A DNA stretch of 64,000 nt, taken from Chrysomallon squamiferum. Lineage: Eukaryota > Animalia > Mollusca. The stretch covers positions 20,832,001 to 20,896,000 of the forward strand of contig CM022665.1 in assembly GCA_012295275.1 (NCBI GenBank). Reading direction: 5' to 3'. The first letter of the stretch is position 1, and each line of letters begins with the position of its first letter. The notes beneath the pieces are model-generated. The model was not told where the DNA came from. It saw nothing but the letters and a program-made list of their open reading frames with translations, and searched no databases. A program made the translations under genes and the position numbers. Positions 1 through 64,000 of this stretch are shown here, piece by piece.

Positions 1-260
1 GCTCTTTACAAACTGGCCCCTTCACAGCACATGTATATTTTATAGTCAAAACTGAGTTCTTTATTTATATCACCCCCATGATACTTCCTGAGTTCTTTAT
101 AACCTGGCCTTATAATAGTTCTCACATACATATAGCCAGAACCAAGTTACTTATTCATCTCCTCCCTCTCCACCAGAAACCTTTATCCATTCTTTATGAA
201 CTGGCCCTATGTACACACATTCGTAGACAAAACTGAGCTGATTTACCTCATACTTTCCCC
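1..260. repeat. Degenerate tandem repeat, about 95-bp unit x3
   Basis: tctttacaaactggcc, tctttataacctggcc and tctttatgaactggcc, each followed by a cacat..tag..aaaactgag-like motif. Confidence 0.6.
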
Positions 261-1610
261 AGGTCTTAACTAAACATACATACATTACATATTCTACCCC
301 AGTTCGTTACCCATCTCATTCAATATTTTTATATTTACACCACTGCTTTGCCCATTATGTCTCTCCACTACATTTGTAGTAAATATCAAATTATGCACAT
401 CCAAATGTTTTCTGCTGGCCAGCACATTGAGTATTAAGTGTTTTGTACGACTAAAGTTGCTTGTGTAATTTTTCATCCTCTGCATGTCTGTGGTTAATCA
501 AATTAAAATTCTGTGCCCACCTGGGCTTCTACAAAAAGATAAAACTATTGCTTATCTTTCTTATCTATAAGTCTTCTGTGAGTGAACTTTCTTACTTCTG
601 TTGTTTCTTTTTTTACTTTTTTTTCTGTTGAGTTGTTTCCTGATTGTTTATGTAGAGCATAACACAGATTGTTTTAATTTAAGAAGTGATTTTAAAGTGC
701 ATTTCTTTGCATTTCTTTTCTTAAAAAAAGGAATCGTTACAAGCAAAACAAAAAATTTAAAAATGATATTTCATTATTTATTTATTATTATTATTCTTGT
801 TGTATAATATTTTATTTTTACAGTGTATAAATTTTGGCTGCTGCATTTTCTAAGAATTAACAAAGCAAAAAAATGCCATCATGAAATTTTCTCATGTCAA
901 AAATCATCTCAGTTAAGAAAAGTTTCTTTGAATTTTAGGCAAACTAGTAATTATAAAATCTTGGAATTACTTTTGTAATATATATTTCTAGTTTACTTTT
1001 CTTGTACAAAAGTTAATTTGTTTATATTTCTAATTTTCTTGTATAAAATGTTTATTTTTATTTCCAGTTTTCTTGCATCAGATTATTATGTAATTTATTC
1101 AGTCAGATTTTCTTCCAAAGTAATATTTAGACATTACCTTTTGTATTTAATCACACACTTCATGTAGGCACCTTATTTTCTTCTAGCATGTGTAGAAATT
1201 ACAATTTGTATATTTTGTATGTAATTATGTTTCATGTAGTTGTGGTATTTTCTTCGTGTGTGATGAGTACACTGTATACTTACTTTGTGTATTCTCTATC
1301 AAATTACTTTTCATGTAGTTGTGGTATTTTCTTCCTGTGTGATGTATATACTTAGTGTATTAGTTGTAGTAGATGCATGTGATTGCTATCAGTGGTATAG
1401 GTGAAAGTGCAGCAGCAGCAGCGTTGCCCTGTACGTGAACCCAGACTGCCAATTAACAGCTGTCTTGTTGAATAAGAACATCTGAGGCTGACAGCTGATG
1501 AGTTTGGTTTTCTGCTACATGGCAGGAATTTTTCTACACATCTGTGTGTGTGTCGTCTGTGTGTGTGCATGAGTTTGTCTTTCTGCTACATGGCATTCTT
1601 CTAGACATTC

Positions 1611-1653
<43 letters not shown>

Positions 1654-2607
1654 GGCATGCGTTCTTCTCCAAGTCCTTATGTTTATGGGGTGTGTGTGTC
1701 TTTCAGATGGAGAGAGAAAGTGTGTGTTCAGTTTTGTGCCACATGGCAGGCATTCTTCATGTGTATGTTGTGGTGTGAACTAGAATTGTTTGAACTTGGC
1801 TCTGTGAACTTCACATGTATACTTGTGTTAAACATTTCTTCAAGTTCAGCAACCTTTGAAATCCTTACAGTTGGTGCTATAATAAAAACTGAACTCTGAC
1901 AATAAATACTTTGGAATTTTTATAGATGAATTATTTTAAAAAGTTAAAATAAAGCTTTTAACTAAATAATTAAATTTAAAAAAAAAATAACAGATTATGA
2001 CACTATCAAGAAAGTGTTTGGCTGAATTAGTTTTTGACACAGTACAATGTATTTGAAGTGGTTTATAAGGGGGTGTCCTGATAAGATGTGTTAAGTAGTT
2101 GTAACAGTCAAGTGGTCTGATAAAACACATGCAGTATTAATAGTTAAACTGTCCATTTATGAAACATTGAGATGGGGTATACTAATATACAGTTACATAA
2201 TTAACGTAATTTGTCAAAAACATTGTACTGTGAGATGATACAATGCAGTCATGGCAATGTTAGATAGTGTAATTGTGTATTGTAAATCAGGGTGCTTAAA
2301 GTATATTGTGTAGTATGGTGTAACATATTGTTATAAGGTATACTATGTATTGTGTAGTAAGGTGTTTAATATGTATTGTGATGTGGGCTGACAAAAGGTA
2401 CTGCTAAATAAGTAGTAAGTAAATAGTCTTTCTGTTGTATTTTGGTATTATAGTACACTGTATTATGGGAAGATAGTTACCAAATTCAGCTCTTGCTTGA
2501 ACAAGTTTTGTGAAGAATTACCTTTTCTTGCTCAATCTATCATGGACTATTTCAGATTCAAGTCTTGTCATTCAGCAGATTTTTCAACAAACATACATGC
2601 TTTTATT

Positions 2608-3200
2608 TTTGATATTACAAAAGTAACTGAACTGCAGACTTAAAATAAAATTAGATACTAAAAACAACAAATTTAATCTGTATATTTAGTATTTACAAAT
2701 GTTCAAAATGTCTACCTTGAATTTCAATACAATCACAACACCTTTTGACAACAGTGCGACATACTTTTTGGCAAGTTTCCACTGAAATTTGGTTCCAATT
2801 TGGATACAAGATTGAGCACTGTTGATTTACTCGGTACAGGTGTTCTAAAGTTTACTTCCCATCTTTCTTCAACATGCTTGTAGCTAGTCACTGCATAGTA
2901 ATTCTTAATAACGAAGATACGTTCGTTTAAATCTAAAGTTCTTTGCTGCATTTTTAAGAGTGAGGGTACCATTTCAAGTCAAACCATGGAGAGTGCAATA
3001 GCGCACGCTAAAACAGAAGTCTCAGTCACGAAGAACACTACAATCAGGTAACAAAAATCATTCCAAAGACTACTACTGACAGAAGTAACTGAATAGTACA
3101 AAAGATAACATAAAATGACATTAAAGATGGAATTGAATTTGTTATTTTTAATATCTAATTTTATTTAAGTTTGCGGTTCAGTTTCTTTTGGGATACTATG
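2608..3200 (-). mobile_element. Internally deleted Tc1/mariner-superfamily DNA transposon (about 590 bp, non-autonomous)
   Basis: About 65-bp imperfect TIRs (caaaagtaactgaactgcagacttaaaataaaattagatac / atatctaattttatttaagtttgcggttcagtttcttttgggatactatg|TA). The N-terminal HTH segment (ERIFVIKNYY..SYKHVEERWEVNF..PVPSKSTVLNLVSKLE) abuts a transposase C-terminus (ISVETCQKVCRTVVKRCCDCIEIQGRHFEHL*) in another frame. Confidence 0.85.
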
Positions 3201-4205
3201 TATTTTCAGCTAATCAGTAACTGTAGAAATTAATTTATTTATTTATTTCAGGTTTCTTTCCTTGTAGAATTAACAGTTGCCTTTGTTACATGCCTAGTTA
3301 ATATCAAAAATGAGTTCTAGTTTTGTTAAACATTCAGATATTGTTTGTATCGCAATCACGCTCATCAAATTGCATGTGTCACCTGCCAGTGTGTTCTTAT
3401 CTGCTTCCATTGGACAGGACACCTATATGTGAATCCTTTTCCTAACAATAAGTTCAGTTTGTCTTCAAATGCTTGTCTCAGCAAGGTTTGTTTATGGGTC
3501 AGTAATTTGTGTTTGCTTCTGTTCTCTAGCTATTATTCTCATGTTTGCTTCACCAACAAGGTAGAAACGTGGTATCCTAGATTTCTTACTGTTTTTGTTT
3601 TTTTCTTTTACTTCTTATGGTAAAACACTTGGCAGAATGCATTCTGGATTAACTGTACCCACCCCTATCAGCTAACACAGGTTAACATTTTCATGGCTTA
3701 TCCTGTTTCTCATCTGCAGGTGTATTCAGCTATTTACCTGGCTTCTGTTACCTGTCATGTGAGACGTGGCTGTGACGAGATTTGCTCTGTCATTGTACAA
3801 GTTGTCTTTTGTGTGCGTTTTGTTCATACTAGACTGGTCACTGTACTGATAATCAGTTTTTTTTTTTTATACAGTGACTCACTGGATTTCATAAAAGAAT
3901 GAATGCAAACACACACAAACACACACATAAAGAAAAAGAAAAAAACCCTTCAAATGTTTCACTTTGTTCATGTGAAAAAAAAAAAAAATTTATTATCTTA
4001 ATTACTTACTAATTTTTGAAGAACATCCTACAGGATATTTTTCTTTTAAATAAATGTAATAAATTATGCTGCATCTTACTATTAGTTGTCGTCTTTACCT
4101 TTATAAAATTGCTGTCAGTTAATATTTCATTTCAAGTAATATGACAAGAAATTACCTTGAAATATTTAGGCATTCTACAAATTACTGCGTTAAACACTAC
4201 TCAAT

Positions 4206-4206
<1 letters not shown>

Positions 4207-4268
<62 letters not shown>

Positions 4269-4275
4269 CTCTCTC
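4207..4275. repeat. (CA)n(CT)n microsatellite, representative of many SSRs: (GA)n about 1617-1650, (AAAT)n about 6605-6655, (TAA)n about 7508-7548, 25665-25713, 34368-34417, 39890-39942, 63888-63940, (CA)n 41536-41588, (CT)n 52837-52890
   Basis: Directly visible perfect repeats. Confidence 0.95.
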
Positions 4276-4694
4276 TGAGACAGTTGTGTATATCTTTACA
4301 GAGATCAGCCTATTGTTATTTGTAGTCCAATAAGGTGGTTTTTTTTATACAACATTCCACAAACTTTAAAATAAATTGTAAAAAAAAATGTAGCAAGACA
4401 GTGATAAACAATGTTTAAGTCAGTTATTTTTGCCATTCTTTATACAGGGGGAAGTTTTAATGATGCAAGCTGAAAAATGTGTTCTGTTTGTATTTAGAAA
4501 ACATGAGAAAAACCCATCAAATTAGAAGTTTACATACATTCTTTTTGTTGTTGTTGTTGTATATCTTTTTTCATGGTTTGCACACTGATACAACCTGTGT
4601 GAGGTCTGTTGTCTGTTCCTCTGGAACTCGGTACACAGGAAAAAATACTCAGAAAAAAACCATCCAGTAATTGTAAACCAATTTGTATCACCAT

Positions 4695-4950
4695 TTCCTT
4701 GCCACATTTGTAATTTAAATGTCATGTTTCATAACATGCCACATTTTTTATTTTATATATCTTTTGCATTATAATTCGCCACATTTGTATATGTAATTTA
4801 ATGTCACTTGTGTCTAACAATATGCCACATTTGTAATTTAATATTACACTTCTGTACATGTTAATATGCCACATTTGTATCTGTAATTTCATGTTATTTT
4901 TATTTTTATTTTAATATGCTTTTTGTTATTCTAATTGAACATGCCACTTT
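4695..4950. repeat. Degenerate tandem repeat with a gccacatttgta core
   Basis: Six recurrences of (t)gccacattt-like motifs. Confidence 0.7.
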
Positions 4951-5222
4951 TTAAAATTTATATTTTAATATTTATATTTGAATGTTTTTTTCTTCTTTTC
5001 TTCGTGTGTGTTATGTACGTGTGGATGGCTGTGTGTATATATATGAATGTAATGTTTATGTGTGTGTATATAAATATATACATATAAATTCATCCATGTT
5101 GAATACAAAGTAATCTTCGTGTTTCAATTTCATGCTCATGCAAGTGAATGTTAAAACATTTCTTTTTCTATTTTTTCTACTGTACATTGTTATCTTCAAT
5201 TATTATCACTTGATATTTTCAG

Positions 5223-5353
5223 AAATTAACAGAGTTAGGGTATCCATCTTTCATCACAAAGATAACAGGAAGCCGCTCATTCTGCCAGAGAACAATGGCC
5301 CTGTGGTACAGCTTCAGGAAAAACTATTTGTACCTGCCAAACAGCACCCAGAT
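5223..5353 (+). CDS. QKI: QKI coding exon: (E)[43 protein letters not shown]
   Basis: ttttcag acceptor and GAT|gtaagt donor. Matches the post-QUA1 linker and KH start (EISRVR...QLQEKLYVP..PD pattern). Confidence 0.95.
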
Positions 5354-6130
5354 GTAAGTTCACATTTTTAAAATTGCTTTTATTTTGATACATTCACACC
5401 CCAGTTGACAGTTGACATTTTTGTATGGTTTATTATAATTACAGTGAGTAGTCATTAAATTCACATTTTGAAACAGTTCATTATATTAACACCCAAATAT
5501 ACACCAGTAAGGACGTTCACATTTTTAATTTGAAATATTTACTCTAAATGAACTTGGTTTAATTTTTTTTTTTTTTAAATAGTTTAGCATTCACACCCCA
5601 GTCAGTTCATTTTTATCTAGTTTATTATTTTCACAACCAGAATAAACCCTAACTGAAAATTAGTTCACATTTTGAAATATATTATTACATTTGCACCCCA
5701 GTCAGTTCACATTTTTATATAGTTAGTCACACCCTAAATACATCCCAATAAGTAAATTCATTTTAAAATAGTTTATTAAAGTCAAAGGCCAAATTAAAAA
5801 AAAACAATAAGTAAATTCATTTTTTAAAACGGATTATCTTTACATCCTAAATCATCCTAAATATACACAAATAAGTAAATGAACATTTTGAAGAAGTTTA
5901 TTGCATTCATTAGCACAAATAAAAACCAACAAATGAATTCACATTTTAAAATTATATATTTGCATTCACACCCAAACTAAATTTCTGTTATTTTTAGTTT
6001 ATTATATTCAAAGCCCAAATCTAAACAAATAGGCAAATTCACATTTTGAAATAATTTATTACATTCAGGCACATGAGTATGAGATCCCATTATAATATAT
6101 AAATACATGAACATACTTCTTACCAGCAGA

Positions 6131-6169
<39 letters not shown>

Positions 6170-6605
6170 ATCTGCTTGTTTCCATGGTAACAGTTCTGGT
6201 TATCAAAGGAGTGGTTAGTGGTGTGTAAGTATAATTGTTCTTTATTGTGAATTTTTGTTTGTTAATTATTTTTTTTTTAAATTGCTATAGTTAGTATTTG
6301 ATGTAGTGAAATTTGTGAGGATATTCTTGAAGATTGTCATATCCCTAAAACCAAACTGTTGCTGTCAAAATGTGACAGTTAGTAATAACAGACAAGTGTT
6401 AGAACTAGGCAGTCAGATTAATTTTCCAGCTGTGTCTCCTTCACAAAAATGTTCTTTAATCATTTGAAAATACTTCCATTTAAACCTTGTAGCATGGAAT
6501 GTATTAAGATGAGTCTAGGCCCTAAAGCTATGGCTGAAGTGTATAAGTTGCAATTTTAATTAGACCAGAATAATAAATATATTAATGAATGAATGAATGA
6601 ATGAA

Positions 6606-6656
<51 letters not shown>

Positions 6657-7503
6657 AATTAAAATCAAATCAAATCAAATGTATAAATAAAAATAATAAA
6701 CAAAAGAAAAACATTTCAGTGTCTATTCCATTTATCTTAACATTAATTCTTGTACTAAGAATTCTATTATTTTTTTTATTTTTTTCCAGATTATGGTATA
6801 ATTTAAAATCAATATAAAAACAGCATCTGCACTATTTAGTTAATAAAATAAAATATTCATAAGATTTGTAATTTAATATGTAAACTGGCTTTAACAAAAG
6901 AAAATGAAGGCTAGCTTAAAAAACTCAGTTCAGGAAATAATAAAAACAATAGACAAAGTTCTGTTCATAAAAAGTAAATAGTTAAATTAGAAACAAGACT
7001 TTTAAATTAATTTATTTTGTACATGTCTTTGTTCAGTATCTTGCATCCTATTCGGAACAAGATGAAAAATGTAGGCAAGAGTGTGGATAATTCATAACAG
7101 ATGTCTGAGTGGCTGCTGCTATTACATGCTGACGATGCTGTCAACACTGCATTCCTGTAACTAGATCACACTACCGCAATGTTATGTCATAGTCAGTTTT
7201 CAAAATTTGTTAGAAGGTTTAACTTTTTGTATATAGTTTGAACATTTAAATCTTGAATATTTTGAACACATAAATCCTATGCAAAGAATATATATAAAAA
7301 ATATATGGACATTTAAATCATGTACAAATTTAAAATTAAATTTTATATATATAGGTTTTTTTTCTCATTTAAATAAATGTAAATAAATGTAAATAATTAA
7401 AAACATCAGAAAATGTGTAAAATAAGAAAAATATGGGTGGACAGAGAAACAAATTTTTAAACAGTTAAAAACAGCAACAAAAAAGCCTTGTCCTCACTTA
7501 AGA

Positions 7504-7552
<49 letters not shown>

Positions 7553-9567
7553 GAAGTAGTAAAAAAATCCAAATTAAAAAGAAAAAAAATGTTCTCACAA
7601 AAAAGGCTACACAGTAAAATACAAGAGTAAAAAAACAAAAATCCAGGAACTATTGGACAGGTTTGTGGTTTGGATGGTTTGCTCACTGGTGTGTTTTTGA
7701 TTTGTGTAGTTTATTTATTCTCTGGGATATTGTAGTAATGTTGTAGCATTACTTCTATTTGGGACAGCTGGTTCCTATTTGGACCACTCGTGTAGGATTA
7801 GGAAGTAGGCAATAGGCTGACATTACGAGCTGTAATGACAAAACAATTGATGTTTGATGTGTATTAAGTTTAAGTGTTTTGTAATCCGATGTTACTACAG
7901 CAAAATCGATTAACGACTGCAGTGTGTGTTTTAAAAATAAAAATAATAATAAAAAAAACATTTGCTGCTTATTGATGGATGTAGCCTTCTAACCATTTAC
8001 ACTGTAATTGAGACGTGTAGAATTTGTTTAACCTAAAAACCTAAATAAATAAAATATATACAAACCTATTTTTTGGCATTTTTTTCTTGTGTTTAAATTT
8101 CTTTTATTATATATTACTGGCAAGAAAAGTCACAAAGTACCATATTCATTTTCATATTGTAACTCTGTATCAGCTTTTTGTATGTATCTCATATGGCTCT
8201 GCTGGAGGATATGAATTAGAAGGTTTAAGTGAGATGTATAATAAAAAAAATTAGTTCGTTTGATGTGTGCCGCAATTTTGTTAAATGAGGAAGTTTAAAA
8301 ATATATTAACCTGACTTGGGGCATGTTATACTGTGCAGTGAAGTGTGACCATTTCAGTTCATTTAATATGTAAATTTAATATGTAAATTAGCTCTTCCTG
8401 ACTTACAATACAGTAAATAATGTTATATTTAAAAAACAGAATTATGAATATATATATCAAATGTTCCTTGTATTAATGAGTATATGTGGTTTTATTTTTT
8501 TATTTTTTGCATATATTGCTTTTATTGGGGTGGTGGTGTTGGTTTTTTGTTTTAGTTTTTGGTGACTTCTGTTTTTATTTTTTATTAAATTTTTTTATTT
8601 CATTTTATTTATTACGTATTTATCTCTAGTTATCAATCTATTATACATTTTATTCGTTACATATCTGTCTCTCTCTATCTTATCTATCTGTATCTGTCTA
8701 TTATAAAGGCAAATACATTATTTGTTGTAAATTTTCAAACATTACTTCATGCAAACCACTATGTTAAATGTATCATGATTCTTTCTTCATTTTCAGTTTA
8801 ATTTTGTGGGGCGGATTCTCGGCCCCCGGGGGATGACTGCCAAAGAGCTAGAGCACTTCACAGGATGTAAGATAATGGTTCGAGGAAAAGGATCAATGAG
8901 AGACAAGAAAAAGGTAATTAGTACAGCAAAACAACATTTTTTTTAATGTTTGGTATATAGTCATTTTGTCATCTGACATCCTGGAGTGTCATTAAATGTT
9001 CATTCATTCCTTTATTTATTGACTTGTTCTTTCATTCATTCACTTTGTGTGAAGATTTGCATGAATTTTGTAACCTGTGTGAAATATAAGTTTAAGTAAT
9101 TCTGTTGAAACATTATTATCAATCACAACCAACTCACTACTGACCATCACAGAACACTCAGTACTGACCACCAGTTCACTATCACAACTATCAAGTTGAC
9201 TATCTCTTCTAACCAGTGGCTATCAAAACCACAGAGATGTAACACAAGATGAGTTCAGCTGTTGGCCATTTTACTTATCTGGCAGAGATCTAAGAGTAAA
9301 AACAATCTCTGACCATCGGCTTTGGAACATCTCCAGTTTGCTGCTTACTGATTCTGATGTGCTCCAGTCTAGGTGCAGAATGTCAGCTGAGAACAACATT
9401 ACAAGCAGTAATTGTAAATAATGACAACTCCATACAAGTTTAACTATGAACATCTCCAGGGAAAATAACTGCATTGTGAGACCAGTGTATTATCAGTGAA
9501 CTCGCCACCTATCATTTTCCATTACAGCTATCAGTTCATTAATTTAGTCTGTTTTTACTGAACTGTG

Positions 9568-9609
<42 letters not shown>

Positions 9610-9796
9610 AAATCAGTACTTGAAAATAATTATTATTAAATGCTATTTAAACAAATGTTAAAACTTAAAATCAATTTTTGCAGCTTAACAATACTTTTGT
9701 TAATATTTAAAATGTAGTACATTTAGGCAGAGTAAACTTTTTGAAATTCAGATATTTGTGGTGATGCACATTTCCTACAACTTATTTTATGATTAT

Positions 9797-9827
<31 letters not shown>

Positions 9828-12800
9828 GGCATATTGAAAATGGATGGATTTTTAAAGTTTATAATTTAAGATTTATTTATTTATTTAACTTTATTTTTTT
9901 TTTTTTTTTTTTTTTTTAATTTAAACTCTTTTAATTTAAACTGAAATGTTTTTAAAGGAAACTTATCTTTTTAGAAAAGGTTTAGTATTTTTTCCCCCTA
10001 TTTAAAAAAAAGTTTTTCAGCCAATGGCTGATGGGCTATATATCATTTTCCATTACAACTAACAAATTAGTCTATTTTTATTAAAGTGTTTGTCTCTGTC
10101 TATTTTTTTCTTTTTTCAGTGGTGTCATTAAACATTCTTTCATTGCTTCATTAAATCAGAAACCAGTTTATTTTTAATATTTATTTAAATTATTTCGGTT
10201 TCTGAAGAGTTTTGTCTTTCTTGCAGGAAGAGGCTAATCGTGGAAAGCCAAACTGGGAACATCTGAATGAGGAGCTGCATGTTCTGATCACAGTGGAAGA
10301 CACACGCGAACGAGCAGAATTGAAAATCAAAACAGCAGTAGAGGAAGTGAAAAAACTGTTGGTTCCTGCAGTAAGTCTTTTTCTTAATGTCTTGTCAGAG
10401 AATCTGATTCATATACATGTTTAAAAACAATCTGATTACAAAACTTGATTCCATCAGTCTTTTATACACATTTCAGCGTATGATTCATGTATATAAATTT
10501 AGAAACGTGATGATTCCCATGGTAAGTGATTTTTTCAGTTTTTCCGATTTATTTATATATTACATATAAAAACAATTTGATTAGAAATTCTTGATCCTGA
10601 CATTGTCTTTTTTGTACACATTTCAGTATCTGATTCATGTATGTACATTTGAAAACAATCTGATTACATTTCAGAGTTGACCAAACAGTCTTCTTTTTTT
10701 TTTTTCTTTTAAAGAATAAAAGTAAATAAAAAAAAAAAAAACTAAAGTTAAAGATTAATTACCATATTTTTTATAAGATTATCGTAGTTTTATACTAAAC
10801 AAGTTTTACATCTGTCATTATTCACAAAAAGTGTCATGCAGATGTTTTGTAAAATGTGAAGGTAAAATAAATTAATTTGATTATATTGTTATAGTCTAAT
10901 CTTAATTTTCTAACTGTAAAATGGTACTGTACAATAGCCATTTCAATAAGGGAAATACGTAAATTCTATGAATGGCTTGGCTTGTGATTTTTATACATCC
11001 GTCTTGTAGATTTTGAAATGTTCTGCTTAATAACAAAAATAGTAATCAAAATTTTAATTAATACTGAATTAGTGTTAATATAAAATGTTAGAAACTGAGC
11101 CAAACCCTGGAACTAAATATATTATCTGCAGCAATTCCTGACTAATAAAACAAAGAAGTGAATTTCCATACTGTTGCTCATTATAACTGCAGGCTGCAGT
11201 AAAAATTGCTATATGTTAATAGGATGGGTGTCTTAAAGAATAACTGGATAACTCATGCTGTATTCATTATAATCTGGCTGCACACGTTGTCACAAAAAGC
11301 TCAGTTATTGTTGTATAGAATAACAGTGAAAACATTTTTTCTATTTTCTTGTGTAAGCAGTTTTGATATTTGTGAACAAGTGTAGGCATAACTTGTAATC
11401 AGTTTTATTGGAGAAGATGTTAGAAAATTGCTGTTAATAAAGGTGCTGAGTTATGTTTTATAGGTTACAAATCTTCCACATGTCAAAAAAAAGAAAAAGA
11501 AAAGAAATATCTAATAATAATAAAAAAGAAAGAAAGAGAACAAAAAAGAAGAAAAGAAAAACAGATAAATACAATAAAAATATTTTAAAATTTAAATAAA
11601 AAATAATAATAATAATAAAAATCATGAATTTAAATAATTGACTGTAGACCCATTTTGGTGTGTGGGGTCCCAGTGGTATATTCTGTGTATGAGCAGGCTG
11701 TGTACACTACTGTAAAGTCTGTTACTGTGTCACGCTTCACTGAAGTCTGACAGGATCATATTTCTCCGGGATTGTGAACCCGAGCATACACAAAAAAACA
11801 GATATATTACAATATTCTCAGTATAGGATTTCTTGCCTCGTTCTTCCCAGCTGGATTTGTTTGTTAGACAAAAAAAGCTAAGATCAGATTTTTAAACATC
11901 TAACACTACTTGTTCAGTTATTTGAATTTAAAGCATTAGATAAAAAATTATATATATATTTTTTGTTAAGACACAACATTTCAGTTTAAAGTTCCAAACA
12001 TTTACTCATGTTCAATTAACTTTATTTGATTTTGAAAAGTTTGTTAAAATATTACTTATAGTTAATTAAAACACTGTTTGAATTCAAAACTTAAGATTAA
12101 AAAAAACAACACATTTACTTCTTCACTGAAACATTTTATTTGAATTCAAAACATTAGTTCAAAAAGAATTACCTGTATTTCAATTCAGACAATTTATTTG
12201 AATTTAGAAAATAAGATGAGAAATTTACTTTTATTCAGTTAAAACACTACTTGAAATTAAAACATCAGTTTTAATTTTTATTATTTCCAGTTAAAGATAT
12301 TTGATTTGAATTTAAAATGTTAGATTAAAATATAATATTTAAAATAATACTAAAAACAATTCTTTATATTCAGAAGAAACATTTGCTCTTAAACAGTTTG
12401 GTCAACAAATAATGTTAGTTTGACTTTATCTGGTATGGATAAAACACAAATCAAACTTTTAATTTCTTCAATTGTTTAGTAGCAGGTAAATAAACTGGTA
12501 TTAATAGACCATCATCTTAGAAACTTTTTTAACATTATTTGTTTTTTAAATTTTCTGTATACTGACACTGAGACCAGACCTAATCCAGTAATGAAAGTGA
12601 AAATGCCAGTGACTCCACAAAGATGTTTTCACAACTTACATGTCTCATGTGCTTGCTAATTTGAGTTCTGTTGAAGGGAAAGTTTCACTTCTAATTGTCA
12701 AACTGCTCATTCTATTTGAGTTACTTAGTTCAGGAGTTAGAAAAATATTTATCTTTCCTCCTGGGTTTCTGCGAGTACAAAAGTGTTAGGTTTCCAATTT

Positions 12801-14669
12801 AACTTCAGTCTGTTAATCTCACCTACACATGGTTACCTGTATTTGTTTGTAGAAATGTCTGTAAAAATTAGTGTGAATGTAATTAGCATACATAATTATC
12901 ATAATTATAGTCATTTGCTGGGGCAGTGTAATGTTGGTTTTAAAAACTTTATATATATATATATATACCCAAGAGGTGCCTCTGTTCATACAGGTTTAGT
13001 ATTAAATACCCACTGTTAGCCTTATCCTGCATAGTGCTTGAGAACTGAAGTGTGAAATAAGCTGAGGTCGCCACCTACCGATACAGGACAGAGGAGTTAC
13101 CTAGATGGAACTGTGGCTTACAATAACCATTAAAGATTTGTATGTATTTGTATAGATCAAAAACCCAGCAGGGAGCTCCTGTTTGTGTTCTCCTGATATT
13201 CAGACATTTTACCTACACACACCATTAATCATTGTATGGATGTTACAGAAGAAAGAAAAAACATGTTGGGGAAAAGTGGGGGAAAAAATGGGGAAAACAT
13301 TTATTGGTATGAAACATTTTAGAAACATTTTCTGCTTTTTTTAGAAACATTTTCACTGTCAGCTGATTTATTTAGAAATATTTTCAGTTTCAGTTGATTT
13401 ATTCAATCTCTATTGTTTTATTTACAAACATTGTCAGTTTTAACCACTTCATTTAGAAACATTTTTGATCTGTTTTATTTACAAACATTTTTAATCTCAG
13501 TTGCTTTATGCTTTGTTAATAATTATTTTTGTAATGAACAGAAACAGATTTGGTGGGTATGGAGGGATTAGGGATAAGAAGTTGGAAACCTAAGAATAAA
13601 TGAAATATAAAGAATGATAAAAAAAATTTAAATAAATATTACTGTCGAACTTGATAATTCTTTGGAAAGATTACATTTTTAATAAATAAATATGTTTGTG
13701 GTTAATGTGAAAATAGTTTATTACATTGCATTTTAGTTTCTGTTATTGTTTTTTTTTTTTTTTTTTATTTATATATTTTGTTAGCTTTGGCATAAGATGA
13801 AAGTTTCATAATCTTTCACACCAGTAAAAAATAACAATAACAACAAAACCAGACATTTTTTAATGTGTTTTTGTTACATTTTCTGTATTTGGAACTGGCA
13901 GTATTATAGGCTTTCTGGGTACAGGGGTCAACAACCTTTCACTTTGTTGCCAAAAATGTTTTCCGATTAGTTTTGCTTTTCTTGCTTTTGTTCACACGTA
14001 AAGATGGAAGAGAATTTAAGACAAGCCATTAACACAGAAGGTGTAAGAGAATACTGTAGCAGTTTTGTTTTTACATCAGAGTTCATAATTAACTTGTTTT
14101 TACTTTGGTTTGGTAAGCAAACTTTTTTTTGTTAGGACTACACACATACTTGATATTCTAAACGCTTTAAAGGATTTAAAATAATAATAATAATAATAAA
14201 AACACAGATTTGAAATAAATACAAAACCATCATACATTCTTAATTTTTATTTTTGATATATATATTTGAGGTTCATAGCATCCATATTTTTTAAACGTAT
14301 CTGTTAAATTGAATTTTAAAAAACCTTTTTTTGGTAAATGTATGAAACTTTTTTCATTTCTATTTATTTTATTTTTAATTTTTTTAAGAAGTATGTGTAA
14401 AATGTATTTGTGAATCTGTTAGAATCATTTATCTCTTGCTGTCAACATAAGTATTAGAAAGATTTAAAATGGCTGTACTTTTCACTGATAGGTGCAGCTG
14501 TTGATTTGTATCATTCGTGACTAACAGAAACGTTTTTCTTTTTAACAGCCTTTGAAGTGAATATGGAAAAGTTCAAACATTTTATTGCTAGCGGGGAAAA
14601 AAGTGTGCGTGTGTAACTAGTACTTTATTCAAGGTTTTAAATCTTTCTTTTTTTTTTGTGTGTATATAT

Positions 14670-14701
<32 letters not shown>

Positions 14702-17700
14702 GTAGTAATTTTTGAGTTACGTAAAGAATCTGGTATTAACAGACATGATTACATGTTATAAAGGAGATCATTAAGCTACATCGTTATGAGGAGACATGGG
14801 CAGTATTGTACACATTTATGACACAAAGGCTTTTTCAGCTTAATCTCTTATAGCCACCGGGAAAAGAAAATTCATTTATGAAGGCCGAATAATTCATTTA
14901 TTTTACAGTTTGGCATCGTTAGTTGTCTCCATATATCACATTTCATTACGGTGAAAAACCATTCTGTCTGTTTTTTTTTTTTTATTTCTTAATGTTGAGG
15001 AATTTGTTCAGAGTGTGAAGAACATGGTTTTGAATTTTAAAACAATTAAACTTTTTGAAATTGTTTATTGGTAAGAACAATGATCTATATTCCTTTGTTT
15101 TTAAGGAGTCATTTGAAATCATTGTTATACTGAACAATGATTTATTTAATTGTAGGAGCATTTGTATTTTTAAAATGTTTTATTTAATTAATTTTAGTTT
15201 TTCTTTTTTCCCCCCCCCCCCTGTCATTTAAATGTTAGTCATCAGTTTGGTTTTAATTGTATTTGTTAATTGAGTGGTGGTTTGAAATAATTATTTTAGA
15301 TTAGAAAGTTATTTTTATCACTGAAAAATCATTGAAGAATTGTAACTTGTAAAATGGATCAGAAGACAGCTGCAGATTGAGGCAGAGAAAAAACCAAAAA
15401 ATAAATCATCCAGCTGAGAAAGGAAATAAGTCTGAGAATGAGGAGAGGGAGGAGAGATAGAGGGGGAAGAGAAACAAGGGGGGATTGATAGTACTGTTTT
15501 ATGCAGTGTGTATGATACTTCTAGCCTAATAGTTTTAAAATGCATGTTACTGTAAACAAGAACACAACTGACTGTAAACCACAAACTGTATGGTGTGGTA
15601 TGGTATGTTATGGTAGAGATATATAGCTGATTATTAACCAAGAACTTCAGTGACATAGGCTGTTAGACTGATTTAACATTTTAAAAAGCAGGTATATTTT
15701 ACAGATATATAGCTGATTATAGACCAGAAGCATATCCTTAAAAAGAAGTATGTTATAGATGTGCATCCTAAACCAGGAAGAATAGTGTATGGTAGACCTT
15801 TCAGAAAGCACAAGTGTATCATGTGTATATGATGATTATAGACTAGGAACTGTAGTGTATGATAGACCATATATTAAAAAGTAAAGGACTGTTAAAGATG
15901 TTCATTATAAACCAGGAACTGTAGTATGCAGATGTTTTAAATCAGTTATCCATCTGGGTTTGTCTTGCCTCTTTACAGTTACTCTGATAACTTAAATTTT
16001 CTAGAAATAGTTTCATTCCCTATATTCTGTGATTTCAGGATTTTTTTAAATAACGTTTTCTAATGTCTTTTTGTTTTTGGTGGATTTTTTTTTTTTAAGA
16101 TTGTTTCCTTATTTATTTATTGATTCAATGCTCACTATCATAGATCATTAAATAAATAAATAAAATAATAATAAAAATGGACAATGTAATAACTTCATTC
16201 TCCTATAATTAAAATAATTCAACAATAACTACTTAAATTTACATTAACTGTTAGATTTAAAAGAAATATATTTTATTGCATGGAAAAAAAAACACCCAGA
16301 TAATGAAGGGGTATCAGAAGAAGTTAAAATGACTAAGAATAGTAAGATGTTTTACAAGCTGATCCTCGATTGTCTGAGTAATTTTTTTTCCACACTTCTG
16401 AGGTTACCAGTGCAGTAAAACTGCAGTAAACTATGTACACCTCATTTTTATTTATTTTTTTGACGGTAGAAATAATTTAAAACTTAATAATAATAATAAT
16501 AATAACTGTTGTTGTTGTTCGTTTCTATTTTAAAGACCCAAACAAACACAAGACTTTTCTTGTCAGATGATGTTATACTACTTATAAGGTCAATTTAAAA
16601 ATTCCATTAAAAGAATGGATTCTTCTTCATTTAAATGTTTTCTTTTATTACTGTTTATTAATTATTTTTTACATAATTGTTTTTTTTTTTCATCACACTT
16701 TTAGCAGCCTTTTTAAACTAATTTTTTTTTTTTTTTTTTAAAAAGACTAAAACATACTGAGAACAGTCTAAATGTTTTCCAAACCTGAATTGGTTAGAAT
16801 GGTTCATTAGAATTATTTATTGGTGGCAGGTTGAAGGATAATTTTGTATTTTTAGTTTTTATGTTGGCTGCTTGGTTTCCTCTTTCATGGAATGATCAGC
16901 CCACAAAACACAGAAACGAGATAAATAATGAATTAAGTAATCCGATGTTGATACTGTTATGAAAAAAAAAAAAAAAAGCTGTGTATTGTAAAATTGTCTT
17001 TATAATCCAGTTACATAATGTGTCACATGTTTTGTTCAGTTTAATAGTTTGATAGTTTAATAGTTAAATTTAATAGTTATTTAACATTTTCATTTAGCAA
17101 GTGTTTTCAGATGAATTTATGAGATTGTAAGGTGCTTGAATCAGTTACATAATACTGATAGATGTTTAGGTTGGGATGGGATTTCAAGAGTATTTAAGCT
17201 GAGATGGGATTAAAGAATGTTCAGGTTGCACTGGGATTACACAAATACTTGGGATGAGATTGGTGATTAATATTGGTTTTGAAAAGGCAATGATATCAAA
17301 GTTGATTGTGAAGTTTACAGATGTGTAATTTTACTAAGTTTTAATCTTTTAATTTTTCAATTTATTATGGTGGATAGATAGATAATTTAAATTAAAAAAA
17401 AAGAGTAAAAAACAGAAGGTTCTTGTGGGGAGTAATGGAGTGGGTAAGTACATAGACAAATCTGGTGGGAGATCATTGAGTGGGTAATACACTATCTGGT
17501 GGGAGGTTTTAATCTACATTCCAGTGTTATCAGTGTGTGAGAAAGTAGCCGTCTTCCCCTGAACAGACTGCTAGCTGTGTGTGCATGTAGAGATTTAAAT
17601 AAACATTTAGCAGTAACTTGATTCAGCAAATTTTGTCTTGTTTTTTTAATTTTTATTTCCATGCTGAAACAATTATAAGGTTTGTTTATCACTTTGTGAA

Positions 17701-20700
17701 ATATAGTATTTTACTAACACACTGCAGGGAATTATTTGGAATTGTACTTGTACTAATAACATGATTACAAATTTCATGCTTATCACTTAGTATTCTTAGA
17801 TTAACAACACCTAGAAGGGGATTATCTGGAACTATACTAAAACTAAAACAGTTAAAAAGTTTATGCTCATCAGTAAAATATTTTAAGAATAAACCTAGCT
17901 AGAATTACAAATTTAATGCTTAGAACTTAGCAAAATAGTGCATTTAGATTAACACCTAGCACATAATAATACTCAAACTAAAACAATTAAAAATTTGTTT
18001 ATCACTTAGTGAAATATCGCATTTTACTAACACCTAGCTGGTAATTACATGGAACTATACTAAAACTAAAAAGTTACAAAGTTTATGCTATTCAGTAAAA
18101 TATTCCACTTGTATTAACACCTAGCAAGAAATCAACAAAAGCTAAAATAATCTTATGCTTATCACTTAATAAAATAGTATGTTTAGGTTAACACCTGGCA
18201 GGAAATTATCTGTAATTATACTAAACTAAAACAGTTATGTTTATGTTTATCACTTTATAAAATGCAATATTTTACCAAAACCTAGCAGAGATTTATCAGG
18301 AAACAAAACATGGAGGAATATTAAAATGGATCCACTGATTTGCCACACTATTCTGTCTCTCAGTTACTAATGAGAAAATGGGAAAGACATTGAATTATAA
18401 ATTTTTGATAAAATTTAACAAATAGCTTGATGTGCATTTTAATGAATTAGCTCAGTTTGTTAGGAATGCATTGTAAGTGTACACAGAAATACCTGAGGTT
18501 CTTGTAGATAACAATAAAAATACAGATAAATAAATAAATAATTGTAAGCAAGAATGAAAAACTTGTTGGTGATCGTGCATTTGTAGTTTTAACATGTTTT
18601 TATCTGATTATTTTCGGAAGACAGTTTTAATGTGTTTATGATCAGATGTTTCTTTGTTTTATTCTGTAATAGGAAGAACTAATGTTGACAGGTTTCTGAT
18701 CAGGTATCTGTTTGGTTCCTTTTTTAAAGACCTACTTCAAACATCATATGTTTCTGTTACATTTCTTAAGACCTAGTTTCAATCAGTATCTGTTCATTTT
18801 GTAAGACCTAGTTTTTTAACATCAGGTGTAAAATTCAGCTGAAGATATGACATTTATCACAGGTGTGTGTGTATGAAAACAACAGTGTACTTGTGTAATG
18901 TGAAACTAGTGTCCCTTCTTTCTGAGCTGGACCTCTCCATTTCACAGTGTTTCGTTTGTAGATTCTCTCTCTCATTTGTATTGCTAGTCAGAACTTCAGG
19001 GATCTGCTCTGCAAACAGCTACATTTCTCTCTGAATGGCTCGCAAATCCTTTCGTGAATGGAAACGAAGACAGCGTTTTTCTGTTAAGTAGCTGCACTGT
19101 ACTTTTTATTGACTCTACCCATTTACCAGTGTTGTTGTCAAAGATGTGCACATTTGAAAGTGATGTTTGTACACTCACTGCCACAGGTTGTGCAACGTCT
19201 AGGATGACATTGATGATGATGATGATGTCTTAGAGCTGGGGGTTTTCAGCACTGTTGGAATAAACTCATTCAAAGACAGGGATACAGGGGTTAAATTGAG
19301 AATCAATAGAATCGATTAAATTAAATCTTTCTATTTCTTCTAAGTTGCTGTCCAGCCTTGCATTAATGGCATTGCATGCAAATAGTCTATTCATTAGAAA
19401 CTTTGTCAAAGTACACATCATCTCTGTGTGTGTATTTGCTCTCTCTCTCTCTCTCTTTTTTTACTAGTTACTGGCTTAATAAACCAAAAAAATAAAACAA
19501 CTTAAACTTCTTAAAGCACTGTCAGACACTGCCCACACGTTTTATAGTAAAGTAATGCATGGTTACCCTTTCATCATTTTTATTTTTATTTACTTCTAAT
19601 ACTAGTTGCTGTTTAAAATGATAGAGAAAACAAAATTTCATAGCTGATTTTAAGCAGTATCTCACTTGCCAACAGTGTGTATCTGTCTGTGTTTGTGTAT
19701 ATTCATGTACATTAAAAAAATTGCAGTTAAATACTCGATCTTAGTGACTTATTATTTCTTTCTTGAATATAATGCAACAAGTACATAAAGGATGGCACCA
19801 ATTGAAATTTAATTAAAAAGGAAAGTTGTAAATATTCAGTTAAATTATTCATTTGTATCATTAGGAATGTTACTCTTAGAAAATTATTCTCATAAAGTAA
19901 ATAAATAAATAAATAAGAAGACCAAAATTGAGACGAAAAACCAATCAGAACAAATAAATTAAATAAAAACCTTGCCTGTTGCATAGCTGATAAAAAAAAA
20001 AATTAACTTACTACTTAATGAAAGAAGAAAAAATATGGTTTTTATATTTTTGTCTGTTGGCTGAAGTTTCTTTCATCAAACATTACTTTGCAATACACCA
20101 AATCTTTTCTCCCTCTACACCATCTTTGAAAACTCAACCTGTGAAAAATCTGTTTGTTGTGATGGTAAATTTGCCAGCAAGAAGGGTAACAAAGCATTAT
20201 TTTCTTTCCATTAACCTGGCATTCATAGCCACTGGTCACTGGCCTTGCTTTACAGGTTCTCCTAGAGGTCACTTCACTGGCCTGACTGACCATCACAAAA
20301 TATAACTAACTCATTGTGCAAGCTCCACTGTGTGGAATAATCTAGTTATGCCCTGTTATGTAAAACACAGTGAGAATTAGTTGCGTTTTTCAGTAGTTAC
20401 TGTAAAGAATGTGCACTGGAATAAATTAGATGTGATGAATATATGTTCTTTGTATGTATGCAACATTAGAAAAGAAAATAGTTATGATTGTTATATTAGT
20501 AAACAAACATATTATAGTTGTTTGTATGAATTAAAAATACAGATGTTAATGATGGTGTATTATAATAAAGAATGAATGATGGTTTTGGTGGTGTATTGCA
20601 AACAGAAAAAATAAATTGCAATTGTTAATAAAAAGAAATTTACAAATTATTGTATTAAAATAAACCAACTACTGACAGCTGTATTACAGTAAACAAGAAA

Positions 20701-23165
20701 GATGGTTGTGTATAAAAATAAACAAAAGCAGTATGGTTGTGAATAAAAAAGAAATACTGATGGTTATGATTATATTAAAATAAAAATTATATTAAAATAA
20801 AGCAGTTTAGTATTTTAAAAATAGAAAAGAATGATGCTTCAGTAAAAAAGAATTGTTTATATAAAATAAAAAAAAAAACTGGTTGTATACTAAAAACTAA
20901 AGAATGGTGGTTGTATATAATAGTAGAACAAAAGAATGATGCTTGTGAAAAAAAAAAAAAATGGTATTAATATAAAAACAAAAAGTGGTTCTATACTCAA
21001 AACTAAAGAATGATGGTTGTGGTTATGGTTGTATTACAGGCAGAAGGCGAAGACGAGCTGAAAAAGAAACAGTTGATGGAGCTGGCCATCTTGAATGGCA
21101 CATACCGCGACTCCGCCCGCCCCATCATCCAGGCTCATCGTAAGTGTTAACTTTTCTCTTTTCACGTTCAACTCATCGTGTATCTTGTGCTTTTTCAGCC
21201 AGATGGCGAGGATGATCTAAAGAAACGGCAGCTCATGGAGTTAGCCATTATCAATGGCACATACCGCGACACTACCAAACCACAGACTTCAGTCGCTCAA
21301 CCTGCGTCTTCAAGTCGTAAGTGCACTATGGAGAGTGTGCCGTGCCTCGCTTTGTTATTTTTCTTCCGCTACATTCTCTTTTTTTTCCTTTTTTTTTTAA
21401 TTTTTTTTAAAAATTATTTCCTTTTTAGGCATTAGGCATGATGACATTTCTTCAAGTTTATCACTTTTTGTTTTTTATTATTGGTTATTTCTGAAAGTTC
21501 TGACATTGGATTTGTTTAGCAAATTATTATGATGGTAAAATAAAATGTTTTGTAGCAGCAGCCTGATTATCATTGGGAGTTCCTACTGTGGAAACTACAG
21601 TGTGTTATAGCACTCTTATTAAAACAGAATCTTCATCATATAAAGTTTTCATTAGTCCAGTCCAGAGTATGGGTATCATCTACATAGAGAACTGCTCACA
21701 TTTTTATCATTAAATACCACATCAGTAGTGAAGAAGTTAAACCTTTCCTGAACACAAGCCAAGGGATTTGATCAACTTAACATGATTTGCTTCAAATCAC
21801 TCATATTTAACTGAAAAAAAAAGGACTTTCTCTCTCTCTCTCTCTTCTCTCTCACACACACACATATATAAATGCACACTCCAACACTTAACCAAACAAG
21901 CCAGTTTATAAATAAAATATTGAAGAAATAAAATGAAATTTTTAAACTGTTTCAAATCCAGTGTCAGACGAGAATAGTTTTGTTCATTAGTAGATGATTT
22001 TCTCTCACAATTTGGCTTTTTAAAATTTTATTTATTTGTATAGCTGACACTTCACTTTCCATTGTGCATGATGCAGAATACTCTTGCATGTTCTTCCACC
22101 AACCTTTGACCTTTGGGGTTTTGACCATGACCTTTTCTTTCAGGTGGTGACTCCTGGGTGTAGGGAAAAGTGGATTGGTGTTTTATTTTTTTTGTTGGTT
22201 TTTTTCAGAGTTTATCTATCCTTGCTTTTTAGTTTAAAATGTACACACTGATATATGTTTTTTCCCTCTTACTTATTAGGCAAAGTTTGAAACCTGCATT
22301 TATTTTTATTTTTGTTTAATTCCTCAACATATGATCTCCCTTTGCAGCTTTATTTATGTTACACTATATTTTGGTGTTGTGTATATGTGTATATGTATGT
22401 ATATATATTATATATTAATCTATATTTTTTGCATGTTTTTAATTGACTTTTGATGGGAATGCATGTGTATTTCATATATTATTTTGAATTTTGATTTATC
22501 ATAAAATGTTTATAGCATGTTCAGAACATTTACATCATTCATTTGAAATACAATTGTTATTAAAATGTCAGTTAATTATTCAGAAAGTGATTTATTTTAT
22601 TCATACATTTTTTATTATGCTTTAATTTAATAACACATTACATTGATAAGCTTTTGAATAAATATTTACTGAAATTTTTCTTGTTAACATAATAATAATT
22701 CATAAATTGTGTTTTAATATTCTTAGAAGTTTAAACAAACAATGGAATCTCTGGCAACAACTTGTGTCATCAGTCCAGTATGGAAAAAAAAATACCATCA
22801 CATTTTTTTATTTACAGATGTGATATACATACCATTATCAATCAAGTTTAAAGACCAATTGTATAAACTGAATTAAGACCAGTGTCTCGGCTGAAATCTT
22901 GTATAAAGACCACCCCTGTCAAAGACCATGTGTTTGTTATATTGCAAAAGTTTTTTTTTCTTTTTCTTTTCCTCATTTTTTCTTCTTGTTTTGCGTTCAG
23001 TTATATTTTCATTTATTTCCTGTTTTGAATTTGTTAAATTTTAAAATGTTTTTTTTACAGCAGCATTGATTCCTAATTTCTGCAGAATCCTTTTAAAATA
23101 CAAGTTTTATAATACAGATCTTTCCATTTGTAACTTGATGTATTTTCAATGATAAAAAGGAAAGA

Positions 23166-23197
<32 letters not shown>

Positions 23198-25664
23198 TTA
23201 AATTAAAATTAAAACAAGTAGTTTATTCATCCAGATCAATTAAAAACATTATGCAGTTTATGGTGAAAAAGAAAAGGATAAACGAAATGATCAGTATATG
23301 CTATTGGATAAATTCTTTAGAAATGTATTGATTTTTCAACAAAGCAAATGCTTGTAAGTCTGAGTGATATAATACATCCAGAGATCACCTTAATTGTCAG
23401 TTACCATCTATATGTGTTGGAATTACCTCCCCTTTCAAAACACTCTCTTGCTTGCTCTCTCTTCATACAGCACTAGACACCCCTTCTTGTCAAGTGCTCC
23501 CCTTTCAGAATGTCTTTCTAAAGCAATATCCATGTTCCATGTTTGTACTATTCTTGAATAGTGCTATTCAACGGATAAGTTCTTCTGTAACATCATTCTT
23601 AGATGTACTTTTCCAGTTGCTACTTTTCTTTCAGATACTATTCCTGAACAGTACTTACTGTGTGTCTGGGTACTTTTCCATCCAGTACTGACCCATATTA
23701 CATATTCTGTAGATGTTGTTTAATTAGGTACCAATCCATAGATCTTTATAACTTGCATACTGCTCTCTGTATCCTGATCATTTGGATACCATTCTGTATT
23801 TCCTGATTTAGATACTATTCTGTAGATTATTATTGTTAGATACTGTTCTGTAGATATTCCTGATCATTTAGATATCATTCTGTATATCCTTATTAGATAC
23901 CTTTCTGTATATCCTTATTTAGATACCCTACTGTAGATCATGACAACTTGGATACTGATCAGTATATTGTGATTATTTAGATACTGATTGGTATATCCTG
24001 ATCATCTAGATAGCATTTTACTGGCTACTGTTTGTAAAAGTTGTTAGCTTGACATTCCAATGTTTCTGATTTTATTAACAGCTTTTAAGTAGACACACAT
24101 TTGATGTGTGCAGACACCAGACTGTAGATTGTAGCATGTTGATAATATATTGATGTAACTCACGTATGGACTATACTTGAGTAACATGGACTGGTGTAAC
24201 TTAGATATGGACCTCAATTGAGTAACCTGGACTGATGTTGCTCATGTATGGACCACACTTGAGTAACAGTATTGATGTAACTCACGGATGGACCACTTTT
24301 GAGTAACATGGACTGATGTAACTCATATATGGACCACATGTGAGATGCATGATGTATTGATGTAATAATGTCCTCACTCACAAACCCTAGCATCACTAAC
24401 CTACTCATCTTCTTGAAGCTTTCAGCATTGCAAATATATCAAACATGGGCCTTAACCCCTGGCGGGGACCAGACCTGAGCCTTCCCCGTGGCGCTACCCT
24501 CTCAGGCAAGACCTTTCTCATAATTACATAATCATGTTCTTTTTGCTTTGCTGTCGTATTTCATACATGTACACAAGTTTGAAATTTGAAATTTGAAATA
24601 AATAATGATAAATTTTAAACTGCTGAAAATGTTTTGAAATCTGATGGATCAAACAATCCAGTTTATTTATTTATTTATTTATTTATTTTTTGTTAACATA
24701 GCTGATGCATTAATTAACACAGAAGAATAGATTTTCATATATATGCTTGTTAATGGTGTGAAGGAAATGTTGATTTATCAAAAATAGGTTGTTTTTTCTC
24801 CCCCTGTTGCTGAATATTAACTAACCACTATTACTATTATCCATCACCATCAATATTTACACCCAGTCAGCTTTCAAGCATTTGTCTTCTGTATATTAAT
24901 TTTTGTGTATTTGTTTTTATTACCTACTGAAATGCATGTGTAAACTGTTCATAATTGTCACTTTAGGTTATCATCACTCAACATTATCTTAACACTTTTT
25001 AATATTTTAAGTATTTTTTTTTTTTCCTTATATTTTAATTTTTCCTTATTACATTTTTTTTTTTTTTAATTAATCTTATTTTTTAAATTATTTTATCTAA
25101 TATTTTATTCATTAGTTTATTAATTTCAGTTTTTTTTTTTTTTTTTTGTGATAGAAATTACCTTTCTTCTTAATTCTGTTTTAAAAAAATATTTTATTTC
25201 AAAATATGATTGGTTAATATTATTTGTTTTTATTGTCTTTGCCATTTATTGGTGTGTTTTTTTAAAAATAAGTTAATAATATTTTGACTATGATAACATT
25301 TTCATCTTTTCTGAAGAAACAATAAAAGTTAACATATTTGGATTCAAAACCATAATTTTAATTTTAATTTTAATTCATTTAATACCTTTCATTTCATCAT
25401 CATTCACCTGTTACTGTTTTGATAATCCTGTCTGTTTTGTCTGTTTAGTCTGTTTCATTTCTTTCTGTCCTCTGTCTTGTAAAGGGATAGAATCACACAT
25501 GGTGGTTGTAGGGTTATTTCCCATTCTAACCAGAGCCCTTAACTGGTGTGTTAAATGTTCCACTTGATTATTTGAGAAAATGTATTTTTTAAAAGTAATT
25601 AAACTTCTTTATTCTAATAATAATATTCAGATAATTTTTTTTATTATGTTTTTTATCTACAATA

Positions 25665-25715
<51 letters not shown>

Positions 25716-26186
25716 CAATAAAATTAAACTAATATAAAATGAAAATTAATAATAACAATATTTTAAAAAATTATTTTCATTTTAGTTTTTTATTTTAATT
25801 TTCATTGTTTTGTTGTTGATTTTTGGGGGGTGTTTTTTTAACCTTAAAATTATTTATTTTGTTCTTTATTTGTCAAAAATGTTCACTCTGTTAAAAAACT
25901 TGTCTAGTTCTGGCAGCAATAGCTAATTGTCTTTTTTTCTTCTTCTTTTTTTCTGTTATTCTGTGTTCATGGTTGGGCTCTGTGTTTTTTTGTTTTTTTT
26001 TGTTAGTTCTTTCATCATTATGCTTTGTTCATTTTAATCAGTATCATTTCATCTCTTGAAATTTTTTTTTTTAGTCTGAATCATGGGATTTTGAAAACAA
26101 TTTTAAATTTTTTTTTTCAATAGTGGATGTGTTAGATTAGGCCAAGTGAAATTACATATGTTTTTTAAATTATTATTATTACTATT

Positions 26187-26243
<57 letters not shown>

Positions 26244-27150
26244 TTTTATTTTTTTTGGTTAGTGTATATTAATTTTTCCTGAAAATATTTTTAACCATGT
26301 AAATAAATAAATAGTATGATGATATTTTGAGGAATTGTTAAAAGTGACCGCTAGTTGATACAAAAAGAAGCATATCATTTTTCATTTGTTTTATTTACTA
26401 TTACATAATGTTGAACAGTTCCCTTTCATTATCTGATTTTATTTGCTGTTATTGAATCATTTATTAAAACACGTACGTCACATTTGAACACTGATTAATA
26501 AATATCGAATTTTGTGGGTTTTTTCTTTCATTCAGAGATGCCACGTTTGATTACACCAGCTCAAGCAGCAGCTGCCTCGTTGCAGCTACATCAGATCAGG
26601 ACACCAGCGCCGGCTGGAACACCAATCATCTATGCACCACGCATGCAGACAATAAACACGTCGTCACCAAGCATCATGAATGGAGCCCCACCGCCCCTCG
26701 TATCCCCCGCTGACAGCGGCCTCATGTATAGCAGTCCATACGACTATCCATACACGCTCGCACCCACCATACTGGAGTACCCCACCAGCCTAGAACAGAC
26801 ACCTGGTATGTTTGTAAGATAAAAAACTTGTGAGATAGTTTTTAGTTGTAAATGTACGAGTGGCGTTTTTTTTTTTTTTTTTTTTTAAAAACAACATAAA
26901 AGGTTGTTGTTGTTTCCATGGTGATGGAGTATGGCTTCCATTTGATGAGCTAGAATCAAAGAAGAATTTTTTTTTAAAATTTTTAAAATAGTATTTAATG
27001 TTGTTGATGTATTTATCAAAATCTTTATTTATATTTTAGTCTTGTACTGTACTGCAGAATATTTACATCTGAACGACAAAAATATATAGCAATTTTAATT
27101 ACCTACATACATTCCAAAGATTTTCTCAAAATCAATATTAATTGAATATA

Positions 27151-27183
<33 letters not shown>

Positions 27184-27231
27184 ACATAATAAATATTTAA
27201 ATATTTATCAAAAGACTATATATTTGTATTG

Positions 27232-27269
<38 letters not shown>

Positions 27270-30200
27270 AAAAAATACAAATTTATAAAAATTGCAGTGA
27301 TCAAAATGAAATACCTCAGAAATAAATTCATTATTTCATTAAATGTCGAAAAAATATGGGGAAATAAAAATAAGAATAATATTAATTTAACAAAAGGTTC
27401 GGCGATTTTCGTTACTTTTTTTTTACTTTCAGTTTTTGATCTCAGTGTAAGCTGGTTTCACACTCTGGCTCTTGTAGTAGCCAGACTATTGTTGTTGTTA
27501 GATTTCACCATTTTTATTTTGCATATTTATTCTTGTTTACAGTAGTTTTTGTTTCTAGTTTTGAGTTTTTTTTTTTTTTTTTTTTTTTTGTTCTCCTGTT
27601 ACGAAATAAAACATTCCTAGTGCTTTTTTATTATTATTATTGGGTTCCACTCTTTTCCTGAGTGGACAAAATTTCATTCCTCAAACTGTTGCTCTTGCAT
27701 GTAAATAGATTATTTTTGTTTCCTAGCACTAAACCAGAGTTAGATTGGTATAAACCATAATCCCCTAATCTTTATTTCCCCACTGCTGACCTGGTTGATA
27801 CTAAAACATTCTATGTTCTTACTAATATTATTATTATTATAATTAACTTTTCTGTGATGGAATGGTGAAGTTTTGAAAAATCTGATATTGAAATGTAATG
27901 GTCTTTTAAATAAAATAATTTATAAATACAGGAATGAATGAATAAATAAATAAAGATATGAATGAATGAATAAATACTGAAAGAAGAATTAAAATGTAAT
28001 CAAAACTTCATGATTTATACTGTTAAAATTAAAAAATTAAAATTGTATTTTATATTCATCAAAATTCACAAACATAATTCTTCAAAAAAATAATAAATAA
28101 ATTAAAAAAGTAATAATAATAATAATAATAAAAAGAGTAACTATTTTTCTGGGGGTGGGTGGCAGTCTTTACATAGGGAGGCAGTTATTTATATAAATAA
28201 TTCATATAAAATGCTGTTTTAAATATTTTATTGAGCCAAATAAATTCTGTCTATGCAGCCTGTCTGAAAAAATAAAAATAAAATAAGATAAATAAAAATA
28301 CACAAAATTTTAAAAAGCCATCATAACTTGTATAATCATAATTTTTTTTTATTAACTACCATATTCTTAAATACACAGCATATATCAATAATAAAACTGA
28401 ATTAACATGTAAACTAAATTTAATAAATACTTTATCCTTGAAGTAACACAATCAGAGGAGCAGTTGTATTTAAAATTATTTGCAAGTAATACTTACATGA
28501 GTTTACTAGCTCTCTTTATATAAATATTATGTGACAATCATCAATGTATGTTTAAGGTATATATGTAAATAGATTAAACTTGATATTTGTGTAGTTTTTA
28601 TAAAACTGCATCAGTGAATTGTTAACAAAATTATTTATAAAATCTAGTGATGTAACTTAATTGAAATTCAAGTTACTAATTTGAGTTGATATTAAATAAT
28701 GTTAAGAAAACATTTATCTCTTTAGATAAGAACAGTTTAAAAAATTGATATTTAGTGATGTAACTTAAAACATAAGTGATTAATCTAGTTTTTATTCTTT
28801 AAATTAGGAAAACATTTAGCTGGATATCTGATAACAGAAATAATTTTTAAAAATTGATATTTAATGTTACAACTTTATTATAATGTCAGTTGTTAATCTG
28901 AACTGATAATTAAATACATTCATAAACATTTAGATGGATATCTTTACAGATAATTAAAAAAAAATTCATATCTTGCAATATAACTTAACCAAAACTTAAG
29001 TAATTGATCTGAGCTGATATTGTTTTAGATGGGTAGCTCTAGAGATATTAATAATTTCAAAACTGGTATCTAGTGATATAACTTAATTAAAATTTCAGTA
29101 ATTAATTGATATTAAATATTTTTGTTAGATACCTCTACATGTAACAATAATTAAAAGATTTAGTGACTACAATTCGGTGTTTCAGTGAGTCGGTAGTGTA
29201 GTCTTGTTTGTTTTTGTTTCTATGGCAGGAAAGAAATAATGACGCTAGCTATCTAGGTGTCACGAAGATGATGTTGAAGCAGGAAGAAAGTAAACTCATT
29301 AAATAACTGAGCTCTAACTGAAAACCAGCTCGTGTTTTTTTTATTTTTTTCTAAATATTCGTGTTGCGGTTTTAAATTTTAATAATCAGTTTGTAGGTGT
29401 TGTATATCTCTATTACTGAAATTTTTGTGTGGTGGTGGTTTTTTTTAAATTACTTATGTTTATAATCTTGTGTTCATAATGCATGTGTTTGTCTGCTTTC
29501 ACATTTCAGTCCCCCCTCCCCTCTCTGTCCCTGCCCATCAGCTACAGCCAAATAACCAGATTGTGAAAACATACCTGTTGGGCTTACCTTAATTTTATCA
29601 GTTTTTATAAAAATACATCAAGAAAAAGTATGTTAGTTTTTAAAATCATGGAATATTAGATTGGTAAATATCCTAAATATAAATAAATAAACAAATATTA
29701 AAAATAAAAAGGTTCCTTTTTGTTTGCATATTATCTGAGGAAAATTTAAATTGCAACAACAAGAAGAAATCAGAGATCAATTAATACTAGTAAATAAATT
29801 AAAACTGAATTAATTAGTTGGGTATGATACATAATTAATGTTTTGGAAACAAAGTAAAAGTGTAGGGTAATCCTTTCAAAATTGTTCTTTACTGTGAAAA
29901 AGTATTCTAACAGATACATTTCAAATTTAATTGCTTTTTTGGCCTGGTTTTTGATTAAAACATTTCTCCTGATATATAAACTAACAGTTCCACAGGTAGA
30001 GACTCACAGAGGTAGTAAACTGTCACTCTTAGACAATTAATCACCAAAATTAACAACTTAACACTCTAACAAACTCTGGAAAAGGCCAACCACATCAAAA
30101 ACTGTTGCCATAGTGATACCAGAAACAAAAAACATCAGATTGGGCGGCATTGTTGTGGTTGATCTTTGACACAGATCAGTTCAATTGGCTGTGATGAAAA

Positions 30201-30743
30201 AATGATCAAGATAGACTTGATCTGTCAAGGATATTTTTTTTTTCCCTCTTCATTTCATAATTTTATTTTATTTTACTTTACTTTAAACTGAATTTTTTCA
30301 GTAAATTCCACTGACCTTTGACCAGAACTTGACACAACTAATCAAAAAAAATAGACAATCAAATACTTAAGATAATGTTGTAACTGTTTTTGGGATGGTT
30401 TTTGCAGGTCTAACTTGTGTGTACATATGCATTAAAAAATGGTTCTGTGTCAAAGCTCAGTGGAATAACAGTGAAAAATGTTTATAACATTTTGTTTTTT
30501 TTAAATTTGACATTCTTTTAGCAAGAAAATGTCATTTTTTTTTTTTTTCTTATCTTTCCTTTTTCAAATTTTTCAAATTTTTTAATTTTTTAATTTTTTT
30601 TTTGTGATGTATATATATATATATATATATATATTCTCATCTCTGAGCATCTTGGAATTGTTTTAGGTGCAGTACCAAAAATGAGAAGGACTTTGTCGGG
30701 TGTTAGAGAACACCCTTATACAAGGGTGACAACTCTCCCTTGA
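5223..30743 (+). CDS. QKI: Quaking/How STAR-family KH RNA-binding protein, 5'-partial multi-exon gene. Long isoform joins 5223-5353, 8797-8913, 10227-10370, (21040-21139 or 21199-21316), 26536-26805, 30667-30743
   Basis: Spliced translation gives the KH domain ([12 protein letters not shown]...[14 protein letters not shown]), QUA2 (LKKxQLMELAIxNGTYRD), the Tyr-rich tail ([15 protein letters not shown]) and the RxHPY tail. All junctions are GT-AG and phase-compatible. The QUA1 exon is not in the window. Confidence 0.96.
5345..6070. repeat. Degenerate tandem array (about 60 bp) starting at the exon donor
   Basis: Recurrent ttcacatttt..aa..a..tt.att.cattcacaccc. Confidence 0.75.
8797..8913 (+). 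CDS. QKI: QKI KH exon: [39 protein letters not shown]
   Basis: 117 nt, phase 0-0, tttcag acceptor and AAG|gtaatt donor. Contains the GXXG loop (GPRG). Missed by the ORF track. Confidence 0.97.
10227..10370 (+). CDS. QKI: QKI KH exon: [48 protein letters not shown]
   Basis: 144 nt, phase 0-0, ttgcag acceptor and GCA|gtaagt donor. Confidence 0.97.
10350..10680. repeat. Degenerate tandem array starting at the exon donor
   Basis: Recurrent gtctttt...tctgattcat.tatac...aaaacaatctgattaca. Confidence 0.7.
17670..18300. repeat. Degenerate intronic tandem array
   Basis: Recurrent tttatgcttatcacttag..aaatag..ttaacacctagc..aattat.tggaactatactaaaactaaaa. Confidence 0.8.
20480..21035. repeat. A-rich degenerate tandem array (aaagaatgatggttgt) abutting the QUA2-A acceptor
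   Basis: More than 10 variants of aaagaatgatggttgt(gtatt). Confidence 0.75.
21040..21139 (+). CDS. QKI: QKI QUA2 exon copy A: [33 protein letters not shown] (mutually exclusive candidate)
   Basis: ttacag acceptor, C|gtaagt donor, 100 nt, phase 0-1, open frame with a canonical QUA2 motif. Not in the ORF track. Confidence 0.9.
21199..21316 (+). CDS. QKI: QKI QUA2 exon copy B: [39 protein letters not shown] (mutually exclusive candidate)
   Basis: tttttcag acceptor, C|gtaagt donor, 118 nt, phase 0-1. Confidence 0.93.
23700..24020. repeat. Minisatellite-like array (ttagatact.ttctgta.at)
   Basis: About 10 degenerate copies of a 20-30 bp unit. Confidence 0.75.
24145..24365. repeat. Minisatellite, about 40-bp unit (tgatgtaactca.gtatggaccacacttgagtaacatggac)
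   Basis: 5-6 degenerate copies directly upstream of the candidate cassette exon. Confidence 0.8.
24419..24505 (+). CDS. QKI: Candidate 87-nt QKI cassette exon (P)[28 protein letters not shown] with a GC donor
   Basis: GC-rich island in an AT-rich intron. ACTAAC branch point at 24395-24400, first downstream AG at 24417-24418, phase 1-1, stop-free, donor CAG|gcaaga. Confidence 0.6.
26536..26805 (+). CDS. QKI: QKI Pro/Tyr-rich exon: MPRLITPAQ...[30 protein letters not shown]
   Basis: 270 nt, phase 1-1, ttcag acceptor and G|gtatgt donor. Resembles the QKI tyrosine cluster (GLIYTPYEYPYTLAP..ILEYP). Confidence 0.95.
28580..29170. repeat. Degenerate tandem repeat, about 110-bp unit
   Basis: Recurrent aaaattgatat.tagtgatgtaacttaa...taatct.ag.tgatatt...aaacatttag.tggatatct. 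Confidence 0.7.
30667..30743 (+). CDS. QKI: QKI long-isoform tail exon: [25 protein letters not shown]
   Basis: ttttag acceptor, phase 1. RxHPY.R nuclear-localisation motif typical of QKI-5 and How(L). Confidence 0.92.
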
Positions 30744-31323
30744 ATGTTAAAAAAAAAAGAAAAAGGTTAGTTTTATTGCTGTTGTTGTTTTTGTTATTTT
30801 TTGTCACTGGAATATTAATTCTTCTTTTTATCAAAATATGTGTTACGATCAATCGTACACACATTTGGTGCAGGCATCATGTTTTTATTTTTTGTTGATT
30901 AATTTACACTTTATTTTCAGAAAGATTTTGGTAACCTGAACTAGCTGATCATTTAGTTTATTAGTTGTTGTAGATTTAGCTTTTTGAATAAGATAAACTT
31001 AAATTTTGTTAAATTTGAGAGAATTTAATTTGCAACATTTATTTCAGAACTGAAATTACAGAAGCATATATTTTGCCCCCAAAATAAACAGAAATAATTA
31101 ATAAACATGTTTAAAGAATATAAAATAACAAAAAAGTCTGGAATTGTATTAAGAAAGAAAATAAGCAATTTTTATTATTATAATTTTTTTTTATATATTT
31201 AAAATAAAATTAATAAATTCAGATAAATAAGATTTGTTGTAATCTGGGAAATACTTTTTCTGATTTGGATACAGTAGTAAAACCAATTTGTTTTAGAAAT
31301 ATGCATAATAGCTTTTATCAGAC

Positions 31324-31362
<39 letters not shown>

Positions 31363-33025
31363 CTTTTTCAAGAGACACACCCGATTGATATAATGCCAAT
31401 AAAAAAAAAATGATGATAAAACTGATATTTTCAATATAGAAGGACAAAAGCAATGTTGTTATTTGCACTTAATTAAAGCAATATATTCTAAAATGCAGTG
31501 TTATCATTAGCAATAAAATAATTAAATACGCAAAATGCCCTATTGTTCCTTACAGCAATAAAACTGTTTGTTTTTAGAAATACATGCAGAATGTTAATGT
31601 TAGCTGTTACATTTTGTTAGATTTGTTGTTGTTGAAAAAAAGCAAAAAAAAAAGCAATTCATGGATCGCTCTGAAATCCTTTTATTTTTATTTTTTTTCT
31701 GAGTGCATTTATTTATGCTTTTATGTGGAAATTTTATTTTTACCATTATTTTGTACGAAGAATAATTTTTATATATATATATATATATATTTTTATTTGA
31801 ACATAATTTTATATTCATTATAGACTTTTAAGTTTTCAGTTGTGTTGAATGTGATAATGTTGTTAGATTGTGAATTAAGTTTTATGCTCAGTCATAAATT
31901 GAAAAGATTCTTAAATATTATTTTTGTTAAATCAGCTGTTAATGTATTTTATATGTATAAATATATATTATATTGTGTGTGTGCATGTGTGCGTGTCTGT
32001 TAAGTACATTTTCACTTTGATTTATCTATTTCATCTATTCATCTCTATTACTATTATTATTGTCATTTGATTTTAAACAAATAAAGCAGTGCATAGTGTT
32101 TCTTCAAAAAAAAAAAAAAAAAAAAAATTAAAACTATTGATTTGGACATTGAAATTTCTAAATAAGTATTAAATATAAAACAAAGGTTTGTTCATTTCTC
32201 TTTCAAAATAGACCAACAAATATAAAAAAAAAATAAAAAATAAAAATAAAAAGTGAAATAAAAAATAAAAATAAAAAGTGAAATAAAAATAACAATACAT
32301 GCCTTTGCATTTACCTTTAGCTGGTTTTTTCAATCGAAATAATAAAATCAGTTTTTAAGTTCATGACAGTATAATTTTATGTTTTAAAATTGACTTTTAT
32401 TCTCAAAATAATAAATTACAACTCTATCTTGCCATTTGTGTAATAATCCTTAAAGCATCAGTATTAAATCAGATTGTTTATAAATGTGCCTAGCAAGTTT
32501 TTAATGTTTTTTTTATAATTTATTGTTTACACTATTTAAATTTATATATATATATTTTTTTTTATATGTAGTAAATAGTAAACAGTTTATTGTCATGCAG
32601 TGAATAATGGAACTTGAATGCAATCAACAAATCAGTTTTATTTTCAACTGGTTAAACTCCTTGGTATTATTGTAGTAGTAAAAGAAATTAAAAAGCAACA
32701 TATATTTATTGCTAAAAGTGTGATCAAGTGTTCCAGTGCTAAAGAAGTTTATAAAACATTTTTATACTGACAATTTTAATTAGTGTTTAAAAAACAAATC
32801 ATTAAACCCCCCTCCCAAAAAAAAAAATCAGTGTAAATAATGGTTTCATCCATTCATATAAATGTCATCTTTAAGAAAGTATAAATTGTAGGTGTTATTT
32901 TGTTATTTCTATTTTTAATGTATTAGAGACATGGTCTCACTTCGTACAAATTTTATTTTAATTTGAATATCTGTATTTTGATAGGTATTACAAATTCTTT
33001 TTAGAGTAAGGGCTTGAGTGTAGAT

Positions 33026-33061
<36 letters not shown>

Positions 33062-34160
33062 TAAAATGAAGTGCTATTTTTATGAAAACCAGTAAATATT
33101 ATACAATAAATGATGACTCTATTCAGGCATGACAACGGTGTAGATGTTGTTTAAGACATCTGACGATGTGCAATTACTGTGTGTATGTAGTTGAGAATAA
33201 AGCACAACATGCCAAAGCAAGACAGATTTTGTTGCGTTTTTCCCTCAAATTACAACACACCGCTGTTAATCCTTTTTAAAAAGTCTGGAAATATTTGTTG
33301 TTAATAAAATTACACATGTAAGAAAGAAAAAAAAAAATTATAAAAAATGTATGGTTAAAATATTTAGTCATCTTCAGCGATGAACAAAAACCACAACATT
33401 AACAAATAATATATATAAATAAATAAAAAAAATAATTGCCAAAAACCATTTTCATTAAGTATTTTACCTTGAAATGATTAACCAAAAAAATAAATTAAAA
33501 AAAACCCCCAAAAACCAACAACAAAACAACAAAACAACAAAAAAATCACAATAATAATAATAATAAAATTAATAAATAATAAGACTGAAAAAACAAAAAC
33601 AAATATTAAAATAAAAAATTTAATTTAGATTATAATGAATAGTTTAGTTTGACACAGGTATATTTCAAACCAAATTTCTAGATCTATTAGCTAATTTATA
33701 ATTATATGGAATATTAGAAAATTACTTGTGGATCTGGTGGACAGTAGTTCAGTTCACATAACATATTCCTTGTACAAAGGAGTAAACAAACTGCACCAAA
33801 CAGAAAAACCTAACTTTTAGTTTAATATTTTAACATGCTTGATCTTAGCATGTGTGATAATTTGCACACCTCATAGTAATATCACAGTATATTTTGTATA
33901 TATATATATATATATATGATACATGTAATTAAATAATAATTTTTAATTTTTTTTTTAATCTATTTTCATCTTATTAACCCTAATTGTGCTAACATTTGCT
34001 GTTTCATGCTACAAATGTCTTATTTCCTAGTGACACTTTTTAATTACTATTTGCTAAATAACATCTTTGGCTATATTTTGTTATGAAGAATCAGTATGCC
34101 ATTTCTAGAACTGTTTTTACATCAAAAGCTCTTTTGTGGCAGGAAAAAGTAAAAAATAAC

Positions 34161-34199
<39 letters not shown>

Positions 34200-34367
34200 A
34201 ATAAGAGAAAAAAAAAAAGCTGTAGTCTCATTTTTAATAAACTGTTTATTAATATTTAATACTTTAACTTTTTAGAAGAAAGGAATGTCACATATTTGTT
34301 GCTTCACAAATTCCTCTAACTAACAAAGGCAGCACAATGAGGGTTAACAAGGCCTAGAATTAATGAC

Positions 34368-34419
<52 letters not shown>

Positions 34420-34494
34420 TCTTATGAGAATGCCATTGTTTAGCAAACAAACTAACTCTTTCTTGTTTTTTTCTTTTTTTCACTTTAACCCCAG

Positions 34495-34508
34495 CCATCG
34501 CCAACTAA
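34495..34508 (+). CDS. QKI: Start of the distal terminal exon. Codes (A)IAN* if joined to the 26805 donor, otherwise it is 3' UTR
   Basis: ACTAAC at 34451, long pyrimidine tract, cccag acceptor. G|CC ATC GCC AAC TAA resembles the QKI-5 ending AATGN*. Confidence 0.65.
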
Positions 34509-34739
34509 CCCGAACTGGTCACATAAAGCCTGATACCTGTACCTGCGTTGACTGTCGGCTAGCTGATTGATTGACCCGTCCATGTGGTAACATCACCTTT
34601 GTATGACCTATTCAGTATTAATTGGAACCAGGCAACAATGCAACTAACAACGAAAAAAAAAAAAAAAAAAAAAAAAATTGAAATGGAGAGGGGGATGGCT
34701 ATTCTCAAAACAAGTTGGCGGTTTTTTTTTTTTTTTAAT

Positions 34740-34782
<43 letters not shown>

Positions 34783-35470
34783 AAAATCACCATGTGCCTT
34801 CTATTCTTTAACCGCTTGATGGTACTAACGTTTGTGTGTGCGTGTGTGAGTGTACTCGTTGACATCGGCCTGCAGCAGCATATCAACATCTGTCACAACA
34901 ACAACAACAATTTTAGTTTATTTTGGAACACTGTGTGATAAAAACGCACATGATTTGATTAAGTTTGTTTCTAAATTTTATTTTTAATTATTTTTGTTTT
35001 TCAAATTTCTTTTCACTTTTTTTTTTTTTTATTTCTTGTGTGCTGAAGTTTGGTTGTTGCTGGCAGGTTATTATTACTGTATATTAATTAACTAATTAAC
35101 TGACATTTTTAAAAATATTTTTTCTTGTAACATACATATATATTATTGTTAACAGGACACGATTTTTAGTCCATAATTATCATTTTTCATATTACTACTG
35201 TTACTAGTATTATTACTGTATTATTATTATTTTGATAATAATTTTTTTAATAATTTATTTTATTATTATAATTATTATTTTATTATTTTTTGGTTTGCTT
35301 CATACTCAATATTGGTTTCATGTCTGCCTGGTTATTTGCCATGGTAACAGCTCAATTTGATATTAGTTTGCTTTTTCTTTTGATTTTATTGTTTTTAAAA
35401 ATATTTTTACCTCATGTTTAATAATTTGGGACACAGTGCTTAATCTGTTACATATATTTGCTAAAAATAC

Positions 35471-35504
<34 letters not shown>

Positions 35505-38500
35505 GTTGAATCATTACAGCAACATGTTAAATCTGACAGTATAAGTTGTATACACCATCTGTTGTCTAATTTCATGTGTTACCAAATCTCACAACATATG
35601 TTATTTACAATTTCATATGTTGTCAGATCTCACAGTATATGTTGTCTGATCTCTCAACAGATATTTACAATTTCATGTGTGTTTGGTTTCACAACACAGT
35701 TATGGCCTCAACATATATTGTCAGATCTTTCATCATCTGATAAAGTGTTTGCTGATTCAGTTAGACTTTAATTTTCTCTAATTTCGGAAACCTGCTAAAA
35801 TTAGTTTGTAGATATTTAAAATTGTTTATTCATGTTTTTTTTTTTTATCTCATTTAATCAGAAATTAGTTTTGAAATGAACAAACACTCATTATGTTTCT
35901 TAAACAAATTTTGCTCAGTTTTTTTTAGTTTTTTTAGTTTTTTTAAATGTAATTTTTTCCCCCCCAACACTATTATTGTGCTGTTTTGTCAGAGTAATGT
36001 TTTCAGAATCTCTGATTCTGGAGAGAAAGGGTGAACATAGGTCAGTTCCTTTCTTGTTTATGCATATTGGTGCCTGTCGAATTAGGCTGTTAGATACCAA
36101 GCACACATATCTGTATTATATTAATATTTTTTGTTAACCATATCGATTAACATAACTTTGTCTAATGATGCAAGAATGAAAACATATCTTTTTTTTTTCA
36201 TTTTTAACACTACAACTTAAATTAAGGCCACAAAAATGAGGCCAGTTGGCCTGATCTATGCAAAAATCAAACATCTTCCGATGCCTTTGATCAAAGTGCT
36301 TTTATACTTTTTATTTTTAAATTTGGTTTAGTGTTTTAATAGGGCTTTCATACTTAAGTCACACAGAGGTACTGCTCTCAGGGTGATTAACTAACTCCAT
36401 AATAATGGATATACATACATTTCTTTCTTTCTTTTTGATGTTAAAATTTTTGTTATTTCCTGGAGACTGCAAAATGTTTTGAAATAAAATTATTTGAGAA
36501 AGCTTTATAAGCTGGGAAAGGAATTAATTTAAAATATAAGTATATATATAAAAATAATCAAGTAAATAAAGAGCCGTTTACTCCGTATCTTTTTATTTTA
36601 ATTTTTTTTTTTTAAGTTTAAAAAAATTAAAATGCCAAAATGTATTTTTGTTACTCAAGAAAAACAATTTTGTACGTTAGTTTTGTATGTGTATATATAA
36701 CTATAAATGTTGATGGTGAATATTTTTATAGAGTTTACTTAGGATTATGTTTTATGAATTTAGATTTGAAAGATGAACATAATCATGTTTTTGTGAGTGA
36801 TGGCCTTCACAGAATTTCACAACAGTGAACATATAATTTTGAAGGCGGTAACTAACATGTATGTATTTGTTTGATTATGTAAAGGGAATTAACTCATTTG
36901 TACATTATGAAGGGAAGTAACTTGTTTTGAATATTGTAAAGGGAAGTGATTCATTATGAATATTGTAAAGGGAAGTGATTCATTATGAATATTGTAAAGG
37001 GAAGCAACTCTTTTTGAACATTGTATAGGGAAGCAATTCTTTTTGAACATTGTATAGGGAAGCAACTTGTTTTGAATATTGTATATCATGAAGGAGAGTC
37101 ATTAGTCTGCCTTTTATAAAGGGAGGTAATGTTTGTAAAAGTGAAATAACCCAGTAGTTAAAGGAAAATAACTCATGAACCTGTACATACTCAGCTGTTT
37201 CCCAGATCATATCTTAATTCACTCACAACTAAATTACTGTAACGTTCATCACAGACACTTTTATTTTATTTTTTTTAATTCTATTTTATGCAGTCTTGTT
37301 GTTTGAGCATGTACCATTTGCTAAAAACCATATTGGTTTTTCTTTATATAAAAATATTTTAGACTAACAGTCTGAGTAGAGAGCAGTTTTAGATATCATA
37401 ATATTGAGCAAACTCATCTCAATTTTTTATTCATTTAATTACAAATGAAATGCCAAGAATTTCATTCAGATTTGTTAAAATTTTTAGACCTTTAGAGATA
37501 AGTTCATTGGAAAATTCTGTGGAAAAAGAAGTATAGACAAATTTTTTTAGTTTAGTTTTCTGAACAATATTCTGTAGTTAATTAAACAATAAAGATTTTT
37601 ATTATTATTATTATTATTTAATTAATCATTTATTTACAAGAAAGATGAAAATTATAATGTTTGAGAGAAAATATTTTCACTCCTGTATTATTATTTTTTT
37701 TTCATCTTCTCTGTTTTTCAACACCTGATTTATATAGAAACTGTCCTTTTAGTGTTCTAAGCATATCATGCTGATTGATATTTTTAAATGTGTTCATTTA
37801 GGTCATTTACATAATTTTACATAACATATATGAGATTTTCTGTTGTTGATGATTTAATAGTTAATATACAAATTACTTATTTAAATTTCTAATAATTTAC
37901 AAATGTTACCAGAATTTTAAAAGAAGAAAAAAGTTGTTTTCTCTAAAATAAAAATTGATTTGATAACTTTAAATTTAATTATTATATAAATTGTCAACAT
38001 TCACTAAAATTAGTGGTAACAATTGTTTAACACCCTTTTAACTGGCAGTCAGACTTTCAAAATGCACCAAAATGTTAACTGTATGAAACAAACAACCATA
38101 ACTACAATAATTTTTAATAATTTAGTATTCAGTTTTGATCATTTTGATAAATTAATTGCTATGCATAATTTCAATGATTTTTTATTTATTTATTTACTTA
38201 TATATGAAGTGATGAACGTTACATTATAGTTTGCTCATGTAAAATTAAAACTTTGTTGTAGGGATAAAACTTTAACAATTACAGAGCTTCCAGCATGAGA
38301 GAAAAATTAACACTTGTCATTACTGCTTAACTGTCTTTCTACTGCACAAATGGGGTCATGGTCAAAGCTTTCTAAACAAAGGTCATCAAATTAATAAATA
38401 AAAAATGTTGTCCGTAGAGAAGATACTAACAATTTTTAAATTATTTTTATAAAACGGTACTTTTTTTTTTTTTTTGGAAATGTTATCTCAGATTTTAAAT

Positions 38501-39740
38501 TCTGTTCATTAATTTTTTCAGAAGAGGCACACATTTCTGGTAAAGTGGCTGGAAATTGTCAATTTTGATTTGTCTCTAATTTCTTGAAACAACTAGGTTA
38601 TAGATTAACTTTCCATAACTAATGTAAAAAAAAAAAAAAAAGCTATTTTGACCGTCTGTGTGCCAGACACACTTATTACAACATATCACCATGATAAAAT
38701 GATTTGACCGTGGCCCTTCTTTTCTGCAGTGAAGAAAAATAACAAGGGAGATTGATGTGATTACTAAACAAGTGCCTTAACTGCATGGTTTACGAACAGT
38801 CAACTCTTCAATATATTTTTCTATTTACAATTTTTTTTGTTCTCATGATAACCTGGAACAACAATGTACTTAATAACATTGTTACTACTGTTGTCATAGC
38901 TACTCATGAAGTGAAACACTTGTGATAAGCATAATATCAAAAATTTAACAAAATATTTTACGTTTTCAGATAAATCTTTTTTTTAATTATTATTTTAATG
39001 GCTTGCTCAACATAAGTCCATGTGTTTGTTTGTCTGTGTGAAGGAATCTCATATGTTTTAATACTGTTGTGTTGACTTTACTAATGTTTTTATGTTACTG
39101 GATTATTGTCACAAATATAGATTGCGTTGTTTATATTCTTGGTTTCGTTTTGCATATCAAGGCCAATGGAAGAAATTATTTTGTTTTTCCACCAAATTGT
39201 TTATTTTAATTTTGAAAATTTAATTTGCATTTTATTTTTGTTAAAAATCTTTATCGTTTTTCGCAATAATTGATTTAATTAACTTTTTATAAAAGTGGAC
39301 TAATGTTAATTTAACAATGTTTGTGTTTTTTGTACTTTTTTATTTTTATTTTTTATGATTATTAATACATATTAATCAAAAAATAAAATAAAAATAAAAT
39401 TGTTATTTGCATAACATTGTAGGACTTACATTTAAAAAAAAAAAAAAAATCATTTTTGTTTTATTTGTTAGATTAATTACTAAAACGCCAATTATGTTCA
39501 AAATGATTTCTTCTATGGTCAACAATAACTCAATAGCTACAGCTTTTTTTCATAACATTGCCTGAGTTTTTGTATCTTTTCATACTGTTTAATAAACACA
39601 TTTGTAGCAAAACTCGTGATATTTGCCTGTCTTTGTATAATACGAGGTAAAAAAAACAAAACAACAACACTAACCCAGACCACAGCCTTGTCTGACTCCC
39701 CCTGCTTTTCTCCACTTTGCTTCTAGACTAGAACTAACAG
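34509..39740 (+). promoter_or_regulatory. Putative long QKI 3' UTR with multiple ACTAAY (QRE core) motifs; 3' end uncertain
   Basis: ACTAAC at 34504, 34643, 34824, 36390, 36851, 37363, 38425, 39669 and 39733. AATAAA at 39591, among others. Confidence 0.4.
36870..37085. repeat. Minisatellite, about 29-30-bp unit x7
   Basis: Near-identical copies of tattgtaaagggaag(tgattcattat/caactctttt)gaa. Confidence 0.9.
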
Positions 39741-39887
39741 AGCCAATATTTCACAAACCAGGCCTCCGGAAAGGCCTACATAACAGCATGCTATCATCAT
39801 ATGTACAGCTTTGGAAATTTGTGACATTTTAAACTTAACACTATTCTTTTATTTATTTATTTATTTAATTGTTATTGCTATTATTAC

Positions 39888-39942
<55 letters not shown>

Positions 39943-41534
39943 TTCTGGTAATTTAGATTTTTTATTTTTTTGTTTTTTGTTTGTATATTAACTCTGTTGT
40001 GGTTGGTTTAGGTTGTGATCTTGATACTCAAAAGTTGTTTTTTTTCAAAGCAAACTATTTTTACTTTTATCTTTTTATCTTTGATTTTTTTTTAAAAACT
40101 TTTATTTGGTTCTATCAATGAAGTACTGTTCAAATTGGTCAAGGGTTGTTAGTAAAAATAGGGAAAATAATAAATTTAAAAATCAAAGAATCATGTTGGT
40201 CATAATATTTCTATATGTTTACTCTGATTTTATAGTTTTACATAATTACTTGGTGCTATTCATTTTTACAGTAATCTTTTTATAATCACTTTGAGAACAG
40301 CAGATGTAGCTGGAGTTATCTTTTCCTGCTGGGAGTTCTTCTGTAGAAATGTTCAAATTCTAGGAACAATACTATGAAGTTTGCATAATGTAAAACTAAA
40401 CAATTTATTTACATATCCATTAAGATATAACCACAGATGTTTTTTTAATTTTTATTAAATCTTAGTTTATCTACTTTCAACATAAAAATGGGTAGAAATT
40501 GAAGGATTGAGTATATATATGCTGGTTTTAATTTCTGTCTTTTCACTATACATGTGTTGGAAAACATTGAAGGAATTAGTATGTTGGTTTTAATTTTCAT
40601 CTATTTTCAATATCAGGACTCTATTTTCGATATAACAACAGAGAAAGATGATGTATTGCTGGACACATTGAAAGGCTTGTTGTGTAGATTTTAGTGCTTG
40701 TTTGGATAACTGCATGCTGCAAGGTCTAACTACAGTTAACCAGCACCCTCTCTATTTACCTCAGTGTTTTATTAATCTTGCCACTTTTTAACGAATCTGT
40801 TAACATCTGAGAAAACTGAACAAGATTTTGAGTAGGGTTAATTTTTGTTTTCAGCTCAAAAAAGTCTTGTGAAGTTTTCTCAGGGAAATCATTGCTCAAT
40901 TGCTCAAAGTTCTTTTTCGAGATGCGGTTTGTTGATGGTTATCATCTGTATACATTTTTTTTTTTTTTTTGCTCCTTTGATAAAAGGGAAATTATTTATT
41001 CCCGTCTATTTATCCATGACATCTTATCTAGGTGCTCAGTTTCTTATTACTTGTCAGTATTTGTTTTACTCATCTGCTGTAGAATTTGTAGATCGACTCG
41101 GGCTGGGTCTGTAGAGACTTTTTGTAGGCAGTTCGTGAATGGAGAACATTGACATCGCATGGTTACTGCCTTGATAATAAAATATTTCAATTCATTCTTG
41201 TATCTTTTCAATAGATATTCAGAAAAAACATATATATTTTAAACAATGTTATTCTTATTTTCATTTTCATTTATCTTTTTTTTTTTTTTTTTTTTTTTTA
41301 AACATAAATTTATATATTAACAATAATCTTCAAAATCTTATCATGGAATCTTACTGTCTTTAACCAGACATAACACTAACAAAAAACAAATTAATAAAGA
41401 AGATAAAATTGTTTTGTAATATGTATGTACTGAAAATACTACTAAACTAAGTTAGTGTTTAACATGTATTTTAAATGTTAAAAAGATAACCACTTAATAT
41501 TGCTTAAAATTAATAAACAATAACTACTAATGTC

Positions 41535-41589
<55 letters not shown>

Positions 41590-41592
<3 letters not shown>

Positions 41593-42790
41593 TAACAAAA
41601 AAAATAAAGTAATTAAAAATGAATAAAATAGAAATACATAAATTGAATTTTAAGAATATCTAAAATATTTAAAAATACAAAGAACATGTATAAAAACTAT
41701 ATAAAAATTTAAAATGTATTAAAATAAAAAATGCATATAAGTGATTGAAAACAAAATTTAAAATTAAAAATAGATGAAAATAAATAATTAAAAATAAAAA
41801 TGCACAAAAGCATACAAAAATATTGAAAATGGGTAAATAAATAATATATGAAGTAATTAAAAGTACATTAAATTAAAAAATGAATTAAAATAACTAAAAA
41901 TGCATGAAAATTACTTTTTAAATCCTTGTACTTTTTTTTTAAAGTAAACAATAATATTATAATATATCTCAAATTTAAAAAAGTAACATACAAATTATAT
42001 ATTTATATATGTATATATATATCTGTGTATACATAAATATGTGGAAATGTGAAATAAGTAAATATATAAAAAGTGATTAAAACTTACAAATACATTAGGG
42101 AAAAAAAAAACGTACAAAATAATCTGTAAAATTAAAAATACATGAATAATTTTATAAAAAAAAAAAAAAAAAAATATAAAAAATATATATAAGAAATAAA
42201 TACATCCAAACAAAGCAAAATAGTTAAAACTATTAAATTTATAAAGTAAATAAAATGTATAAAAATATATGCAAAATAATATATATGTATATATGAAATA
42301 ATTGAAAGACAAAAGACAATTAAAAGTACATAAAATTTAACTGAAAACGAATTTTAAAAAAGTAAAGATAAAAAAATAATTACAAATGCATAAAAATAGT
42401 GATTAACAATCAAAAACAGAATGAATAGAAATGTATATAAAAAAAAACCCTGTAAAATAAATAAAAATAAGTGATTAAAAGTAAATAAATAAATGAAAAT
42501 AAATATAAAAAATACATATAAAAATAATAAATATAAACAAAAATACATAAAAATAAATGAATATATAGATATATATATATATATATAACAAATATTGAAA
42601 TACATTTTAAAAAAAATATATGAAAATAAAGAAAATTATATAAAAATATATAAAAAAATAAAAGTAGTAAAAAAAAAAAATTTTTTAGCAGGGTATGTTG
42701 AAAATTTCTATGACAGTAATGTAAATTAAAAAAATAAAGCAAAATCGTGAAAAAAAAAAAAAAAAAATTTAAAAATGTTTTTGTTAACAT
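41590..42790. repeat. Extremely AT-rich, A-skewed low-complexity tract between the convergent genes
   Basis: Almost only A/T with strong A excess on the + strand. Generates spurious F/Y/I-rich ORFs on the - strand. Confidence 0.85.
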
Positions 42791-45383
42791 TGTAAGATTA
42801 CAAATGGTTTAATAAGAGTTAATGGAAACATTCATCTGTAAATACAGTCTGGACAATTTTTTCCAAAATATACAGGTACAGAAATAACAAAATAAAACTT
42901 GGATCATGTTGAAATCAATATAAAGATGCTATTAAAAAACCCAGATTTAAATTATTATGTGTTAACGGTCTGATACCTTAATGGTTTTACTAAACTGAAA
43001 TGACAGTATCAAAAACGAAAAACAAAATCCTCAAAATGTGTTCCTTCTGTAGTGACAATACATAATTAAAAATGGCCACTGGCAAAATCAGCAAAACTAT
43101 TTGTGCTGTGGCAGATGGCAGCTAATACTTGGCTGAAATGATGTTAGGAAGTCTGTTCTCACAGCATTTTATTTTATTTTATTTTATTTTTTTTCTCAAG
43201 GCTGTGGTTAAATCCACTTCCTGCAGTTAACAGTAATAAAAATGTTAGTGGATAAACTGACTTATTGCAAGGAAAGGTTTAAGAAATGTGTTTTGCTGAG
43301 AAAATTATTCCACTGTTAATAATTTAAAAACCTATCAATGTATTCCACACTTCTGCTTAAGGGTTTCTAAGGAAATGTTTTTAATATGGAAATATGCAGA
43401 ATAGAATTTTTATCACATGATGCAGAATATATTTTTAATTTTTTTTTAAATTATCACGTACAAAACACTTCCATGTTTAAAAGAACTTAATCAAATTCAA
43501 CACAAAATTATCCAAAAATCCCCAACCCCTGAAAAAACAAAACACTCATTTATATTTAGGAAATACACTATTAGCTTGAGACAGCACAAGAGAATGAGCT
43601 CATTTAATATAACCTTAAATAGTTGTTTCTGTATGGTAATTTATTCGTCTGGTTTGCAATTTTTTTTTTTTTGAAATCATGGTTCTGCTGAACATTCTTT
43701 CCACAATAAGGAACAACTACCAATGAAAGCACTGGATAAACTATTTCATTATTACCATCATAACAAATTCTAAACATTTTTAAAAATATTTTATTGACAA
43801 ATCACGAAATTACATATATTTTTTAAAAACATTGTTCTATATACATTGAAATTAAACAAAAAAATTTTTTTTTTTTTTAATTGCAAGCTGTTTTGCAAGT
43901 GACTGAAGTATATAAAAAAAAAATAATAATTAAAAAAATATAAACATCAAAGATTTATACATTATGCAAAAATATTATCAGCTGCTTGATGCATAATCAA
44001 TATAAACTGAACACACAAATGAAATATTCAATGTGAATAGCAATTGGTATCCAGATCAGTAATATTCTGTTTACAGAATAAAAAAAAAATAATAATAATA
44101 AATAAATAAAAAAAAAAAAAAAATATATATATATATACATAATACTTTTAAAATAAAAAAAAAAAAAAAAAAAAAAATAATAGGAAAGTTTAACCAATGT
44201 ATAAAACAGCAGTGGATGCTAAACTAAGTGAACTACTTTCACCACCCAGTATCTTTGTGCAATATGAGATTTTTAAATCGGTCTGGAACATGAAGACAAA
44301 ATTACAAGATCTAGTAACTGTTGAATCAAGGTAAGCTAGTGTTTTGTCCTGAGAACAATAAAAATGCTGAGCCAGCACGACTGTTTTTTTGTTTTTTTTT
44401 TTCAAAGATTAGATTGTTATAAAGTATGAAATTTCAAATAACTTGCTACATAAAATGGTTTCAATGTTCATGAACAATAGGAAAGGTCTTCTTTGGCTAA
44501 TTAAAAATGTTAAAAACAAAACAAAAAATATGGAATAAATATTCTACAACTAAAGCTTAAGAAAAAGAAAATGCAAGAGACTTTTGGTAACAGCTACTGA
44601 AATAAAATTTAAAAAATTTAATGGGTGTTTTTATGTTTGCTGTGCACAAGCTATAATAATAACAAAAAAAGAATTGGGAAAGAAAAAGTTATCAACTTTC
44701 TGTTTTGGTGGAGAATTATTAATTTAAAAAAAAAAAAAAAAAATTAATAGCTGTGTTCTATTTTCTTCTTGAACATTATTTCATTTACAAACTCATAAAG
44801 GGCACTTAGTGATATAAAAAAAATTGTGACAGCAGTCACTATGAATGATCTACATTCTTGAAAAGAACAAATATGTTTGTTGATTGGTCTACACCAAAAA
44901 ACACTGGAATGGCTGACAGGAGAAAATCTGCAAGTAAATAAATGAAAGCATATTATGAAGTGCAAAATCCTTTTTACTGTTTTGTACAATTTCAAAATTT
45001 CATTTTGGTATCTACACCATCAAGTGTGACAGCTTGAGTGAATATAGTAAACTATTTTTAATAAATTTATTATTATAGAGTTCAAGTTAAAAAGTAAAAG
45101 AAGATACAATTAAAATGATTTGTAATAGTAAAGTGATAACATATTTGAAATAAAAATTTAGATCTACTGAAAGTATTTGCCGCATGGATTCAGAAATGTG
45201 GAAATAAAAAGTTTAGGTCAACTGAAAGTAGATGCAACAGTAATGTACAAATGTTTAAATGAAGAGAGGGTTTACTAACATGTAAACTCTGCAAATGTGG
45301 AAATAAAGAGGGTTTAATAATGTGGAAATGGAGAGAAACAGTTTAATGACATATACAAATAAAACATACTTACTGGTGGATGA

Positions 45384-49259
<3,876 letters not shown>

Positions 49260-52200
49260 CTTTTTTATCTGGAAAAAAAAAAGTGTAATATATTAATAAA
49301 TTGAGATTCTGTGTGCGCCTGTATCTGATGGGAGCCTGTATATGTGCTTCTTATGTGAGATTGTGAGCATGTGCTGGCATGTGTATATTGCCTGAAACTA
49401 TGTGTGTCTGTGTGTGTTTCCATCTGTATTTTGTATGTGCCTGTGTAATATTAGAGATAACTCACTTAGTAATGTCTCATAACTATCATACATAAAAAAA
49501 CAAAAGAACTTATCATCTCTGATATAAACTGAGACATTTTATGGAGAATATAATTCTCATTTATAACCTTTAAAAAGTTTCCTACAAACTTATTTCCATG
49601 AAAAGAAATATTCACGTCTTTCTACCCAGTACTTGAACACCTCTCATTAATCAGTTTACCAATAACATTAACCTTGAGCAATGTTAAAACTGACAGAAGG
49701 AAATTGTTTTATTGTCAGCTGCTTAATTTTCAATTATCAAAGCAATAACAATGTTCAGCTGATTAAAAAGATTATGAAAATTTCCCATAACCTGTAATTT
49801 CCTTCTTACCATTCTTGTAATTAATCAGCATTATTAATTACTACTATTATTACTATAATTACTTTTCAAAGTACTTTCTACAGATATTGCTTACATCAAA
49901 ATCTAATCTTGCTTGTAGATATTTTTGCAGATGGTTTTAAAAAATATATATATATAACACTTCTATAAAATGCTTTTAATGTACTTTTACAAAAGATGGT
50001 TTTCTGTGTATAAGTAAAACCTATGTGTCTAACAAACCTCACATAAATATTTAACATACAGCTTTTAAAAATTGCGTTTTGATATCTGACTACTGCATGT
50101 GTAATTAACATATATTCAATATTGGTATATATAATACAGCATTCATTTTAAATATTTATCAGCTGTGTTTTATGGGGTAATATTAAACAGATGTAGGATA
50201 ATTAGTCAGAAAACAACCATTTAGAGAAATAACTCAGTGTCAAACTGACTTGGTTTGAAAAAGGTGGATGTGGGGAAATTCACAGGACAGTCAATATGTC
50301 CTGGACTACAAATTATACAATGCGGGTTATTCTTACAAAAACAACAAAAGGACTATATAACAAATTTCACCAAGAAGAAATTAAAAACATTTTAGAAAGA
50401 ACAAATCTCGGAGCTAATCAAGATAAAGAAAACTGAGGGAAATATTTTACTGATTTTAAATTTTAAAGTTTCTCTCTATACCTGACAAGAAATTACCTTC
50501 AACTAATGGTCAATTTATCTTGACCAACTTGCTATAAGCTGTAACACAACTACTACAGCCACTGATAAACAGAAATGACCAAACACTTTTCACACTAACC
50601 ACTGAGTCTACATTCACCGATAACTCCAGTCAGTGCTTTGAACTACTGCCCTCTAATAAAAACATTTCAAAAAGGTCTTACATTCATGGGTCATGAGGTG
50701 AATTATCTAAGAAGCTTTTTCTGGGATTAATTTGTAAGATCAAATTTGCAGAATTCAGCAATGATCCATAAACAACTTGCTGAAGACAGATGATTTAATA
50801 ATCTGGTGAATTTTCATTTATTACTACTTAGCTACTGATCTTAAAATTAACATAGAGGTCAAACAGTGTGAAAACTGTTTACAGGATATCTTGAAATCAG
50901 GTCACTGCATGAGTCACCAGAACTTAGCAGAAAGTAATCTTTTCTGTGCACCTTTCCTTAAACAGCAGTAATGTTTTACATACAACTCACTTAACTCCAA
51001 CATTAATTGACTGTTATAATCCCCCCATACATTTCGAATATTTAGTCTTTTCAGATATATAAATTTCTCAATTCGTCTGAATCTGAATTAATTCTGAAGT
51101 ATGAGTTGGTGTCACTATACTTTGTCCCACTAGTATGTCTGTATCAAGACAGGTGCAGGTGTATCACTGTCACAACCAACATCTGCACCTATCTTGTATC
51201 AAATATGTTAGGCATCTCACAGTGACTCAAGTGTTTCAAAGCAAATTACCAACTTTTCATGAATAATTCATAAAGTCCATTTATAAATATACAAATCTAA
51301 AAACATCAGGATACAAAGTTTTTTTGTTTTTTTATCTTATTTTCTATTTATGTAATATACTAACTGGTGCATTTGTCTGCTAACTGCTGCATTTGTATAT
51401 AAATGTAAAATAAAAATATAAAAATAATAAATTTAAATAAACAAATAAAAATCATTATAAAATCATGATAAATGAAAAACCCTAATACTAGCTGAATTAA
51501 CTGGCATTTATTTTTCACATTTCATAAAAACCAAACAAGTGTCTGAAGTGTTTGTAATATAATTTAAAAAAAAGAAAGGTTTAAATTTACTCTTTCAATA
51601 AGGAAGTATTTACTGAGTGTGATTTCCGGTAATGTATTGAGTACAAATTCAGTAAATTATAAACAACATTTTCATATTTAAAATTTTAAAATTTAACACT
51701 GAGATCAGTAATTAAATACATTTTGTTGTGGACTTTTGGATCTGAAATGTACAATTACTATCAAACAAGCTTGATTTATAAAATAAAACAAAGTAATTTT
51801 TAAAAAATTAAAAAAAGCTACTAACAATTTACCGTTTTTTTTTGTTTTTTTTTACACAGGTACATTGAGTAAGTTTCAGAGCAAAGTTATTATTCATTTG
51901 AAATGGCTGACTATGACTATGACAAAGGTCAGTAAGAAATTTAATCATACGATGATTCATGGGAAATTTTTACTTCCGAGTTCTAGTTTCATATTATTAG
52001 TCAAACAAAAGAAATACTTTGAAAATGGATCCAAATGGGATTATTTTCTGTATAATTATATCATGAATTTTTTACTGCTTTATTATTATTTTCTTTTAAT
52101 TTAACTAAAGAAATAATTAACAGATAATCAACATATACACATTTTAAATTTTTGGCCTCTCTTCGTAATGTAAAAATCAAACAGGTAATTTACTACTGTA

Positions 52201-52472
52201 ATCTGAAATCATTTGTTGGTGTTCTAAAATAAGTCCATTAATAAAAGATTTATGTCCTTTCTTAGTAAAATTTCAGTTAATTAACCCCAAAACTGAAACA
52301 AACTTAGGAAGCATTAGAACTGATAATAATAATGAAAGTTAACTTATAATTTTAGTTGAAATTTTAAATAGTTCCGTTTATGCGGTAAAGTTGTTTAAAG
52401 TTATCTACATAATTTAATTAGTTTCAAAACAGAGAAATACTGATGAAACAGAAACAGTTAACTTCAACTTAC

Positions 52473-52545
52473 CATACGATTCACAACTTATACAACTGAA
52501 ATGCGTTTGCAAAATGAACAAAATCTCCCAGATTCCACGAAATCA
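52473..52545 (-). other. CTSL: Candidate first exon of cathepsin L (5' UTR, ends ATG|gtaagt), splicing to the acceptor at 49268
   Basis: Perfect gtaagt donor at 52472-52467 next to promoter motifs. The exon-terminal ATG is in frame with ATA AAA AAG ATG. The transcription start is approximate. Confidence 0.55.
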
Positions 52546-52549
52546 CCTG

Positions 52550-52640
52550 TAGGTCATATGACTTTAATCATATGACTCGTGACGCATAACTCTGATTTAT
52601 TTAGAACACGGTTTTTTCCCCTTGTGGGTCTCACGTCACA
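52550..52640 (-). promoter_or_regulatory. Putative cathepsin L promoter with tandem palindromic E-boxes and CRE/ATF-like sites
   Basis: GTCATATGAC (52553-52562), ATCATATGAC (52567-52576), TGACGCA (52580) and CACGTCAC (about 52632). CpG is locally retained. Confidence 0.5.
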
Positions 52641-52832
52641 ATTTATTGGGATAAGTATATAACTCATCTTTTATGCAAGACCAAACTATTTGATATAATT
52701 AATGTAACATAGTTATTAACGGTTAATACACAAATAAATTTTATTTCATTATTCATTTAAAATAAGATTAAAAGAAGCAGATGAGAAAACGTAATAAAAA
52801 TGTTAAAAATGAACATTTTGGACATCAAAGAG

Positions 52833-52892
<60 letters not shown>

Positions 52893-53030
52893 AATATACA
52901 TACACACACACACGGGGCTATGACTAAACAAGATTTTCGTAATGTCAGTGTGTTATCCAGTGAAATTTTGTGTTTCTCTACATCTTGAGAGAAATAAAAA
53001 ATTTTCTCACAAACTAACGTGGGCAAGTTG

Positions 53031-53820
53031 ACTTAAGTTTGTAACTCGAACCTGTAGGATATGCACGTATGACCTTTTTCAGAATATTAAATACTTGTAT
53101 TATTGCAATAATTAGTTTTCGTATGTATATATATTGTGATTATATATGTATTTATGTCGATAATTTTGTTTTTCTTTTAATGTTATGGCGGATAAGAATT
53201 AGAACGAAGTTCAAATATATATATATATATTTTTTTTTGTACAGTCCCTTACATGTATGTATGAAAATGATTCTGTATGTTTTAATTTAAAATACTAAAC
53301 ATTTAACGAATAAATGTAATAAAACCTAAAAAAAAAAAAAAAAAAATAAATAATAATAATAATAAGATTGCAAACTTTCTCACTGGTTTATTCTGTAAAA
53401 TTTTTTAAATAATTAAAAGGTCAGTTACGTGCATTCTGCAAATGTCAGTCTGACCTAGCCAAATCAGCACGTGAGAATTAAAACTACGTCATGGGAATTT
53501 TACAAGAATTTTTTTTTTTCTTCCTTGTTTCAATTTCACATCTTCAATTAAATTACTTGGAATTACGAAATCACTTTCTATTGAAATCTTCACAAATGTC
53601 TTTCACACGTTCACAATTTAATCTCTTTGATCAGAGAAAATTCATTTCAGTGCTTTAATTTTTAATACATACTGGAAAGTTGATCATTTGACACGTTAAA
53701 AGCTTTATAGATTGCATAAAGATATTGGAATTCAGTTATAAGATGATAACAGACGGGTACAAAATATATACATAAAAAAAGAAGGTATTTTATTTAAATA
53801 TGTTCATGTTAGAAATCCTG
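53031..53820 (+). repeat. Copy A of a diverged direct local duplication (partner 58248-59900)
   Basis: Colinear matches include cctgtaggatatgcac..gacctttttcagaatattaaatactt, gtcatgggaattttacaag and caaaatatatacataaaaaaagaaggtattttatttaaat. Confidence 0.9.
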
Positions 53821-54644
53821 GAACGTTCAGAATTTTTGCCAATTAAATTACCTGGAACATGTAGAGATACCCATTATACTATTATAGAGCCTTAATCCAC
53901 TGAACTTGATATATATGTTCAGCTTTATTAATCTTGACCTATGTATTACTCATAAATAATAATTACAACTTCCATCATCCCTCCACCCACCAAAACAACA
54001 ACAATAATAATAATCAATCTGCGTTATACTAAGGGAAATAAAAAACATTAGTACTCAGTTATGTTTGTCAGCATGAATAGTTAGTTTATTTCAGGCAAAT
54101 ATGAACTCAAACTAAAATAAAATGAAAGAAAGAAATTTAAAAAAAAAATAGAATAAAATACAGCTTTCTTATTGCATTTATTTTTAATCTTTTAGGCTGA
54201 ACATCTAAGTTTTATTGTTTTCTATAAATAGTGAGTTTATGGGGTAATGTAATTAGTGAAGCTGCTTAATTAAATCTCCTTAGAGACCTAGCCATTGGCT
54301 GGACAGGGTGAGTTGTTTGTCATTGTGTGTCATTGTTAATTTTCAAAAAGACAGTTGAACTGACAAGGCAGTTTTACCAGGCAGGCAATTTTAACAAAAA
54401 ATAACTAAAAAAAAGTACTAACAGTTGAAAAATGAGAAGACTATTAATAATTGCAGGTGGGTATTCTTTGCCTTTAATTACAGATAATTAAATTTTATAA
54501 TTTGTTAATAATCACATTTTTCCAAAGAATACTTTAACATTTTTAAGTCTTTATAATTTGTTGCAGAAACATTGTTTAGTATATTATAATATTTTAGACA
54601 TCCTTTTCTTAGTTTTTTTTTTTTTTTCTTATTATTAGAGGATT

Positions 54645-54750
54645 GACAGCAGTTTTGAATTTTGAAATATTGTCTAGGTTTAAGTTATCTGCCATTTTGA
54701 ATTTTGAAATGTCCAGATTTTAAGTAATCAGCCATTTTGGATTTAGATAT
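54645..54750. repeat. About 40-bp tandem repeat x3 with a gccattttgaattttgaaat core
   Basis: gcagttttgaattttgaaat, gccattttgaattttgaaat and gccattttggatttagatat. Confidence 0.65.
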
Positions 54751-54881
54751 TTTTACCTTCAGTTTTTCTCAATTTTATTTTAACTAAGTAATTACTTAAA
54801 TTTTTTTATTTTTTTTTTACTAATGAATGATATCATATCTGAAAATATCAGTTCGTCATCCTAACAATTTTTTATTGTGTA

Positions 54882-55688
54882 CCGTATATACTTGTGTACA
54901 AGGCGACCTTATGTATAAGTCGATGTGTATTTTAAGACCAAAATTTGCGTCATTTTAGGTATTACTTGTGTATAAGTCGACTGTAGATTCCAGGCACCAT
55001 CACTATTTTTAGACCAGTGTGACAGTGCCATGAAGGCCTACATTGTACGCCTACTGTAACAACTTGCACGAGCTGTAACTTGCACGAACATACCATAATA
55101 ACGTAAATGCATGTATTACACGAGCTATAGCCTAAATGTATCATAAATAGTATCTCTTTAATGTAACAGGTCTAACATGGAGACCTAACTTACCGTTATA
55201 TTTAGCCGTTCTATGATTTACAAAATTTGTCGGTAGTTGATATTAATGACGATTGCAATATTATTTCACCAAATTCTTTACAATTAAACAAGTGAGTTTT
55301 GTTTATGAAATTAGGACCGATATTTAGTGCAATTTGGCAGAGAAGTCTGCATTCCTAGATCATTGCAAGACGCCGTAAGACATAACGCCGTACTGACGGT
55401 TTTCTCGCTTTAAAATGTATTCTTATGTCATTAAACGGAAGAATATCATGTTTTACCTTTATATTTGGTTTTGTTATTTAATTTTTCAAATTTTTTTATA
55501 CGATAAAATTATATTTTTGAAAAGCTGAAAGACCGCGATTATTTTAGATGCACCCCGTAGCAAAAAATAGTCAAAATGGCGACTCTTCAGCAACAGCTAC
55601 AAAATCATTACCTATGTATAAGTCGACCCCCAAAATATTACCTTAATATAGTCTCCCAAAAATTCGACTTATACACAAGTATATACGG
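54882..55688. mobile_element. MITE with Tc2/pogo-like termini, 807 bp, TA target-site duplication
   Basis: TA|CCGTATATACTTGTGTACAAGGCGA ... TCGACTTATACACAAGTATATACGG|TA. Internal TGTATAAGTCGA subterminal repeats, CpG-rich, no transposase. Confidence 0.88.
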
Positions 55689-56506
55689 TATTTATAATCT
55701 TGTTTTGGCACTTTGTAGTGTGCAGTATAATATTGATTTAAACTTTAGAAATAGTTGAAAACATATCAAACTTTGTTTATTAACTTCAAAGACACATTTT
55801 ATAACTGATTCTTTCCTTTGTATTTTTAGCATTCATGCTGACAGCAAAAAACATTGTGCTGCGCTGCAAAATGAGGCGATGGCGGATTCAAGCTTCTGGA
55901 AATCAAATTTTAATATGATAGTGTACAGGCTCTGTTAGGAGTAAGTCATATAACAACAATATATTTTAAAAACAAATATTTATAAAATAAAATAAAAATA
56001 ATTTTTCAAAGCTGAACTATATTAATTAGATTTGCTTTATAAGAATAATAATAATAAAAAAATATCAAAAATAAAATAAAATTAACACTTACCAGGTAAA
56101 TTAATAATACTTAGAAAAATATTTGTACTGGGTGATTAATATATTTTTCAGTTCATTGCTGTAATTTTTTAATGATCATTTATACTTGCAATCATTTTTT
56201 TCTTTTACTTGTTATTTTGCAGACTGAAGAAAAATATTTGAAAGGCATCATCAATGAAAAAAGAATGTAGGTGCATTTCAACAGCATCAGTAGAGTGATC
56301 ATCACCTTCCTCTTACTACAGTTAGTAATCAGTATTTAAACTTCTGTCTTCCTGTGTACCCTGTGGAGAGTTCTTGCATTGACTTCAGCATATTTCAAAA
56401 TAAAGTCTACTACAGCATGCTTATCTGTTAATTTCAATAATATTTTTGTTTATCTTTTTTGTTTTTGTTTGTGTATTTCACTCAACACCTGAACCTTTAT
56501 GTTTTA

Positions 56507-57545
56507 TCAATGTATCAACTTTCCCATGAGGTATTTGAACAAGTCCCTGCCGATTCTATAACCATGATAATAGGAATTGGTATGTAGAGCTTTTCTCACA
56601 GTTTTGCCTTTGTTGCAAGAGTTTGTAATAGAGATATAAAGATGAATCCCACACAACAATGTTGACTGGATGAAAATGTCGAGTTCCTCCCATGTCATTC
56701 TAAGATACTGGAGGCCAATTTTTAAAAATTCCACATTTAGGAATCAGGTGTGACAAGGCTGCGTATTGTTCAACTTACAAGAATATCTGCTCAGCTGGAG
56801 CAGTTTTGACTTTTCCATGCCCAGGGAAACAATTTCATCAGCTAGGTTCAATGCCATTTGTTATGAAATATCTAAAAAAGACAAGTGATTATAAGAACAG
56901 ATTGAACATTTTATCACAAAGCATGCTGTCACATTTTGTATTACATTTTGCACTAGGTCAGAATCTTGGATGCAGTTTTCTCAGACCAGCTTTTGATCAG
57001 AATTTCACTCAGTCTATTCTATAGGCTGATTTTTACTAATTATTTGTGAAATTTTCTACTGCATCACTGATTATGAAAATAGAAGGCCATCATTTTAGTT
57101 TGCTAACTTGTTGACAAGAAATTTTTGGAATGTAAAACACTTGGGAATACATTGTCAAAGAAAAAGATGTTTTCAGCAGTCAAAAATTGCTCAGAATAGC
57201 TATATGTATATCTGTGATAGCAGCAAATTCTTCATCTGACACTGGTGACATGCCTAGCCCTTTCAGGCCAGTATACATCAACCTTTATAGCATGAAAACA
57301 GTGTGCATATACAGCATTAGCCTGCTATATAATCATTGAGTATGCCTATACCATGCCTGTTGGACCTGGCTCTCATCTGTTTTTTATTAGTTATTCTGAT
57401 AGTTGTAGAGAAACGGTAATACATGCAGCTCTGGTGTGTCAGAATCCATTTCCTTGCTTAGAATATCAGTGCAGCTGGGTAGGAGTTGTCTTTAGCATTA
57501 GAAGTGGCTTCGTCATTGCTGAATTCATAACTGTCCTCATCATTT
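56507..57545 (-). pseudogene. Decayed coding-like segment, possibly death-fold (CARD/death domain) derived
   Basis: About 1 kb with balanced composition and no homopolymer runs. Broken minus-strand frames LTAENIFFFDNVFPSVLHSKNFLSTS*...RLSEILIKSWSEKTASKIL and FLKIGLQYLRMTWEELDIF...GKTVRKAL...RIGRDLFKYL. Resemblance judged by eye only. Confidence 0.3.
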
Positions 57546-58247
57546 TAAGGGATGTGCAATGAAATAATAATTTACTATCACTTCAAGATATTGCCTGTAT
57601 TTAGTTTTCATTTGGTTTAAACATTCAACAACAAAAAACATCATCAACAAAAATATTATCTGACATTTTGATGAAGAAAATAATTCAGAAACATGAAAAT
57701 AATCTTTATTGTGTTTAAAAACCCCACAAAATAACAACAACAAAAATTGTCTGTTATAATTTGGAATTGCATTTTTGTATCTTGAGCAATAGTAGTCCTT
57801 ACAGTGAGCTTCCCAAACTGCCACATTTTTTTATTTATTAAAAAAATTTAATTTAACTTTTTATTCAGTGTCCTGAACACAACTTGAAGTAGCTTAATCA
57901 GGACTTCTAAATAATAATCAAATTTTATCTGTAGTAAAAAAAAAAATGTCTTTCTTCTTCATAAAAAAATAATGGGATAAAATATTATTTGTAAAAGTTT
58001 TTCTCTTCATGTTAGAGAGAGAACAAAATTTCCTCCCTTTTTGATTATGATTATTAAGGCTTTTTTCTTAAAAAAAAAAAAAAAGAAGAAAGTTAGAAAG
58101 AAAGAAAAAAAAGAACTAACTACTTATCAAAAACTATTCAGAATCACGTGGCAAATGATAAAATAAAATAATATCACAACCAGAAATATTTTGGGTTATC
58201 TAGGTCAGCTGGATACTAGTCATTTATTATAATAATGTGTGCATAGT

Positions 58248-59900
58248 TAACTTAGTTTGTACCTTGACCCTGTAGGATATGCACATGTGACCTTTTTCAG
58301 AATATTAAATACTTTTATATATTGTGATTATCATTATATATGTATTTATGTTGATAATTTTTTTTCTTTTAATGTTTAATAATAATATTTTTTTGTACAG
58401 TTTCTTACAAGTACATATGAAAACCATTCTGTATGTTTTAATTTAAAAAAATATTTAACGAATAAATGTAATAAAAACCAAAAAAAAAAAAAGTGAGTCT
58501 TTCTCACTGGTTTATTGTGTAAAAAATTCAAAAAGTCATTCACATGCACTAAGCAAATTGAAATATGACCTGGTCAAAACAAGTCATGGGAATTTTACAA
58601 GGAACAATTTTTTTCTTCCTGGTTTCAGTTACACATTTATTGAACATAAAAAACCCTATGTAACTGTTGTATTTTATTCTTCATTATTATTATTATAATT
58701 ATTATTATTATTATTTTCATCATTATTATATTTTTATTACTATTATTTTTGTTGCTGAAGTAAATTAAGTATTAACAAAAGCCCCAAAAAAAAAAAAAAA
58801 TTAAATTAATAAAATAAAATACAAATTGGTTTGTGCATAACTGGAAAATCTTTGTTTCTTAGCCACTTTTTGTATCTTGATTGAAGTGAATATTTTCAGC
58901 AAACAGCATTATATATGTCCCTATGGACTCCTTACATTATGAAAAAACACAACATGATATTGTTTTTTGTTTTTTCAGAGCTGGATTTATTATGACTGGT
59001 TCTGTGTAATTAAAGTTCTTATTTTGTACTATTTTTGGACTTTTGCACAAGATTAAAATAAGGTAGTCAGCAGTGCTCATTTCACTGATCATAGCACCAT
59101 GGCAAAAATCTATTTAACAGCAAAGCAGGAATGCCATCAGCAATGTTATCAGGATGGGAAATAGCCAAAAAAATAAAAAATAGCTAAACAAACTGCTACA
59201 TTCATAGCTCTGGTAAAAAATATTGACAGATTGTCAAATTAGGTACCAAATTCTGAAAGCCATATTTAATGAAGTTCTAAAAGCCCCACTTTCCATATTT
59301 TTCTCAGAATTTGACAAAATACTTCAGCCAATTTTTTTGGATATTAATGTCTGCAAAAATTATGTCATCTTCCCCTGCAAATTCAACTTTGAAGTTATCT
59401 TCAATTACATTACTTGGAATTAGGAAATCATTTTCTACTGAGATCTTCAGAAATGTCTTTCACACATTTCACAGTTTAATCTCCTTGATCAGAGAAGATT
59501 CACTTCAGTGCTTTCATTTTTATTGCACATTCATGAATATTGAGGTTGCTGTTTGTAAATACGAAAGAGTGTCACTTGTTTCCAGAAGAAGGATATCCCA
59601 GAAATACAAGAAACATAAAAAGCAGTGATTGTAGAGAACTCAAGGAAAGTGATTGTAGGAAATTCAAGGATAGGTGTAATTTTTACTACTGTAAATGGCA
59701 GGAATTTATTATGCAAGGAACTAGAACACTTATTGGAAGGAAAGGAAAAAGCATAAGATTTGCCAGTTGATCATTTGGCATGTGTTAAAAACTTTATAAG
59801 TTATTGGAATTTATTTGAAAAATGATAACAAAAGGATGCAAAATATATACATAAAAAAAGAAGGTATTTTATTTAAATTTGTTCATGTTAGAAATGCTGA
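58248..59900 (+). repeat. Copy B of the duplication, in three blocks (58248-58635, 59398-59530, 59765-59900)
   Basis: Same motifs as 53031-53820 in the same order, separated by about 760 and 235 bp absent from copy A. Confidence 0.88.
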
Positions 59901-61704
59901 AATGCTGAACTCTTACCAAACAAACAAACAAAAAAAAAAAAGAAAAAAAAAAAACAGACACCAGTCACTAGACATAGTATATACCTATACCAATTCAGTT
60001 TACGCAATGACAACATTGTTATTTATAGAGATACAAGTATATTGGTTAAATGGAAAGTGTTTGGAACATCCCAGCTTTTCTGACTATCGTTTAAAGAAGG
60101 ATTTTTTGGGTAGGGATTATATAGTAAAAAGGGGCATGGTTTTCCTTTTTTCTTTTCTTTTGAGGTGGAGGAATACAATGAAAGAAATATATGGAATTAA
60201 TTTTTGTTTTGTTTTAAAGTTTGTAAAATGAAATACTGACTTATTAAGGGCACAAACCAAGAATGGTTTTTTTGTTTTCCTTAGGGTTGCTGGCATTTGG
60301 GTTGGATTGTATGCATTATAACATAGTCATCAGACTTTTAATACTGATGTCAAGACATCCATGTTCTGCTTTATAGTCTTAGGCAAAACAGGCAAAACAA
60401 TGCCAGCAGAGGACATCACCTCACCTACTTGGTAAAGGAAAATGTCTGTACATTTTGTTGAAAAGAGATTATTAAAAAAATATATTAAAAAAACATTTGC
60501 TTTATTTGAAATTAATAGAAATAAAAATAAAAAATAGTAATAATAAATAAATAAATAACAATAACAAGAATATAAATAATAATAATGACAATAACAACAA
60601 CAACATCATCATCATCATCAAAGAGAATAATAAGATTAACAACAATGGTGATGATAAGAGTAATACTGGTAAATAGGAATGTGCTCAATATGTTCCCCGT
60701 TATAATTTGCCACTGATTGCTTTTCTGCCTTCAGCCAGTTCAGAAAATAAAATAAAATAAAAAATAATTTTAAGATTTATATGTTCTGTAATGTTCCAAG
60801 AGTATGACAAAAGTAATAAAATTATTTTTAAAAAGAGCACTGCACATACAGCATGAAACTGTCAAAAAAAATAACCACACGCACACACAATAATAAAAAA
60901 ATTAATTAATAAATAATAAAAAATAAATAAAAAAAAAAATGGATGAAATGGAAAAACAGTTAAAAAATATAATAACAAATCCAGAAAGTTATATTCTTAA
61001 TAATAACAATAATAGGAAAAAAAAAAAAAATGAAGTTTATCAGAAATGACAATGTAAGACAGAAAACACACACACATAAAAAAATATTTTATAAATCTGT
61101 TGCTTAGGTTCCAGAATTACATAAAATAAATCAGAACTTTTACACAAACAGATCCTTTTTGTTTTAACAATAAAACATTTTTTTTTCCTTTTATTTATTT
61201 ATTATTATTATTATTTTTTTTAATTAAAATTGATTTTATTTTTATTGCATAAAAACACAACCTTATTAAAACATACAAACAAAAAAATAAAAAACGTGTG
61301 TGTGAAGAAGAGAAAACTAAAATGTATATATTCCTATAAAGTAAATATTTTCCTAAGGTTCATTTAAAAATATTATTATTTTACTTATAGACAGGAATAT
61401 TACTACATTGGGATTTACTCACTGTTAAAATCAATTATAATAAGAGTAGGGAAAACAGTGGAAGAAACTTATTAACAAGGGACCAAATCTTTTGTCAAAT
61501 GTATTTTTTGTACATGCATAAGTACTAACCTGCATATATAATTATACATACATACAAGGTGTATGTGTGTGGGTTTTTTTTTTTTGTTACTTTGCACAAA
61601 ATAATACAAAACAAACAATACATCAGGATTTATATATATTTATATAAAATATATTGTCATTAATTATACAATTAGTAAGAAAAAATAATATTTCAGTAAC
61701 AAGT

Positions 61705-62050
61705 AATATGTTAAATGGTGTTCATATCAGAATCCTGTGTATCTCTATTGATTCATAGTCCCTCTTGAGTATCCTGTATGTGTTAAATGGTGTTCATTTT
61801 AGAATCCTGTGCATTGTTTTGGCATAACCTATATTGATTCAGTCCATCCTGAATATCCTATGTTATGTTAAATAGTGTTCTTTATTAGTTCTGTGTGTCT
61901 GTATATACTGATTTATAGTCCACTTTTCAGTACCCTAAATTATGTTAAACAGTGCCAGTATTAGAGTCCTATGTATATATTGACAGATAGTTGATCATGA
62001 GTATTCTACATTCAATTATGTTCATATTAGAGTCTTGTGCGTCTACTTAC
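61705..62050. repeat. Tandem repeat, about 75-bp unit x5
   Basis: Recurrent atgttaaatggtgttcat..tagaatcctgtg...tattgatt.atagtcc...tga.tatcct. Confidence 0.8.
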
Positions 62051-62549
62051 TGACTCGGAAGTCTAACAGAAAACATTTACAGGATGACCTGTGTAGAATT
62101 ATTATTTTAAATACAATTATTATCTGTTTCTTGTCATGAAAAAAGTGTGGTTAGTTTGCCATTTACATCCTAATTAAAATGTCATGATATATATCTGCCA
62201 GTTGTGTATTTAATGTTGTTCTCTATAATTGACAAAATACATGGAAAAAATAAAAATATTAATAAGAAGAAGAAGAAGAAGAAGAAAAATAATATGAAAG
62301 ATTTAAAAAGTGATTAAAAACCTATATTAAAAATGTTCAAGTGAATTAAAACATTTGTGATGTCTTGGATTATAATACATACATTTTTTCTTCTATGTTC
62401 TTTGACACAATGTGAAGAGGATTTATAAACTGAAGTGACTTTAGTTCTTTTTTCTTCTTAAGGAAGGAAAACAAAACTAATTAAAGTGCTGCTGTCAGCT
62501 TGTATTTGTTATTTTAAATTTCTATGGCCATCAAGACATAACCGAATAA

Positions 62550-62588
<39 letters not shown>

Positions 62589-63480
62589 AAATAAATAAAT
62601 GGAATCAAAACAAGAATAAAAACATTATTTTTTTATTTTTAACTTAAACAATTATAATAATTTAAAAATTCATATTCACAAATTTTTTGACTGATACTAT
62701 ATCAGCTGTCAGATCTTAAAACCAGAAATTTACCCTAACAGCAAAAAAAAAACAACAACAAAAAACAAACATTTATGTTATTGCACCATGTAAAAATATG
62801 TAAATTCAAAAGCATTTCATATAAAATAATTTAAATACAAAATGTTTATAAATCTGGTGTATTTGAATTATATAAAATTATTTAAAATATAGATTTAAAA
62901 ATATTTGTGTAGCCATTTACAAGTACATATATCAATGATTCTGAAATTATTTCAATATATTAATAAAATCACAAAGCACATATTAACACCAATTTTCTAA
63001 TTAAAAAATGGTTTTATTAAAATTATTTGCTAATTGTTTTGTATATATATATATATATGATTACTTATATTAACACCTGTTCTCTAATTATAAATGTATG
63101 TAATAATAAAACCTTTTGAACTAAAAAACTAACAAAAAATAAATGTTTAATTAATAAACATCAGCATACATCTGTATGTATTAACCTATACTAACCTTTA
63201 GTAAACAAATCATTTTTGTTGAACTGTCAAATATTGTGATTTCTCAATAAATCAACATGACTAGCTATTATGATAAAAGAATTTATCAATGTACAAGCAG
63301 AATAAATATTAAAAAAATGTTAAAAATTTTGGTAACAATATATATACACACTATTATTATACTGGTTGTTACTGTTACTACTATTGTTGTTGTTATGTTT
63401 TGCTAAACATTAAAAAAATTTATGACAAATTTATGACAAATATTTTTTTTTATTTATAAATTGTTTTAATTTTTAATTTA

Positions 63481-63531
<51 letters not shown>

Positions 63532-63885
63532 TATTTTCATTTATTTTTTTATTTATTTATTTATTTATTTTTTTGTACCCTTTTTCACCAATAAATAAGA
63601 ATGTATGTACAAAGATTTTTGCAGTAATTAATTAGGTAGGAAAATAATTATAATTATCGAGAGAATGAAGTGGAATGTAGTTCATTTGAGCAAAGTACAG
63701 TGATGAACCAGCAATATATTTTAATTAACTTCAAGAAAGTATTTTTAAATAATAATAATAATAAATAAAAACAACAGAACCCAATTAATTCATTTCTCTA
63801 TCCTCTGAGATAAATAAAATTATTATAAAGAGCATTCTTCTCTATTCTCTTTATCTTTTTATGTTTTGGTTTTCATCATCTGTTC

Positions 63886-63955
<70 letters not shown>

Positions 63956-64000
63956 TTTTTTTTTTTTTTCCTGAAATAAATATTTTCTATTAAAGGACGT

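Follow-up and report, generated by a model that had tools for sequence, protein, structure and literature searches.

Tandem QUA2 exons in a snail quaking gene: an ancient, apparently either-or pair that leaves the RNA contacts unchanged

Quaking/How proteins control muscle, glial and germline programmes across animals. Their STAR domain is treated as fixed, and the known QKI isoforms differ mainly at the C-terminal tail. A stretch of 64,000 nucleotides (64 kb) from the snail Chrysomallon squamiferum, hereafter the window, raises the question whether this holds everywhere: an earlier note, made from its letters alone, had pointed to two neighbouring exons of a quaking gene, both encoding QUA2, which would be spliced as obligatory alternatives and thereby exchange part of the RNA-binding surface. 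Here we ask whether the pair is real, what its exchange would alter in the protein, how the two exons would be kept apart and how old they are.

The quaking gene and its two QUA2 exons

Splice sites and translation place most of one quaking gene on the plus strand of the window, with exons from 5223 to 30743; the first quaking exon was not found within the window. The isoforms built from it are 87.7-88.7% identical to the closest named protein, the quaking of Gigantopelta aegis, and QUA1 is recognised (PF16544) in this orthologue, which is about 88-89% identical over the rest. Specifically, the exon at 5223..5353, bounded by AG and GT and matching G. aegis QKI in translation, encodes the end of QUA1, a linker and the start of KH; that at 8797..8913, defined by its splice sites, carries a maxi-KH domain with the GxxG loop, seen as GPRG (PF22675, E 9.7e-12, and PF00013); the final KH exon (10227..10370) ends in phase 0 and is the upstream partner of both QUA2 copies. 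The common downstream partner is a proline-rich exon with a tyrosine cluster (26536..26805), which starts in phase 1 and is 73% identical to G. aegis, and the last coding exon, set by splice site and translation, encodes a basic tail and the stop codon (30667..30743). An optional cassette exon of 87 nt (24419..24505) corresponds to the insert of G. aegis isoforms X1-X4; it is conserved in that species and has a non-canonical GC donor. The G. aegis isoforms X1 and X2 carry a further 9-residue insert after the cassette, and a motif search of the window found no counterpart of it.

Copy A (21040..21139, 100 nt, acceptor TTACAG) ends in a short hydrophobic tail, and copy B (21199..21316, 118 nt, acceptor TTTCAG), which matches the B form of G. 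aegis RefSeq isoforms X1, X3 and X5, ends in a Ser/Thr/Pro-rich one. Both are intact, both have a length of 3n+1 and run from phase 0 to phase 1, and both close with a C followed by GTAAGTG. They are separated by an intron of exactly 59 nt (21140..21198). Over the first 24 codons 19 residues are the same, 8 of these 19 being written with different synonymous codons, and the amino acid changes fall at codons 1, 2, 6, 10 and 18. Joining A to B leads to a TGA five codons into B, and a message that skips both reaches a stop after 5 residues of the next exon. Every figure that the earlier note had given was accurate, as was its upstream donor at 10370, which RNA contigs and splice sites both support. 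Its proposal of long purifying selection on both copies is likewise supported by the synonymous divergence and by the conservation of the two forms across molluscs, which together rule out a recent duplication or an assembly artefact.

Both copies match QKI (4JVH) and GLD-1 (2MJH) with E values of about 1e-7 to 1e-8, so that the likeness is not due to chance; their matches to SF1 have E values of 0.004 or worse. Together with the KH Pfam match, these data support the assignment to a real quaking gene.

The acceptor of copy A, although used in the RNA runs described below, is nearly devoid of a pyrimidine tract, and the region ahead of it (20560-21039) is a degenerate purine-rich repeat with units of about 28-31 nt. 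Six ACTAAY motifs cluster at 34319-35091, downstream of the last coding exon, and might be Quaking targets within a long 3' UTR or within an alternative last exon. Tail to tail with quaking, on the minus strand, lies an 8-exon cysteine protease gene (45380-49270, introns of 219-485 nt), which we take, from its motifs, to be of the cathepsin L-like family.

What the exchange alters in the protein

In QKI numbering exon codon n is residue 182+n, and in GLD-1 numbering it is residue 305+n. The RNA contacts of QKI are given as K190, Q193, L194, L197, A198, T203 and Y204 in the accessible text of PMC6847458, and that of PMC4081071 names G308-D310, K313, R314, L317, A321 and R328 of GLD-1. These positions correspond to codons 3-5, 8, 9, 11, 12, 15, 16 and 21-23, and all of them are identical in A and B. 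The claim that the RNA-binding surface is partly swapped therefore did not stand, and an RNA-specificity switch appears unlikely. An ideal helix puts codons 6 and 10 at angles of 160 and 200 degrees to K190, with codon 18 at the edge.

The idea that the swap alters the RNA motif, or the 5' bases of NACUAAY, that the protein reads is not without appeal, as these bases are recognised by QUA2 and GLD-1 shifts in affinity and repression when its KH-QUA2 interface is changed (PMC4081071, accessible text), and as codon 10, which is Arg in B and may be Lys, Met, Gln or Arg in A, adjoins the basic contacts at codons 8 and 9. We nevertheless consider it improbable, because every contact and pocket residue named in the accessible texts is the same in both copies, because codons 6 and 10 point away from K190 on the ideal helix, and because the A substitutions vary by lineage, which fits poorly with one conserved alternative specificity.

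The difference between Ala and Pro in the KH-QUA2 linker, presented earlier as a key change, fared no better: Pro, as in B, occupies codon 1 in 28 of the 33 mollusc A copies, so that the substitution in the snail is a local one, and a conserved Ala/Pro linker switch was rejected. Codon 18 is Leu or Met in all 33 A copies and Ile in all 38 B copies (counted by mollusc label), Ile18 being part of the rule by which copies were typed as B. The core of B varies only by Asp or Glu at codon 2 in 37 of the 38 labels, the remaining label being a model that enters B part-way, while 11 distinct versions of the A core occur among 33 labels. Across molluscs the tail of A is short and mainly hydrophobic and that of B Ser/Thr/Pro-rich. 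AlphaFold models of the two forms (mean pLDDT 59.9 and 58.4) place the QUA2 helix at residues 179-191 in both and predict both tails to be disordered, with pLDDT below 50 from residue 200; a helix at 198-205 of the A form, mostly below pLDDT 50, was disregarded. A look-up in the ESM Atlas returned generic KH/QKI clusters only.

The QUA1-KH-QUA2 order, the proline-rich region and all QUA2 contacts are shared with vertebrate Quaking (QKI; PDB 4JVH, 2BL5), and the QUA2 helix is the same in C. elegans GLD-1 (PDB 2MJH, 4JVY) and in arthropod How. Judging from the invariant contact residues only, the snail Quaking would be expected to bind ACUAAY RNA. QUA2 touches QUA1 and KH as well (PMC4735526, accessible text), and the face of the helix that does not contact RNA may set dimer geometry; the accessible text of PMC5626755 names no residues for the contacts between QUA1 and QUA2. 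The swap would thus be regulatory rather than a change of specificity: B, with Arg10, Ile18, Thr25 and a disordered Ser/Thr/Pro-rich linker, would be the constrained, ancestral-like form with modification sites, while A would be less constrained, its linker short and hydrophobic and its packing against QUA1 or partners altered.

Use of the two exons and their probable exclusion

The stretch is present in five public runs, four RNA runs from one study and one run of unknown kind. Contigs of RNA runs X1, X3 and X4 and of run X5, the records being a filtered subset, were compared over 20995-21365 (371 bases). In all three RNA runs, contigs break at 21040 and go on into the end of exon 10227-10370, and break at 21139 and go on into the start of exon 26536. 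These junctions, 10370>21040 and 21139>26536, show that A is spliced without B in this species; the cassette 24419-24505 is left out in the contigs that join A to 26536. Of the two junctions that the earlier note had proposed as a check, 10370>21040 was thus seen, whereas 10370>21199 was not seen in the RNA contigs. No spliced B was found in this species, its joints with neighbouring exons being visible only as loose ends within 20995-21365, so that their absence proves nothing; B was seen only with flanking intron, in run X3 (depth 3) and run X5. No joint between A and B was found over this interval in the contigs of the four runs.

The annotated isoforms support the proposed either-or use. 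The G. aegis RefSeq models X2, X4 and X6 contain A as X1, X3 and X5 contain B, and none contains both; A-only and B-only isoform models exist across four mollusc classes. The RefSeq isoforms of mollusc quaking (e.g. XP_041354921.1, XP_041354922.1) therefore hold the same A and B forms, as automatic predictions without any label, and the duplication is not remarked upon in the literature that we found.

Of the 14 introns mapped in the window, that of 59 nt is the shortest, followed by one of 219 nt. A steric threshold of about 50 nt between donor and branch point comes from vertebrate work (PMC7969005, accessible text). Any branch point in a 59-nt intron necessarily lies less than 50 nt from the donor, and the unmapped candidates here are YTNAY-like sequences at +11, +25 and +36. 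OGDH exons 4a/4b (PMC7969005), mutually exclusive exons that arose by tandem duplication, are similar in being neighbouring homologous exons of equal phase with a short intron, and a branch point below this threshold would be a further likeness in the snail. In contrast to OGDH, the whole intron is short in the snail, with no distant branch points, the introns of its relatives reach 105-841 nt, and it is a splicing regulator whose RNA-binding domain is affected. In the eight other two-copy loci, described below, the A-B intron measures 105-113 nt (four loci) or 292-841 nt (four bryozoan-like loci), with branch-point candidates beyond +50; a short-intron block is therefore not general, and 59 nt as a universal mechanism was rejected.

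Retention of the 59-nt intron would lead to a stop at 21148-21150, and messages with a frameshift and early stop, from co-inclusion or from retention, would invite decay. In all nine genomic pairs (the window and the eight loci) A joined to B runs into an early stop. We infer that exclusion in the snail may come from an intron too short to splice well, with the frameshift, early stop and decay as backup, and that in species with longer A-B introns the frameshift and a regulated competition would do the work.

Obligatory, as the earlier note had called the exclusion, appears too strong a word. A second AG lies 4 nt into B, which the note had missed, and use of this acceptor (21203) would put A and B in frame. 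It occurs only in the window and in loci L066 and L069 and is absent from the other six, so that a conserved CAG-CCAG second acceptor was rejected. A nearby region also varies in human QKI, by an 8-residue tandem acceptor of exon 6 (bioRxiv 2020.09.11.292722, accessible text), which is a different event from the exon duplication. Among the 219 fetched proteins, 12 contain two copies, 11 of them molluscan and in frame. Five two-copy models were checked, two from RefSeq, both oyster (XP_061193303.1, XP_052709944.1), and three from GenBank; both oyster models read through the donor of A and then enter B in frame. Such read-through, in the oyster RefSeq models (P0010, P0049) as in P0065 and P0085, yields a protein with two QUA2 helices, and this form may be a real minor isoform in oysters. 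In two Octopus models (P0042, P0053) an insert of 12-13 residues separates KH from QUA2, and the QUA2 that follows is either A or B. The vertebrate QKI proteins fetched have one QUA2 copy, except one model of the sturgeon Acipenser ruthenus (P0128), whose two copies are identical and likely an assembly or prediction artefact.

The sequence between the two exons also offers a candidate for their control. The A-B introns of seven loci, L066 and L075 having been dropped as near-duplicates, contain 21 CTAAY motifs where shuffles gave 5.9; CTAAY is a branch-point motif too, which makes the shuffles a lenient control. Two ACTAAY each are found in L020, L066, L069 and L099, and no CTAAY in the window's own 59-nt intron. 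According to the accessible text of PMC13004596, QKI blocks SF1 at dual ACUAA elements, and its effect depends on position, with repression from upstream and activation from downstream, so that sites lying between the two exons could tip the choice towards A. Quaking may in this way pick between its own exons, although, the motif matching the branch-point consensus and being absent from the window intron, autoregulation stays a lead.

These observations would also be compatible with a different main role for the pair, namely dosage control through a decay-bound A+B or intron-retaining message, or production of an in-frame protein with two QUA2 domains. The early stop in nine of nine pairs, the CTAAY excess read together with the dual-element block of SF1 (PMC13004596, accessible text) and the two oyster RefSeq models all fit such a role. 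We hold it unlikely, however: both copies are conserved as protein over four mollusc classes, which argues that each is translated, no A-B contig appeared in the four runs, the CTAAY excess is subject to the lenient control and has no counterpart in the window, and 9 of the 11 two-copy mollusc models are without confirmed RefSeq status and may be prediction artefacts.

Age, spread and meaning of the pair

The earlier note had attributed the swap to "this lineage", which proved too narrow. Among the fetched proteins, both forms occur in 25 of 46 mollusc labels, only A in 8 and only B in 13, the one-form labels reflecting limited sampling and implying no loss; adding Physella, Ruditapes and the two-copy model of Biomphalaria pfeifferi raises the count to 28 of 46. 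In these counts two Haliotis species form one label, Crassostrea angulata and Magallana gigas are very close, and Babylonia, with two B-like forms on different contigs, was counted as B only. The molluscs with two forms include a chiton (Liolophura), two species of Octopus, bivalves and gastropods. The split of the mollusc classes dates back well over 500 million years.

A motif scan of 30 of the 64 parts of a metagenome collection returned 122 stretches, 120 of which were examined. Eight of these loci have two copies, always in the order A then B; as in the window, the two are adjacent homologous exons of equal phase with intact splice sites, and both end in C before an in-phase GTAAGT (the first such site being taken as the donor). 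Four loci are bryozoan-like (L021, L056, L075, L099), their A copy being common to the bryozoan Watersipora subatra, and L088 is bivalve-like; in L020, L066 and L069 the B copy resembles proteins that have A and B forms but lack the mollusc KH signature. With both copies in one locus in nine cases, we rejected an origin of the A and B forms from paralogous genes. Loci with a single QUA2 between the KH exon and the downstream exon were also found (L009, L028, L037, L043, L057, L078), L037 being arthropod-like and resembling How. The QUA2 exon of the fish-like loci L033 and L051 begins at the same residue as that of the snail and closes in the same phase. Three QUA2 types, of which two are A-like and one is B-like, occur in a further group (L025, L060, L028, L078, L038, L039 and related loci). 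In every case the downstream exon comes next, without another QUA2 in between, and the loci may represent gene duplicates in each of which one member of the pair survived.

Compared over 27 residues, 41 of the 42 copies resemble a same-type copy of another species more than their own sister copy, and the A/B label requires 2 changes on the tree (34 columns) compared to 14.2 when shuffled. The tree is mostly unresolved, and A and B are each a single group in 0% of bootstrap trees; a single A group and a single B group are not rejected (p-AU 0.39 and 0.35). The simplest reading, in a sample without named annelids, brachiopods, amphioxus, echinoderms or other invertebrate deuterostomes, would be one duplication at or before the split of molluscs and bryozoans.

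The earlier note had likened A to vertebrate QKI and B to How. The likeness is real: vertebrate QKI agrees with the A copies of oyster and octopus in Met10 and Leu18, and on the tree it joins 17 A copies in an open group (support 80/88), while B shares Ile18 with GLD-1 and How and Arg10 with the arthropod proteins fetched. It rests, however, on two positions that change recurrently, Leu18 and Arg10 occurring together in Tubulanus, in Pomacea A and in L093, and codon 10 being varied among single-copy loci. On these residues, convergence would be more likely than shared descent as the source of the likeness between QKI and A. We give little credence to a pair older than the protostome-deuterostome split, of which QKI would have kept A and How kept B as paralogous exons, and in which lophotrochozoans would retain the original switch, run by Quaking itself through ACUAAY sites in the A-B intron. 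The cited literature, in its accessible text, describes no duplicate QUA2 exon in GLD-1 or How.

Still less probable is that the pairs of different lineages arose by independent duplications followed by convergence. The tree's failure to resolve single A and B groups and the B-like residues in the A copies of Biomphalaria and Pomacea would allow it, but the order A then B, the phase and the B signature are identical at every locus, and all nearest neighbours but one go by type and not by species. That B is a silent leftover in this snail, with A effectively constitutive, is hardly credible even though A alone was seen spliced, since B is intact, has the stronger pyrimidine tract and matches G. 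aegis B over 39 residues save one position, and since the sampled words of the stretch (28 words) are found in RNA runs X1 and X2 at fractions of 0.93 and 0.89, where copy A covers just 70 of 247 possible words, so that B sequence is present in them.

In conclusion, all these data make it probable that the tandem, intact QUA2 exons descend from one duplication before the mollusc-bryozoan split and are used in an either-or manner, with the same RNA contacts and a different outer helix face and linker, the exchange serving regulatory tuning. In line with the earlier note, no description of duplicated QUA2 exons was found in the full-text literature, outside which lie most subscription journals and supplementary tables; those of genome-wide catalogues of exclusive exons could list the pair. 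The pair is real and ancient, and appears to be a known kind of splicing in a place where it has not been described, with a function that we infer.

For annotation, the pair matters in that gene predictors fuse the two copies in several mollusc genomes. For the biology of the family, it matters that two versions of this exon, one of them near-frozen, have persisted in a large clade of animals since before the mollusc classes split. Such long retention points to a function of the non-contact face of QUA2 and of the linker, to which the cited literature assigns no role, and A and B offer a natural pair of variants with which this face and linker can be tested.
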